DNA from: Actinophytocola sp.
GTDB taxonomy: Bacteria > Actinomycetota > Actinomycetes > Mycobacteriales > Pseudonocardiaceae
DNA length: 64,000 bases
Assembly: GCF_036002505.1 (NCBI RefSeq)
Contig: NZ_DASYTH010000428.1
Coordinates: 76,002 to 140,001, forward strand
Reading direction: 5' to 3'
A model generated the notes under the pieces. It ran no database searches. It saw only the letters and a program-made list of their open reading frames with translations, and was not told where the DNA came from. A program made the translations under genes and the position numbers. Below are positions 1-64,000 of this stretch, in pieces. Position 1 is the stretch's first letter, and the number at the start of each line of letters is the position of its first letter.

Positions 1-1
1 G

Positions 2-130
2 GACGAGGTCATGGCGGCCTGGATGAAGTCCAAGGGCCACAAGGCGAACATTCTCAACTGCCAGTTCACCACCATCGGCGTGGGCCTGGCCACCGACGGC
101 TGGTACTGGACCCAGGACTTCGGCTACTGA
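2..130 (+). CDS. C-terminal fragment of CAP/SCP (PR-1-like) domain protein; 5' end outside window
   Basis: Open from window edge: DEVMAAWMKSKGHKANILNCQFTTIGVGLATDGWYWTQDFGY*, a typical CAP-domain C-terminus; TGA at 128-130. Confidence 0.6.
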   Translation, partial: DEVMAAWMKSKGHKANILNCQFTTIGVGLATDGWYWTQDFGY

Positions 131-219
131 CGGCGCGGCAGCGGGCGCGCCCGCTCGTTTCCGCGCGCAGAAATCCGAGGCTGGGCAACCAAATCCGGCC
201 GGGGTACCGTCGCTCGGGT

Positions 220-1226
220 ATGACGCGCTGGAGGGCCGGCCTGGGGTTGCTCACGCTCGTGCTGGCGGTATCGGGATGTGGCCGCACCGTGTCCCCGGGG
301 GCCGCCGGCCAGGCTTCGACGTTCCCGGTACGCCCGGGTCCGTTGACGACGCAGGCCGGCTTGCCGGCCCCTGGGGCTGCCGGCCGGTTTCCGGCCGAGC
401 CCGGTCCGCCGGTCTGGGTCGACGCCGCCTGCCCGCCGGAGGTGTCCAACGCCGACCCCTTGTCGCAGGCGAACCGGGGCCGGCTACCCGACGAGTTCGT
501 CACCGCCTGGGTGCTGCGCTGCCGCACCGAGATCCGGTACGTGCCGGGCCAGGGCAAGCAGGCCTTCCGGGTCACGGAGCGGGCCGACACGCCCGCCGCC
601 GAGATGGTCTCCCAGCTGCGCCTGCCGGCCGAACCGCCGACGGCCGGAGGGTGCCTGGCCTACGGGGTCTCGGTGCCGTACTTCGCACTGGTCGACGCCG
701 GTGGCCGCGCGTTGCTGCCCGCGGTGCCGCTCGACGAGTGTCTCCGGCCGCGCCGGGAGGCCTTGCAGGAGCTGGACAAGCTGCCGTTCACCCGGCTGTC
801 CGAGACGCCCGCCGGCCAGGTGCAGAGCCAGGAGTCGATCGACACCGGCTGCCCGGAAGCGTACCAGGACATGATCATCATCTCGGCGGACCGGGCCAAG
901 CCGGCGCCGGCCGACCGCTCTGGCCCGGATCGCCGGCCCCGGTACGGGTGTGTTTCTACGATCCGATGCCCGGCAAGGACGTGCCGGGCGGCCGGCTGCG
1001 CACCGCGCGCACGATCGACGCCGGTGTCGCCACGGAACTCGTTGCCGCACTGGACAAGGCGGGCCCCGCTGCCGCGTGTTCGGTGCCGCACAACCGGTTT
1101 GCCTTGGTCGCGCCGGCCAGCCCCGACAGCTGGGCCATGGCCGAGCTGGACGGCTGCCACCGGCTGCTCCGGCCGGACGGCACCCTCGGCCAGCTCGACG
1201 ACCGGGTCGTCGGGTTGCTGGGTTAA
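220..1226 (+). pseudogene. Lipoprotein with apparent frameshift near 915-935 (two related half-domains)
   Basis: Lipobox LAVSGC after MTRWRAGLGLLTLVL. The protein-like reading leaves the 220 frame near ..ADRAKPAPADR and continues in the 276..1226 frame (VRVCFYDPMPGKDVPGGRLRTARTIDAG...LLG*). Confidence 0.5.
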
Positions 1227-1757
1227 GGCCTACGCGACCGCGACACACACCTATGCGGACGCGGAACCCTACGCGGACGCGGAACACGGCTACGCCAACG
1301 CGCGACCCGGCGAGGCGCTGTTCGGCCTCGCCAGGCTCCCGATTGGACAGCTGACCGTGCGTGGGGCGTGGCGGTCGTGATCCACTCCGCGGACCAGCGG
1401 CCGGACCTGCGAATCCGCCCGGTCGCGCCGACAGTACCCGGTCCGCCGTGGGGTTTACCCGCCTGACGACCCTCCGTCGGAGAGGCCGGCGTGCGGTAGT
1501 GTTCGACCCAGTCGGGAACAACTCGCAGGCCGGCAGTCGAGCCGGTTGCGTTCCCGGCGCACCTAGCCGGGCTGGCCGTGCCGCCCGGAGACGGGAGCAA
1601 CCGACATGCCTTGTCGGGCCCGCACAAACCCATCAGTGTCAAGAAAAGCGGTGTGACGCGCCGTTCACGATCTCTGCCAGGCGCATTCGCGCACTGCTCG
1701 AAGTCCCGCACGGCCGTCTCGGGCAGCCATCACTTCGACTCCGGAGATGACCCACCT

Positions 1758-2726
1758 ATGACCCTTGCCACTCCTGCCGCTCCGTCCGAGCAACCACGCT
1801 CCGCGCCCAAGCCGTTGCTCTCCGGGCAGCGGTCCCGCGCGGAGCAGATCACCGTCCGCGCCTTCCTGCTCATTCCGTTCGCCGTGCTCGCCGCCGCCGT
1901 TCCGGTGTTCTGGGGCTGGGGAGTGAGCTGGCTCGACCTGGTCATCGGCGCGGGCTTCTACGTCGTGTCCACGCTCGGCATCACCGTCGGGTACCACCGG
2001 TACTTCACGCACGGGGCGTTCAAGGCCCGGCGCGCGCTCCGGGTGGCGCTGGCCGTCGCCGGCGGCTTCGCCGCGCAGGGCCCGGTGATCGGATGGGTCG
2101 CCGACCACCGCCGCCATCACGCCTTCTCCGACCGGGAGGGTGACCCGCACTCGCCGTGGCTGTTCGGCACCTCGCCGCTGGCCCTGGCCAGGGGGTTCTG
2201 GCACGCGCACATGGGCTGGATGTTCCACCGGGACAAGACCAACGTGGACCGGTTCGCCCCGGATCTGGCCGCGGACCGCGGGATCCGGATCGTCGACCGG
2301 CTGTTCCCGCTGTGGGTGGCGCTGAGCGTGACCGTTCCCGCCGTGCTGGGCGGGCTGATCACGCTGTCCTGGTGGGGCGCGCTCACCGCGTTCCTGTGGG
2401 CCGGCCTCGCGCGGATCTCGTTCCAGCACCACATCACCTGGTCCGTGAACTCGATCTGCCACATGATCGGTGAACGACCGTTCGCCAGCCGGGACCGGTC
2501 CGCCAACTTCTGGCCGCTCGCGATCCTGTCCATGGGCGAGTCCTGGCACAACTCGCACCACGCCGACCCGACCTGCGCGCGGCACGGTGTCCTACGTGGA
2601 CAGATCGACGTGTCGGCCCGGCTGATCTGGATGTTCGAGCGGCTCGGCTGGGTGTGGCAGGTGCGCTGGCCGACGCCGCAGCGACTGGCCCGGCTGGTGA
2701 GCCCGGCGCAGGCAGCCCGGCAATGA
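1758..2726 (+). CDS. Membrane acyl-CoA/fatty-acid desaturase (stearoyl-CoA 9-desaturase-like)
   Basis: His boxes HRYFTH, HRRHHAFSD and HNSHHAD with TM segments; ATG 1758 chosen within ORF 1578..2726. Confidence 0.9.
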   Translation: MTLATPAAPSEQPRSAPKPLLSGQRSRAEQITVRAFLLIPFAVLAAAVPVFWGWGVSWLDLVIGAGFYVVSTLGITVGYHRYFTHGAFKARRALRVALAVAGGFAAQGPVIGWVADHRRHHAFSDREGDPHSPWLFGTSPLALARGFWHAHMGWMFHRDKTNVDRFAPDLAADRGIRIVDRLFPLWVALSVTVPAVLGGLITLSWWGALTAFLWAGLARISFQHHITWSVNSICHMIGERPFASRDRSANFWPLAILSMGESWHNSHHADPTCARHGVLRGQIDVSARLIWMFERLGWVWQVRWPTPQRLARLVSPAQAARQ

Positions 2727-3295
2727 GCCCGGCCGGCGAGTTCGCGCGCGCCCGGGACCGGGCTCGCCGGGACGAACGGGTGCTGCGGGGTCGGGCGGCC
2801 CGCATGGTCGCCGCGCAGGCGGTGGACGCGGAGGACCGTCGGAGCCTGCTGTCGATGTTGGGATTGGACGACCAGACGGACAGCGCGACCGCGCTCCGGC
2901 ATGGCCTTGCCGGCTACGTGCGCGCGGTGGCGGCGGCGGTGGGGGTGCCGGCGGAGGCCACCGGGTTCGAGGTCAGCGACACCGTGACGGCGTATCTGGG
3001 ACTGGCGCAGCGGTGGGCGCTGCGGCCCGGCCGGGACCTCATGCTGGTCTGGACCGAACGGCTGGGTTGGTATGTCGCCGTGGAGACCGGTCCCGCCGAA
3101 CGGCCGGTCGTGGTCGACTACCTCGGTGGCGCCGACGTCGTGCCGGCGCCGCAGGCCGTGGCCTGGTTCGTCACCGACGTGATCAACGGCCAGCGCCTGT
3201 GCGGCACCCGGCCGGAGTTCCCGACCGCGGACAACCGGAACGACCTGGCGGTGCGGCTGGCCGGCTACGCCGCGCTCGGTCGTTCGGAGCTGTAG
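2723..3295 (+). CDS. Hypothetical protein, translationally coupled to the desaturase
   Basis: ATGA start/stop overlap at 2723-2726; high GC3 frame; no motif recognised. Confidence 0.55.
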   Translation: MSPAGEFARARDRARRDERVLRGRAARMVAAQAVDAEDRRSLLSMLGLDDQTDSATALRHGLAGYVRAVAAAVGVPAEATGFEVSDTVTAYLGLAQRWALRPGRDLMLVWTERLGWYVAVETGPAERPVVVDYLGGADVVPAPQAVAWFVTDVINGQRLCGTRPEFPTADNRNDLAVRLAGYAALGRSEL

Positions 3296-3319
3296 CGCGG
3301 CAAGCCGATCGCCGACCTC

Positions 3320-3349
3320 ACCCCGCACCGGGTCGACCCGGTGCGGGGT
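3320..3349 (+). terminator. Perfect 30-bp palindrome (hairpin) after the desaturase operon
   Basis: accccgcaccgggtcgacccggtgcggggt; no T-tract. Confidence 0.45.
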
Positions 3350-3681
3350 CGCTATTACGCCACCCTGAACAATGCCGACGTGCTGCCGTTCGGCGGGATG
3401 TCGCGGGCTGGAACGGATGCTCACGGTCGCCGGAATCTAGTGCCCCGTTGATCCTGCTCGTCTTACCCGTCTCTGGCGCCCAGGCGGTCCCTGGCTGCGT
3501 TGTCGTCGGCCCAGGGACAACGCATCCGGTAGCTGGACCTCCTCCGCCTTGCCAGGAACCACCTGGATCACCAGATACGAGCAAGGAAGCAGAATCACGG
3601 GGCACCAGCCAATCCGCCCGAGCCGCCTGGCCGAATACCGGCTGGCGAGGCAAACGACCTCGCCAGGCGAAGGAGTTCACC

Positions 3682-3999
3682 ATGGCTCACCAGGAGCAGT
3701 TCGAACACGGCGCCGGCTCCGCTCCGCAGAGCGGGATCACCCGCCGTAAGTTGATCGGCACCGGCGTCACCCTGGCGGCTGCCGGTGTGGTCGTCGGTGC
3801 GGGCGGCGCCGTCGCCGCGTCGGCCGTCTACGACAACGTCGCCGGGTCGGCCGGGCCCGCGCCGGAGGACCCCGTGATGGTGCACCTGCAGAACGCGGAG
3901 AGCGGCCAGCTCGACCTGTTCGTGGGGGAGCGCCGGATCAGCTTCACCGACCGCGCCATGGCCGCGGAGATCGTCAAGAACGCGGCGAAGGCCGTCTAG
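3682..3999 (+). CDS. Small Tat-signal protein (105 aa)
   Basis: AGGAG 7 nt upstream of the ATG; twin-arginine motif GITRRKLIGTGVTLAAAG; first gene of the DUF4331 operon. Confidence 0.6.
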   Translation: MAHQEQFEHGAGSAPQSGITRRKLIGTGVTLAAAGVVVGAGGAVAASAVYDNVAGSAGPAPEDPVMVHLQNAESGQLDLFVGERRISFTDRAMAAEIVKNAAKAV

Positions 4000-4088
4000 T
4001 CATTCCCTGAGTTCTTCTCGTTTCCTTTTCGCAACCGGGCGTATTCGGCGCCCGGGTCCCCTTTGACACATTGTTGTGAGGTTGAACC

Positions 4089-5486
4089 ATGTCTTCACAC
4101 CGAGAGGCACCCGAGATCGCCAAGGACCCGGTTGCCGACTCCACCGACGTCTACGCCTTCGTCAGCCCGGACAAGCCGGACACGGTCACGCTGATCGCGA
4201 ACTACGTGCCGCTGCAGGGACCGGCCGGTGGCCCGAACTTCTACGAGTTCGGCGACGACGTGCTCTACGAGATCCACATCGACAACGACGGCGACGGCAA
4301 GGCCGAAGTCACCTACCAGTTCAGGTTCACCACGGAGATCCGCAACGAGAACACCTTCCTGTACAACACCGGCCCGATCCAGTCGCTGGACTCGCCGAAC
4401 TGGAACCGCCGGCAGTTCTACACGGTGACCCGGGTGGAGGGACGCGGTCGCACCCAGCGGCTCGGCCGCCGGATCCCCTGCCCGCCCTGCAACATCGGCC
4501 CACTGTCCACTCCGGACTACCCGTCGTTGGCGGCGGCCGCGGTGAAGGACCTGGGCCAGGGCCGGCGGGTGTTCGCCGGGCAGCGCGCCGAGGGCTTCTA
4601 CGTGGACCTGGGTGCGATCTTCGATCTGCTCGACCCGCGCCCGTTCGCCGACGCGCACAACCACTTCGGTCTGGCCAAGTTCCCCAAGTCGGGGCCGGGC
4701 GTGAACGCCACGCGGAACCTGAACGTGCACTCGATCGCACTGCAGGTGCCGATCAGCGACGTCACCAAGGACGGGTTCAAGGGCAAGGACGTCAACGACC
4801 CGCGCGCCACGATCGGTGTGTGGACCACGGCGAGCCGGCAGCGGGTGCGCATGCTGGACACCTACAAGAACAACACCTGGAGCACCGGCCCCTTCCGCCA
4901 GGTGTCCCGGCTGGCCATGCCGCTGTTCAACGAGGTCATCATCCCCATGGGGAAGAAGGACTTCTGGAACACCCAGTCCCCGGCGGGCGACAGCCAGTTC
5001 GCCAAGTTCGTCGCCAACCCCGAGGTGGCGAACCTGCTGCCGGTGCTGTTCCCGGGCGTGTTCCCCAACCTGGACAAGCTCAACAAGTCCGGCAAGCCGC
5101 GCGCCGACCTGCTGGCGATCCTGCTCACCGGCATTCCGGCCGGCCTGATCCCCGGTTTCCAGAACTTCACCGGGAAGACCCAGGCCGACCTGATGCGGCT
5201 CAACACGGCCATTCCACCGAACAGCAAGCCCAGCATCTACGGCCTGCTCGGCGGCGACCTCGCCGGCTTCCCGAACGGCCGCCGGGTCTTCGACGACGTG
5301 GTCGCGATCGAGCTGCGGGCGGTGGCGGGCGCGACCTACGCGCTGGTGGACAAGACGTTCACGCCCGACGGCGCGGCGGCCCAGGTGGACGACGGGGTGA
5401 CCCCGGACAACCTGGACTCGCCTTACCTGAACACGTTCCCGTTCCTCGGCGTTCCGCACAGCGGGTTCACCAACCCGGCCAAGTAA
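4089..5486 (+). CDS. DUF4331 family protein
   Basis: N-terminus SSHREAPEIAKDPVADSTDVYAFVSPD and the DNDGDG segment are characteristic of DUF4331; no signal peptide of its own. Confidence 0.8.
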   Translation: MSSHREAPEIAKDPVADSTDVYAFVSPDKPDTVTLIANYVPLQGPAGGPNFYEFGDDVLYEIHIDNDGDGKAEVTYQFRFTTEIRNENTFLYNTGPIQSLDSPNWNRRQFYTVTRVEGRGRTQRLGRRIPCPPCNIGPLSTPDYPSLAAAAVKDLGQGRRVFAGQRAEGFYVDLGAIFDLLDPRPFADAHNHFGLAKFPKSGPGVNATRNLNVHSIALQVPISDVTKDGFKGKDVNDPRATIGVWTTASRQRVRMLDTYKNNTWSTGPFRQVSRLAMPLFNEVIIPMGKKDFWNTQSPAGDSQFAKFVANPEVANLLPVLFPGVFPNLDKLNKSGKPRADLLAILLTGIPAGLIPGFQNFTGKTQADLMRLNTAIPPNSKPSIYGLLGGDLAGFPNGRRVFDDVVAIELRAVAGATYALVDKTFTPDGAAAQVDDGVTPDNLDSPYLNTFPFLGVPHSGFTNPAK

Positions 5487-5497
5487 GGAGAAGTCCC

Positions 5498-5839
5498 ATG
5501 GGCCACGGTCACACCCACGCGCACGGCCACGCGCACGGCCACGCCACGGTCGGAGCGGCCAGCATGGTCCTCGACATCGGTGCGGGGTTCGGCGCGCTGA
5601 TCATCCACACCGGGCCGGAGCAGGCCGAACTGGAGATCGAGATCAGCCCGGGGCACAGCGAGAACGCGCCGCGCAGCCACAACCAGGTGCACGCCAGACA
5701 CAACCGGCACGGCACCACCTACAGCGCGGTGTTTCCCAGTGTGGCTGAAGGTGACTACACGGTCTGGCGGACCGACGGCGCGCCGCAGGGGAGCGTGACC
5801 ATCCGCGGTGGCTATGTGACCGAGCACCACTGGGACTAA
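5498..5839 (+). CDS. His-rich small protein (putative metal-binding)
   Basis: AAGGAG RBS; MGHGHTHAHGHAHGH N-terminus; 12 nt after the DUF4331 stop. Confidence 0.6.
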   Translation: MGHGHTHAHGHAHGHATVGAASMVLDIGAGFGALIIHTGPEQAELEIEISPGHSENAPRSHNQVHARHNRHGTTYSAVFPSVAEGDYTVWRTDGAPQGSVTIRGGYVTEHHWD

Positions 5840-5849
5840 GGGGAGAGTT

Positions 5850-5893
5850 GTTCGCGGGGCTCGCCGGCCTTCGGGTCGCCGAGCTCCGCGAAC
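5850..5893. terminator. Bidirectional hairpin between convergent genes
   Basis: gttcgcggggctcg / cgagctccgcgaac, 14-bp stem with 1 mismatch. Confidence 0.45.
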
Positions 5894-5914
5894 AGCAGTC
5901 CCGCCACCCCGGAA

Positions 5915-8473
5915 TTAACTGCTGTCGTTGCGTTCCAGCGAACGGTGCGGTTGTCGGGTTGATCGTGGCTCGGTATCGTCACGGTCCCCTGAGGTGCGGT
6001 TGGTCCGGGCGCAAATTCTAATTCCGGGTGGCGGGACTGTGAGGGTGGCGGTGACCGAGGGTTGGCTGCTCGCCTTGCCGACCGCGTGGGCCCGCTGGTA
6101 GTGGCGCAGGGCGTCCTGGTGCCGGCCGAGGTTCCGGTAGCACTCGCCGATGTTGGTCAGCACCATCTCCTCGCCGATCTCCTGCTCGATCCGCGGCACG
6201 GTGTCGACGTAACCGAGGGCGGTCCCGTGGGTGACGAGCTCCAGGAGCTCACCGTAGTAACCCAGCGCGGCCTGGTGCCGGCCCGACTGGCCGTGCGCGC
6301 TGGCGAGTCCATTGAGGACGCAGCTCTCGGCGAACCGGTCGCCGAGCCGGCGCGCCGCGGCCAGCCCGGACTCGTGCGTGGCGATCCAGTCGGCGCGGTG
6401 CTTGCGCAGGTTGAAGAACTCCCACAGCAGGCACGGCAGCTTCCAGGCGTGCTCGTGGAAACCCTGGTCGGCGGCGAACCGGACGGCGGCCACCAGGTTG
6501 TCGCGTTCGGACTCACACCAGGCGGCGGCCCGGCGGTGGCTGGTGAACGTCAGCGGCCGGACGCCCGGCACCGGCGGCTCGAGCGGGATCGGGGCGTTGC
6601 GCCGGCACAGTTGCCGGTTGGCCTGCTGGGCGGTGTGCAGGTAGAAGTCGAGCAGCTGGTGTGCGGCCCGGCGCCGCTGGCGGGTGGAGTCGACGGTGCC
6701 GGCGCGCTCGCGGGCGTAGCCGCGCAGCAGATCGTGCCAGGTGTACCGGTCGGGCGCGGCCTCGGTGAGCAGTCCGGCCGCCACCAGCGCCTCCAGCCGG
6801 CGCCGGGTGTCCGGTGTGGACCATCCGGCGAGCGCGGCCGCGGCGGCCAGGCCGATGTCCTGGCCCGGGTTGACACCCAGCAGGCGGAACAGCGTGGCCG
6901 CGGGGACGTCCAGGGCGCGGTAGGCGTGGGACAGCACGGCGCGCAGGCCGCCGGCCCGGTCGCCGGTCGCGGGCGGGTCCAGCCGGGCCCGCTCGTCCCG
7001 CAGCTCCGTGGCGAGGTCCCGGATCCGCCTGGCCGGTTGCCCGGCGGCCCGCTCGCCGGTCAGGCGCAGCGCGAGCGGTACCCGGGCGGTCAGCTCGACC
7101 AGGTCGGCGGCGGCCCCAGCCTCGGTGCGCACCCGCTCGGCGCCGATCGTGCGGCGCAGCAGGGTCATCGCCTCGGCCCGGGTCAGCGGGCCGAGCGTGA
7201 TCCGGTGGGTGCCGGGCCGCGCGGTCAGGCCCGGTAACCGGTTCCGGCTGGTGATCACGACCAGGCTGGTGCGGGTGCCCGGCAGCAGCGGCCGGATCTG
7301 CTCGGCGCCGGCCGCGTTGTCCAGCACGATGAGCACCCGCCGGCCGGCCAGCAGGGTTCGGTACAGCGCGGCCTGCTCGTCCAGGCCCGGCGGGATGCTC
7401 GCGGGGTCGGCGCCGAGCGTGCGGAGCAGCCGGCCGAGCGCGGTGCCCGGCGGCACCGGATGCTGGCCGGGGTCGAATCCGTTGAGGTTGACCCAGATGT
7501 GGCCGTCCGGGAAGCGCTCGGCGACCCGGTGCGCGAAGTGCGTGGCGAGCGCGGTCTTGCCGATGCCGGCGCCGCCGTCGATGGTGACGATCCGGCCCGC
7601 CCTGGTGTTTTCCTTACCCAGCAGGGATTCGAGCTCGGTGAGCGGCGCGGTGCGGCCGGCGAACACGGCCGGAGCGGCGGGTAACTGGCGGGGTGTGGCC
7701 GGCCGGGCCGGCGCCGGGCGGCGCGGCGCCGGCAGGGTGAGCGCCGGGTCGGCCCGCAGGATGGCGGACTGCAGGCCGCGCAGCTCCGGTCCGGTGTCCA
7801 GGCCGAGCTCCGCGGTCAGCCTGGTGCGCAGCCGCCGGTAGGCCTCCAGTGCTTCGCCCACCCTTCCCTTGCGGTACAAGGCACGCATGAGCTGGGCGGT
7901 GAACCGCTCACGCAGCGGGTGCTCGGTGACGAGTGCGGCCAGCTCGCCGGTGAGGCAGTGGTGCCGGCCGAGGGTGAGCTCCAGCTCCAGCCAGTCCTCG
8001 ACGGCGCCGAGCCGGCGCTCGTCCAGCCGGATGGCGGCGGACGCCAGGATCCGGCTGCGGATCCCGGCGAGTGCGTTGCCCTGCCACAGATCCAGCGCCG
8101 ACCGCAGGGCGTCGGCGGCCTTCTCGAGGTCCCCGGCCGCGACCGCGTCGCCGGCGAGGGTGAGCTGCTCGTCGAAAATTTCGGTGTCCAGCAACAGGTT
8201 CGCCGTGCGCAGCCGGTAGCCTGATCGGTCGGTGAGCAGCACGTCCGGCCGGTCGAGCAACCGGCGTACGGCCGCCGCGATGTTCCGCACCTGGCGGACG
8301 GCGGTCGCCGGCGGGTCGTCGTCCCACAGCACGTCGACCAGCCGTCCGATCGGCACGGTCCGGTCCGGCTCCAGCGCGAGCGCGGCGAGAAGCTTGTGCG
8401 CGCGGCCGCCGCGAAGCTCGATGTACCGTCCCCCGCTCCAGACCTCGAGTGGTCCCAGCAGGCGAATTTCCAT
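5915..8473 (-). CDS. AfsR/SARP-family transcriptional regulator (wHTH-BTAD-NB-ARC-TPR)
   Basis: MEIRLLGPLEVW.. OmpR-type wHTH, BTAD region, Walker A GGAGIGKTALA, C-terminal TPR-like repeats; ATG 8473. Confidence 0.9.
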   Translation of the reverse strand: MEIRLLGPLEVWSGGRYIELRGGRAHKLLAALALEPDRTVPIGRLVDVLWDDDPPATAVRQVRNIAAAVRRLLDRPDVLLTDRSGYRLRTANLLLDTEIFDEQLTLAGDAVAAGDLEKAADALRSALDLWQGNALAGIRSRILASAAIRLDERRLGAVEDWLELELTLGRHHCLTGELAALVTEHPLRERFTAQLMRALYRKGRVGEALEAYRRLRTRLTAELGLDTGPELRGLQSAILRADPALTLPAPRRPAPARPATPRQLPAAPAVFAGRTAPLTELESLLGKENTRAGRIVTIDGGAGIGKTALATHFAHRVAERFPDGHIWVNLNGFDPGQHPVPPGTALGRLLRTLGADPASIPPGLDEQAALYRTLLAGRRVLIVLDNAAGAEQIRPLLPGTRTSLVVITSRNRLPGLTARPGTHRITLGPLTRAEAMTLLRRTIGAERVRTEAGAAADLVELTARVPLALRLTGERAAGQPARRIRDLATELRDERARLDPPATGDRAGGLRAVLSHAYRALDVPAATLFRLLGVNPGQDIGLAAAAALAGWSTPDTRRRLEALVAAGLLTEAAPDRYTWHDLLRGYARERAGTVDSTRQRRRAAHQLLDFYLHTAQQANRQLCRRNAPIPLEPPVPGVRPLTFTSHRRAAAWCESERDNLVAAVRFAADQGFHEHAWKLPCLLWEFFNLRKHRADWIATHESGLAAARRLGDRFAESCVLNGLASAHGQSGRHQAALGYYGELLELVTHGTALGYVDTVPRIEQEIGEEMVLTNIGECYRNLGRHQDALRHYQRAHAVGKASSQPSVTATLTVPPPGIRICARTNRTSGDRDDTEPRSTRQPHRSLERNDSS

Positions 8474-8638
8474 GTGCCCCAACCCCCGACGCCGGGGGTG
8501 TCCCTGGTCCCCGGCACCGCAGGCCACCCTAGCGGGACCCGTTATCGCGCCTGACTACTTGGGGGTACGTGAAAACGGTGTGACACAAAGGCTTTATCAC
8601 TTAGGTGCAAATGATCTCGTTGTCTGCCAACGAATCCC

Positions 8639-9631
8639 TTAGGGGATTGAATTCGGCCTGCTCAAGGTGAACGTTCGTGGCCCGAACGCGGCGAGCGCCC
8701 GGCGCAGCCGCTCGTCCCACCAGGACGATCGGTCCGGGTCGGACAGGGCGAACCGGTCGAGCAGTGCGGGATCGGGCACCGGGGGAGTGCGGGGCACCGG
8801 GAGGTGCCCGCCGGTCTGCCGAAGCGCGTCGACGACGACGTCCCCGGTGAGCAGCGCGAGCGTGCCGAGGCCGCAGGCGAAGTCCAGCTCGGGCAGCGCG
8901 CCGGCGAGGGCCAGCCCGGCGGCGAGGCCGACGCTGGTCTCCAGGGCCGAGGAGACCACGCAGGGCAGGCCGGTGGCTTCGGCGATCGCCAGCGCCCGGC
9001 GCACCCCGCCGAGCGGGCTGCACTTGATCACGGCGAGGTCCGCGGCGCCGGCCAGCGCGACCCGCATCGGGTCCTCGGCGCGCCGGATCGACTCGTCGGC
9101 GGCGATCCGCACGTCCACCTTGCGGCGCACCGCGGCCAGCTCCTCGACCGTGCGGCAGGGCTGCTCGACGTACTCCAGCCCGCCGGCCGCCCGGTCGAGC
9201 CGGGGAATCGCCGCGACCGCGGTGTCCACGTCCCAGTTGCCGTTGGCGTCGCAGCGCACCGCGCCGCCCGGGCCGAGCCCGTCGCGGACCGCCGCCAGCC
9301 GGTCCAGGTCCTCGGCCAGCGAGCCTGGGTGGTCGGCCACCTTCACCTTGGCCGTTCGGCAGCCCGAACCCGCGGCGATCTCCCGCGCCCGCTCCGGCCC
9401 GACCGCCGGCACCGTGCAGTTGACCGGAACCCGGTCCCGCACCGGCGCCGGCCACCCCCCGGTCGCCGCCTCGAGTGCGGTGGCCAGCCACGGCAGCACC
9501 TCGCGGTCGTCATACTCGGCGAACGGGCAGAACTCACCCCATCCGGCCGGCCCCTCGACCAGCACACCCTCGCGCACCGTGATACCGCGGAACCGCGTGG
9601 TCAGCGGGATGGCGTACGCCCTGGTGAGCAT
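8639..9631 (-). CDS. menC: o-Succinylbenzoate synthase (enolase superfamily)
   Basis: MLTRAYAIPLTTRFRGITVREGVLVEGPAGWGEF.., KVK/DANG/EQP catalytic-type motifs; GGGAGG RBS before ATG 9631. Confidence 0.8.
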   Translation of the reverse strand: MLTRAYAIPLTTRFRGITVREGVLVEGPAGWGEFCPFAEYDDREVLPWLATALEAATGGWPAPVRDRVPVNCTVPAVGPERAREIAAGSGCRTAKVKVADHPGSLAEDLDRLAAVRDGLGPGGAVRCDANGNWDVDTAVAAIPRLDRAAGGLEYVEQPCRTVEELAAVRRKVDVRIAADESIRRAEDPMRVALAGAADLAVIKCSPLGGVRRALAIAEATGLPCVVSSALETSVGLAAGLALAGALPELDFACGLGTLALLTGDVVVDALRQTGGHLPVPRTPPVPDPALLDRFALSDPDRSSWWDERLRRALAAFGPRTFTLSRPNSIP

Positions 9632-9654
9632 GGCGTCAGCCTCCCATGACCCGC

Positions 9655-9830
9655 GTGTTGGCGCGTGGCGTCGCCACGTTGGCCGCTGGCGTCGCCGTGT
9701 TGGCATCGTGCGTGGCCAACACACCTGCGCCACACGCCAACACACCTGCGCCGCACGCCAACACACCTGCGTGACGCGCCAACATGCCTGCGCTGCGCGC
9801 CAACACACCTGCGTGACGCGCCAACATGCC
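9655..9830. repeat. 21-nt-phased repeat array (3 units TGTTGGC-type, then 5.4 units GCCAACAC-type in inverted orientation)
   Basis: Units start at 9655, 9676 and 9697, then at 9718, 9739, 9760, 9781, 9802 and 9823, exactly 21 nt apart. Confidence 0.9.
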
Positions 9831-9876
9831 GGGTGCGTGTCGGGTTACCGGCGGTGTCGGCAACCCGACAGGGCAA

Positions 9877-9892
9877 ATTGGTCTAGACCTCG
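9877..9892. promoter_or_regulatory. DasR-responsive element (dre)-like box
   Basis: ATTGGTCTAGACCTCG, 13/16 to ACTGGTCTAGACCACT; 15 nt upstream of the 9907 start. Confidence 0.55.
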
Positions 9893-9906
9893 CTTACCCT
9901 CGGATC

Positions 9907-10662
9907 ATGCACGTGATCCGGCGCACGGCCGCGCTCGTCGCGAGCCTCGCCCTGCTGCCCTTCGTCCCTGCTGCCCCGGCCGCTGCCGCGCCGACCCTGC
10001 CGGCGTGCCAGCACTTCTACACCGGGCCCATCCCGGACCGACCGCCCTCGCCCGGGGTCGGGCCGAGCCCGGAGATCGGCCCGGTCAACGTGAGCGGCCG
10101 GCTGCCCGCGCCCGGCGGGGTCAGCGGCGGCTACAACGCCAACGGCACGGTCACGTTCACGTTCAGCCGGGTCGCCGGCGCGCGGGCGTACCGGGCGTTC
10201 CGCAACGGCCAGGCGCTGCAGTGGATCGACGACTGGGGCCAGCCCACGCTGCAGGTGACCGACACCGCGCCCTGCCAGAACGCCAACTACCAACTCCTCG
10301 CGCTCGGCGACAAGACCGGCGCCGCGGCCAACCTCGGACAGATCTCCACCGCCTACCGGCTCGACGCGGGCAGCCGGCTCGCGCCGTTCCGGATCCCGGC
10401 CGGCACCCGGCTGACCTACACGGTCACCGCGTACAGCGACACCGGCCTGACCGCGCTGGGTTATGACGCGGGGGCCGGGTTCTGCGCGGTCGACGCCCGG
10501 AACATCCCGTGGGGCACCAGGTTCTCCGTACCCGGCTACGGCTTTTGTTACGCCGCCGACATCGGCAGCTGGATCAAGGACCGCATCGCCGACGTGTGGC
10601 TGCCCGGCACCCAGGCCGACCGCTGGGGTGTCCAGATCCGTGAGCTTGTCGTCCAACCCTGA
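9907..10662 (+). CDS. Secreted protein with C-terminal 3D/DPBB (RlpA/MltA-like) domain
   Basis: Signal peptide ..PAAPAAAAP; C-terminus AVDARNIPWGTRFSVPGYGFCYAADIGSWIKDRIADVWL resembles a 3D domain. Confidence 0.7.
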   Translation: MHVIRRTAALVASLALLPFVPAAPAAAAPTLPACQHFYTGPIPDRPPSPGVGPSPEIGPVNVSGRLPAPGGVSGGYNANGTVTFTFSRVAGARAYRAFRNGQALQWIDDWGQPTLQVTDTAPCQNANYQLLALGDKTGAAANLGQISTAYRLDAGSRLAPFRIPAGTRLTYTVTAYSDTGLTALGYDAGAGFCAVDARNIPWGTRFSVPGYGFCYAADIGSWIKDRIADVWLPGTQADRWGVQIRELVVQP

Positions 10663-10674
10663 GGAGAGGCCGCC

Positions 10675-12027
10675 ATGTCCCGCAGTCGCAACGGCATTCT
10701 CGCCGCCCTGGCGGCTTCGTGCGCCTCCCTGCTGATCGTGGCGCTGACCCAGACCGCGCCGGCCGGCGCGGCCACCAGCCCCACCGCGACCTTCAGCAAG
10801 GATTCCAGCTGGGACACCGGGTACACCGCGCGGTACACGATCGCCGCGGGCACCTCGGCGCTGTCCGGCTGGCGGGTCGAGTTCGACCTGGCCGCCGGCA
10901 GCTCGGTCGGCACGTTCTGGGACTCGCTGCTGACCAGCAGCGGCAACCATTACACGTTCGTCAACCGGGAGTACAACGGCAACGTCCCGGCCGGCGGCAC
11001 GACCTCCTTCGGTTTCAACGTGTCCGGCACGGCGAACCCGGCGAGCTGCAAGCTCGACGGGCAACCCTGCGGGGGCGCCCCGCCCACCAGCACGACGACG
11101 ACCACCCGTAGCACCACCACGACGACGACCACCTCGACGACCCCGCCGCCGGCCGGCAGCGTCCGGGCGGCGCCCTACATCGACATCACGATGAGCACCC
11201 CGTCGCTGGTGTCGGTGGCCAACGCGACCGGGCACAAGGTGTTCACGCTGGCGTTCGCGCTGGCCGACTCAACCGGCTGCAACCCGTCCTGGGGCGGCAC
11301 GATCCCGATCAACGACAGCCGGATTGTCAACGACGTCCGGGCGTTGCAGGCGGCCGGCGGTGACGTCGTGGTCGCCACCGGCGGCGCGGCCGGGCCGTAC
11401 CTGGAGTACACCTGCACCAGTTCCGCCGCGCTGCTGGCCGCCTACAAGCGGGTGCTGGACACCGTGGGCAGCAACCATCTCGACGTGGACGTCGAGGCCA
11501 CCATCCCGCAGGACATGGTGAACACGGCGCTGGCGCAACTGCAGCGGGAGCGCGGCACCACGATCAGCTACACGATGCGGGTGCAGGGCGACGACTTCGG
11601 CATGGACCCGTACTCGGTGCAGGTGCTGCAGAGCGCGGCGGCCCGGGGCGTGAACGTCACGGTGAACCCGATGACCATGGAGTTCGGCAGCTCGCGGCCG
11701 GACTGGGGCGACGCGGTGATCGCCGCCGCGCAGGCCAGCCTCAACCAGGTCAAGCAGATCTGGCCGGGAAAGTCCGACGCGGAGGCGAAGCGGATGCTCG
11801 GGGTCACCCCGATGATCGGCCGCAACTTCAACGGCAAGACCTTCACCCAGGCGCATGCCCGCAAGCTCGTCGACTGGGCCACGGCCAACCACGTCGGACT
11901 GCTCGCGTTCTGGTCGGTGGGCCGGGACAACGGCGGCTGCCCGGGCGGCGGCGTGTCCCCGACGTGCAGCAGCATCAGCCAGTCGACGTTCGAGTTCACC
12001 AAAATCTTCAAGGGGTTCCGGGGCTGA
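10675..12027 (+). CDS. Chitinase, CBM2 + Thr-rich linker + GH18-like catalytic domain
   Basis: CBM2-like WDTGYTARYTI..GWRVEFDL; paralogous to 13208 and 55629 (FTLAF..DSTGCNPSWGG, LAFWSVGRDNGGCPGG). Confidence 0.85.
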   Translation: MSRSRNGILAALAASCASLLIVALTQTAPAGAATSPTATFSKDSSWDTGYTARYTIAAGTSALSGWRVEFDLAAGSSVGTFWDSLLTSSGNHYTFVNREYNGNVPAGGTTSFGFNVSGTANPASCKLDGQPCGGAPPTSTTTTTRSTTTTTTTSTTPPPAGSVRAAPYIDITMSTPSLVSVANATGHKVFTLAFALADSTGCNPSWGGTIPINDSRIVNDVRALQAAGGDVVVATGGAAGPYLEYTCTSSAALLAAYKRVLDTVGSNHLDVDVEATIPQDMVNTALAQLQRERGTTISYTMRVQGDDFGMDPYSVQVLQSAAARGVNVTVNPMTMEFGSSRPDWGDAVIAAAQASLNQVKQIWPGKSDAEAKRMLGVTPMIGRNFNGKTFTQAHARKLVDWATANHVGLLAFWSVGRDNGGCPGGGVSPTCSSISQSTFEFTKIFKGFRG

Positions 12028-13051
12028 GCCGGCTGCCGTCCCGGTCGTCGGGCTCTCCCTCCGACCCGTACAGGCCGCGGGCGGCCGCCTGGAGACCGGC
12101 TTGGAACCGGGTGCGGGCGCCGAGTCCGTCCATCATGCGGCGGACCCGGCGCTCGACCGTGCGCAGCGCCACACCGAGCTTGCGGGCGATCGCCTGGTCG
12201 GTGAGGCCGGCGGCGAGCAGTGCCAGCAGCTGCTGGTCCCGCGAGCTCAGCGGTTCGGCGGGGTCGTGGCCGGCGGCGAACCGGTGCTGCGGCCACATCG
12301 GGGTGGCCTGCTCCCACAGCGTTTCGAACAGCGTGACCAGCCCGTCCAGCAGGGCGGACGCGCGGATCAGCACGGCGGTCCCGGTGACCGGGTCGGTGCC
12401 CGGCAGGTCGTGCGGGGCGAGGCCGACCCGGCCGTCGGCGATCACCAGCTTCATCGGCACTCCGGCCAGCACCCGGGCCTCCTCGCCGCGCGCCGCGAGC
12501 TGCCGCAGCTTCTCCACCCGTTCGGCCGGCCCGAGCGCGTCCCGGTCGTAGATCGTCCGGTAGCGCACCCCGCGGGCCAGCAGCTCCTGCTGCAGCTCGT
12601 GCTGGTCGCCGTCCGGCTCGACCACGTACGGCGGCTTGTCCAGGATCAGCAGCTCCCGCCGGGCCAGCTCCTGCAGCTGCCGGAACCGGTGCCCGACCGC
12701 CGCGCGCCCGTGCACCACCGCCACCGGAGACTCCACGGTGGACCAGCTGCGCGGCTGGACCCGTTGGCAGAAGACCACTCCGAGCAGGCGGGCGTGCTCG
12801 ATCTCCTGCTGGCGGCGCAGGGCCAGCACCTCCACCGCGATGTCCGGCGGGGACGGGGCGAACCGCGCCGGCCGGCCGCCGTTCCGGGCCACGAGACCCT
12901 TGTCCGCCAGTGATCTCAGCAGCACGCGCAGCCGGGAGGCGCCGAGCCCGGTGAGCCCGGCCAGCTCGGCCAGGGTGGGGTCGGGGTTGGCCAGCAGAAG
13001 CTCGTAGAGCTGCTGCTCGGCCGGCGTCACTCCAAGGCTGTCCAGCTCCAT
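12008..13051 (-). CDS. LuxR-family regulator with TrmB-like N-terminal HTH
   Basis: C-terminal LTDQAIARKLGVALRTVERRVRRMM (LuxR HTH); ATG 13051 (MELDSLGVTPAEQQLYELL). Confidence 0.75.
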   Translation of the reverse strand: MELDSLGVTPAEQQLYELLLANPDPTLAELAGLTGLGASRLRVLLRSLADKGLVARNGGRPARFAPSPPDIAVEVLALRRQQEIEHARLLGVVFCQRVQPRSWSTVESPVAVVHGRAAVGHRFRQLQELARRELLILDKPPYVVEPDGDQHELQQELLARGVRYRTIYDRDALGPAERVEKLRQLAARGEEARVLAGVPMKLVIADGRVGLAPHDLPGTDPVTGTAVLIRASALLDGLVTLFETLWEQATPMWPQHRFAAGHDPAEPLSSRDQQLLALLAAGLTDQAIARKLGVALRTVERRVRRMMDGLGARTRFQAGLQAAARGLYGSEGEPDDRDGSRLSPGTP

Positions 13052-13097
13052 TGCTGCCCCTGTAATGGTGCGCTCGTGAATACCCCAGTCAGCGGTT

Positions 13098-13113
13098 ATT
13101 GGTCTAGACATTG
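13098..13113. promoter_or_regulatory. dre-like box (weaker)
   Basis: ATTGGTCTAGACATTG, 11/16 to the dre consensus. Confidence 0.4.
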
Positions 13114-13122
13114 ACAACGCCA

Positions 13123-13138
13123 TATGGTCTAGACCACA
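13123..13138. promoter_or_regulatory. dre box
   Basis: TATGGTCTAGACCACA, 12/12 core TGGTCTAGACCA; 70 nt upstream of the chitinase start. Confidence 0.7.
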
Positions 13139-13207
13139 CTACCACCAGCGGTTAACGACCGTTCAACGACCGGACCCCGCATACCCCTGCCTGCGAGGAG
13201 ACCCGTC

Positions 13208-14758
13208 ATGCGACGACTGTTCCCGATAGCCGTGGCCGCCGCGCTGGCAGCCGTGGCCTTCGTTCCCACCACGGCCAATGCTGCCCCCGCGACCGCCACA
13301 TTCACGAAAGTCCAGGACTGGGGGACCGGATTCGAGGGCAAGTTCACCATCACCAACGGCACGACCAGCGCCATCAATGGCTGGACGGTGGCGTTCGACC
13401 TGCCCGCCGGATTCTCCATCACCTCGTCCTGGGACGCGGTGCGCGGCGGCAGCGGGCAGCATTTCACGTTCAGCAACCCGAGCTGGGCGCCGACCCTGCC
13501 GGCCGGCGCGAGCACCACGTTCGGGTTCAACGGCAGCCCCGGCAACTTCTCCGGCGGGGTGCTGAACTGCACATTCAACGGCGACAGCTGCAGTGGAGGG
13601 CCGAGCAATCCCGGAGCACCGACGACACCGGGGACGCCCAGCGTCACCGGCACCACGAACTCCTCGATCTCGCTGTCCTGGGGCGCGTCCAGCGGCACGG
13701 TCAGCGGGTACCGCGTCTACGAGGGCACCACGGTGCGTGCCACCGCGACCGGCACCTCGGCCACCGTCTCCGGCCTGGGCACCTGCTCGTCGCACAGCTA
13801 CACCGTGGCGGCGTTCAACAGCGTCGGCGAATCGGCGAAGAGCGGCGCGGTGAGCGCCACGACCGGCGGCTGCACCACGCCGCAGGGCGGACCGGGCGCG
13901 CCCTACCTGTACCTCGGCTGGGGCAACCCGCCGAGCCCGGCCACGGTGATGAGCGCGACCGGGGTCAAGTGGTTCACGCTGGCGTTCATGCTCTCCGGCG
14001 GCGGCTGCACCCCGGCCTGGGACAGCAACCGGCCGCTGACCGGCGGCGTGGACCAGTCCACGATCAACGCGATCCGGGCGGCCGGCGGCGACGTCATCCC
14101 GTCTTTCGGCGGCTGGAGCGGCAACAAGCTCGGCCCGAACTGCTCCAGCGCGACCGCGCTCGCCGGGGCGTACCAGCAGGTCATCAACGCCTACAACCTC
14201 AAGGCGATCGACATCGACATCGAGAACACCGACGAGTTCGAGAGCGAGGTCGTGCAGGACCGCATCCTGAACGCGCTGAAGATCATCAAGCAGAACAACC
14301 CGTCGGTGAAGACCATCGTCACGTTCGGCACCACGACCAGCGGCCCCAACTTCTGGGGCACCCGGCTGATCAACCAGGCGCGGGCGCTGGCCGCGAACGT
14401 GGACGTGTTCACGATCATGCCGTTCGATTTCGGCGGCGGCGCGAACATGTTCCAGAACACGGTCAACGCCGCCGAGGGCCTCAAGAACGCGCTGAAGACC
14501 GCGTTCGGCTGGTCCGACGCGCTGGCCTACGCGCACATGGGCATATCGGGCATGAACGGACTTTCCGACCAGCAGGAGCTGACCAGCCTTGCTATCTGGA
14601 CGCAGATCCGGGACTGGGCGAAGTCGCACGGCCTGGCCCGGCTGGCGTTCTGGTCGGTCAACCGCGACCGGCCGTGTCCGGGTGGCGGGGTGGTCTCCGA
14701 CTGCAGCGGGATCGCCCAGAACAACTGGGATTTCACCAGAGTCACAGCAGGTTTCTGA
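13208..14758 (+). CDS. Chitinase, CBM2 + FN3 + GH18-like catalytic domain
   Basis: Signal peptide, CBM2-like N-terminus, FN3 (SVTGTTNSSISLSWGASSGTVSGYRVYEG), catalytic DIDIEN; GAGGAG RBS. Confidence 0.9.
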   Translation: MRRLFPIAVAAALAAVAFVPTTANAAPATATFTKVQDWGTGFEGKFTITNGTTSAINGWTVAFDLPAGFSITSSWDAVRGGSGQHFTFSNPSWAPTLPAGASTTFGFNGSPGNFSGGVLNCTFNGDSCSGGPSNPGAPTTPGTPSVTGTTNSSISLSWGASSGTVSGYRVYEGTTVRATATGTSATVSGLGTCSSHSYTVAAFNSVGESAKSGAVSATTGGCTTPQGGPGAPYLYLGWGNPPSPATVMSATGVKWFTLAFMLSGGGCTPAWDSNRPLTGGVDQSTINAIRAAGGDVIPSFGGWSGNKLGPNCSSATALAGAYQQVINAYNLKAIDIDIENTDEFESEVVQDRILNALKIIKQNNPSVKTIVTFGTTTSGPNFWGTRLINQARALAANVDVFTIMPFDFGGGANMFQNTVNAAEGLKNALKTAFGWSDALAYAHMGISGMNGLSDQQELTSLAIWTQIRDWAKSHGLARLAFWSVNRDRPCPGGGVVSDCSGIAQNNWDFTRVTAGF

Positions 14759-14765
14759 CCGGGTG

Positions 14766-14806
14766 AAGGTGGGGTGGCCGGCATGCTCGGCCACCCCACC
14801 TTTTGT
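14766..14806 (+). terminator. Rho-independent terminator
   Basis: aaggtggggtggccg-gcatgct-cggccaccccacctt followed by ttttgtt. Confidence 0.8.
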
Positions 14807-14876
14807 TGTGCACCTTGCCCAATGCCAATGACTTGGTAAAGTGCAATCAGGTCCAGATATTGAACGGCTGTATTAA

Positions 14877-15061
14877 TGGAACGATTCCAATCTGCCGATA
14901 CGTGGAATTGTTCCAGTGATAACATCAATTTATTGTTGGTCAAACCTCCCTAGGGGTATAGGAATTCCACCGATTCTCGATGCACACTGGCCATGGGCGC
15001 GTGACTGCAGAATATTCGCTTAAGTCGGGGAGTGTATTGTGTTGGAGAGTGGAACTTCCAC
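14877..15061. promoter_or_regulatory. AT-rich region with four TGGAA/TTCCA palindromes
   Basis: TGGAAcgaTTCCA 14877-89, TGGAAttgTTCCA 14903-15, GGAATTCC 14961-68, GTGGAAcTTCCAC 15049-61; a sampled 60-nt line is 38% G+C. Confidence 0.5.
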
Positions 15062-15566
15062 GACCAATGGTCTGGCGCCGCGGTTGCGTTCGGTCGAGGC
15101 GACGGCCATTGGGAAACTGCGCCGCATCAGCCTGCCGTTGCTGCGCCTGTCGATCGGGCTGGTGTTCGTCTGGTTCGGCGCGCTCAAGATCGCCGGCAAC
15201 ACCCCGGTCGGCGATTTCGTCGCCCGCACCCTGCCCTGGTTCGACCGGCACTGGGTGGTGCCGGCGCTGGGCTGGTTCGAGGTCGCGATCGGACTCGCGC
15301 TGATCTCCGGCCGGTTTCTGACCCTGGTCTGCGCGGCCCTGGTGGCGCATCTGGCCGGCACGTTCCTCTCCCTGGTCATGCAGCCGGAAGTGACGTTCCA
15401 GCACGGCAACCCGCTCATGCTCACCACCGAGGGCGAGTTCGTCATCAAGAACCTGGTGTTCATCGCGGCCGGTCTGGTGATCGCGGCGCGGTTCCACGGT
15501 CAGGAGCCCGAAGTAGACGTGGTAGCCCCACGGCGGTCAGCAGAATCAGTGCCGCCACCGGCATGA
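15039..15566 (+). CDS. DoxX/YkgB (DUF417)-like membrane protein
   Basis: Four TM segments, LRLSIGLVFVWFGALKI motif; GTG 15039 after GGGGAG; 3' end overlaps the convergent MFS gene. Confidence 0.6.
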   Translation: MLESGTSTTNGLAPRLRSVEATAIGKLRRISLPLLRLSIGLVFVWFGALKIAGNTPVGDFVARTLPWFDRHWVVPALGWFEVAIGLALISGRFLTLVCAALVAHLAGTFLSLVMQPEVTFQHGNPLMLTTEGEFVIKNLVFIAAGLVIAARFHGQEPEVDVVAPRRSAESVPPPA

Positions 15567-16572
15567 TCCCGCCCACCGCCCAGACACCGAACACCAGCAG
15601 CGCCATCACCTCGGTCGCCAGCGCCGCGGCCGAGGTGACGGTCGCCCGCGCCGGCCCGGTGATCCGCTGCTGCAACCGGGAGTCGGTGACCACGACGGCC
15701 ATCCGGTACAGGCCGTAGAACACCGCCACCCCGAGCAGCCCGGCCGGCAGCCGCAGCAGCCCGGTCCCGGCGAACAGCACCGCGGCCGCGCCGAGCACGG
15801 CGCCGAGCGCGGCCGGGCGGAGCCGCCCGGCCACCCCGCCGAGTGCGGCACCCGCCGCCCCGGCCAGCGGAATGCCCAGTGTCGCAACCGGAACGACGCC
15901 CTCCGGCACACCCCAGTCCGCGGCCAGCAGCGGGAAGTACTCCTCCAGTGCGTCCACTCCGGACAGCACGGCGACGGCGATCAGCGCGGCCCGCACCGCG
16001 GAACTCCCCGCCGCCTCGGCCACGCCGGCTCGCAGGGTGGCCAGGTATCCGGCGGGCTCGCCGTCCTCGTCGTCCTTGCCGTGCTGCCGGGGTGGTTCGG
16101 GCAGCCGGGTGGCGATCATGGCGGAGATCAGGCAGGAGGCCACGCTCGCCCAGGCCACCAACTGGTAGTGGCCGAGGGAGAACAGCACGGTGGCGATGCC
16201 GGCCGCGGGCAGCTGGGCCAGCAGCTCGAGCGCCTCCGAGCGGCCGTACACCGCGGGGTAGGCCGACTCGGCGCGGGCCGCCACCATGCCGTCGTAGAGC
16301 AGCGCCTCGAACGCGCCGCTGGCCAGCGCGCCGCCCACGCTCCAGATCACGAAGCCGGCCGCGAACCCGGGGAAACCGGGCGCCAGCACCCAGAGGAGGT
16401 ACCCGGCGGCCTGCAGCACGCCGGCGGCCACCAGGGCGGCCCGCCGGGAGAACCGGTCGGCCAGCGCGCCGGTGGGCACCTCGGCGACGAAGCCGGTGAC
16501 CGACCAGATCATGAACAGCACCGAGATCTGTGTGCCGGACAACCCGGTGTCGGCGAACAGCAACGCGTACAA
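15460..16572 (-). CDS. MFS transporter (N-terminus possibly truncated by in-frame TGA at 16657-16659)
   Basis: Multiple TM helices; in-frame upstream reading is MPFL*RTVPPRARRLVRLSLTWSAASEIIPLYP, starting at ATG 16671. Confidence 0.75.
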   Translation of the reverse strand: MYALLFADTGLSGTQISVLFMIWSVTGFVAEVPTGALADRFSRRAALVAAGVLQAAGYLLWVLAPGFPGFAAGFVIWSVGGALASGAFEALLYDGMVAARAESAYPAVYGRSEALELLAQLPAAGIATVLFSLGHYQLVAWASVASCLISAMIATRLPEPPRQHGKDDEDGEPAGYLATLRAGVAEAAGSSAVRAALIAVAVLSGVDALEEYFPLLAADWGVPEGVVPVATLGIPLAGAAGAALGGVAGRLRPAALGAVLGAAAVLFAGTGLLRLPAGLLGVAVFYGLYRMAVVVTDSRLQQRITGPARATVTSAAALATEVMALLVFGVWAVGGIMPVAALILLTAVGLPRLLRAPDRGTAPRSPDRPR

Positions 16573-16720
16573 CGGGTACAGCGGAATGATCTCGCTGGCG
16601 GCGGACCAGGTGAGGCTCAGCCGGACGAGCCGGCGAGCCCGGGGCGGTACGGTGCGTCAAAGAAACGGCATGGCACGAGCGTATCCCGGACGCGCGGCGC
16701 CGCAATCGGTTTTGGCCGGT

Positions 16721-16773
16721 GCGATGAAAGCGTCGTTCCTCGCGCTGGGCGTGAGGAAAGCGTCGTTCATCGC
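16721..16773. repeat. GCGATGA...TCATCGC hairpin-family element
   Basis: gcgatgaaagcgtcgttcctcgcg-ctgg-gcgtgaggaaagcgtcgttcatcgc; starts 3 nt after the epimerase stop. Confidence 0.7.
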
Positions 16774-16776
16774 AAT

Positions 16777-17748
16777 TCAGGTCAGGGTGCGGCCGCCGGT
16801 GTCCACCTCGCCGCGGTCGATCAGCCAGGCCAGTGACTCACGGATGGCCTGCAGCGACGAGTACCGCGGCGCGTAGCCGAGCAGTGAGCGGGCCTTCTCG
16901 ATGCTCATGTTCGGGCTGTGCGCCAGGTGCTCCCAGCTGGTCTTGGCGACCTCCGGGTCGACCCCGCCCGCCCAGCTGTCGAACGGCTCGAACCGCAGAC
17001 TCGGCTCGTGCCCGAACCAGCCCGCCACCGCCTCGGCGTACCCGCGCACGGTCAGCGCCTGCGGGGACACCGCGTGGAACGCCTCGCCGGCCGCGGCCGA
17101 GCGCCGGTTCAGCGCCCGCTGGAACGCCTGGGCCACGTCGTCGGCGTGCACGTGGTGCAGCGTCTCCAGGCCGAAGTTCGGCAGCGCGACCTCCTCGCCG
17201 CGGGCCAGCGCGCCGAACAGGCCGAGGTCGAAGTTGCCGGCCGGATTGCACGGCGCCCACCCGGGTCCGACGATGTGCCCGGCGTGCAGCACGGTGGTGG
17301 GCACGCCGCCGCGCCGCGACTCGGCCAGCAGGTACTCCTCGATGGCGGACTTGGCGATGCCGTAGTCGCCGAACGGCGCGCGTGGCGCGTCCTCGGTGAC
17401 CGGGACCGCGGCCAGCGGGCCGTGCACCCAGATCGTGCCGCAGTGCAGCAGCAGCCCGGTGCGCCCCCGCAGCGCCTCGGCCAGCTGCCGGGCGCTGTCC
17501 ACGGTGAAGCAGACCAGGTCGATCACCGCGTCGGCGTCCAGCTCAGCCACCCGCTTGCCGAACACGCCGGCGGCGTCCTCGGCGTCCCGGTCCACCCGCA
17601 CCCGCTGAACCCGTTGCCACGCCGCGTCTTCGTGGTACGGCGCGCGCTCGCCGCGAGCCAGCACGGTCACCTCGTGGCCGGCGGTCACCAGCCGCGGCAC
17701 CAGGTAGCTGCCGATGTGTCCGGTCCCACCGATCACGGTCACCCGCAT
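16777..17748 (-). CDS. NAD-dependent epimerase/dehydratase
   Basis: MRVTVIGGTGHIGSYLV Rossmann motif; AGGAGA RBS. Confidence 0.9.
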   Translation of the reverse strand: MRVTVIGGTGHIGSYLVPRLVTAGHEVTVLARGERAPYHEDAAWQRVQRVRVDRDAEDAAGVFGKRVAELDADAVIDLVCFTVDSARQLAEALRGRTGLLLHCGTIWVHGPLAAVPVTEDAPRAPFGDYGIAKSAIEEYLLAESRRGGVPTTVLHAGHIVGPGWAPCNPAGNFDLGLFGALARGEEVALPNFGLETLHHVHADDVAQAFQRALNRRSAAAGEAFHAVSPQALTVRGYAEAVAGWFGHEPSLRFEPFDSWAGGVDPEVAKTSWEHLAHSPNMSIEKARSLLGYAPRYSSLQAIRESLAWLIDRGEVDTGGRTLT

Positions 17749-17795
17749 GGTGTCTCTCCTTTCAGCTGGCCACCGCCACAGCGTAGGAGACCCGC

Positions 17796-17858
17796 GAGTT
17801 CGACGCTCCAGCAACCGAGTTCGACCTTCCAGCAACTGAGTTCGACGTTCGGGACCGG
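17796..17858. repeat. 21-nt tandem repeat x3 (GAGTTCGACGCTCCAGCAACC)
   Basis: Units at 17796, 17817 and 17838. Confidence 0.85.
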
Positions 17859-17871
17859 TGCCCGGTCGGCG

Positions 17872-18930
17872 TCAGCGGGCCGGGCCGTCCTGGTCCACGG
17901 TGTTCTGGCCGGAGCCGCCGGACAGCAGATCCTGGTCGGGGCCGCCGTGGAGGGTGTCGTTGCCGGAGCCGCCGCTGATCACGTCCCGGCCGGTGCCGCC
18001 GTAGATCACGTCGTCGCCCGGGCCGCCGCTGATCAGGTCGGTGCCGTCGCCGCCGCAGATGATGTCGTCGCCGCCCTGGCCGGCGATGGCGTCGGTGCCG
18101 CCCTTTCCGTTGATCACGTCGTCGCCCGGTGTGCCGTGCAGGGCGTCGGCACGGTCGGTGCCGAGGACGGTCGGGGTGCGGCCGCCGCAGACGTCGCGCT
18201 CGTCGGTGCCGGTGACCGTGAGGTTGCGCATGCGGCCGAAGTTGTCGAAGGAGCCGAAGCCGACGCGGCCGGAGGTGAGGGTCGTGGAGGTGGCGGTCAT
18301 CCGGGGCTTGGAGAGGTCGTCGACGAAGACCTCGATCCGGCCGGTCTCCACGCAGTGCGTGACCCGGACGCGGTGCCACTCGGTGTCGCGGATCGACGGT
18401 TCGGCGCCGATGTTCGGGTTGCTGTTCAGCCACTGGTCGTCGATGCGCAGCCGGTCGGCGTTGTTGACCACGAAGATCCCGTTGTGCGGGTAGATCGTGT
18501 TGTCCTGGGACAGGTGCGCGTAGTTGAACTCGGTGTCCGACCGCCAGCTGAAGATGATGATCACGTCGCGGTCGTTGCGGGTGACCGGCTCGTCGATGCG
18601 AACCTCGGCGTCGATCCGCACCGAGGCGAACTCGGGGCCGGAGAGCAGCGTGGCGTACTCGAACGGCCGGCGTGGCGGGCCCGGGTTGTCGCCCCGCTCG
18701 GCGAGGATCACCTGATCGCCGGGGAACTCCCACTTGGCCGGGTGCAGGGGCCGCCAGTTCTGCGCCGCCATCACGTTGTTCACCGTGGTACTCCCGAAAC
18801 AACTGCCGGCCGGGGTGATCGGAGCTGCCGGGGTGGCGGCCGCGGGACCGGTCAATCCGGTGGCGGCCAGCGCAAGGCAGCCGAGCAGAACGAGCGGAAC
18901 GCGGCGAGCCGCACGGGCGGACACGGCCAT
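17872..18930 (-). CDS. Secreted LamG/concanavalin-like protein with C-terminal RTX-type Ca-binding repeats
   Basis: Signal peptide; GGxGxD nonapeptide repeats (GTPGDDVINGKGGTDAIAGQGGDDIICGGDGTDLISGG...). Confidence 0.8.
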   Translation of the reverse strand: MAVSARAARRVPLVLLGCLALAATGLTGPAAATPAAPITPAGSCFGSTTVNNVMAAQNWRPLHPAKWEFPGDQVILAERGDNPGPPRRPFEYATLLSGPEFASVRIDAEVRIDEPVTRNDRDVIIIFSWRSDTEFNYAHLSQDNTIYPHNGIFVVNNADRLRIDDQWLNSNPNIGAEPSIRDTEWHRVRVTHCVETGRIEVFVDDLSKPRMTATSTTLTSGRVGFGSFDNFGRMRNLTVTGTDERDVCGGRTPTVLGTDRADALHGTPGDDVINGKGGTDAIAGQGGDDIICGGDGTDLISGGPGDDVIYGGTGRDVISGGSGNDTLHGGPDQDLLSGGSGQNTVDQDGPAR

Positions 18931-19181
18931 GGGCACCTCCCCGGGGGTTAGGAAAGCGTTTTCCTGTCAGCTAAGCACATGCCGTCGAGACCGACGTACC
19001 GCCGATCGGGCTAACGGCTCGAATTCATCCGATCTCTGCCATGACTGTCTGTGACATGTGGACGAACATGTCCCACTCAGGGGGACGCGAGTTTCCGGAA
19101 ACCTTGGCAGGACTAGCAATTCGCCGCGCGGCACTCCTAACCTGGGGGAGTCCACTCACTCACTGATCCGAGGAGCGGAAG

Positions 19182-19283
19182 ATGATCGAAACCCCTGAGT
19201 ACGAGGTCTGGACCACTCCGGACTTCGTCGAGTACGAGACTCCGATGGAGGTCACGGCGTACGTGGCCCGGATGGAGGACTGA
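19182..19283 (+). CDS. pqqA: PQQ precursor peptide
   Basis: 33 aa, MIETPEYEVWTTPDFVEYETPMEVTAYVARMED: W-x2-P...E-V-T-x-Y core (Glu-x3-Tyr); GGAG RBS; not in the ORF track. Confidence 0.85.
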   Translation: MIETPEYEVWTTPDFVEYETPMEVTAYVARMED

Positions 19284-19347
19284 CCGGCGGGGCGGGGGCC
19301 GGCCGCGTCCCGGTTCCCGCTCGGCCCAAACCCCTGGAGGTACGCCC

Positions 19348-20055
19348 TTGCCCACGGCCGACCCGCCGCTGACCGGCGCGGAGCTGGTCACGGCGCTGCG
19401 CGGACTCTCCCATCGTTACTGGGGCACCCACCCGTTCCACCGGCGCCTGCACGCCGGTGAGCTGAGCAAGGCTGAGCTGCGGCGGTGGGCGGCGAACCGC
19501 TGGTACTACCAGAGCATCCTGCCGCAGAAGGACGCGGCGATCATCGCCAACTGCCCGCTGCCCGACATCCGCCGGCAGTGGCTGCCCCGGATCGCCTACC
19601 ACGACGGGTCGGCGAACGGCGACGGCGGCCGGGAGCGGTGGCTCCGGCTGTGCGAGGCGGTCGGGCTGATCCGGGACGAGGTGCTGTCCGAGCGGCACGT
19701 GCTTCCCGGTGTGCGGTTCGCCGTCGACGCCTACGTGACGTTCGCGCGCACCCGGCCCTGGCTCGAGGCGGTCGCCTCCAGCCTGACCGAGATGTTCGCC
19801 GGACACCTGATGCGCCAACGGGTTGCCGACATGCTGGCCAACTACCCGTGGATCGGCCAGGACGACCTGGCCTACTTCACCAACCGGATCGACGCGGTCT
19901 CCGGCGAGGGCAGGGATACGATCGACATCGTGGTGCGGCACTGCGTCACCCGGGCCCAGCAGGAGGCCGCGATCGCCGCGCTGTCCTTCAAGTGCGACGT
20001 CCTCTGGTCCATGCTGGACGCCATCGAACGGGGTGCATCGCATGATCCGGCCTGA
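19348..20055 (+). CDS. pqqC: Pyrroloquinoline-quinone synthase
   Basis: HPFHRRLHAGELSKAELRRWAANRWYYQ.. typical of PqqC; TTG start after GGAGG. Confidence 0.9.
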   Translation: MPTADPPLTGAELVTALRGLSHRYWGTHPFHRRLHAGELSKAELRRWAANRWYYQSILPQKDAAIIANCPLPDIRRQWLPRIAYHDGSANGDGGRERWLRLCEAVGLIRDEVLSERHVLPGVRFAVDAYVTFARTRPWLEAVASSLTEMFAGHLMRQRVADMLANYPWIGQDDLAYFTNRIDAVSGEGRDTIDIVVRHCVTRAQQEAAIAALSFKCDVLWSMLDAIERGASHDPA

Positions 20056-20308
20056 CTCGCGGCCGAGGCTGCGGCGCGGGGTGCGGCTCACCTACGACCG
20101 GGTGCGCGAGACGCACGTGCTGCTGTTTCCGGAGGGCGTGCTGGTGCCCAACCCCACCGCCGCGGCGGTGCTCGAGCTGTGCGACGGAGAGTCCACTGTG
20201 GAGCAGATCGTGGCCGCGCTGGCCAAGCGGTACCAAGGGGTTCGGGACGCCGACGTCACCGGCGTGCTCGACCGGTTCGGCGAGCGGCGGGTGGTCGAAT
20301 GGACGTGA
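20042..20308 (+). CDS. pqqD: PQQ biosynthesis peptide chaperone
   Basis: RPRLRRGVRLTYDRVRETHVLLFPEG..VLELCDG typical of PqqD; overlaps the pqqC end. Confidence 0.85.
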   Translation: MIRPDSRPRLRRGVRLTYDRVRETHVLLFPEGVLVPNPTAAAVLELCDGESTVEQIVAALAKRYQGVRDADVTGVLDRFGERRVVEWT

Positions 20309-21375
20309 GCCCGCCACTGGGCCTGCTGGCCGAGCTGACGCACCGCTGCCCGCTGCACTGCCCGTACTGCTCCAACCCGCTCGACTTGGTGCGCGGCAAG
20401 GAGGAGCTCGGCACCGGGCAGTGGCTCGGCGTGCTCGACCAGGCCCGCGACCTGGGTGTGCTCCAGGTGCACATGTCCGGTGGGGAACCGCTGGCCCGCC
20501 ACGACCTGGTCGAGCTGGTGGCGCGCGCCTCCGACCTCGGCTGCTACGTGAACCTGGTGACCAGCGGGCTGGGCCTGACCGAGCCGAAACTGGCGCGGCT
20601 GGCCGAGGCCGGCATCGCGCACGTCCAGCTGTCCGTGCAGGGCGCCGACACCGAGTTGGCCGACCGGATCGCCGGCACGACCGCGCACGCCCGCAAGCTC
20701 GCCGCGGCCGACGTGGTGAAGCGCTTCGACCTGCCGCTGACCGTGAACGTGGTGCTGCACCGGGCGAACCACCACCAGGTCGGGCCGCTGATCGAGCTGG
20801 CCGAGCGGCTCGGCGCGGACCGGCTGGAACTGGCCAACACCCAGTACTACGGCTGGGCCCTGCGCAACCGGGCCGCGCTGATGCCCACGCCCGAGCAGCT
20901 CGCAGCCGCGGAACCCGTTGTCCGGGCGGCAAAGGAGCGGCTGCGCGGGCGGATGGAGATCGTCTACGTGGTGTCCGACTACTACGAGGCGCACCCGAAG
21001 CCGTGCATGTACGGCTGGGGTGCGCGGCAGCTCACCGTGGCGCCCAACGGCGACGTGCTGCCCTGCCCGGCGGCGTCGGCGATCACCACGCTCGCCCTGG
21101 ACAACGTCCGGGACCGGCCGCTGGCCGAGATCTGGTACGACTCCTCGTCGTTCAACGCCTTCCGCGGCGAGGACTGGATGCGCGCGCCGTGCCGGGAGTG
21201 TCCACGAAGGACGATCGACTTCGGCGGCTGCCGGTGCCAGGCGTTCCTGCTCACCGGCGACGCGGCCGCGACCGATCCGGTCTGCTCGCTCTCGCCCGAC
21301 CGCCAGTTGGTCGACGCGATCCTGGCGGCGCCGGCCGACCCGCCGTTCGTCATGCGCGCCGGAGCCCCGCGGTGA
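20299..21375 (+). CDS. pqqE: PQQ biosynthesis radical SAM enzyme
   Basis: LTHRCPLHCPYCSNP (CxxxCxxC) and a SPASM-type Cys cluster. Confidence 0.9.
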   Translation: MDVSPPLGLLAELTHRCPLHCPYCSNPLDLVRGKEELGTGQWLGVLDQARDLGVLQVHMSGGEPLARHDLVELVARASDLGCYVNLVTSGLGLTEPKLARLAEAGIAHVQLSVQGADTELADRIAGTTAHARKLAAADVVKRFDLPLTVNVVLHRANHHQVGPLIELAERLGADRLELANTQYYGWALRNRAALMPTPEQLAAAEPVVRAAKERLRGRMEIVYVVSDYYEAHPKPCMYGWGARQLTVAPNGDVLPCPAASAITTLALDNVRDRPLAEIWYDSSSFNAFRGEDWMRAPCRECPRRTIDFGGCRCQAFLLTGDAAATDPVCSLSPDRQLVDAILAAPADPPFVMRAGAPR

Positions 21376-21466
21376 GCGAGCGTGCGAGCGAACCATTCAG
21401 CACTGCCCCGGCGCCGAGCCTGCGAGGCGCCAAGGTTTGCCAGAACCGAGCTTGCGAGGTGCTGGC
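21372..21466 (+). repeat. 95-nt intercistronic element, copy 1 (pqqE|pqqB)
   Basis: GTGAGCGAGCGTGCGAGCGAACCATT...; contains the pqqE TGA at nt 2-4 and ends directly at the pqqB ATG. Confidence 0.9.
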
Positions 21467-22339
21467 ATGAAGGTGCTGCTGCTCGGCACCGCGGCCGGCG
21501 GCGGCTTCCCGCAGTGGAACTGCGCCTGCCGGATGTGCACCGCCGGGCTGCCGCCGCGCACCCAGGACTGCCTGGCAGTGAGCGCGGACGGTCGCGGCTG
21601 GTACCTGGTCAACGTCTCGCCGGACATCCGGACGCAGCTCCTCGGCGCCAAGCCGCTCGCCGCCGGGCCGGGGCCGCGGGACACGCCGGTGCGCGGGGCG
21701 TTCCTCACCGACGCCGAGCTGGACCACTCGCTCGGCCTGGCCATGCTCCGGGAGGGCGCCGGGCTGCGGGTCTGGGCACCGGACGCGGTGCTCACGGCGC
21801 TGCGCGCGGACTTCCCGCTGCGCGACATCGCGGCGCGGTACGGGGGCTGGGACTGGCAGCCGGCCGGTGCCGTCGAGGTGGACGGCCTGCGGGTCACCGC
21901 CGTGCCGGTCGGCAGCAAGCGACCCAGGTACGTTCGGTCCGATGTGGACGGACCGTGGGTGGTCGCCTACCGGATCGAGGACCCGGCGACCGGGGGAGTG
22001 CTGGTCTACGCGCCGTGCCTGGCCGAGTGGTCGAAGCGCTTCGACGACCTCGTCGCGGGGGCCACCTGCGTCGTGCTCGACGGCACCTTCTACTCACCCG
22101 CCGAGATGTCCGGCGCCACCGGCGGAAAACTGGACAATGTGCAACGCGCGATGGGACACATCCCGATCGCCGGGCCGGAGGGGAGCCTCGCCCGGATCGC
22201 CGCGCATCCGGGCGTCCGCTGGGTGTACACGCACCTCAACAACACCAACCCGATCCTGGACCCCGCCGGACCCGAGCACGCCGTCGTGCTCGCCGGCGGA
22301 GCGGCGGCGCCGCCGGACGGCACCGAGCTCACCCTGTAG
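21467..22339 (+). CDS. pqqB: PQQ biosynthesis protein B (metallo-beta-lactamase fold)
   Basis: MKVLLLGTAAGGGFPQWNCACRMC typical PqqB N-terminus. Confidence 0.9.
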   Translation: MKVLLLGTAAGGGFPQWNCACRMCTAGLPPRTQDCLAVSADGRGWYLVNVSPDIRTQLLGAKPLAAGPGPRDTPVRGAFLTDAELDHSLGLAMLREGAGLRVWAPDAVLTALRADFPLRDIAARYGGWDWQPAGAVEVDGLRVTAVPVGSKRPRYVRSDVDGPWVVAYRIEDPATGGVLVYAPCLAEWSKRFDDLVAGATCVVLDGTFYSPAEMSGATGGKLDNVQRAMGHIPIAGPEGSLARIAAHPGVRWVYTHLNNTNPILDPAGPEHAVVLAGGAAAPPDGTELTL

Positions 22340-22412
22340 GTCGTTGGACCATTGTCCGGACTTCGGGCGTTCGCGCACAATGTCGGGCGGGGGAGCGAAG
22401 GAGGCAGTTCGG

Positions 22413-23417
22413 GTGACCCCGGTGGTGCGCGACCGGCTCACGTGGGGCCTGTGGAACCTGGCCCTGGCCGGCGGTTACTACGTCGCCGCGGAGCTCGGGT
22501 TGCAACTTGCCCTGGTGCGCGGCCAGATCACTCCGCTGTGGCTGCCGACCGGCATCGCGCTCGCCTGCCTGCTGGTGCATGGCCGCCGTTGCTGGCCCGG
22601 CATCGCGCTCGGGGCGTTCCTGGTCAACCTGCCGCTCGGGCCGTCCCTGCCCGCGGTGCTGGTCATCACCGCCGGCAACACCGTCGCGCCGTTGGTCGCC
22701 TGCCTGCTGCTCGACCGGATCGGGTTCCACCACGGGATGGACCGGCTCAAGGACGCCTTCGCGCTGGTCTTCGTCGGTGCCTTCGGCGGGATGCTGATCA
22801 GTGCCACGGTCGGGGTGAGCACGCTGTGGCTGTCGGACGCCCTGCCGCCGGGAGGGTTCTGGGCCGCGTGGTCGGTGTGGTGGACCGGCGACGCGATGGG
22901 CGTGCTGGTCGTCACCCCGACGCTGCTGGTGATCAGCCGGATCCGCTGGCGCGGGCGGGTGCCGGTGCTGCGCATGACCGAGGCGGTGAGCCTGCCGCTG
23001 GCCATCGCCGGCGTCCTGGTGCTGGCGAACCAGACCCGGATGCCGCTGTTCTTCCTCGCGTTCCCGCTGCTCGTCTGGGCCGCGGTGCGGTTCCAGCTGC
23101 GCGGCGCGGCGCCGTGCGCGCTGCTCATGTCCCTCGCCGCGGCCTACGGCGCGGCCAAGGGCATAGGACCGTTCGCCCGTCTCGACGTGCTGGACAAGAT
23201 GATCGCCCTGCAGGCGTTCAACGCCTCCACCGCGCTCACCGCGCTGCTGCTCGCCGCGATCACCACCCAGCGCAACGAGGCGCAGCACAGCGTGGAGCGG
23301 GCCGTCGTCCAGCTGACCGACGCGGTGGCCTCGCTGGAGCCGTACAGCCTGCTGCGGGACAGCCGGCTGGAGAACGTGCTGCGGGCGCGGGCCGCGCGGG
23401 ACAAGCAGATCAGCTAG
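22413..23417 (+). CDS. MASE1 domain membrane protein without recognisable output domain
   Basis: 8 TM MASE1-like pattern (YYVAAELGLQLA..ITPLWLPTGIALA..); GTG start uncertain. Confidence 0.65.
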   Translation: MTPVVRDRLTWGLWNLALAGGYYVAAELGLQLALVRGQITPLWLPTGIALACLLVHGRRCWPGIALGAFLVNLPLGPSLPAVLVITAGNTVAPLVACLLLDRIGFHHGMDRLKDAFALVFVGAFGGMLISATVGVSTLWLSDALPPGGFWAAWSVWWTGDAMGVLVVTPTLLVISRIRWRGRVPVLRMTEAVSLPLAIAGVLVLANQTRMPLFFLAFPLLVWAAVRFQLRGAAPCALLMSLAAAYGAAKGIGPFARLDVLDKMIALQAFNASTALTALLLAAITTQRNEAQHSVERAVVQLTDAVASLEPYSLLRDSRLENVLRARAARDKQIS

Positions 23418-23428
23418 TTTCTCCGATC

Positions 23429-24385
23429 GTGGGCAAAGATTCCGCGGTGGAGCTCGAGGTCGGGCACCGGACGGTGCGAATCTCCAACCCGGACCGGGTG
23501 TACTTCCCGGCCCGTGGTGAGACCAAGCTCGACCTGGCCAACTACTACCTCTCCGTGGGCGACGGCATCGTCCGGGCGCTGCGCGAGCGGCCGTGCATGC
23601 TGCACCGCTTCCCGTCCGGTGTGTCCGGTGACAAGGTGCACCAGAAGCGCGTGCCGCACGGCGCGCCGCCGTGGCTGTCGACCGTGCGCGTGCACTTCCC
23701 GCGCTACGGCCGGCACGCCGACGAACTGTGCGTCACCGAGCTCGCCCACGTGATCTGGGCGGTGCAGATGTCCACTGTGGAGTTCCACCCGTGGAACTCC
23801 CGGCGCGCCGACACGGAGCAGCCGGACGAGTGGCGGATCGACCTGGATCCCATGCCGCAGTGCGGTTTCGACACCGTCCGCCGGGTCGCCCACGTGGCCC
23901 ACGAGATCCTCGACGAGCTGGGCGCGGTCGGCTGGCCGAAGACCTCCGGCGGCCACGGCATGCACATCTACGTCCGGATCAAACCCGACTGGGGATTCTC
24001 CGACGTCCGCCGCGCCGCCCTCGCCTTCGCCCGCGAAGTGGAACGCCGCGCCCCCGACGACGTCACCACCACCTGGTGGCGCAAGGACCGCGATCCCACC
24101 ATGCTCTTCGTCGACTACAACCAGAACGCCCGCGACCACACGATCGCCAGCGCCTACTCGGTCCGCGGCAACCCCGAGGGCACCGTCTCCACCCCGATCA
24201 CCTGGTCCGAAGTAGACGACGTCGACCTGCGCGAGTTCACCATCGCCACCGTCCCCGACCGCTTCGCCAAACTCGGCGACCTCCACGAAGGCATCGACGA
24301 CGCGGTGTTCTCGCTGGAGCCCCTGCTGGAGTGGGCCGACCGCGACGAACGCGAAGGCGCCCAGGACCCCGGCGAGGACGCCTGA
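23429..24385 (+). CDS. Standalone LigD-type primase-polymerase (NHEJ polymerase domain)
   Basis: RISNPDRVYFP..KLDLANYY, EFHPW, PDEWRIDLDP, TSGGHGMHIYV, VDYNQN motifs of the LigD PolDom. Confidence 0.85.
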   Translation: MGKDSAVELEVGHRTVRISNPDRVYFPARGETKLDLANYYLSVGDGIVRALRERPCMLHRFPSGVSGDKVHQKRVPHGAPPWLSTVRVHFPRYGRHADELCVTELAHVIWAVQMSTVEFHPWNSRRADTEQPDEWRIDLDPMPQCGFDTVRRVAHVAHEILDELGAVGWPKTSGGHGMHIYVRIKPDWGFSDVRRAALAFAREVERRAPDDVTTTWWRKDRDPTMLFVDYNQNARDHTIASAYSVRGNPEGTVSTPITWSEVDDVDLREFTIATVPDRFAKLGDLHEGIDDAVFSLEPLLEWADRDEREGAQDPGEDA

Positions 24386-24388
24386 CCC

Positions 24389-24531
24389 GGCGTGTTTGCG
24401 CCTGGCGTAGCCATGTTGGCTGCTGGCGTCGGCATGTTGGCTCGTGGCGCGAACGTGTCGGTGGGCTGGCCCGCGTGGCAGGCCAATACAACGACGTGAG
24501 GCGCCAACACAACGACGTGAGAGGCCAACAC
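24389..24531. repeat. 21-nt-phased repeat array related to 9655-9830
   Basis: Units at 24403, 24424 and 24445 (TGGCG..ATGTTGGC), then 24487 and 24508 (..GCCAA) in inverted sense; the 24424 unit is 16/21 identical to 9666-9686. Confidence 0.85.
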
Positions 24532-24538
24532 GCGGGGT

Positions 24539-26674
24539 TTAGGGGTCGAGCATGGTGAGGGCGGCGTGCAGGATGGTCGGCTCGTCGAGCAGGACGTGAT
24601 GGGCGGCGGGGCCGAGGGGGATGAAGCTGTCTTCGCTGGTGACGCGGCGGATGGCACCGGGGAAGCCGGCGTCGGTGAGGGCGGTGATCACGGCTTCGGA
24701 GACGCCGCCGGTGCGGCGGGTTTCGTCGACGATGAGCACGCGGCCGGTGGCGGCGGCTGCTTGGAGGAGGTCGTCGACCGGGAGGGGGGCGAGCCAGCGC
24801 AGGTCGAGGACGCGGCAGTCGACGGCGCGGTCGGCCAGGCGGCGGGCCACGCGGAGGCTCATCGGGACCCCGTTGGCGAAGCTGACCAGGGTGAGGTCGG
24901 TGCCGGTGCCGTACACGCGGGCGCGGCCGAGGGGGACGGGGTCGCCGCCGGCGGGGGCCAGCCATTGGCCGTCGCCCTCGGTGTGCAGGTCGCGGGTGTG
25001 GTAGAGGGCGATGGGCTCGAGGAACACGCAGACCCGGCCGTCCAGTTTGGACGCTGTGGCGCAGGTGCGGAGCATGGCGGCGGCGTCGTCGGCGCGGGAC
25101 GGGGAGGCGATCACCAGGCCGGGGATGTCGCGGAGCGCGGCGACCGCGTTGTCGTTGTGGAAGTGGCCACCGAAGCCCTTCTGATAGCCGTAGCCGGCGA
25201 TCCGGATGATCATGGGGTTGGTGTACCGGCCGGTCGAGAAGAACCGCAGGGTGGCGGCTTCGCCGCGGATCTGGTCGGCGGCGTTGTGCAGGTAGGCCAG
25301 GTACTGGATCTCGGCGACCGGCAGGAAGCCGCACAGTGCGGTGCCGAGCGCCGTGCCGAGGATGCTCTGCTCGTCCAGCAGCGTGTCGAAAACCCTTGCC
25401 GCGCCGAACTTCTTGAGCAGGCCGCGGGTGACGCCGTAGACGCCGCCCTTGCGTGCCACGTCCTCGCCGAACACCAGCACGTCCGGGTGCTCGGCCAGCA
25501 GGTCGGCCAGCGCCCGGTTGACGCCCTGGGCCAGGGTGAGCCGGTCGGAGCTGACCGGAACGGTGACCGGCGGCGGCTCCCGGTGCACCAGCGGCGCCAT
25601 CACCTCCGCCGCGCTCGCGAGCTTCGGGGACGCCGCGGCCTGTTCGGCGAGCGTGGCCACCTCCGCCCGCTTCTCCTCGTACCGCAGCAGAATCTCGGCC
25701 GGTGTCAGCAATCCCCGTTCCACCAGCATGATCGCGGTACGGAGCACCGGGTCGCGGCGCCGGTCGGCCTCGAGCTCGGCCGGCTCGCGGTACGCACTCT
25801 CCACATCGGACCCCGCGTGGCCGAGCAACCGCACCATCGTCAGGTGCAGGAACGCGGGCGCCCGGTTGGCCCGCACCCACTCGGCGGCCTCGGCGGCGAC
25901 CCGCGCCGTGTCGGGCAGGTCGGTGCCGTCGGCGGCGAAGTACCGCAGGCCGGATTGTCCTGAGTAGACACTCTGGATCCAGCCCGGCGGGGTGCGCACG
26001 CTGATGCCGATCCCGTTGTCCTCGCATACGAACAGCAGCGGCAGCGGGAGCTTCTGGTATGCGCAGTGCCGGGCCGAGTTGAACGCGCCCAGCGCGGTCG
26101 AGTGGTTCACCGAGGCGTCGCCGAAGCTGGCCAGCACGACGGCGTCGGCCGGCCACGGGCAGGCGAGGCCGAGCCGGGCGGCGCGCTCGAGGCCGAACGC
26201 CAGACCCACCGCGCGCGGCAGGTGTGAGGCGATCGTCGAGGTCTGCGGGATGATCGAGAGCGCGCGGTGGCCGAACACCTTGTGCCGCCCGCCGGCGATC
26301 GGCTCGGCGGCCGCGGCGGTCACCCCCAGCAGTACGTCCAGCAGCGGTGTGCTGCCCGGCACCTGGCGGGCCCGCTCCAGGTAGAACGCCCCGGAACGGT
26401 AGTGCAGCAGCGCCGGGTCCGTCGGGCGCAGCGCCGCCGCCACCGCGGCGTTGCCCTCGTGGCCCGAGGAACCGATGGTGTAGTAACCCTTTCCGGCCGC
26501 GCCCAGGTCCCGTGCGGCCAGATCCAGGTGCCGGCTGCCGAGTTGGGCGTCGAACAGCTCCAGGCAGCGGGCGCCGGTCAGCGAGCCGTCAACCGGAAGG
26601 CCCGGATCCCGGCGCTCCCGTGGGGAAAGCGCCGCCACCGTGTCCAGGAAATAGCCGTCGATCGGCTCGGCCAT
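24539..26674 (-). CDS. TPP-dependent 2-oxoacid dehydrogenase E1, fused alpha/beta
   Basis: E1-alpha motifs (GSSGHEGNAAV, FGDASVNHS, VCEDNGIGIS) followed by an E1-beta-like half. Confidence 0.85.
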   Translation of the reverse strand: MAEPIDGYFLDTVAALSPRERRDPGLPVDGSLTGARCLELFDAQLGSRHLDLAARDLGAAGKGYYTIGSSGHEGNAAVAAALRPTDPALLHYRSGAFYLERARQVPGSTPLLDVLLGVTAAAAEPIAGGRHKVFGHRALSIIPQTSTIASHLPRAVGLAFGLERAARLGLACPWPADAVVLASFGDASVNHSTALGAFNSARHCAYQKLPLPLLFVCEDNGIGISVRTPPGWIQSVYSGQSGLRYFAADGTDLPDTARVAAEAAEWVRANRAPAFLHLTMVRLLGHAGSDVESAYREPAELEADRRRDPVLRTAIMLVERGLLTPAEILLRYEEKRAEVATLAEQAAASPKLASAAEVMAPLVHREPPPVTVPVSSDRLTLAQGVNRALADLLAEHPDVLVFGEDVARKGGVYGVTRGLLKKFGAARVFDTLLDEQSILGTALGTALCGFLPVAEIQYLAYLHNAADQIRGEAATLRFFSTGRYTNPMIIRIAGYGYQKGFGGHFHNDNAVAALRDIPGLVIASPSRADDAAAMLRTCATASKLDGRVCVFLEPIALYHTRDLHTEGDGQWLAPAGGDPVPLGRARVYGTGTDLTLVSFANGVPMSLRVARRLADRAVDCRVLDLRWLAPLPVDDLLQAAAATGRVLIVDETRRTGGVSEAVITALTDAGFPGAIRRVTSEDSFIPLGPAAHHVLLDEPTILHAALTMLDP

Positions 26675-26680
26675 CGCCGG

Positions 26681-28219
26681 TCAGTCCTCTGTAGACAGCC
26701 GGTAGCCCAGGTCCGGCTCGACGGTAGCCACGTCCAGCTGCGCCTTCTGCAGCCGGCCGGAGAAGTCCCAGTTCATCGCCTGCCAGCGGGTGAACTGGTC
26801 GAGCACCCACATGCCGGACTGCCGGCTGCCGTTGCCGGACCGGCCGTTGCCGCCGAACGGCAGGTGCGCCTCGGCGCCGGAGGTGGAGTTGTTCACGCTG
26901 ACCATGCCGGCGCCCACGCCCTGCCGGAACCGGAAGGCGCTGGCCGGATCGGTGGTGTAGATCGACGACGACAGCCCGTAGCCCGGCGCGTTCGCCAGCT
27001 CGATCGCCCCGTCCAGGGTGCGGTACGTGGTCACGCCGACGATCGGGCCGAACGTCTCCTCGGTGAAGATCCGGTCGTCCGGCCGCACCCCGTCCAGCAC
27101 CACCGGGTGGTAGTACAGGCCGCCGTCCCCGGTGAACCCGTTGCGCGGGTTGCCCGTGGTGATCCGGCCGGTGCCGGTGGAGCCGAGAACCGTGTGGTGG
27201 TCGCCGACCCAGCCGAGCACGTCCTCGTAGGAGCTGGCGAACTTCGCGTCCAGCATGGGGCCGTAGAGCACGTCGCCGGTGGGGTCGCCGACCGCCGCCG
27301 AGCGCACCGCGGCGTCGAAGCGGCTCAGGAACTCGTCGTGCACGTCCTCGTGGACGATCACCGTGCCGAGCGAGGTGCAGCGCTGGCCGGCGGTGCCGAA
27401 CCCGGAGAACAGCGCGCCCTCCACGGCCAGGTCGAGCTCGGCGTCCGGGGTGATCACCATCGGGTTCTTGCCGCCCAGCTCCAGGCAGGGCGACTGCAGG
27501 TACCGCCCGCACAGCTCGCCGATCCGGGTGCCCACCGCGCTGGAGCCGGTGAAGCCCACCTTGTCCACCAAACCCGCGGCCAGCGCCGCGCCCAGACCGT
27601 CGAAAGTGGACTGTCCACTGGCGGCGACCAGGTTGAGCACGCCGGTGGGCAGGCCGGCCCGCCAGGCCAGCTCGGCCAGGGCCAGGGCGCTCGCCGAGGC
27701 GTACTCGGCCGGCTTCCACACCACGGCGTTGCCGCACAGCAGCGCGGGCACCAGGTACCAGGCCGGCACCGCGACCGGGAAGTTGCCGGCGGTGATCACC
27801 GCGGCCACCCCGACCGGCACCCGGAACGTGAACAGCTGCTTGTCCGGCATCTCCGAGGGCACGGTCTGGCCGTAGAGCCGGCGGCCCTCGCCGAGGAAGA
27901 AGTCGCAGGTGTCCACGATTTCCTGGACCTCACCGCGGGCCTCGGCCAGCGGTTTGCCGATCTCCCTGGTCACCAGCCGGGCCAGGGTCTCGGCGTTGGC
28001 CTCGACCAGCCGCCCGAGCGCCGCGACCGCCCGGCCGCGCACCGGGGCTGGCACCGCGGCCCACTCCCGCTGCGCCCGCCGGCCCGACTCCGCCGCCTGT
28101 CGAAGCGCTTCGGCGCCGGCCAGCCGCACGGCGGCCACCACGTCGTCGAGCCTCGCGGGGTTGCGGGACAGGTACTCCTCGCCGCCGTCGAGCGGCTTGC
28201 CGTCGATCACCGAGCTCAT
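26681..28219 (-). CDS. Aldehyde dehydrogenase family protein
   Basis: VGFTGSSAVG, LELGGKNP, GQRCTS catalytic Cys motif; ATG 28219 (MSSVIDGKPL). Confidence 0.9.
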   Translation of the reverse strand: MSSVIDGKPLDGGEEYLSRNPARLDDVVAAVRLAGAEALRQAAESGRRAQREWAAVPAPVRGRAVAALGRLVEANAETLARLVTREIGKPLAEARGEVQEIVDTCDFFLGEGRRLYGQTVPSEMPDKQLFTFRVPVGVAAVITAGNFPVAVPAWYLVPALLCGNAVVWKPAEYASASALALAELAWRAGLPTGVLNLVAASGQSTFDGLGAALAAGLVDKVGFTGSSAVGTRIGELCGRYLQSPCLELGGKNPMVITPDAELDLAVEGALFSGFGTAGQRCTSLGTVIVHEDVHDEFLSRFDAAVRSAAVGDPTGDVLYGPMLDAKFASSYEDVLGWVGDHHTVLGSTGTGRITTGNPRNGFTGDGGLYYHPVVLDGVRPDDRIFTEETFGPIVGVTTYRTLDGAIELANAPGYGLSSSIYTTDPASAFRFRQGVGAGMVSVNNSTSGAEAHLPFGGNGRSGNGSRQSGMWVLDQFTRWQAMNWDFSGRLQKAQLDVATVEPDLGYRLSTED

Positions 28220-28380
28220 CGTCCGCACCCGCCCACCGTACTGCCCGCCCGCGGACCACCGGCGCCCCAACGGGCAGCGGTCGGCCGCGATCGGGCGCCG
28301 GGAGTACTCCGCCGGGCGGCGCGCCCTCTGGTTTCCCGGAGCGGCAGGGAGCCGCCGAAACCTGTGGGAGTGATGTCTCA

Positions 28381-29316
28381 ATGAACGTTCGGACACTTCG
28401 TCGCGGCGTGCTGGTGCTGGCCGGGGTGGCCACGCTGGCACTGGCGCCGGCGACGGTCGCCCAGGCCGGGCCGGAGAAAGCGCCGGCGCCATCGGACGGG
28501 ATCGTCATGGTCAATGGTGCCGGCAAGACCATCACGGTGCCCAGAACCGTGCTGACCCAAGGAAAGTCCTCGTCCGCGGGCAGCTCGGGCAACGGGCTCG
28601 CCGGCAAGCCGGCGGACAAGACGAAGCCCGGCGGCTTCTCGGCCGACTCGGTGATCGGCACGGACGACCGGGTCCAGGAGTCCGACCCGTACGGCTACCC
28701 GTGGCGGGCGATCGCGCACCTGTCCACCAACCAGGGCGGCTGCACCGGGTTCATGCTCAGCCGCGACGTGCTGGTGACCGCGGGCCACTGCGTCTACCAC
28801 GGCGGCTGGGTCACCAGCTACCGCGTGGCGCCCGGCAAGAACGGCAGCGCCGAGCCCTACGGGTCGTGCAGCGGCGGCATCGCCGACGTGTGGACCACGT
28901 ACAACTACATCAGCACCGGCTCGGTGGACTACGACTACGGCCTGATCAAGCTCACCTGCGACATCGGCAACACGGTCGGCTGGTTCGGCTGGTGGTACAA
29001 CACCGGCGAGAACCTGGTGAACCAGTACTTCTACGTCGAGGGCTACCCGGGCGACAAGCCGTACGGGACGAACTGGTGGGACGGCGACTACTCGACCCAG
29101 CAGACCGCCACCCGGCTGTTCTACTGGAACGACACCGCGCCGGGGCAGAGCGGTTCGCCGATCTACCACTACAACTCCGTGACTCCGGGCCTGTGCGGCG
29201 GCTGGTGCGTCACCGGCATCCACACCACCGGCGTGTGGGACACCGCCTACAACAGCGGCACCCGGTTCAACCCGGACGTCATGTCCTTCATCAACTACTG
29301 GGTCAGCCAGCCCTGA
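28381..29316 (+). CDS. Secreted trypsin-like (S1B, Glu-endopeptidase-like) serine protease
   Basis: Signal peptide; TAGHC His motif; GQSGSP Ser motif. Confidence 0.85.
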   Translation: MNVRTLRRGVLVLAGVATLALAPATVAQAGPEKAPAPSDGIVMVNGAGKTITVPRTVLTQGKSSSAGSSGNGLAGKPADKTKPGGFSADSVIGTDDRVQESDPYGYPWRAIAHLSTNQGGCTGFMLSRDVLVTAGHCVYHGGWVTSYRVAPGKNGSAEPYGSCSGGIADVWTTYNYISTGSVDYDYGLIKLTCDIGNTVGWFGWWYNTGENLVNQYFYVEGYPGDKPYGTNWWDGDYSTQQTATRLFYWNDTAPGQSGSPIYHYNSVTPGLCGGWCVTGIHTTGVWDTAYNSGTRFNPDVMSFINYWVSQP

Positions 29317-29332
29317 TCCGCACCCCAGTCGT

Positions 29333-29371
29333 CGGGCCCCGGCTTCATCCACTCCGGGGCCCGGCCTTTTT
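29333..29371 (+). terminator. Rho-independent terminator
   Basis: cgggccccgg-11 nt-ccggggcccg then gccttttt. Confidence 0.75.
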
Positions 29372-29383
29372 CATGTGCGGCGT

Positions 29384-29996
29384 TCAATGGTTACCCACTT
29401 CGCGGCCGCTTCTGGAGTCCACCACCAGGGCTGAGCCCACGTGGACCATGTGCTCGCCCAGTCGGAACCCTTCCTCCGGACCCGGGGGTATCCCATCGAC
29501 AGCTTCGGCCACCAGCCTCCGCTCGACAAAGTTATGGAGGTGCAGGCTGAGCTTGCAGAGTTCGGCGGTCAGGTGGGCGTCAATATCCTGGTACGCAGCA
29601 CGGAGGGCGTCTCCTAATCAGCTCCGGCCCGCACGCCTCCGCAGCTGCACCGCTACCGCTCTCAGGAATCACACCAGCCCTCCTCGCAAGGCCCAACCAG
29701 TTGATGGCGCGAAGGACTCCTCAGGGCAACGCGGCCGCGTCCTGGGCCTGCTCCTGTACACGTCGGGCGTCCATATCGGCGAGGGCTTCGACGGCCAGAG
29801 CTATGAACCTCCTGAGCGCCTCGGCATCGAAAATGAAATCGAAGCTGTGCGATCCTCTGCCGAAGGTGAACTCCACCTCATCGCTGGCGCTGACGCTGTG
29901 CTTCATTGGGCAGCCTGCCCGGGCACTGGCCCAACTGGTTACCTTGAACAGCTCGAACATGACCTCTTTGCACTTCCGTTGTCCCGTGGGTGGCAC
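29384..29996 (-). pseudogene. Decayed ORF(s) in low-G+C island (in-frame TGA plus a frameshift)
   Basis: 29721..29996 ORF (..VEFTFGRGSHSFDFIFDAEALRRFIALAVEAL..). It reads on past its TGA (GVLRAINWLGLARRAG..), then shifts frame into GDALRAAYQDIDAHLTAELCKLSLHLHNFVERR..GNH*. Confidence 0.3.
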
Positions 29997-30129
29997 CCAG
30001 GCCAGGTGCCTTGTGAATCACGAAACCAGCAAGCGAGGACAGTGAGTAACCCTGTGTGCGCCGCTGGCACACCCTTAATCACCAGGAGTTATGCTCGATA
30101 CGCCCGCTGACCACCGAGCACCGTGAGGC

Positions 30130-31491
30130 GTGAACGACGACATGGCAAGGGAACCGGATGCCATCGCCGAGTTGCGGCGCTCGCTCGGTACGCAGCTTGC
30201 TACCTTCCGCCTAGCGGTCGAGGTAACCCAGGGCCAGCTCGCCAAGATCGCCATCTGCGACCGCACCACCATCAATCACATCGAGAAGGGGCGAGCCAGA
30301 GCAGACGAACGATTCTGGCGGGCGGTAGATGCTGCCTGCGACGCTGGCGGAGCCCTTGTTGCCGCCTTCCTGGAACTGGAGGCCGCCAAGGTTGAGCATG
30401 AGCAGCGGGAGCGTGAACAGCGCCTGGCATCGGTTCGGGCCAAGGCGGCTGCACTTCGTGGTCTGCCAGGTCTGGCACCCACCCATGGGCACGGTGGCGG
30501 TGTCGATCGGGTTGATATGCCGGAGCTGGAGGGGCTTCGCCGGGCGCTGCTGGGCCATCAACCGGATCGTGAGCGACTCTCGCCACGAGAGGCAGTGCCG
30601 AGTCCTACGCAGCTTGAAGCAGGCGTCCACCAAGCGCATCAGTTGTACCAAAGTGCTGACTATGACGGTGCTGCTCGATTGCTGCCACTGGTCATAAATC
30701 GCATCGAAGGAGCACATCCGAGCGTCAATATCCCCATGCACATCACGGCCGCTGCCTACCTCGCTGCTGCCAAATTGGCGACCAAGGTGGGAGATAGTAG
30801 CCTCGCGTGGGTGGCGGCCGACCGCACTTTGCGGCTTGCCCGGGAGACAAACCGCTTCGGGCTTATCGGCATTGCTCAGTACCAAGTCGCCTGTGCCTTG
30901 CTGGGAAGTGGCCATCTCGCCGACGCCGAACAGACTGCCGTCCAAGCGGTGGAGCACGTTGCCAGGCGCGTGACCTCTGTTCAACCGAGCATTGAGGATA
31001 GTATCTCCGCCCATGGTGCACTTTTGTTGCTCTTGGCAGTCACCGCGGCGCGCCGCGGCGATGGTCAAGCCGCCAGGAAAAACTTGCATACTGCTGCACG
31101 GCTGGCTGAACGGCTCGGCCAAGACGGCAATTGGCTATGGACGGCGTTCGGCCCAACGAACATCGTCATCCATGAACTCGCGGTGCATGTTGCACTTGGC
31201 GATTCACGCACAGCCTTGCAGCTTGGCGAGCGTATTGACACCGATGGATTACCGGCCGTACTGCGTGGTCGGCGTTCACAGGTACATCTGGAGTTGGGAT
31301 GGGCCTCGGCAGGGCAAGGTGACGACAGTTTGGCGGTCTTGCATCTTCTGGAAGCCGAGCGCGTTGCCAAGCAAACCGTTTCTCGAAACGCCACCGCTCG
31401 AGCACTGTTGACCACTTTGTTGGCTCGCGAACGCAAAAGTGCCACTCCTGGTTTGCGTGCTCTTGCAGCCAGGGCCGGAGTTGCGCCATGA
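30130..31491 (+). CDS. XRE-family HTH regulator with large helical/TPR-like C-terminal domain
   Basis: HTH QGQLAKIAICDRTTINHIEKG; about 350 aa helical repeat region; lower GC3 than neighbours. Confidence 0.8.
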   Translation: MNDDMAREPDAIAELRRSLGTQLATFRLAVEVTQGQLAKIAICDRTTINHIEKGRARADERFWRAVDAACDAGGALVAAFLELEAAKVEHEQREREQRLASVRAKAAALRGLPGLAPTHGHGGGVDRVDMPELEGLRRALLGHQPDRERLSPREAVPSPTQLEAGVHQAHQLYQSADYDGAARLLPLVINRIEGAHPSVNIPMHITAAAYLAAAKLATKVGDSSLAWVAADRTLRLARETNRFGLIGIAQYQVACALLGSGHLADAEQTAVQAVEHVARRVTSVQPSIEDSISAHGALLLLLAVTAARRGDGQAARKNLHTAARLAERLGQDGNWLWTAFGPTNIVIHELAVHVALGDSRTALQLGERIDTDGLPAVLRGRRSQVHLELGWASAGQGDDSLAVLHLLEAERVAKQTVSRNATARALLTTLLARERKSATPGLRALAARAGVAP

Positions 31492-32027
31492 CAGGATCGC
31501 CACGGCCAACACGAGTACTGTATCTGGTCGTCTGCGCCGCACCGCCTGCTCAAGCAGTCGGTGAACTAGTTGAACTTCTACAGGAACAAGACCGGACAGT
31601 TTGCGTGATTGCCACCCCGCGTGCCGCTGGTTGGATTGACGGCGCTGCACTCGCTGAGCAGACCGGGTATCCTGTGCGTCACGACTACAAACAGCCGGGC
31701 ACCCCGGAAACGTTGCCCTTGGCTGATGCCATCTTAGTTGTCCCCGCGACGTTCAATACGATAAATAAGTGGGTGGCTGGTGTTAGCGATACCTTCGCAT
31801 TGGGGCTGATGAATGAAGCCATAGGACTCAAACTTCCGATTACTGTGGTGCCGTACGTCAAGTCCAGCCTTGCGGCCCATCCGACATTCGAGCGAAACCT
31901 GCGCACGCTGGGTGAGTGGGGCGTGATTGTGCTGCCGAATGAGGTCATACGGATGAAATCCGCCGAATACTCCTTCGATTGGCGCCGGGTGGTGGACGCA
32001 CTTCACAACGAACAAGCCGCAGAGTGA
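31488..32027 (+). CDS. HFCD-type flavoprotein (CoaC/EpiD-like fold)
   Basis: VLYLVVCAAPPA Rossmann-like start and PATFNTINKWVAGVSD (compare PASANTxxKxAxGxxD); ATGA overlap with the XRE gene. Confidence 0.8.
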   Translation: MTGSPRPTRVLYLVVCAAPPAQAVGELVELLQEQDRTVCVIATPRAAGWIDGAALAEQTGYPVRHDYKQPGTPETLPLADAILVVPATFNTINKWVAGVSDTFALGLMNEAIGLKLPITVVPYVKSSLAAHPTFERNLRTLGEWGVIVLPNEVIRMKSAEYSFDWRRVVDALHNEQAAE

Positions 32028-32103
32028 GCACGGCTGGCCCTACGCCTACTTGTGGCAGCAAGTGGCTGATGTGACACATGTGGCTGATGGTATGGTCAGC
32101 GAT

Positions 32104-32156
32104 GCGATGAATGACTCATTCAGTGCGCCAGCCGCAGTGAATGAGTCATTCATCGC
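32104..32156. repeat. GCGATGA...TCATCGC hairpin-family element
   Basis: gcgatgaatgactcattcagtgcg-ccagc-cgcagtgaatgagtcattcatcgc, 24-nt arms with 1 mismatch. Confidence 0.85.
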
Positions 32157-32198
32157 AGGCTTCGGCAGAGGTCAGGCGGTCCAGGGCATGATGGGCCG

Positions 32199-33251
32199 GT
32201 GCGGGCGGTGATCTACGAGGAGTTCGGTCAGCTGCCGGAGGTGCGCGAGGTCCCGGACCCGGCGCCGTCCCGGCTCGGAGCGGTGATCGGGGTCGAGGCC
32301 ACCGGGTTGTGCCGCAGCGACTGGCACGGCTGGCAGGGGCACGACCCGGACATCCGGCCGCCGCACGTGCCCGGGCACGAGCTGGCCGGAATCGTTGCGG
32401 CGGTGGGGGATCGGGTGACCCGCTGGCGGCCCGGGGATCGGGTCACGGTGCCGTTCATCTGTGCCTGCGGGACCTGTGCCGCCTGTGCGCGCGGCGCCCA
32501 GCAGGTGTGCGAGCGGCAGACTCAACCCGGGTTCACGCACTGGGGCTCGTTCGCCGAGTATGTGCTGATCGAGCACGCGGACGTGAACCTGGTCGGCATC
32601 CCGGAGTCGCTGCCGTTCGGCACCGCGGCGAGCCTGGGCTGCCGGTTCGCCACGGCGTTCCGGGCGGTGGTGACGCAGGGCCGGGTGGCGCCGGGGGAGT
32701 GGGTCGCGGTGCACGGCTGCGGCGGCGTCGGGCTCTCCGCGGTCATGGTCGCGGCGGCCGCCGGCGCGCGTGTCGTCGCGGTGGACATCGCCGCGCCGGC
32801 CCTCGACCTGGCCGGCACGCTGGGCGCCGAGGTGTGCCTGGACGGCTCGACCGGCGACACCGCATCGTCCATTGTGGACCTGACCGGCGGCGGCGCACAC
32901 CTGTCGCTGGACGCGCTGGGCAGCCCGGCCACGGCTGCGGCGTCGGTCAACTGCCTGCGCCGGCACGGCCGGCACCTCCAGGTCGGCCTGCTGCCCGTGG
33001 ACCCGCCGCTGCCGATGGCCCGGGTGATCGCCTACGAGCTCACCATCCTCGGCAGCCACGGCATGCCCGCGCACGCCTACCCGCCGATGCTCGACCTGGT
33101 CACGTCCGGGGTGCTGCGGCCGGACCTCCTGGTGACCCGGACGATCGGCCTCGACGCCGCACCGGAAGCCTTGGTGGCCATGGGTTCCGCGCCCGGCAGC
33201 GGCGTGACGATCATCGAGCCGTGCTCTTCAGCTCGGGAATGTTGGCCATAG
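32199..33251 (+). CDS. Zn-dependent alcohol dehydrogenase (MDR family)
   Basis: [14 protein letters not shown], CxxCxxCxxxxxxxC structural Zn site, GCGGVG NAD motif. Confidence 0.9.
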
Positions 33252-33348
33252 TCCTGGGTCGCCTCGCGCGGCGGGTCACCAGGACCACTCCTCGGGCAGA
33301 CCTCGTTCCTCGGCCTGCCCTCGTCGTGGTGGGCCAACTCCCTCGCCT

Positions 33349-33370
33349 CGGCATTCGCAAGCTCATGCCG
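33349..33370 (-). repeat. Solitary hairpin module with GAGCTTGCGA loop, containing the CapA stop codon
   Basis: Minus strand CGGCA-TGAGCTTGCGA-ATGCCG; the TGA of the CapA-like gene (33363-33365) lies in the loop. Confidence 0.5.
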
Positions 33371-34520
33371 TGGGCGGGCTGAGCGCGCCGTCCGGTCCGA
33401 CGGAGACGGCCGAGGACGGCAGGTCGGCCGCGGAGAGGTCGCGGACCAGGGTCAGCGCCTTGCCCCGGCTGTCGGTGGCGGGGATGCCGCCGTTGATCAT
33501 CTCGGTGCCGACCAGGGTGCCGCGCACCCAGGTGCCGTCCCTGGCCAGGGTGGCCCGCAGGACCGCGCCGACGCCGAGCGGGTAGGAGGTGCTGAGCACC
33601 TTGTAGCCGGCGAAGTTGCCCATGCTGTAGGCGATCAACCGTCCTTTGTAGAACTCCATGCCGCGCAGCACGTGCGGGCTGTGCCCGACCACGAGGTCGG
33701 CGCCGGCGTCCACCACGCGGTGGGCGAACCCCATGGGGTCGCCGCGGTTCTCGCCGAGGAAGATCTCGGTGCCGGGCTTGACGTGCTGGTGGTCCGCGCC
33801 CTCGCCGCCGACGTGCATGTTCACCACGACCAGGTCGGCCTGCTCGGACGCTCGGCGCACCAGCCGGGTGGCCGCGTCGAGGTCGGTGACGCTCTGCATC
33901 CACGCGTACGGACCGAAGCCGAGCACCGCGACCGTGATGCCGTTCGCCTGGTGCACGGCGATCTCGCCGGCGCCGCCGGTGGGTTTCAGGCCGGCGGTGC
34001 CGAGCGCGGCCCGGGTGTCGCGCAGGCCGGCCGGGCCGGCGTCGTTGGTGTGGTTGTTGGCCAGGTTGAGCACGTGGAAGCCGCCGTCGCGGAGCACGGT
34101 GGCGTAGGCCGGCGGCAACCGGAAGGCGAAGCAGGTCTCCTTGGCCGGCGGTCCGCCGGGTGGCGGTGCGGAGGTGCTGGGCGGCGGCGGTTTCTGGCAC
34201 TTGGTCGACCCGGTCGCATCGGTCAGCGGCGTCTCCAGATTTCCCATGGTCAGGTCGGATCGAAGCGCTTCGGCGACGCGGTCGAAGAAGCCGCGGCCGT
34301 TGTTCGGCGGCAGCCGGTCGGGTGCGCTGCCCATCAGGATGTCGCCGACCGCGGCGATCGTGATGGCGGGCGGGGTGCCGTCCGGCGGGGTCACCGGCAG
34401 CGACGAGGCCGGGAGTTGCTGGAAGGTGCTCGGTGGCGGGGTCGGCTGGCCCGCGATCGTCGAGCACCCGGCCGCGAGCAGCGCGGCGGCCAGGACGCCG
34501 GCGAGCGGCTGCGTGCGCAT
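33363..34520 (-). CDS. CapA-family (metallophosphatase-like) lipoprotein
   Basis: Lipobox LLAAGCS; ITIAAVGDILMG, NLETPL, VLNLANNH, VVGHSPH motifs. Confidence 0.85.
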   Translation of the reverse strand: MRTQPLAGVLAAALLAAGCSTIAGQPTPPPSTFQQLPASSLPVTPPDGTPPAITIAAVGDILMGSAPDRLPPNNGRGFFDRVAEALRSDLTMGNLETPLTDATGSTKCQKPPPPSTSAPPPGGPPAKETCFAFRLPPAYATVLRDGGFHVLNLANNHTNDAGPAGLRDTRAALGTAGLKPTGGAGEIAVHQANGITVAVLGFGPYAWMQSVTDLDAATRLVRRASEQADLVVVNMHVGGEGADHQHVKPGTEIFLGENRGDPMGFAHRVVDAGADLVVGHSPHVLRGMEFYKGRLIAYSMGNFAGYKVLSTSYPLGVGAVLRATLARDGTWVRGTLVGTEMINGGIPATDSRGKALTLVRDLSAADLPSSAVSVGPDGALSPPTA

Positions 34521-34533
34521 GGCGGGGAGTGTC

Positions 34534-35184
34534 TCAGAGCAGGTGATGATCGTGTGCGTAGATGGCCGCCTGGGTGCGGTCCCGCAGGCCCAGCCGGCTC
34601 AGGATGCTGGACACGTGGTTCTTCACGGTGCCCTCGCTGACCGCCAGCCGGGTGGCGATCTCCCGGTTCGTGGCGCCGGCCGCGATCAGCCGCAGCACCG
34701 CCACCTCGCGTGCGGTCAGCTTGACGTCGGCTGTGGACGGTTCCGCGGTGGATCGCTTGTCCAGGGCGGAAACCAGGCGGGTGGTCACCGAGGGGTCGAA
34801 CTGGTGCACGCCGGCATGCGCCATCCGCACCGCCTGGGCGAGGTCGGCCGCCGGGAGGTCCTTGAGCAGGTACCCGCTGGCCCCCGATCGAAGCGCTTCG
34901 ACGACGTACTCCTCGTCGTCGAACGTGGTCAGCATCAGCACCCGGCAGCCCGGCGCCCGCCCGCGCAGCGCCGCGGCGGCCGCCACCCCGTCCATGCCCG
35001 GCATCCGCACGTCCATCAGCACCACGTCGGCCTCGAGTGCCACCGCCCGCTCCACCGCCTCGGCACCGCCCCCGGCGGTGCCGACCACCGCGATGCCGGG
35101 CTGGATCCCCAGTAGCGAAGCGATTCCCTCGCGGATCAACCGCTGGTCATCGGCCACCAGCACGCGGATCGGCGCCGCGGTCAC
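34534..35184 (-). CDS. NarL/LuxR-family response regulator
   Basis: IRVLVADDQ..VVLMDVRMPGMDG receiver domain plus LuxR HTH; GTGA overlap with the kinase stop. Confidence 0.9.
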   Translation of the reverse strand: MTAAPIRVLVADDQRLIREGIASLLGIQPGIAVVGTAGGGAEAVERAVALEADVVLMDVRMPGMDGVAAAAALRGRAPGCRVLMLTTFDDEEYVVEALRSGASGYLLKDLPAADLAQAVRMAHAGVHQFDPSVTTRLVSALDKRSTAEPSTADVKLTAREVAVLRLIAAGATNREIATRLAVSEGTVKNHVSSILSRLGLRDRTQAAIYAHDHHLL

Positions 35185-36356
35185 CGCTGCCCCCGGGCGG
35201 GAACCGAGGCGACCAGGCGGGTGCCCCGGCCCGGGGCGCTCTCGATGGAGAGCGAGCCGCCGGCCGAGCGCACCCGCTCCTCCATCCCGCGCAGGCCGAA
35301 GCCGGGTTCGGCGCCGTCCAGGCCCCGCCCGTCGTCGTCGACGGTCAGGCTGGCGGCGTCCTCGGCGAGCCGCACCCGCACGGTCACCCGGGTCGCCCCG
35401 GAGTGCCGGCGGGCGTTGGTCAGACCCTCCTGCGCCGCGCGGTACAAAACCAGCAAAGCCGGGCTGGCGAACCGCTTCTCGTCGCCTACGACGTCCAGCT
35501 CGACGGCCAGCCGCCCGTCCATTCCCGCCACCAGCTTGCGCAACGCGGTGCCCAGCGCGAAGGTCCCCGCGTCGTGCAGCGCGCCGACCGACTGGCGGAC
35601 CTCTTCCAGGGCGTACTTCGTGGACAGCCGGGCGTCGGCGAGGGCCTGGTCCGCCGCGGCCGGATCCCGCTGTCGAAACGCTTCGACCTTCTCCAGCTGC
35701 ACGGCGATCACGGTCAAATGGTGGCCGAGGCTGTCGTGGATGTCCCGGGTCAACCGGTTGCGCTCGGTGGCCGTGGCCAGCTCGGCGGCGCTCGCGGCCA
35801 GGCGTTCGGCCCGCGCCGCCACCGCGGCCATGGACACCGCCAGAACCAGGCCGGTGCCGAGCATCAGCACGTCGGAGATCTGCTCCTGATCGGTGTACCA
35901 GCCCGGTGTGGTGAGGGAGAGCCGCACTACCAGCCCGCCCGCCACCAGTCCGGCCAGCGCGTAGCCCGCCGCTCGGCCCAGTGAGAAGTACGCCAGGAAC
36001 GGCACCAGCACGTACAGAATGCGGGAGAACCCGGAGCACTCCAGCTCGCCGACCGCCCAGAACGCCACCAGCCGCACCGCCAGCAACCCGACCGCGATCG
36101 GGCGCGCGGCGGGGAGGCGCCGCTCCAGCACCTCCAGCCCGATCAGGAAACCCAGCACCGCAACGAACCCGGCCAGCCGCGGCACCATCGGCGGTTCCGG
36201 GCACAGCCCCGCGACCGCGAACGCCACACCGGCCACCAGCACCGCGGCGTACAGGATCGACGTCACCCAGGGCAGCAGTCTCGGCGCGCCGGCCTCCATG
36301 GGCGCCGACAATACGGTGGCCGCAAGGCACATGACCTCCGGCCAACCGGTCGGCAC
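35181..36356 (-). CDS. Sensor histidine kinase (HisKA_3 type)
   Basis: RNRLTRDIHDSLGHHL H-box, HATPase N/G boxes; N-terminal TM region; start uncertain. Confidence 0.85.
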   Translation of the reverse strand: MPTGWPEVMCLAATVLSAPMEAGAPRLLPWVTSILYAAVLVAGVAFAVAGLCPEPPMVPRLAGFVAVLGFLIGLEVLERRLPAARPIAVGLLAVRLVAFWAVGELECSGFSRILYVLVPFLAYFSLGRAAGYALAGLVAGGLVVRLSLTTPGWYTDQEQISDVLMLGTGLVLAVSMAAVAARAERLAASAAELATATERNRLTRDIHDSLGHHLTVIAVQLEKVEAFRQRDPAAADQALADARLSTKYALEEVRQSVGALHDAGTFALGTALRKLVAGMDGRLAVELDVVGDEKRFASPALLVLYRAAQEGLTNARRHSGATRVTVRVRLAEDAASLTVDDDGRGLDGAEPGFGLRGMEERVRSAGGSLSIESAPGRGTRLVASVPARGQR

Positions 36357-36395
36357 TTACCGTGCACCGGATCGCATGCCTAGCGTCGGCGGCAC

Positions 36396-37025
36396 TTGGT
36401 CGAGGTCAGGAGGTCCGTCGTGCCACCGTCAACGCTGTACCGACTCGCCGGCCGCGCCGGGGTGGTCACCGGGTTGCTGCTGCTGTTCAACACCGCGCGC
36501 CGGGTGAACCTGGTGCCGGAGAACGCGTTCACCCACCAGATCGCGCCGGTCGCGGCATTCCTGGCGCTGTTCGTGATCACCGGGATCTACCTGTTCCAGC
36601 GCGAGTGCAGCGGCCGGCTCGGGCTGTGGGGTTACGGCCTCAACTTCGCCGGCCTGGCTGGGGCGCTCGCCATCGAGTACACCCTGCACTACGTGTTTCC
36701 GTTGCTGGACAAGGAAACCGTGAACCGGTTGGTGGATGGCCGGACCGGCATGGGGTTCCTGATCATCTCAGTGGTGTACCTGGCCGGCGTCGTCCTGTTC
36801 GGACTCGCGACCTGGCGCGCCGCGCTGTTCCCGAGGCCGGCGGTGGCGCTCTACGTGGTCGGCTTCGTGCTCACGGCGCTGCGTCCGGTGCTGCCGGCGG
36901 CGGTGGTGTCCGGCGGGTTCGTGCTCGGGTCGGTCGCGGTCATCTGGCTTTCCCTCGTGCTCGCCGTGGCCAGGACCGCGGACAGCGCGGTCACGCCGGC
37001 GAGGATCCAGAACACGGCCGGGTAG
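36396..37025 (+). CDS. Hypothetical membrane protein
   Basis: 5-6 TM segments; the last 175 nt overlap the convergent MFS gene. Confidence 0.5.
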   Translation: MVEVRRSVVPPSTLYRLAGRAGVVTGLLLLFNTARRVNLVPENAFTHQIAPVAAFLALFVITGIYLFQRECSGRLGLWGYGLNFAGLAGALAIEYTLHYVFPLLDKETVNRLVDGRTGMGFLIISVVYLAGVVLFGLATWRAALFPRPAVALYVVGFVLTALRPVLPAAVVSGGFVLGSVAVIWLSLVLAVARTADSAVTPARIQNTAG

Positions 37026-38125
37026 CCGCCGGTGAGCCCGGCCAGCGCCGTGCACGCCCACGGCGCGAGGGCGTTGACCACCAGCATCGGCGCGGACAGC
37101 AGGCCCATCAGCCGGCCGTAGTGCGCCGGGCCCCAGCGGTCGGTCACCGCGGTGGCCTGCAGCAGGGTGAACACCCCGCGGGCCGCGCCGACCAGGATCG
37201 CGGCGGCGATCAGCAGCGCGGCCGGCCCGGGCAGCACGCCCAGCACGGCGATGGTGACCGCGCCGGCGCCGAGCACGATCGCGGTCCGGCCGCGCACGCT
37301 GGTCGCCGCGGACAGCCGCCCGTAGCCGATCCGGCCGCACAGCTGCCCGACCCCGCCGAGCCCGAGCGCCAGCGCCGCGGTGCCGGTGGGCAGGCCGCGC
37401 TCGAGCAGCAGCGGCACCTGGATGATCACCACGCCGTAGACCGCGAACGCGGCCAGCGACAGCGCCGCGGCCAGCATCACGAACGGCCGGCTGCGCGCCA
37501 CCCGCCCCGGTGAATGCTCCGCCTGCTGCGCCTCCGGCCGCGGCCACGGCCCGCGCAGCCCGATCGCGTGCAGCGGGATCGTGATCACCGCCAGCACGGC
37601 GGCCAGCACCAGGTACGTCCCGCGCCAGTCGAAGCGGTTCGACAGAGCGGCGGTCAGGGGTGCGAACACCGTGCTGGCCAGCCCCGCGACCAGGGTCACC
37701 GCGGTCAGGGCGGTCACCCGGCGCGGCCCCCACCAGCGGGTCAGCGCCGCGAACGCAGGTGCGTACAGCACCCCCGACATGGCCAGCCCCGCCACGAACC
37801 AGGCCACGAAGAACCAGGGCAGCGAACGCGCGGTCGCGATCAGGACCACCGCCGGCGCGGCCAGCACCGCGCCCACCGTCATCACCGGCCGCGGCCCGAT
37901 CCGGTCCAGCAGTCGCCCCACCCCGATCCCGGCCAGCGCGCTGACGATCAGACCGAGCGAGAACGCCGCGGTGATCGTGCTCGGCGACCACCCGGTGGCC
38001 GCCGAGATGCCGGGCGCGAGCACCGGGAAGGCGTAGAACAGCACGCCCCAGCTGGTGATCTCGGTGACGCACAGGACGACCAGCACCCGACGCAGCCCCG
38101 ATGGCGGCAGCGTCGTCGCGGTCAT
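36851..38125 (-). CDS. MFS transporter
   Basis: 12 TM pattern, GRLLDRIGPR motif. Confidence 0.85.
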   Translation of the reverse strand: MTATTLPPSGLRRVLVVLCVTEITSWGVLFYAFPVLAPGISAATGWSPSTITAAFSLGLIVSALAGIGVGRLLDRIGPRPVMTVGAVLAAPAVVLIATARSLPWFFVAWFVAGLAMSGVLYAPAFAALTRWWGPRRVTALTAVTLVAGLASTVFAPLTAALSNRFDWRGTYLVLAAVLAVITIPLHAIGLRGPWPRPEAQQAEHSPGRVARSRPFVMLAAALSLAAFAVYGVVIIQVPLLLERGLPTGTAALALGLGGVGQLCGRIGYGRLSAATSVRGRTAIVLGAGAVTIAVLGVLPGPAALLIAAAILVGAARGVFTLLQATAVTDRWGPAHYGRLMGLLSAPMLVVNALAPWACTALAGLTGGYPAVFWILAGVTALSAVLATASTRESQMTATDPSTNPPDTTAAGSTGRSAVSTKPTT

Positions 38126-38356
38126 CCCCGCAGCATGTCAGCGCCGGGCCCGCCGGTCCCACGAGTCGTGACCACCGGCACAAAAGGGGTTCCGTGCTCA
38201 ACCGGCCTGGGGGTCACCGGGAGCACGGAACCGCCTTCAAGCTTACACCCGGCCCGCAACGTCCGGCGAGGGGACCCGGTGAACCCCTATCACCTGCCCG
38301 TGTGACCCCTGATCGGAAGATCAGTCTATACTGTCTAGATACGATACCTTGCGGAG

Positions 38357-38689
38357 GTGCTGGTGATTCAGAACGCGCATTGGCAGGTACAAGAAGCCAA
38401 GCAACGCTTCAGCGAGCTCCTCCGCGCCGTCGAGCGGGAGGGCCCCCAGTTCATCACCCGACACGGCGAGGTGATCGCGGTCATCGTCCCCATCGAGGAG
38501 TACCGCAGGCTGACCCAGCCGAAGAAGACCTTGGCGGATGTGCTCCTTGGCCCGCCCTACTTCGACGACACAGTGATCGAAGTCATGGAGGAGGTCGAGG
38601 CTGAGCGCAAGGCGAGCTTCGCTCCCTTGCGAGACTTCGAGATCGAACTGGGGCTGACCGACGACGATGGCGAGGACGGACTCCGTTGA
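38357..38689 (+). CDS. Phd/YefM-family antitoxin
   Basis: WQVQEAKQRFSELLRAVEREGPQFITRHGEVIAVIVPIEEYRRL. Confidence 0.8.
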   Translation: MLVIQNAHWQVQEAKQRFSELLRAVEREGPQFITRHGEVIAVIVPIEEYRRLTQPKKTLADVLLGPPYFDDTVIEVMEEVEAERKASFAPLRDFEIELGLTDDDGEDGLR

Positions 38690-39096
38690 CCTTCCTGCTC
38701 GATACAAATGTGCTTTCTGAGACCAGGAAATCCCGTCGCGACGCAGGCGTCACGAGATGGATAGCCAGTACGCCGCCGGAGCGAGTGCACCTGTCGGCCA
38801 TCACGGTCGGCGAGATCGTCCGCGGTATCAGCAAGTTGCGTGATCGGCGGGACCACCGCCAGGTCGAGTTGTTCGAGACCTGGCTCAGTGACGTCATTGA
38901 CGCGTTTGGCGGGCGCATCGTCCCGGTCACGGTCGATGTCGCCACGGAGTGGGGAGCGCTGACCGGTCGCACGGTTTCCGTTCCGGACGCGCTGATCGCG
39001 GCGACCGCCAAGGTGCACGGCTGGACCGTGATCACCCGCAATGTCAGGGACTTCGAACCTACCGGAGTGGCCTGTCTCAACCCGTTCACGGCGTGA
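38686..39096 (+). CDS. vapC: PIN-domain toxin (VapC/FitB-like)
   Basis: FLLDTNVLSE.., ..DALIAATAKVHGWTVITRNVRDF; TTG start overlaps the antitoxin stop. Confidence 0.85.
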   Translation: MTFLLDTNVLSETRKSRRDAGVTRWIASTPPERVHLSAITVGEIVRGISKLRDRRDHRQVELFETWLSDVIDAFGGRIVPVTVDVATEWGALTGRTVSVPDALIAATAKVHGWTVITRNVRDFEPTGVACLNPFTA

Positions 39097-39112
39097 GGTT
39101 TAGCCTCCTGAC

Positions 39113-39553
39113 ATGAGGATCTCTGTGGCCGCGGATGAGCGGACCGGGGTGGCTGAGGCGATTGTGGACGAGTTGCGGCGGCGGGGGCATGAGCCGGTGG
39201 TGCATGGGGCGTTGAGCGAGGACGAGCGGGACGACTGGGCGTGGGCGAGTGAGGCGGCCGCGCGGGATGTCGCGGCGGGGCGGGCGGAGCAGGGCGTGGT
39301 GGCGTGCTGGACCGGGACGGGGGCGTCGATCGCGGCGAACAAGGTGGGTGGGATCCGGGCGGCGCTGTGTGGTGACGCGGAGACCGCCCGGGGTGCGCGG
39401 CGGTGGAACGACGCCAACGTGCTGGCGTTGTCGTTGCGTACCACCAGCCAGGCCGTGCTGACCGAGATCCTGGACGCGTGGTTCGCCGGCGAGCCCAGCG
39501 CCGAGGATGTCGACGTCGCCAACACTCGGCACGTCGACGAGATCCAAGCGTGA
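39113..39553 (+). CDS. rpiB: Ribose-5-phosphate isomerase B (RpiB/LacAB family)
   Basis: MRISVAADERTG.., GVVACWTGTGASIAANKVGGIRAAL. Confidence 0.8.
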   Translation: MRISVAADERTGVAEAIVDELRRRGHEPVVHGALSEDERDDWAWASEAAARDVAAGRAEQGVVACWTGTGASIAANKVGGIRAALCGDAETARGARRWNDANVLALSLRTTSQAVLTEILDAWFAGEPSAEDVDVANTRHVDEIQA

Positions 39554-39644
39554 GCGAGCTTGCGAGCGAACCATTGAACACTGCTCTGTCGCCGAGCGTG
39601 CGAGGCGACAGAGCAGCCATCACCGAGCTTGCGAGGTGGATGGC
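39550..39644 (+). repeat. 95-nt intercistronic element, copy 2 (rpiB|membrane protein)
   Basis: GTGAGCGAGCTTGCGAGCGAACCATTGAAC...; perfect 13-bp stem CTGCTCTGTCGCC/GGCGACAGAGCAG; followed by GTGA. Confidence 0.9.
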
Positions 39645-40007
39645 GTGATCGGCGGGTTGGCCACCGCGCTGATCATCGCGGCGCTGGGGTGCGCGGCGTG
39701 GGCGCTGGGGATGGTGGTGCTGAACCGGCACATCAACCCGGTCACGTTGGGACTGCTGGCGTTGCTCGAGGTCGCCCTCGTGGTCCAGGCGGTGATCGGG
39801 ATCGTGAACCTCGCGGTCACGGACCGGCAGGTCGCCGGGGGCACGTTCGTGGGGTACCTGATCGCTTCGCTGATCGTCCTGCCGGGTGCCGTGTACTGGG
39901 CGTTGGGCGAGCGGAGTCGTTGGGGCACAGCGGCGTTGGTGGTCGGGTGCCTGGTGGTGCCGGTGATGATCGTGCGGATGAACCAGATCTGGGGGCACGG
40001 TGGCTAG
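39645..40007 (+). CDS. Small membrane protein
   Basis: 4 TM segments; GTG directly after the element. Confidence 0.6.
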   Translation: MIGGLATALIIAALGCAAWALGMVVLNRHINPVTLGLLALLEVALVVQAVIGIVNLAVTDRQVAGGTFVGYLIASLIVLPGAVYWALGERSRWGTAALVVGCLVVPVMIVRMNQIWGHGG

Positions 40008-40389
40008 CACCGGGCCGGGGCGCGTGCTGGTCGCGGTGTACGCGATCTTCGCGCTGGCCGCCACGGCGCGGTCGGGGGTGCAGATCGCGACGAAGTTCTC
40101 GCAGGCGCCGGTGGCCTACCTGCTGTCGGCGCTGGCCGCGGTGGTGTACATCGTGGCGACCGTGGCCTTCGCGCGCGGTGGCCGGATGTCGATCCGGGTG
40201 GCGGCGGTGTCCTGCACGGTCGAGTTGGCCGGGGTGCTGGCCGTCGGCACGTTGAGCGTGCTGGACCGGGGCGCGTTCCCGGACGCCACGGTGTGGTCGG
40301 TGTACGGCCAGGGCTACGGCTTCGTGCCGCTGGTGCTGCCGGTGCTGGGCCTGCTGTGGGTTCGCCGCGTGGCCCGGCACGGGGGTTGA
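40000..40389 (+). CDS. Small membrane protein
   Basis: 4 TM segments; 8-nt overlap with the previous gene. Confidence 0.55.
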   Translation: MASTGPGRVLVAVYAIFALAATARSGVQIATKFSQAPVAYLLSALAAVVYIVATVAFARGGRMSIRVAAVSCTVELAGVLAVGTLSVLDRGAFPDATVWSVYGQGYGFVPLVLPVLGLLWVRRVARHGG

Positions 40390-40392
40390 GCG

Positions 40393-40854
40393 GTGGCGAC
40401 GGTGAGCGTGTCGGCGGACGTGCCGGCCTCGGCGGAGCGGACCTGGGCGACGGCGGCGGATCTGGCGCGGTTCGGGGAGTGGCTGACCCTGCACGAGGGG
40501 TGGCGCGGCGAGCTCCCCGCGGAGATCGCCGAGGGGACGAGGCTGACCTCGGTGGTCAACGTCAAGGGCCTGCGCAACCGGATCGACTGGCACGTCGACG
40601 CCTACGACCCGCCGCGCTCGCTGGCCATCTCCGGCGACGGTGTCGGCGGGGTGCGGGTTTCCCTTGTGCTGTCGGTGGTTCCGGACGGCGACCACACCAC
40701 GGTGCGGGTCGACGCGGAGATCACCGGGAAGCCGACGACCGGTCCGGTAGGGATGATCATCGGCCGGGCACTGCGCGGTGACATGCGCAAATCCGTGGCC
40801 GCGCTCTCCGACCTGGTGGAGCGAAGGCCACCTTCAGGACGTTCAACGCCCTGA
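40393..40854 (+). CDS. SRPBCC (polyketide cyclase/START-like) protein
   Basis: SADVPASAERTWATAADLARFGEWL.. typical SRPBCC N-terminus. Confidence 0.7.
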   Translation: MATVSVSADVPASAERTWATAADLARFGEWLTLHEGWRGELPAEIAEGTRLTSVVNVKGLRNRIDWHVDAYDPPRSLAISGDGVGGVRVSLVLSVVPDGDHTTVRVDAEITGKPTTGPVGMIIGRALRGDMRKSVAALSDLVERRPPSGRSTP

Positions 40855-40869
40855 AGGACGCCTTCAGGG
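40831..40869. terminator. Double hairpin holding both convergent stop codons
   Basis: ccttcagg..ccctgaagg-acg-ccttcaggg; TGA 40852-54 (+ gene) and TCA 40864-66 (- gene) sit in paired arms. Confidence 0.5.
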
Positions 40870-41685
40870 CAAGATCACCCGCGGGATCCGGGGTGGTTTG
40901 GCGCGGGCCTGCCATTCGCGGGGGTAGCCGAGGGAGACCTCCTCGAATCGCACTCCGTCGTACTCGGTGGTGCGCGGGATGTGCAGGTGGCCGTAGACCG
41001 CGGCGGCCGTGTTGAACTTGGTGTGCCAGTCGGCGGTCAGCTCGGTTCCGCACCAGAGCGCGAAGTCGGGGTAGCGGAGGATGCGGGTCGGCTCGCGCAC
41101 CAGTGGCCAGTGGTTGATCAGCACGAGCGGGATGTCCGGGTCGTGCTCGGTGAGGCGGCGCTCGGTGGCCGCCACCCGCGCGGCGCACCAGTCGTCCCGG
41201 GTGGGGTACGGGTCGGGGTGCAGGTAGTACTCGTCGGTGCACACCACGCCGGCCCGGACCGCCTTGGCCAGCGCCGCCTCCTTGGTGTGCACGCCGTCGA
41301 CCCGGAAGGTGTAGTCGTAGAGCAGGAACAGCGGCGCGACGGTGACCGGGCCGGCGGGTCCCTCCCACACCGGGTACGGATCCTCGGGGGTGAGCACACC
41401 GAGGCGGCGGCAGAGCTCGACCAGGTGGGTGTAGCGCACCTCGCCGCGGGCCTGGACCGGGTCGTCCTTGGTGGTCCACAGCTCGTGGTTGCCCGGCGCC
41501 CAGATCACCGTGCCGAACCGTTCGCGCAGCGTGGACAGCGTCCACTCGATCTCGACGGTGCGCTCGGCCACGTCGCCGGCCACGATCAGCCAGTCGTCCG
41601 CCGACACCGGCCGCAGGCCCGCTACGATCTCGCGGTTTTCCGGGTAGCCGACGTGCAGGTCGCTGGTCGCCAGCAGGTGGGTCAC
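40864..41685 (-). CDS. Metallophosphoesterase
   Basis: SDLHVG, AGDV, GNHE, GHLH motifs; GTG 41685. Confidence 0.8.
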   Translation of the reverse strand: MTHLLATSDLHVGYPENREIVAGLRPVSADDWLIVAGDVAERTVEIEWTLSTLRERFGTVIWAPGNHELWTTKDDPVQARGEVRYTHLVELCRRLGVLTPEDPYPVWEGPAGPVTVAPLFLLYDYTFRVDGVHTKEAALAKAVRAGVVCTDEYYLHPDPYPTRDDWCAARVAATERRLTEHDPDIPLVLINHWPLVREPTRILRYPDFALWCGTELTADWHTKFNTAAAVYGHLHIPRTTEYDGVRFEEVSLGYPREWQARAKPPRIPRVILP

Positions 41686-41813
41686 CCGGCCGACCCTACC
41701 GGTGACCTCTCCGTACGTAATTCCGTGGGAAATCTGCGTACCTCCACGGATGTGTATCTGCCCGGACCGTCGCCACCCTGTACTGGACGAGAGGAAGGTG
41801 GGCATGACCGCAG

Positions 41814-42409
41814 CACTTCTGGTCCGCCCGCGGCAGTCCGAGCTGACCGTCGCGGTGGTCGATGACCATCCGGTGTCCGCCCTGCTGTCCCTGGTGGACG
41901 GCATCACGCTCGTCCCCACACCCGAGGCGGCCGACGTGCTGATCGTCGGCAGCGTCGCCGCCCTGCACCGGGCGCGCCGGTCCGCACCCGACGCCGCGGC
42001 GCTCGTGATCGCCGCGTCGGACGACGGCGACTCGGTGTTCGGCGCGATGCGTGCCGGCGCCCGCGGCTACCTGCTCGAGGACGCCTCCCGCGACGACCTG
42101 CTCCGCGCCATCCGCGGGGTCGCCGCCGGCGAGATGATCCTCGGCCCGGCCATCGCCGCCCGGCTGACCGAGCTGATGATCCGCCAGTCCCAACCGGACC
42201 GGCACCCGTTCCCCGACCTCACCACCCGCGAACGCGAGATCCTCGACCTCATCGCGCAGGGCAAGGACAACGGAACCATTGCCCGCCAGCTGTTCCTGGC
42301 GCCCAAGACGGTCCGCAACAACATCTCCCTGATCTTCAGCAAGCTCGGCGTCGCCGGCCGGTCGGCCGCCATCGTGCGGGCCCGCGAGGCGGGGATCGGC
42401 CTTGACTGA
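41814..42409 (+). CDS. LuxR-family regulator with degenerate receiver-like domain
   Basis: LuxR HTH TTREREILDLIAQGKDNGTIARQLFLAPKTVRNNI; the receiver-like part has VLIVGSV where the acceptor-Asp strand is expected. Confidence 0.7.
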
Positions 42410-42411
42410 CG

Positions 42412-43431
42412 TCAGCTGGCCGGCGGCGCGGCGGTGCTGGCCCGCCGGATGAGCTCGGCCGGGAGATGCTCGATGCGGGGCTCGGACGCCGGCGGGGTGA
42501 GCGCGAGGGTCATCGCGCGCATGCCCATTTCCGGCATGCCGAGGCGGATCGTGGTGAGCGGCGGGAGGACGTCGCGGGCGATGGGCATGTCGTCGAAGCC
42601 GATCACCGAGACGTCGCCGGGGACGGTGAGGGAGCGCTCGCGGAGGGTGGCGAGGGCGCCGATGGCCATGGCGTCGTTGAGCGCGGCGATGGCAGTGAGG
42701 CCGGGGTTGGCGTCGAGGAGCTCGGCGGTGGCGACGGCGGCGCTGTCCCGGTCGAAGTCGGCGTAGACCACCCGGCGCGGCGGCACGCTCCCGCCGAACT
42801 CCTTGGCGGCGCGGCGGATTCCGGTCAGGCGGTCGGTGGTCGTGGTGAGGATCCGGGGGCCGGCAATGACGCCGACGCGCTGGTGGCCGAGGCGGTACAA
42901 CTCGGCGGCGGCGAGGTAGCCGCCCTGCTCGTTGTCCGGCATGACCGCGTCGCCGGCGTGCTTGTGCCGGCCGATCACCGCGACCCGGCCGCCGCTGCGC
43001 TCGTAGGCCTTGAGCTTCGCGTTGAGCAGCCGGGTGAACCGGAGGTCGTGGTAGCCGGAGCCGGTGAGGACGATGGCGGCCACCTGCTGGGCCCGCAGCA
43101 GGTCCACATAGGCCAGCTCGCGGTCCGGGTCGCGGTAGCTGTTGCAGATGATGCACAGCCGGCCGTGCTCGGTGGCCACGCGCTGCAGCCCGCGGGTGAT
43201 CTCGGCGAAGTACGGGTCGGACACGTCGTGCACGATCACGCCGACGGCGATCCGGTCCGCCCGGGCCAGCCCCTGGGCGTGCGCGTTCGGCACGTAGTGC
43301 AGCTCGTCGACGGCCCGCAGCACGCGGTCGCGCAGCTCGTCGGTGACCGGCTTGGCGCTGCCGTTGATCACCCTGGACGCGGTCGCCGCGGACACGCCGG
43401 CCCGCTTGGCCACGTCGGCCAGCGTCGCCAT
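42412..43431 (-). CDS. LacI-family transcriptional regulator
   Basis: MATLADVAKRAGVSAATASRVINGS HTH plus periplasmic-binding fold. Confidence 0.9.
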   Translation of the reverse strand: MATLADVAKRAGVSAATASRVINGSAKPVTDELRDRVLRAVDELHYVPNAHAQGLARADRIAVGVIVHDVSDPYFAEITRGLQRVATEHGRLCIICNSYRDPDRELAYVDLLRAQQVAAIVLTGSGYHDLRFTRLLNAKLKAYERSGGRVAVIGRHKHAGDAVMPDNEQGGYLAAAELYRLGHQRVGVIAGPRILTTTTDRLTGIRRAAKEFGGSVPPRRVVYADFDRDSAAVATAELLDANPGLTAIAALNDAMAIGALATLRERSLTVPGDVSVIGFDDMPIARDVLPPLTTIRLGMPEMGMRAMTLALTPPASEPRIEHLPAELIRRASTAAPPAS

Positions 43432-43523
43432 GGCCTTCCTCCCATGTGGTTGACCACGCCAGGTGGTCACGGTTAGCGTCAGGGTAGTCGAAGAAAGCCC
43501 TTTCCTGACGTTCGAACCGCCGG

Positions 43524-44240
43524 GTGGTGGATATGACCGAACCCGCGATCCTACCGGGCGGAGTCGGGATCTCCCGGTTGTGCGTCTACGACACGCTCGG
43601 CCTGGACGGCTCGCCGGGTGGCTCGCCGCACGTGCACCTGGCCTGCGCCGAGGCCTACGTGGTCGTCGCCGGCCGCGGGGCCGTGCAGACGCTGTCGTCG
43701 AAGGGTTTCGCCGAGCACCAGCTCACCGCCGGAACGGTGCTGTGGTTCACCCCGGGCACCGTGCACCGCCTGATCAACCGCGGCGGCCTGGAGATCGTCG
43801 TGGTCATGGCCAACAGCGGCCTACCCGAGGCCGGCGACGCGGTGTTCACGTTCCCGCCGGAGGTGCTCAACGACCCGGAGGCCTACGCCGCCGCGGCCGT
43901 CCTGCCCGAAGGTGGCGCGCCCGGCACCGATCCCGTCGCCGCCTACCGCCGGCGCGACCTGGCCCTGCGAGGTTTTGAAGCGCTTCGACAGGGCGGTGCC
44001 GCGGCCCTGGCCGAGTTCCACGCCGCCGCGGTCAAGCTCAAGCAGCCGCAACTGGACGCCTGGCGGAGCCGGTGGCGGGACGGCGCGCTGCGGGCCGCCG
44101 AGGAAACCGGCGCGCACCTCGAAGCGCTTCGACAGGGCGATGCCACGCACCTCGCCGCCGCGGCCGTCCGTCACCTCGAGCAACCGACCGAGACCGGCCG
44201 GCTCGGCATGTGCGGTTTCCTGGACACCTACCAGACCTGA
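43524..44240 (+). CDS. Cupin-domain protein
   Basis: GGSPHVHLACAEAYVVVAGRG...GTVHRLIN cupin motifs. Confidence 0.65.
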   Translation: MVDMTEPAILPGGVGISRLCVYDTLGLDGSPGGSPHVHLACAEAYVVVAGRGAVQTLSSKGFAEHQLTAGTVLWFTPGTVHRLINRGGLEIVVVMANSGLPEAGDAVFTFPPEVLNDPEAYAAAAVLPEGGAPGTDPVAAYRRRDLALRGFEALRQGGAAALAEFHAAAVKLKQPQLDAWRSRWRDGALRAAEETGAHLEALRQGDATHLAAAAVRHLEQPTETGRLGMCGFLDTYQT

Positions 44241-44314
44241 GCTGTTCACCCGATCGCAGTGTCGGAGGAGAACGGTAGGCGCGCAAACATCCGGTTCAGC
44301 CAGAGGAGCGCTCC

Positions 44315-45694
44315 TTGAGCACCGAGAACGTTTCGCGTAGATCGTTTATCCGCACGTCCGCCGCGACCGGCCTGGGCATCGCGCTCGTCGGCAGCGTCGA
44401 CACCATCTTCGGCGCCACCGACGCAGCCGCGGAACCGGACGGCCGGTCGCGCCCGGCCGGCTACGGCCCGCTGGTGCCGGACCCGGCCGGCCTGCTGGCC
44501 CTGCCCGCCGGTTTCAGCTACACGCTGATCGCCCAGGAGGGCGTCACCACCCTGGAGAGCGGCGAGCCCACCCCGTCCGACCCGGACGGCACCGCGTCCT
44601 TCGCCGCCCGGCACGGCGGTTCGGTGCTGGTGAACAACCACGAGATCGGCGGCAGCGAGCCGTTCCGGGTCCCCCTGCGGCCCGGGCTGGTCTACGACGA
44701 GACGGCCGGCGGCGGCACCACCAACATCGAGGTCGACAAGCACGGCAACCGGCTCCGCGAGTACGTGAGCCTGGCCGGCACGCACAACAACTGCGCGGGC
44801 GGGCGCACCCCGTGGGGCACCTGGCTCACCTGCGAGGAGACCGAGGCGATCCTGGCCAAGCGGCACGGGTACGTGTTCGAAGTGGACCCGTTCGACCAGG
44901 ACGCCAACCTGAACCCGAAGCCCATCAAGGCACTCGGCCGGTACGCGCACGAGGCGGTCGCCGTCGACCCGCACCGCGGGCAGATCTACCTGACCGAGGA
45001 TGCCAGCGGCCCCAACGGTTTGCTCTACCGCTTCACCCCGCCGCACTCGGCGCTGCCGCTGCGCAAGGGGTCGCTGAGGAAGCTGGCCGACGACGCCGGC
45101 ACGCTCGAGGCGCTGGTCGCCACGAGCGGCGGCGCGATCGTGCCCGACCTGTCGGTGGCCGTCGAACCGGGTACCCGGTACCGGGCGAACTGGGTCGCGG
45201 TGCCCGACCGGGACGCCGCCACCACACCGGTGCGCAAGCAGTTCGCCGACGGCACGATCACCCGCAGCCGCAAGCTCGAGGGCATGTGGTGGGCCGACAA
45301 CGGCGCGTACTTCGTCGCGTCCTTCGCCCGCACCACGGACGGCAGCGCGGTGCAGCACGACGGTCAAGTCTGGTTCCTCGACCCGCACCGTTCGACCATC
45401 GAGTTGAAGCTGCGGTTCGCCTACACGCCGGCCGACCAGAACACCGACGCCGACGGCCCGGACAACATCACCGTGTCCCCGTTCGGCGGCGTGATCCTGG
45501 CCGAGGACGGCGACGGGGTGAACCACCTGGTCGGCTCCAACGACCGCGGTGAGACGTTCTTCTTCGCTCGCAACGACATGAACGAATCGGAGTTCACCGG
45601 GCCCAACTTCTCGCACGACAAGAAGATCATGTTCGCCTGCATCCAGACCCCGGGCCACGTGTTCGCGATCCGGGGCCCGTTCCGGCACTGCTGA
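44315..45694 (+). CDS. phoX: PhoX-type alkaline phosphatase (DUF839), Tat-exported
   Basis: Tat motif SRRSFIRTSAATG; NNCAGGRTPWGTWLTCEE, GRYAHEAVAVDP, GPDNITVSP motifs. Confidence 0.85.
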   Translation: MSTENVSRRSFIRTSAATGLGIALVGSVDTIFGATDAAAEPDGRSRPAGYGPLVPDPAGLLALPAGFSYTLIAQEGVTTLESGEPTPSDPDGTASFAARHGGSVLVNNHEIGGSEPFRVPLRPGLVYDETAGGGTTNIEVDKHGNRLREYVSLAGTHNNCAGGRTPWGTWLTCEETEAILAKRHGYVFEVDPFDQDANLNPKPIKALGRYAHEAVAVDPHRGQIYLTEDASGPNGLLYRFTPPHSALPLRKGSLRKLADDAGTLEALVATSGGAIVPDLSVAVEPGTRYRANWVAVPDRDAATTPVRKQFADGTITRSRKLEGMWWADNGAYFVASFARTTDGSAVQHDGQVWFLDPHRSTIELKLRFAYTPADQNTDADGPDNITVSPFGGVILAEDGDGVNHLVGSNDRGETFFFARNDMNESEFTGPNFSHDKKIMFACIQTPGHVFAIRGPFRHC

Positions 45695-45701
45695 CTCAGG
45701 C

Positions 45702-46310
45702 TCAAGAAACGGTGACGATCTTGCCGCCGGCGATGCCCTGACCGAGGGTGTCGCCGGCGGCGACGTCTCCGGCGAAGTGGTACACCGGGCGGCCGCCGAA
45801 GGTCACCTGGACGGTGTTGTCCGGCCGGGTGATCCGGCCGATCAGCTTCGCGTCGACGCCCTCGGCGGTGACGGTGCCGCTGGCCGGCACGAGCAGCGGC
45901 GGGAAGCGCTTGGCGCAGTCGTCGACGCACGTCGACCGGACCGGCTTCACGTTGTCGGCGTCGAGCCGGTAGAGCGTCCTTCCCTTGCCGTCGACCAGGA
46001 TCCGGCCGAGCTTCGGGTTGGTGGCAACGGTGAGCTTCACCGGTTCCACTGTGGACGCCGGGGTGGGTGCGGTGGTTTTCGTTGATGGTGGGGGAGTGGT
46101 GGACCTGGACGGCGTGGCCGGGTTGGCCGGTTGCGCGGCCGCCGGCTTCGGTGCGGCGGCGCCGATGGGTGGCGCCGTGGTGGTTTCCGGTGCGGTCGTG
46201 GTCGTGGTCGGGCTGGCGCCGACCTTGACTCTGGCCGCCGACACGGCTTCACCGTCCCCGCAGGCGGTGAGCACACCGATGCCCAGCGCGACGAACGCGC
46301 ACAATGTCAT
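45702..46310 (-). CDS. Lipoprotein with Thr/Pro-rich linker and two Yx(F/Y)xxD-type repeats
   Basis: Lipobox VLTACG; LGRILVDGKGRTLYRLDADN and VTFGGRPVYHFAGD repeats. Confidence 0.7.
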   Translation of the reverse strand: MTLCAFVALGIGVLTACGDGEAVSAARVKVGASPTTTTTAPETTTAPPIGAAAPKPAAAQPANPATPSRSTTPPPSTKTTAPTPASTVEPVKLTVATNPKLGRILVDGKGRTLYRLDADNVKPVRSTCVDDCAKRFPPLLVPASGTVTAEGVDAKLIGRITRPDNTVQVTFGGRPVYHFAGDVAAGDTLGQGIAGGKIVTVS

Positions 46311-46409
46311 CTTTCTTGGCTCGATGGCGTAGCGCCAGTGAACCGGGTTCCTTTGCATTGCCCCTCCTCGACTCCCGTGCCACAGACACGGAAACGAGCG
46401 GGCGGGGGT

Positions 46410-46835
46410 TCAACCGACGTTGTCCCGGAGTTTGCCGAGCAGCCGGGCGAGCTCGGCGGTTTCGCCGTCCGAGAGGCCGGCGCGCAGGCGTTGGTCGAAC
46501 GCGACGGCAGCGCCGCGCAGCTTGTGGAAGAGCTCCTCGCCGGCCTCGGTCAGCTCGACCAGGTGGACGCGCCGGTTGGCCGGGTCGCGGCGGCGGGTCA
46601 CCAGGCCGCCGGACTCCATGGCGTTGAGGTGGTGGGTCAGCGTTGCGCCCTGGATGCCGACCGCCGCGGCGAGCGCGCGCTGGGTGCCCAGCTCCCGGGT
46701 CTTGATCGAGATCAGGATCTGCCACACCGGCGCCGAGCCGCCGGCTGCGGCCAGCGCGTCGTCGAACGCCCGGCCGCAGGTCTTGGCGGTGCGGGCGAGA
46801 TCGAGGCCGATCGGCATCACTGCTGGTCGAGACAT
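46410..46835 (-). CDS. MarR-family regulator
   Basis: wHTH region LGTQRALAAAVGIQGATLTHHLNAMESGGLVTRRRDPANRRV. Confidence 0.85.
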   Translation of the reverse strand: MSRPAVMPIGLDLARTAKTCGRAFDDALAAAGGSAPVWQILISIKTRELGTQRALAAAVGIQGATLTHHLNAMESGGLVTRRRDPANRRVHLVELTEAGEELFHKLRGAAVAFDQRLRAGLSDGETAELARLLGKLRDNVG

Positions 46836-46919
46836 GATTCGAGAATAGCAGACGTCTAAGCATTTGACATCTAAACGTTCGATGCCTATCGTTTGAGGTA
46901 CAGCGAAGGAGGGATCGAG

Positions 46920-47720
46920 ATGACACAGCCGTTTGCCGGGAAGGTGGCCCTGATCGCCGGGGCCAGCAAGGGAATCGGGGCGGTCACCGCCGAGGCGTTC
47001 GCTCGCGCCGGGGCCGCGGTGGTGCTGGGCGCGCGGGACGAGCAGGCGCTCGGCCTGGTCGCCGAGGGGATCAACGGCCGCGGCGGGCGCGCGCTGGCCG
47101 TGCGCACCGACGTCAGCGACGCGGCGTCGATGGAGCGGTTCGTCGGCGCGGCCGTCGAGGAGTTCGGGCGGTTGGACTTCGCGTTCAACAATGCCACCGA
47201 CGGGCCGCGGCCGGCGCCACTGCACGAGATCGACCCGGCGGAGTTCGACCGGGGCATCCAGGTCAACGTCCGCGGCACGTTCCTGGGGATGAAATACCAG
47301 GTCGCGGCCATGCTCCGGACCGGCGGCGGGTCGATCGTGAACATGGCGTCGTTCGCCGGCATCCAGGGCTTTCCCGGGCTCGGCGCCTATGTGGCCGGGA
47401 AGGCCGGGATCATCGGGCTGACCAAGGTCGCCGCGCTGGACTACGCGGACCAGGGGATCCGGGTCAACGTGGTGGCGCCGGGCCCGATCCAGACCCATCA
47501 CATCGACGCGGCGGGAGCGGAGGCGGTCCGGCAGGCGGGGCTCTCCACGCCGATGCGCCGGATCGGGCAGGCCCACGAGGTTGCGGACGCGGTCCTGTGG
47601 CTGTGCTCCGAGCAGTCGTCGTTCATCACCGGCGTGACGCTGCCCATCGACGGCGGGCAGGCCGCCGGGCTCAAGCCGCCCCGGACCTACAACCCGGGCA
47701 AGGGAATGGAGGAGTCATGA
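46920..47720 (+). CDS. Short-chain dehydrogenase/reductase
   Basis: GASKGIG, NNAT, YVAGK motifs; AAGGAGG RBS. Confidence 0.9.
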   Translation: MTQPFAGKVALIAGASKGIGAVTAEAFARAGAAVVLGARDEQALGLVAEGINGRGGRALAVRTDVSDAASMERFVGAAVEEFGRLDFAFNNATDGPRPAPLHEIDPAEFDRGIQVNVRGTFLGMKYQVAAMLRTGGGSIVNMASFAGIQGFPGLGAYVAGKAGIIGLTKVAALDYADQGIRVNVVAPGPIQTHHIDAAGAEAVRQAGLSTPMRRIGQAHEVADAVLWLCSEQSSFITGVTLPIDGGQAAGLKPPRTYNPGKGMEES

Positions 47721-48115
47721 GCACCATCGAGCAGATTCGTGAGCTGGGCCGGCGCTGGGCCGAGGCGGAGCAGCGCGGCGACGCGGACACGCTCGACGCG
47801 CTGGCCGCCGAGGACTTCACGCTGGTCGGCCCGGTCGGGTTCGTGCTGAACCGGCAGCAGTGGCTGGACCGGTACCGGACCAGCCGGGACCTGAGGCTGG
47901 AGTCGCTGGACTGGGACGAGGTCGAGGTGCGCGACTACGGGAGCACCGCGGTCGCCGTCGGCGTGCACAGCCAGCGCGGCGAGTTCCAGGGCAACAGGGT
48001 CGACGGCAAGTTCCGCGCCACGCATATCGCGGTGCGCCGCGGCGACGAGTGGCTGCTGGCCGGCATGCACCTGAGCCCCATCGGCGGTCCGCCCCCCTTC
48101 GCGCCCCGCCAGTAG
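47717..48115 (+). CDS. SnoaL/DUF4440 (NTF2-like) protein
   Basis: ATGA overlap with the SDR gene; RRWAEAEQRGDADTLDALAAEDFTLVGP pattern. Confidence 0.7.
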   Translation: MSTIEQIRELGRRWAEAEQRGDADTLDALAAEDFTLVGPVGFVLNRQQWLDRYRTSRDLRLESLDWDEVEVRDYGSTAVAVGVHSQRGEFQGNRVDGKFRATHIAVRRGDEWLLAGMHLSPIGGPPPFAPRQ

Positions 48116-48123
48116 GGGATCCG

Positions 48124-48217
48124 GCGAGTCCCCGGTTCCAGCACGCGAGTCCCCGTTTCGAGCACGCGAGTCCTCGGTTCTGAACTGGGAACTCGGGTGC
48201 CTGAACCGGGGACTCGC
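48124..48217. repeat. 21-nt tandem repeat x3 followed by an inverted copy
   Basis: GCGAGTCCCCGGTTCCAGCAC units at 48124, 48145 and 48166; inverted ctgaaccggggactcgc at 48201-17. Confidence 0.85.
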
Positions 48218-48223
48218 GGGTTG

Positions 48224-48757
48224 CTAGCCGATGGTCAGTGTGGCGACACCGAACAGGCTGGTGACGCCGGGTGGTGTGAGGCATCCGAGCAGGTTGGGAT
48301 TCGGAAACGTGATGACCTCGAGGGCGGTACGCCCGGCGAACAGGCCTTGGGTGATGGCTCCGGCCAGCGTGACCACGGAGTTGCCGCCGGGCCGGGAGAT
48401 CGAGCGGTTGAAGCTGAACACGCTGGTCTCACCGGTGTTCCAGGTGAAGGTCTTGGTTGCGCTGCCAGGCTGAAGGATCTCGAGGCAGCCGGCCTCCGTT
48501 TCGATCGTGACGGCGGAATGCCCGGAGGTGACGTCCGGATTGCTGGCCGAGGTGCACGGCGTGTCGATCTCGTTGGTGGTCACGGTTTGTGGGCTCGATG
48601 TCAGTGTCAGGCCGGGGGAGTAGTTGGCCGTGACGGTGCCGAGGCACGTCAGGTCTCCAGGGTCGGCCTGGGCGTTGCCGGGACCGAAGGAGATGCTCAC
48701 GGCCGCGGTCGCCACGGCGATGAGCATCCGGGATAAGCGAATCACGACTTCCTCCAA
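48224..48757 (-). CDS. Secreted hypothetical protein
   Basis: Signal peptide ..ISFGPGNAQA; Thr/Ser-rich beta-type sequence; visibly lower G+C. Confidence 0.5.
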   Translation of the reverse strand: MEEVVIRLSRMLIAVATAAVSISFGPGNAQADPGDLTCLGTVTANYSPGLTLTSSPQTVTTNEIDTPCTSASNPDVTSGHSAVTIETEAGCLEILQPGSATKTFTWNTGETSVFSFNRSISRPGGNSVVTLAGAITQGLFAGRTALEVITFPNPNLLGCLTPPGVTSLFGVATLTIG

Positions 48758-48794
48758 GAGGAGCGGGCGAATGACCGGCCCAGTCTGTGTCGGA

Positions 48795-48828
48795 GCGGAC
48801 TCGGATGGAATCCGCCATCCGAGTCCGC
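48795..48828 (-). terminator. Perfect 14-bp stem hairpin after the GH27 gene
   Basis: gcggactcggatgg-aatccg-ccatccgagtccgc. Confidence 0.5.
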
Positions 48829-48881
48829 GTGCGGTCGTGATTCGTACGGAACGTCATTGCCGGCGCGCGAGGGAAATCACG

Positions 48882-50546
48882 TTACGTGCAGGTCACTTGG
48901 GCGTTTGACCAATCCGCGTGATCCGAGTTGATCCCATCGCCGCCGTCGATGGCTGCGAGCAGTAACGTGGTGCCTCCGCTGACGTCGGCGGTCAGATGTT
49001 TTGCGCCCTGGCTACCGGTGACGATGCCACTGTCGGCAACTTTCGTTCCGTCGCGCCAGATCTGGAATACCACGCGGCCGTTGGTTCCGGTTTCGTCGTC
49101 CACGCCCACGTCCGCGGCGACGCTCGAGCAACGTCCGCCGAGGAAGTACGTGATGCTGCTCTGCGCGTGCGCGCCGAGGCCCTTGCTGAACGTGGTGCCG
49201 CCGACGGTGAGGGTGCGGCCGTCGCCGGCGGTCTGGGTGTTGACGCTGCGGTCCTTCTCCACCGGGCCCCAGCCGTTCGTGACGGACGTCCAGGTGAGGT
49301 CGGAGAGTTGGCGGGTGCCGGCGGCCGGGGCCGTGGCGCCGGTGCGGGTGACGCGGTAGACGACGGTGCCGTGGGACGGGACCGAGGCGCTGATAGCACC
49401 GGAGGTGGTGCGGGATGCCTTGCTCCACAGGTCCTTCAGCGTGTACGAGGAGCCGCCGGGCATGCCGATGGCGGAGGCCGTGGTGGAGACCGTGGTGGTG
49501 GCGGCGGTTTCGTTGAGCAGGGCGACCGCCATGTCTCCATTGGACAGTGGCTTGCGGTAGACCACAAGGCCGTTGCTGGACGACACGATGACCGCCTGCT
49601 GGCCGAGCGGGTCCTGGTCGAGCGCGATGACGTCGGTGTTCTTCAGGATGTCGAGGTTCGCCTGCGAGAGGGTGGGGACGTTGCTGCCCATCAGCAGGGG
49701 CGCGGACATCATGGCCCACAGGCTGAAGTGGGTGCGGTACTCGGTGGCGGTCATGCCGCCGTTGCCGACCTCGAGCATGTCCGGGTCGTTCCAGTGGCCG
49801 GGGCCGGCGTACTTCGCGAGATCGTCGTTGGTGTGCAGTTTGCCGATCATGCTGGACCAGTTGTCGGAGATGTCACCCGTGGTGCGCCACAGGTTTCCGA
49901 CCGGCGCGCCCCAGGTCCAGACCTTCGGCGTGGTGCTGCCCCACTCGGTGATCGAGTACACGACCGGCCGGCCGGTGGCGGCGAGCGCGTCGTGCATGGC
50001 GCCGTACCGCTGCTGGGCGTCCACGCCCTGGTTGTTGCAGTTGTCGTACTTGAGATAGTCCACGCCCCAGGAGGCGAACAGGTTGGCGTCCTGCTGCTCG
50101 TGGCCGAGGCCGCCGGGGAAACCCAGGGAGTTGCACGTCTTCGTGCCCGCGCTGGTGTAGATGCCGAACTTGAGGCCACGGGCATGGACGTAGTCGGCGA
50201 GGGACTTGATGCCGCTGGGGAAGCGGGTGCGGTTGGGCACCAGGTTGCCGCTGGCGTCCCGGGCAGTCTCGGCCCAGCAGTCGTCGATGTTGAGGTACTG
50301 GTAGCCGACGTCGCGCAGGCCCAGCGAGACGAACGCGTCGGCCACACGTTTGATCGTGGTCTCGTTGAAGATCGCGTCGCAGTGCGTGAAGTTCCAGTTG
50401 TTGAAGCCCATCGGCGGGGTGCGGGCCAGGCCGTTCTCCCACGCCCACGCGGGTTGCGGGTTCGCCGCGGGGACGGTGAGCGCGACGATGCCGCCCGCCG
50501 CGACGGTGGCCGCGGCGGTCAGCACGGCGGAAAGCGTTCTGCGCAT
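48882..50546 (-). CDS. GH27 alpha-galactosidase with C-terminal NPCBM-like module
   Basis: PPMGFNNWN, YLNIDDCW, DYLKYDNC motifs; C-terminus LSDLTWTSVTNGWGPVEKDRS.. Confidence 0.9.
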   Translation of the reverse strand: MRRTLSAVLTAAATVAAGGIVALTVPAANPQPAWAWENGLARTPPMGFNNWNFTHCDAIFNETTIKRVADAFVSLGLRDVGYQYLNIDDCWAETARDASGNLVPNRTRFPSGIKSLADYVHARGLKFGIYTSAGTKTCNSLGFPGGLGHEQQDANLFASWGVDYLKYDNCNNQGVDAQQRYGAMHDALAATGRPVVYSITEWGSTTPKVWTWGAPVGNLWRTTGDISDNWSSMIGKLHTNDDLAKYAGPGHWNDPDMLEVGNGGMTATEYRTHFSLWAMMSAPLLMGSNVPTLSQANLDILKNTDVIALDQDPLGQQAVIVSSSNGLVVYRKPLSNGDMAVALLNETAATTTVSTTASAIGMPGGSSYTLKDLWSKASRTTSGAISASVPSHGTVVYRVTRTGATAPAAGTRQLSDLTWTSVTNGWGPVEKDRSVNTQTAGDGRTLTVGGTTFSKGLGAHAQSSITYFLGGRCSSVAADVGVDDETGTNGRVVFQIWRDGTKVADSGIVTGSQGAKHLTADVSGGTTLLLAAIDGGDGINSDHADWSNAQVTCT

Positions 50547-50557
50547 GGGGTTCTCCC

Positions 50558-51340
50558 TTACACCAGCTGGTAGGCGCGCATGGCGCGGGTCAGCATGAAG
50601 CAGTCCTGCAGTGATCCCGAGCTGTCGCCGAGCGAGCGGTAGATGCCCCACTTGGGTCGCACCCGGTCACCGAGGAACGTGTCCACTCCGGACTTCCTGG
50701 TGTCGATCACCGTGGTGGCGCCGTCGTGCACGGCCCAGCGCACGTACCCGCCGGTGCCGTCGGCGATCGTGAACTCGAGCAGCGTGTCGATCCACTTGTT
50801 CTGCAGCGGCGCGAGGTTCACCCGGCCGACCAGGGTGTTGGACTCGAACACCTTCACCTCGATGGTCGGCGTGCTCCCGTTGCGCCGCAGCGACATCACC
50901 ACGATCGGGCTGCTGCCGTCGCCGGGCATCTTGAGCTGCATGATGTGCGTGAACGTGGTGGTCGCCTTGAGCGCAGGCGGAATGAACAGCTGGTGGGTGA
51001 GCCGCCAGGCCTGGCCGCTGAGCAGGTTGAGCTGGCTGCCGCCCGAGCGCATGCCCTTGGCCTCCTGGCGCTGCCGGTCGGTCGAGGTGTCCCGGTCCAC
51101 CATGTGCATGTTCCACCGGAAGTTGTTGTCCTGCACGAAGATGTGCGGCTGCCCGGCGGGGTGCGAGTCGGCCCGGTCGTCCTCGACGCCCTCGAACGCG
51201 CCGAGCCCGTCCCGGCTCGCCTCCGGCGACCACTTCAGCTGCCAGGTCGCCGCGGACGCCGGGGTGGGGACGGCCAACCCGCCCAGGGCCAGCGCTCCGC
51301 CCAGGGCGACGGCGTGACGACGGTTGATCGGGTGAGCCAT
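50558..51340 (-). CDS. Tat-exported polysaccharide-lyase-like (concanavalin fold) protein
   Basis: Tat-like RRHAVALGGALALG; C-terminal RPKWGIYRS motif resembles the PF14099-type lyase family. Confidence 0.55.
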   Translation of the reverse strand: MAHPINRRHAVALGGALALGGLAVPTPASAATWQLKWSPEASRDGLGAFEGVEDDRADSHPAGQPHIFVQDNNFRWNMHMVDRDTSTDRQRQEAKGMRSGGSQLNLLSGQAWRLTHQLFIPPALKATTTFTHIMQLKMPGDGSSPIVVMSLRRNGSTPTIEVKVFESNTLVGRVNLAPLQNKWIDTLLEFTIADGTGGYVRWAVHDGATTVIDTRKSGVDTFLGDRVRPKWGIYRSLGDSSGSLQDCFMLTRAMRAYQLV

Positions 51341-51367
51341 GGGATCTCCTCCTCGGGGTCGGGAACT

Positions 51368-51420
51368 GCGATGAATGCCTCATTCAGTGCGCTCATCGCA
51401 GTGAATGAGGCATTCATCGC
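51368..51420. repeat. GCGATGA...TCATCGC hairpin-family element
   Basis: gcgatgaatgcctcattcagtgcg-ctcat-cgcagtgaatgaggcattcatcgc; contains the GH28 stop (51414-16). Confidence 0.85.
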
Positions 51421-53300
51421 ACTTCCACGTAGTCCAGGTTCGGGCCGCCGGTGTCCACTGTGGAGGCCGCCCGGATCGTGTTGGCGCCCGCGCTCAGCGC
51501 GGCCGTGATCGACTGGGTCTGCCAGGTCGTCCATGCGCCGGTCGGGTTGAACGCCAGGTCGTCGGCCACCAGCGTGCCATTGACGAAGATGTCCATCGGC
51601 CGGTTCGCCGTGGTGCCGTTGGCGAAGCCGAACCGCAGCGTCGCGTTTCCTGCGGCGTCGCGGTTCACCGTCCACTCCTGGGCGCTGCCCACCGCGTTGG
51701 TGAGGTTGCAGAACCCGGTGCCGGAGAACCCGGCGTGGTTCGAGTCGATCGTGCCCTGGCAGCTGCCGTCCTCGGCTTCGACGCGGTTCGACGGCGTCGG
51801 CGGCGGGCAGTTCTGCGTCGAGTCGGACGCGGTGACCCGCAGCGCTCCGCCCGCGGTGTTGGTGCTGTTCTGCACGCAGTACCCGGAGACGGTCTGGAAC
51901 CGGAAGTCCTGCGAACCGGCGCTGCGCTCGGCCCGGAACCGGTCGAAGACCACCGACGAGTCCGCGTTTGCCGTGACCGCCGCGCGGGTGTCGCCGGAGA
52001 CGAACTCCACGGAGCTGTCCACGAACCGGATCCCGTTGGCGTTGTGGAGGTACCAGCCATAGGCCGGGCGGGTGCCGATGCTGTTCGGGTTGTAGTTGTT
52101 GGGGTCGTTGCTCGGCACCGAGGTCGACGTGGACGTGAAGCCGCCGGGCACGGAGATGTCGACGTTGGTGAACGTCACGTTGGTGATCTTGTTGTTGGTG
52201 CCGGACTCGCCCCAGAGCGTGGCGGTGAAGTTGTCGCTGCTCTGCCCGGTCGAGGTGATGTCGTCGTAGGTGATGTTGGTGATCCGGCCGACTCCGGGAC
52301 TGTTGCCGCAACGCCGCCGGGTGCCGATCTTCTGCATGATCGCCGAGCGGACGTTGGACATCGTGATGTCCCGGTAGTGCACGTCGGAGATCACGGCGCC
52401 GTCCATCGACACCAGGCCGAGGCCGGACTTGTCGGCGCCCGTGATGGTGATCCGCTGGAAGTTGTAGCCGGTGAAGTCGCCGCAGGTCTCCGAGCCGAAC
52501 ATGAGCGCGTTGCAGCACCGGGCGGACAGCCGGCTGTCGGTGACGGTCGCCGGGCCGTTGGGCAGCTTCGCGCCGAGCGCGTAGTCGCTCTTGAAGGCCA
52601 GCGCGTCGTCGTTGGCCGCGATGGTGGCGTTGGTGACGGTCACGTTGGTGGTGCTGATGATGTTCCAGCCGTCCCGGTCGCTGGCCGTGTCGATGGTCAG
52701 CCGGTCGGACACCACGTTGTCGCAGCCGTTGATGAGCATGGCGAAGTGCCCGCCGCGGCGCAGGGTCAGCCCGTCGCCCACCCGCAGGTTGGTGCACCGG
52801 GTCAACGAGATGATCTTGTCCGCCTCGCCGTCGCCGGGGTTGCCGGTGATCAGGTTGCCGCCGCCGTCGATCACGCCCGGGCCGGTGAAGCCGATGTCGG
52901 TGAGCCGGTCACCGAAGATCATCGCGTCGTGGAAGTGGCTGTGCCCGAAGTCCTGGAAGTCGTCGTTCGGGTTGTCCTCGGCGGCGTCGTAGTCGTCGTT
53001 GCTCGCGCCGCGGACGGTCGCGCCGGAGTTGAGCTGCAGGGTCACGTGGCTCTTCATGTGGATGGTGTTGCGGGACTGGTAGGTCCCGGACGGGAACACC
53101 ACGATCCCGCCGCCCGAGGCCGCGGTCGCCGCGTCGATCGCCCGCTGGATGGCCGGCGTGTCGTTGGTCGATCCGTTGCCCACGGCGCCGAAGTCCCGCA
53201 CGTTGAACGTGGCGGCGCCGGCCGTGCCGGGCGCGACGACGAAAACCCCGGCCACCATGCCCAGTATCGAGGCAGCATTGATCCATCGTTTACCGCGCAT
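51414..53300 (-). CDS. GH28/pectate-lyase-fold beta-helix hydrolase + C-terminal CBM35
   Basis: FNVRDFGAVGNGSTNDTPAIQRAID, beta-helix repeats, CBM35 tail EAEDGSCQGTIDSNHAGFSGTGF.. Confidence 0.8.
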   Translation of the reverse strand: MRGKRWINAASILGMVAGVFVVAPGTAGAATFNVRDFGAVGNGSTNDTPAIQRAIDAATAASGGGIVVFPSGTYQSRNTIHMKSHVTLQLNSGATVRGASNDDYDAAEDNPNDDFQDFGHSHFHDAMIFGDRLTDIGFTGPGVIDGGGNLITGNPGDGEADKIISLTRCTNLRVGDGLTLRRGGHFAMLINGCDNVVSDRLTIDTASDRDGWNIISTTNVTVTNATIAANDDALAFKSDYALGAKLPNGPATVTDSRLSARCCNALMFGSETCGDFTGYNFQRITITGADKSGLGLVSMDGAVISDVHYRDITMSNVRSAIMQKIGTRRRCGNSPGVGRITNITYDDITSTGQSSDNFTATLWGESGTNNKITNVTFTNVDISVPGGFTSTSTSVPSNDPNNYNPNSIGTRPAYGWYLHNANGIRFVDSSVEFVSGDTRAAVTANADSSVVFDRFRAERSAGSQDFRFQTVSGYCVQNSTNTAGGALRVTASDSTQNCPPPTPSNRVEAEDGSCQGTIDSNHAGFSGTGFCNLTNAVGSAQEWTVNRDAAGNATLRFGFANGTTANRPMDIFVNGTLVADDLAFNPTGAWTTWQTQSITAALSAGANTIRAASTVDTGGPNLDYVEVR

Positions 53301-53312
53301 TGCCTGATCTCC

Positions 53313-55499
53313 CTAGCCGATGGTGAGGTTGTCGAGGTTGGGGCCGCCGTTCGCGGTGGTCGCCGTGGCGCGAACGGTGTTGCTGCCCGCCTTGAGCGGC
53401 ACCGTGATCGTGGTGGTGGTCCAGCTCGTCCAGTCCACTGTGGAGCCGAAGTTGAGCCCGCCGGACACCAGGACGCCGTTGACCGTGATGTCCATGGGCC
53501 GGTTCGCGGTGGTGCCGTTGGCGAACCGGAAGGTGGCCGGAACGTCCCCGGCGGTGTCGGCCGGCACGGTCCACTCCACGGCCGCGCCCACCGCGTTGTC
53601 CGTGTTGCAGAACCCGGAGCCGGTGAAGCCGGCGTGGTTGGCGTCGATGGTGCCCTGGCAGACCGCGTCCTCGGCCTCGAACGTGCTGCCGGGTGGTGGT
53701 GGCGGTCCGCCGGTGGCGTAGTCCGAGCCGATCCACGCCTCGTCCACCCGCAGCCGCTTGAACCGGGTCGTGTCGGAGGACGTCGCGTGCGTGTTCACCA
53801 CCTCGAGCCGGACGTGCCGGGTGTTCTGCACCGGGATGTCGATCATCGCTACGCCGCGCCGGCTGGGCAGGGTGCCGGTGGCGACCGGGTTGCCCCAGTT
53901 GGTGCCGTCGCTGCTGACGAGCACGCGGTAGTCCCGGATCCGGGCGGACTGTTCGGTGTCCGACCGGGCGTAGGCCACCGAGTCCTCGCGCTGGTTGATC
54001 CCGATGTACTGCACGCGTTTGGTGGAGCCGAGGTCGAAGCGCAGCGACACCGGCGTGGTCTTGTTGCTGTCCCAGTAGGTGAGGTAGTTGCCGTCGGCCA
54101 CGGCCGAGGCACCGTGCCCGCCGGCCGAGGCGCTCGCGCTCATCGTGTAGGTGGACGGTGGGATGATGCCGGCGCGGCCGTTCGTGGTCACCCGGAACAC
54201 CGTGTCGAACTGGTCCCAGCCGGAGATCCCGGTCAGAGTCAGGTTTCCGCCGCCCTGGCTGAAGGTGACCGGCGCGCCGGTGCGGAAGTTGGTCACCCCG
54301 GTCACCCGGTACCCGTTGTCCCGCAACCGAAGCGTGGTCGTGGACGGCCGGGTGACCACGTGGATGAAGTGCAGGTCCGGGTTGGTCTTGGAGATCGTGG
54401 TCACGCCGTGCGCGCCGTCGTTCCAGAAGCCGGGCTTGAGGCCGCCGAACAGGTACCCGCCGCCCTCGGTTCCGCTGATCGAGCCGAAGATCTGGTTGAG
54501 GTAGGTGTCGGCGAAGTTGTTGAAGGACTCCTGGTTGCTCGGGAACCGGCCGTTCACCTGCGCGGTCTCGGCCATCAGCGACTTGATCGAGGAGCCGGCG
54601 TTGGTGATGTACCGGCCGAGGGTGAGGCGCTGGTCCACGCTCGGGTTGGAGCCGTCGAACCACCAGGCTCCGGTGCTCGGCAGCTTGTAGTCGGCCTCGA
54701 TCAGCCGCGGCCCGGCGGTGAAGGTGGCCTGCGGGTAGTCGTAGGACGGCGACATGCCGGTCTTCTGCTCGTTGCTGATCATGTCCATGATCGCGGTGTC
54801 TTCGTTGTTGTTGCTGATCGTGTAGTTCGGCCGGCGCTGGTAGATCTGCGCGTAGAGGTCGTGCGACTCCCAGTAGGCGTTGTCGTTGTCGATCCAGAAC
54901 CCGCCGAGGTCCGGATAGCGGTTCATCACCTCGAAGAAGTTGTCGTAGCTGAACTCGCCGAAACCGTCCCGTGTGGTCAGATCGACCGAGTGGCCCTTGA
55001 AGCTGGAGTACGCCGAGGAGTTGAGCCAGTCGCCGGAGGAGAGCCCCTCGTTGTGCCACTGTGGATCGTCGGTCATGTAGAGGATGGTCTTCATGCCGGC
55101 GGCGTTGGTGGCGTCGATCAGGTCGCGCACGAAGTCATGGTTCGTCTTGCAGCTGCCCGGAATCGCCGACGGCCACGGCCGGGCGTAGCCGAGTCTACTG
55201 TGGAACGTCGCGAGCACGACGTACTGCACGTGCAGCTTTCTGGCTTCGGTGACCCAGTAGTTCGCGGTCCACCCGCCGCTGCGGACGTCGTTCTCCCAGG
55301 CGCTGCAACTGGTGTGCTGCGGCGAGGTGCGCTCGCCCCAGTGGATGAACAGCCCGCCGACCGAGCTCCGCAGGAAGTCCTGGCGGGGGTTCTGCAGGTC
55401 CGCCTGCGCTCCCGGGGGACTGAGCACGGTGAGCGAGCCGGCGACGATGAGAACCGCGGTGAGGGCCACCCGGATCCGGGTACGGAGGCTGCGTCTCAT
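53313..55499 (-). CDS. GH29-like alpha-L-fucosidase + F5/8-type C domain + CBM35
   Basis: GLFIHWG.., discoidin-like ADGNYLTYWDS.., CBM35 tail FEAEDAVCQGTIDANHAGFTGSGF.. Confidence 0.75.
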   Translation of the reverse strand: MRRSLRTRIRVALTAVLIVAGSLTVLSPPGAQADLQNPRQDFLRSSVGGLFIHWGERTSPQHTSCSAWENDVRSGGWTANYWVTEARKLHVQYVVLATFHSRLGYARPWPSAIPGSCKTNHDFVRDLIDATNAAGMKTILYMTDDPQWHNEGLSSGDWLNSSAYSSFKGHSVDLTTRDGFGEFSYDNFFEVMNRYPDLGGFWIDNDNAYWESHDLYAQIYQRRPNYTISNNNEDTAIMDMISNEQKTGMSPSYDYPQATFTAGPRLIEADYKLPSTGAWWFDGSNPSVDQRLTLGRYITNAGSSIKSLMAETAQVNGRFPSNQESFNNFADTYLNQIFGSISGTEGGGYLFGGLKPGFWNDGAHGVTTISKTNPDLHFIHVVTRPSTTTLRLRDNGYRVTGVTNFRTGAPVTFSQGGGNLTLTGISGWDQFDTVFRVTTNGRAGIIPPSTYTMSASASAGGHGASAVADGNYLTYWDSNKTTPVSLRFDLGSTKRVQYIGINQREDSVAYARSDTEQSARIRDYRVLVSSDGTNWGNPVATGTLPSRRGVAMIDIPVQNTRHVRLEVVNTHATSSDTTRFKRLRVDEAWIGSDYATGGPPPPPGSTFEAEDAVCQGTIDANHAGFTGSGFCNTDNAVGAAVEWTVPADTAGDVPATFRFANGTTANRPMDITVNGVLVSGGLNFGSTVDWTSWTTTTITVPLKAGSNTVRATATTANGGPNLDNLTIG

Positions 55500-55577
55500 G
55501 ATCCTCCTCCTCGAGGACAGAGATCGGATCTATCACGGTGTGACGCTCGTACCTTACGCGGCGTTGCTGCTACTACG

Positions 55578-55593
55578 AAAGGTCTAGTCCTAT
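55578..55593. promoter_or_regulatory. Weak dre-like box upstream of the GH29 gene
   Basis: AAAGGTCTAGTCCTAT, 10/16 to the dre consensus. Confidence 0.3.
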
Positions 55594-55628
55594 ATTCATG
55601 GGATCTTTCCCGCTCATCGAAACGGAAG

Positions 55629-64000: not shown

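Follow-up and report, generated by a model that had tools for sequence, protein, structure and literature searches.

A 95-nt repeat inserted at stop-start overlaps in Actinophytocola, a candidate MIRU-like element relaying translational coupling

Three copies of a 95-nt repeat between overlapping genes

The window, i.e., the whole stretch of 64,000 nucleotides that was analysed, has its closest named relatives in Actinophytocola and Kibdelosporangium and contains a 95-nt repeat in three copies, at 21372-21466 (+), 39550-39644 (+) and 59256-59162 (-), which are referred to here as copies A, B and C. The units are spaced 18-20 kb apart, and the column identity among them is 86% over the element and roughly 10 nt of flank on each side. 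A search of the window with nhmmer recovered these three copies alone (E-values between 1e-25 and 7e-28), the next-best match having an E-value of 0.65, and thus returned the same copies at the same positions as the original prediction. The latter had also described the alignment as gapless. The three copies do align, but copy B carries a 1-nt deletion before its second hairpin and a 1-nt bulge in the 3' arm of this hairpin; the two indels cancel each other, so that the C-terminus of the copy B peptide is read in another frame.

Copy A separates the pqqE ORF (20179..21375, +; Pfam Radical_SAM and SPASM, in agreement with the frame called by GC3 periodicity) from pqqB, which starts at 21467 (+), matches Pfam Lactamase_B_2, encodes a protein beginning with MKVLLLGTAAGGGFPQWNC, and is called identically in two further genome stretches (L115, L116). 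Copy B lies between rpiB (39113-39553, +) and the gene of a 120-aa membrane protein (39645-40007, +), and copy C between the genes of a 95-aa (59540-59253, -) and a 128-aa hypothetical protein (59161-58775, -). Homologues of the 120-aa and 128-aa proteins are 118-131 aa long, which fits start codons within the RTGA motifs at sites B and C. The 120-aa membrane gene also exists as a 123-aa gene call, with a wrong start placed inside the element. The earlier labels of pqqE, pqqB, rpiB and the membrane protein are retained, whereas Pfam and NCBIfam provide no support for the “RHH antitoxin” and “PIN-like toxin” proposed at site C, and all homologues of these two proteins are annotated as hypothetical.

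Every copy starts with GTGAGCGAGC(G/T)TGCGAGCGAACCATT, opens with a GTGA that holds the stop codon of the upstream gene, and is directly followed by an RTGA that holds the start codon of the downstream gene. Copy A together with its terminal ATGA spans 21372..21470 (+). In the opening GTGA (21372..21375), the pqqE stop TGA (21373-21375) overlaps the start GTG (21372-21374) of a mini-ORF of 32 codons, which ends with the TGA at 21468-21470. The head, GTGAGCGAGCGTGCGAGCGAACC, occupies 21372..21394 and includes box 1, GAGCGTGCGAG, at 21378-21388. Hairpin 1 (21406..21435), which is based on covariation, RNAalifold and a predicted energy of -13.8 kcal/mol, has its arms at 21406-21415 and 21426-21435 and the apical box GAGCCTGCGA at 21416-21425. 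Hairpin 2 (21439..21466), likewise based on covariation and predicted energy and placed directly on the sequence, is composed of arms at 21439-21447 and 21458-21466 and the apical box GAGCTTGCGA at 21448-21457. A Shine-Dalgarno (SD)-like GAGG (21456-21459, +) is half contained within the stem of hairpin 2, and the last base of the 3' arm directly precedes the pqqB start, whose ATG overlaps the mini-ORF stop in the ATGA at 21467..21470.

Copy B with its terminal GTGA spans 39550..39648 (+; head 39550-39572, hairpin 1 39583-39614, hairpin 2 39616-39644), and copy C, an element at 59256-59162 followed by a GTGA at 59161-59158, spans 59158..59256 (-; head 59256-59234, hairpin 1 59222-59192, hairpin 2 59189-59162). 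The remaining structural claims of the original prediction were borne out in all three copies: the upstream TGA lies inside the head and (G/A)TGA follows the element; the unit measures 95 nt and keeps a 32-codon ORF open, the TGA of which overlaps the downstream start; and GAGG is located 7-8 nt 5' of the restored start codon. The quoted stem sequences proved correct on re-reading.

Empty and filled junctions in an Actinomycetota-wide family

The original prediction had proposed a comparison with relatives lacking the insert. For all three sites, relatives were found with an empty junction, in which one GTGA is the whole overlap between the two genes. At pqqE|pqqB, the relatives L141, L142 and L143 read ...GTGAaggtgctg..., whereas the window reads ...GTGA[91 nt]ATGAaggtgctg... 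At the rpiB site, the junction is empty (GTGA) in L145 and L147 and filled in L146, where the element has diverged independently and contains four indels with a net length change of 0. At site C, one relative (L149) has the empty GTGA. Each copy therefore corresponds to an insertion of 91 nt plus a duplicated RTGA: the element was inserted at the 4-nt RTGA overlap between the upstream stop and the downstream start, and RTGA is now present on both sides of the insert. Judged by the accession prefix, L147 (contig DASTBH010000560), with its empty rpiB site, appears to belong to the same metagenome-assembled genome as L023, which carries the element elsewhere; if so, the presence of the element is polymorphic. 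In a relative that is 95% identical, just two changes fall within the element, both of them in a “conserved” box, which implies that the constraint acting on this box in situ is weak.

Two variants of the insertion event were considered and rejected. Identical flanks of 12-14 nt upstream of some heads had suggested a long target-site duplication, but they are the tails of preceding tandem copies, and the upstream flanks of the first copies in tandem arrays are unrelated. Likewise, the 3' stem arm is not copied from the ribosome-binding-site spacer of the target, as empty pqqE|pqqB sites keep the native upstream sequence 5' of the head, which is unlike the arm.

The repeat belongs to a large, Actinomycetota-wide family for which no prior description was found. 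At least 114 genome stretches, drawn from many Actinomycetota orders, contain the exact head of 21-22 nt, against about 0.3 expected by chance on our own estimate, and at least 23 metagenome stretches carry the element. Carriers among the matches listed include Pseudonocardiales, Nocardia, Micromonosporales, Acidimicrobiia and others, examples with the head being Kutzneria sp. CA-103260 (NZ_CP073318), K. buriramensis (NZ_CP144375) and Phytohabitans flavus (NZ_AP022870); Mycobacterium is absent among the at least 114 head loci listed. The head is conserved to 95%, even in columns that the search pattern left free; neither this conservation nor that of the hairpin tips is needed or explained by the relay of translational coupling proposed below. 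Tandem arrays of 2-3 units are common, with periods of 62, 71, 74, 77, 89 and 95 nt and variable copy number. Near-identical elements occupy different loci (L118 and L136), and both share the bulged hairpin 2 of copy B. A 33-nt form consists of the head only and, by in-frame fusion, adds MSELASEPxxQ to the N-termini of housekeeping proteins. Annotation is affected in two ways, since gene callers put wrong starts within the element and the head-only form places an MSELASEP tag on housekeeping proteins.

Neither an autonomous parent element nor a transposase or other mobilising function emerged: long ORFs following heads turned out to be in-frame-fused host genes (SdhA, TrpA, MetY, NuoF, CobN, LspA and a TetR regulator), with no transposases among them. 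A covariance model (R1) scanned over 100 loci added almost nothing to the copies used as seeds and the units in tandem with them. Rfam gave no match at the gathering threshold over the whole window, and noise only at E-values up to 10; plasmid blastn and a scan of viral contigs for the head gave no match; and literature searches by sequence strings and keywords returned no description of the family. The original prediction had not recognised the sequence. The repeat is not peculiar to this genome.

Reading frame, hairpins and a possible relay of translational coupling

Orientation and frame were evaluated across the family with coding frames called by GC3 periodicity, which is independent of stop codons; calling by the longest open frame was discarded because it misclassified even pqqB in this high-G+C DNA. 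By GC3 periodicity, downstream genes are co-oriented with the element in 95 of 99 cases (96%), and upstream genes in 73 of 87. The downstream frame is RTGA-coupled or fused in frame in 93% of the co-oriented copies. Among the 95 co-oriented downstream genes, the frame offset is 2 in 69, 0 in 19 and 1 in 7 (chi-square p = 1.5e-15, a statistic inflated by the shared ancestry of length classes). The TGA of the head is the stop codon of 57 of the 73 co-oriented upstream genes, and of 95 short family copies, 84 have RTGA as their first in-frame stop. Of the 30 copies that make up the 95-nt class, 21 show the exact overlap; the mini-ORF ends 8-9 nt before it in 5 others, is fused in frame in 2, overruns the start by 4 nt in 1 and terminates early in 1. 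With at least 6 of 30 copies lacking the exact overlap, the frame constraint is a tendency. An open 32-codon frame in a single copy is not significant in such G+C-rich DNA; the significance derives from the whole family and the empty sites. The proposed frame-locked mini-ORF, which chains RTGA overlaps, is thus consistent with a family that is strongly non-random in orientation and frame: the frame looks selected, the peptide does not.

Both hairpins had been predicted to be kept by compensatory changes, and covariation counts support both. Paired cells amount to 88% in the hairpins vs. 32-50% in slid controls, both sides have changed in 10 of 19 hairpin pairs, and the covariation score of 0.234 (0.12 in shuffles) is reached by 0 of 500 shuffles. 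Classes of 71-116 nt possess the tail hairpin as well (p = 6e-4). Pairs of the G.U type are more frequent than those of the A.C type (21:8 and 42:9), which favours folding of the sense strand, but could partly reflect the G-rich SD arm. Predicted energies of -11 to -22 kcal/mol indicate moderately stable hairpins, and the copies taken singly have inconspicuous fold-energy z-scores (+0.2, -2.2 and -1.7). A head-tail pairing suggested by RNAalifold for the 77-nt class was dismissed, since all its pairs are invariant and its energy is just -8 kcal/mol. Altogether, none of the patterns named beforehand as speaking against the prediction (random placement or orientation, lengths that are not 2 mod 3, frequent in-frame stops, stems lacking covariation support) was encountered.

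These sequences are best read as an intercistronic element that is, or once was, mobile and that passes translational coupling on from one gene to the next. We assign a probability of roughly 75% to the view that each copy is a small non-autonomous, MIRU-like repeat of an Actinomycetota family, which was inserted at an RTGA overlap and relays the coupling of the two genes. The insert might be tolerated because the element rebuilds what its insertion interrupts. The original start codon and the ribosome-binding site upstream of it would now open the 32-codon mini-ORF, while the 3' end of the element would provide a new GAGG Shine-Dalgarno and a new RTG start for the downstream gene. As the unit of 95 nt is 2 mod 3, the TGA of the mini-ORF overlaps this new start. 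Ribosomes could then be passed on twice by termination-reinitiation, from the first gene to the mini-ORF and from there to the second gene. The last hairpin, predicted to hide half of the new SD and to end with the base directly preceding the start codon, would probably have to be melted by translation of the mini-ORF, so that the downstream gene would be coupled rather than independently initiated. Since the repeat contributes a small reading frame, a ribosome-binding site and a start codon of its own, translation of the two genes probably remains linked.

How the element moves is a separate question. Most probably, the head and the GAGC-N-GCGA tips of the hairpins serve as recognition features for whatever agent propagates the element. 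One candidate is an HUH/Y1-type enzyme similar to those of REP/RAYT or IS200/IS605 systems, for which the hairpins would be single-stranded DNA signals and which would insert the element 3' of an RTGA tetranucleotide, the element's own end also reading RTGA. This proposal concerns movement and is compatible with the relay as an explanation of tolerance. It agrees with a tetranucleotide target, with the lack of terminal inverted repeats and with structured ends that adjoin RTGA on both sides. Moreover, stem variants such as the bulged hairpin 2 of copy B, L118 and L136 are inherited across loci as lineage markers, implying that the structure matters in the life cycle of the element, and at the rpiB site two filled lineages are separated by empty ones, which could reflect the precise excision typical of the IS200/IS605 enzyme family. 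However, the bias of G.U over A.C suits RNA better than DNA, and the GTAG-type motif carried by REPs is not visible in the element sequence. In addition, similarity to the head extends beyond the terminal RTG by a variable 1-3 nt, a pattern more reminiscent of microhomology or of an extended preference for the target than of cleavage at a fixed site. We therefore regard the involvement of such an enzyme as possible but rather unlikely.

A role as a cis-regulatory RNA is, in our view, distinctly unlikely. The hairpin tips would then be sites for a trans-acting RNA-binding protein or determinants of processing or stability, and the element would be kept because it sets the expression ratio of the two cistrons, the mini-ORF being incidental. 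The conservation of tips and head alongside covarying stems, the sense-strand excess of G.U over A.C, the partly sequestered SD and the hairpin energies all fit such a role, and from the sequence we would tentatively draw the tip as a CUUG-type loop closed by a G-C pair, together with tandem G.A/A.G pairs. On the other hand, the flanking genes are unrelated in function (pqq, rpiB, hypotheticals, sdhA, trpA, metY, nuoF, cobN, lspA), close relatives differ in presence or absence at the same junction, tandem copy number varies, Rfam contains no match, and the length of 2 mod 3 with RTGA at both ends would be left unexplained.

It is very improbable that the 32-aa peptide is itself the functional, selected product. 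All three copies and most family members keep the ORF open, and the N-terminus VSE(L/R)ASEP is conserved, but this reading is already largely refuted. The variable N of GAGCNTGCGAG is a second codon position and gives L, R, P or H; peptide segments of copy B and L146 are entirely different after frame-changing indels, while the length of 95 nt is kept by compensating indels; and compensatory stem changes alter the peptide as well. The GC content by codon position is.66/.68/.77 in the mini-ORF vs..72/.49/.92 in the flanking genes, a non-coding GC3 pattern, and codons ending in A or T make up 23.5% vs. 7.6% in neighbouring genes. The mini-ORF of copy C contains a TTA codon, and none of the peptides matches a Pfam or NCBIfam family. 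The caveat of the original prediction that the peptide might not be the selected feature was thus well placed. Chance similarity, low complexity or local tandem duplication without dispersal might be suspected in G+C-rich DNA, in which one-mismatch motif matches are not rare (mean of 9.8 in shuffled sequence), but is already refuted by nine exact boxes in three 95-nt units 18-20 kb apart, by nhmmer E-values of about 1e-26, by the same unit at unrelated loci in many genomes, and by the precise empty sites.

Comparison with MIRUs and other known systems

REP/BIME/REPIN, ERIC, Correia, RUP and SMAG elements are likewise short, structured, dispersed and non-coding intergenic repeats, with possible effects on the structure or stability of mRNA; REPs depend on mobilisation in trans. 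In contrast to the family described here, repeats of this type are found mainly downstream of genes or between convergent ones, have no locked frame, bring neither a start codon nor an SD, and are not directed at stop-start overlaps. MITEs possess terminal inverted repeats, whereas the ends of the present element (GCGAGC... and ...GGTGNNGGC) are not inverted repeats; RTGA is duplicated at its ends, but similarity to the head then fades over 1-3 further bases, unlike a MITE duplication of fixed length. Rickettsia palindromic elements are located within coding sequences and become part of the translated host protein. They resemble the 33-nt head-only form in being tolerated because the insertion keeps the reading frame, but the full element sits between cistrons and has its own ORF. 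In bicistronic designs and uORF-mediated ribosome delivery, a leader ORF with an internal SD ends on the start codon of the gene, and translation of the leader removes secondary structure (PMC12548453). The short mini-ORF with its internal SD shares this layout; those designs, however, are synthetic or confined to a single locus, while the present elements form a dispersed repeat family.

[quoted passage not shown] Both are short dispersed units of 50-100 nt, single or in tandem, which reside within operons co-oriented with the genes, carry small ORFs that overlap the flanking stop and start codons at -4 spacing, have lengths of mostly 2 mod 3 (62-95 nt in this family), and place an SD-like purine run before the restored start. 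They also share an 11-nt GAGC-N3-GCGA box, which reads GAGCGTAGCGA or GAGCGCAGCGA in MIRUs and GAGCGCAGCGA in the 74-nt class of this family. Beyond this box, family HMMs (nhmmer) found no match in MIRU arrays built from the published consensus motifs A and B, and local alignments to these motifs were no better than shuffles. Moreover, features that set the present family apart are a conserved head of 23 nt, one or two hairpins whose stems covary while their tips are conserved, and the head-only form fused in frame, and the family occurs in Pseudonocardiales, Nocardia, Micromonosporales, Acidimicrobiia and others, whereas the host range of MIRUs is mycobacterial. A review of 2025 that cites Supply 1997 (PMC12548453) describes MIRUs as inserting at start codons, their ORF being coupled at -4 spacing, and says only that they “appear to be mobile”; another review calls them “found only in mycobacteria” (PMC6286618). 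The MIRU-like logic of the original prediction thus holds for placement, orientation and stop/start overlaps, and the element is analogous to MIRUs, though not demonstrably homologous.

A bolder and rather doubtful interpretation sees in the GAGC-N-GCGA box and the head the recognition signature of a system that is still active across Actinomycetota and directed specifically at stop-start overlaps, with MIRUs as one diverged branch. If this were true, the tips would be read by a dedicated protein, either a single-strand mobilising enzyme or an RNA-binding regulator, and the elements would constitute a dispersed layer of post-transcriptional control in operons instead of inert passengers. The family is present in hundreds of genomes, a large share of them from culturable, tractable carriers such as Nocardia, Kutzneria, Pseudonocardia and Micromonospora, and the mobilising agent, as well as the idea that operon insertion is survived by relaying translational coupling, becomes testable by comparison and simple reporters. 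Combining the same design with clean filled and empty sites, many subfamilies and covarying hairpins, the family offers a better system than MIRUs for the same questions.

Three copies in the window and their empty counterparts

Three 95-nt units were read from the window sequence, copy A at 21372-21466 (+), copy B at 39550-39644 (+) and copy C at 59256-59162 (-), each of which begins with GTGAGCGAGC(G/T)TGCGAGCGAACCATT, has three exact matches to the box GAGCNTGCGAG (nine in total) and is directly followed by ATGA or GTGA (RTGA, a stop-start overlap). Aligned together with some 10 nt of sequence to either side, the copies show 86% column identity. When the 64-kb window was searched with a profile built from relatives, exactly these three copies matched, with E-values from 1e-25 to 7e-28, and everything else was at noise level. 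The three units of the original prediction are therefore present at their proposed positions; its gap-free alignment did not hold, since copy B aligns only with a -1/+1 indel pair.

The TGA within the first four bases of each copy is the stop codon of a long upstream ORF, encoding the radical-SAM/SPASM protein PqqE (A), RpiB (B) and a 95-aa hypothetical protein (C). The RTG on the 3' side starts PqqB (MKVLLLGTAAGGGFPQWNC) at copy A, a 120-aa membrane protein at copy B and a 128-aa protein at copy C, and the latter two start codons fit because homologues span 118-131 aa. GC3 periodicity, which is independent of stop codons, agrees with the flanking coding frames claimed for all three copies. 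Automated gene calls put the start of the membrane protein 9 nt within copy B (39636-39648, GTG GAT GGC GTG). In near-identical metagenome copies this yields 123 aa, against about 120 aa for homologues found elsewhere, and the longer call is a small annotation artefact caused by copy B. The genes flanking copy C (58775-59540, -) look like a small two-gene cassette, the second protein of which carries LDTSAL near its N-terminus. They had been labelled RHH antitoxin and PIN-like toxin, which is unsupported in Pfam or NCBIfam, where the pair has no match; its homologues (about 129 aa), in Pseudonocardiaceae, are all annotated “hypothetical”. Elsewhere in the window, 13291-14756 and 55866-56551 both match one segment of locus L098 (79.5%, 75.6% identity), in opposite orientations, and the window therefore has two diverged paralogous genes in inverted orientation.

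The window lies on a metagenome contig of soil type, its nearest named relatives are Actinophytocola and Kibdelosporangium (Pseudonocardiaceae), and the orthologous junction was retrieved from relatives for each of the three sites. In three relatives (PqqB 79, 73 and 71% identical) the pqqE|pqqB junction reads ...cgGTGAaggtgctgctg..., with no insert, and the pqqE stop and pqqB start share a single GTGA. The window reads ...cgGTGA[91 nt]ATGAaggtgctgctg..., and a 95%-identical relative retains the element with two substitutions. The rpiB|membrane protein junction is a bare GTGA overlap in an 83% relative and in an Actinophytocola MAG; in a 71% relative it is filled by an element that has diverged but keeps the 91+4 nt. 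Site C is a bare GTGA overlap in one relative. Because relatives thus have empty junctions, with a bare GTGA overlap for all three sites, each copy represents a 91-nt insert in a stop-start overlap with RTGA on both sides, in line with the original prediction. The empty-rpiB contig DASTBH010000560 and locus L023 (NZ_DASTBH010000470, with an element elsewhere) have a common accession prefix, which suggests one MAG; if so, occupancy is polymorphic within element-bearing genomes. The rpiB|membrane protein site is filled in the window (39550-39648) and in a more distant relative (L146:806-904), whose copy has a different head variant (GCGGAGCTTGCGGAGCG, also in L125), and is empty in a closer relative (L145:499-502) and in the Actinophytocola MAG (L147:901-904), which means that the site was hit independently more than once or that the element was precisely excised.

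Position and frame across a large family

The first 21-23 nt of the element (the head) are conserved, and an exact scan for 21 specified bases (TGAGCGAGCNTGCGAGCGAACC), with one genome per species, places the head in at least 114 genome stretches, where about 0.3 would be expected by chance (our estimate). Among the matches listed, hosts include the Pseudonocardiales Pseudonocardia, Actinophytocola, Kutzneria, Labedaea, Sciscionella, Amycolatopsis and Actinokineospora, as well as Nocardia, Rhodococcus rhodnii, Micromonosporales, Actinomadura, Blastococcus, Nakamurella, Nocardioides, Actinospica and Acidimicrobiia MAGs. Typical 77-nt elements also lie on three contigs labelled Bryobacterales or Candidatus Melainabacteria MAGs (L011, L062, L087), which are most likely mis-binned actinobacterial contigs and not true hosts outside the phylum. 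The commonest forms among the matches listed are 74 and 77 nt long and consist of head, variable hairpin, CCGAGCG-NN-AGCGAGG, 6-8 nt and RTGA. The window's two-hairpin form, of 95 nt, is a subfamily, present also in Actinophytocola and Labedaea and, in a second scan, in 23 metagenome contigs. At four Phytohabitans loci (L018, L042, L046, L067) the head is followed by other conserved sequence (CATCAGGCTCAG...) without tail box or RTGA. Of these, L042 and L046 lie on one chromosome and have long flanks in common, and the repeat here may be chimeric or of a larger kind.

Among the matches listed, with counts inflated by the shared ancestry of length classes, the first in-frame stop of the head-opened ORF is the RTGA in 84 of 95 short copies, the downstream gene lies on the element's strand in 95/99 (GC3 periodicity), and of 73 co-oriented upstream genes, 57 have the head TGA as their stop codon. 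Counted from the head RTG, the downstream frame is offset by 2 (RTGA-coupled) in 69 cases, by 0 (in-frame fusion) in 19 and by 1 in 7, which is non-random (chi-square p 1.5e-15, inflated by the same ancestry). For 30 distinct copies of the 95-nt class, the frame ends in the exact overlap in 21 and 8-9 nt upstream of it in five, the remainder being in-frame fusions (2/30), a stop 4 nt past the start (1/30) and an early stop (1/30). Even so, the family tabulation clearly speaks against random placement, against lengths that ignore 2 mod 3 and against frequent in-frame stops. Tandem-array periods (62, 71, 74, 77, 89 and 95 nt) are likewise all 2 mod 3, with three exceptions: an array of 75, 75 and 77 nt forming one long ORF that ends in GTGA, one of 70 nt with an ORF that ends 5 nt short of the next start, and a 30-nt array in frame inside a coding region. 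At L040:1480-1570, a DUF2461 protein (Pfam E 2e-4) has an N-terminal (SELASEPSGL)x3 stretch, encoded by three 30-nt in-frame head units, and here the repeat expands within a coding region. In copies that lack an upstream gene or have a divergent one, an ordinary SD (e.g., aggagaaagtgacaGTGAGCG) precedes the head RTG, which matches the description of MIRUs as elements that insert at start codons (PMC12548453).

The head also occurs alone in a 33-nt form, which, being 0 mod 3, simply adds MSE(L/R/P)ASEPxxQ to the N-termini of host proteins. Such fusions to housekeeping genes occur at L073:3235, L077:4761, L092:849, L109:6083 and L086:3784, and at L078:3003-3025 (-) and L052:3131-3153 (-). From their translations, we take the hosts to be SdhA, TrpA, MetY, NuoF, CobN, LspA and a PrpD-like protein. 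At one junction in two Kutzneria genomes, upstream of a hydrogenase-maturation-protease-like gene, a 77-nt element (L036:4500) corresponds to a 33-nt in-frame form (L058:1322), and the 44-nt difference turns RTGA coupling into in-frame fusion.

Constraint on frame and hairpins

In the mini-ORF (the 32-codon frame opened by the head GTG), the head box has its variable N at a second codon position, which yields L, R, P or H. Copy B keeps its 95 nt via two compensating indels that alter the last third of the peptide, and the L146 rpiB copy has four indels, net zero, so that its 32-codon ORF is open to GTGA with an unrelated peptide. GC by codon position is.66/.68/.77 in mini-ORFs versus.72/.49/.92 in downstream genes, A/T-ending codons make up 23.5% versus 7.6%, and the peptides match no Pfam or NCBIfam family. 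Judged from these sequences, selection looks to act on the frame, not on the peptide; the early caveat that the peptide may not be selected was well placed, given the non-coding GC pattern and the replacement of peptides via compensating indels.

The covariation first proposed from three copies is upheld in the 95-nt class (29 distinct copies): the two stem-loops (hairpins 1 and 2) are paired in 88% of cells versus 32-50% with 3' partners slid, changes on both sides occur in 10/19 pairs, and the score of 0.234 compares with 0.12 +/- 0.011 in shuffles (0/500 reach it) and 0.03-0.06 in slid controls. Hairpin 1 was independently recovered by RNAalifold. The last hairpin is not confined to this class: across the 71-116-nt classes (61 copies), native arms pair at -12.3 versus -10.3 kcal/mol for swapped arms (p 6e-4), and many copies have perfect 9-bp stems of unrelated sequence. 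An excess of G.U-type over A.C-type pairs (21:8 and 42:9) speaks for the sense strand, and so probably for RNA, though part of the excess may come from the G-rich SD arm. The 3' arm of the last hairpin begins within GAGG and reaches to the base that adjoins the start codon. For the copies in the window, stabilities are predicted at -11 to -16 (hairpin 2) and -14 to -22 kcal/mol (hairpin 1), and since no T-run lies 3' of either, the hairpins are unlike canonical intrinsic terminators.

The sequence-conserved parts are the head and the hairpin tips (GAGC-N-GCGA boxes); head columns unconstrained by the search are 95% conserved, versus 58-85% in spacer, stems and linker. One possible drawing gives the tip a CUUG-type loop, closed by a G-C pair, and tandem G.A/A.G pairs, and makes the head (GAGC-GAGC-UU-GCGA-GCGA) a nested form of it. 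Identical stem variants recur at more than one locus (e.g., bulged hairpin 2 in copy B, L118 and L136); stems are therefore lineage markers, and structure matters in the element's own life cycle.

Mechanism, mobility and relation to MIRUs

The feature is real and its original interpretation correct: across the family, elements insert at RTGA overlaps or start codons, co-oriented and frame-locked, as the MIRU-like logic had it, with structured ends and no coding signature. After insertion, the old start codon and RBS of gene 2 would drive the mini-ORF; ribosomes ending gene 1 at GTGA would reinitiate on it, unwind the hairpins and terminate at the RTGA supplied by the element, whose GAGG would aid reinitiation on gene 2. 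Insertions breaking this coupling chain would be lost, which would account for the 2-mod-3 lengths and the tolerated 33-nt class. The element has no terminal inverted repeats, no transposase was found near elements, and the viral contigs and plasmids searched hold no copy. Past the terminal RTG, the next bases are like those of the head (A 100%, which the selection imposed; G 81%, C/T 89%, G 56%) before similarity drops to background, which could reflect an extended target preference or microhomology. A reasonable candidate mobiliser would be an HUH/Y1 enzyme that acts on the hairpins in single-stranded form.

No Rfam family matches the element, and the searchable literature, outside which most subscription journals lie, holds no description of the family, which is not proof of absence. 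MIRUs follow the same logic (Supply 1997, via PMC12548453 and PMC6286618). However, membership fails by sequence, as family profiles match nothing in arrays built from published MIRU motifs and pairwise alignments stay at shuffle level except for a common 11-nt box, GAGCG(T/C)AGCGA, and it fails on host range too. The element is not a new principle but, as far as checked, a widely distributed and previously unrecorded MIRU analogue. Targeted insertion and the constraints on frame and structure are supported by unusually clean evidence, and the family makes old questions on the mobility, function and origin of MIRU-type elements much more approachable.
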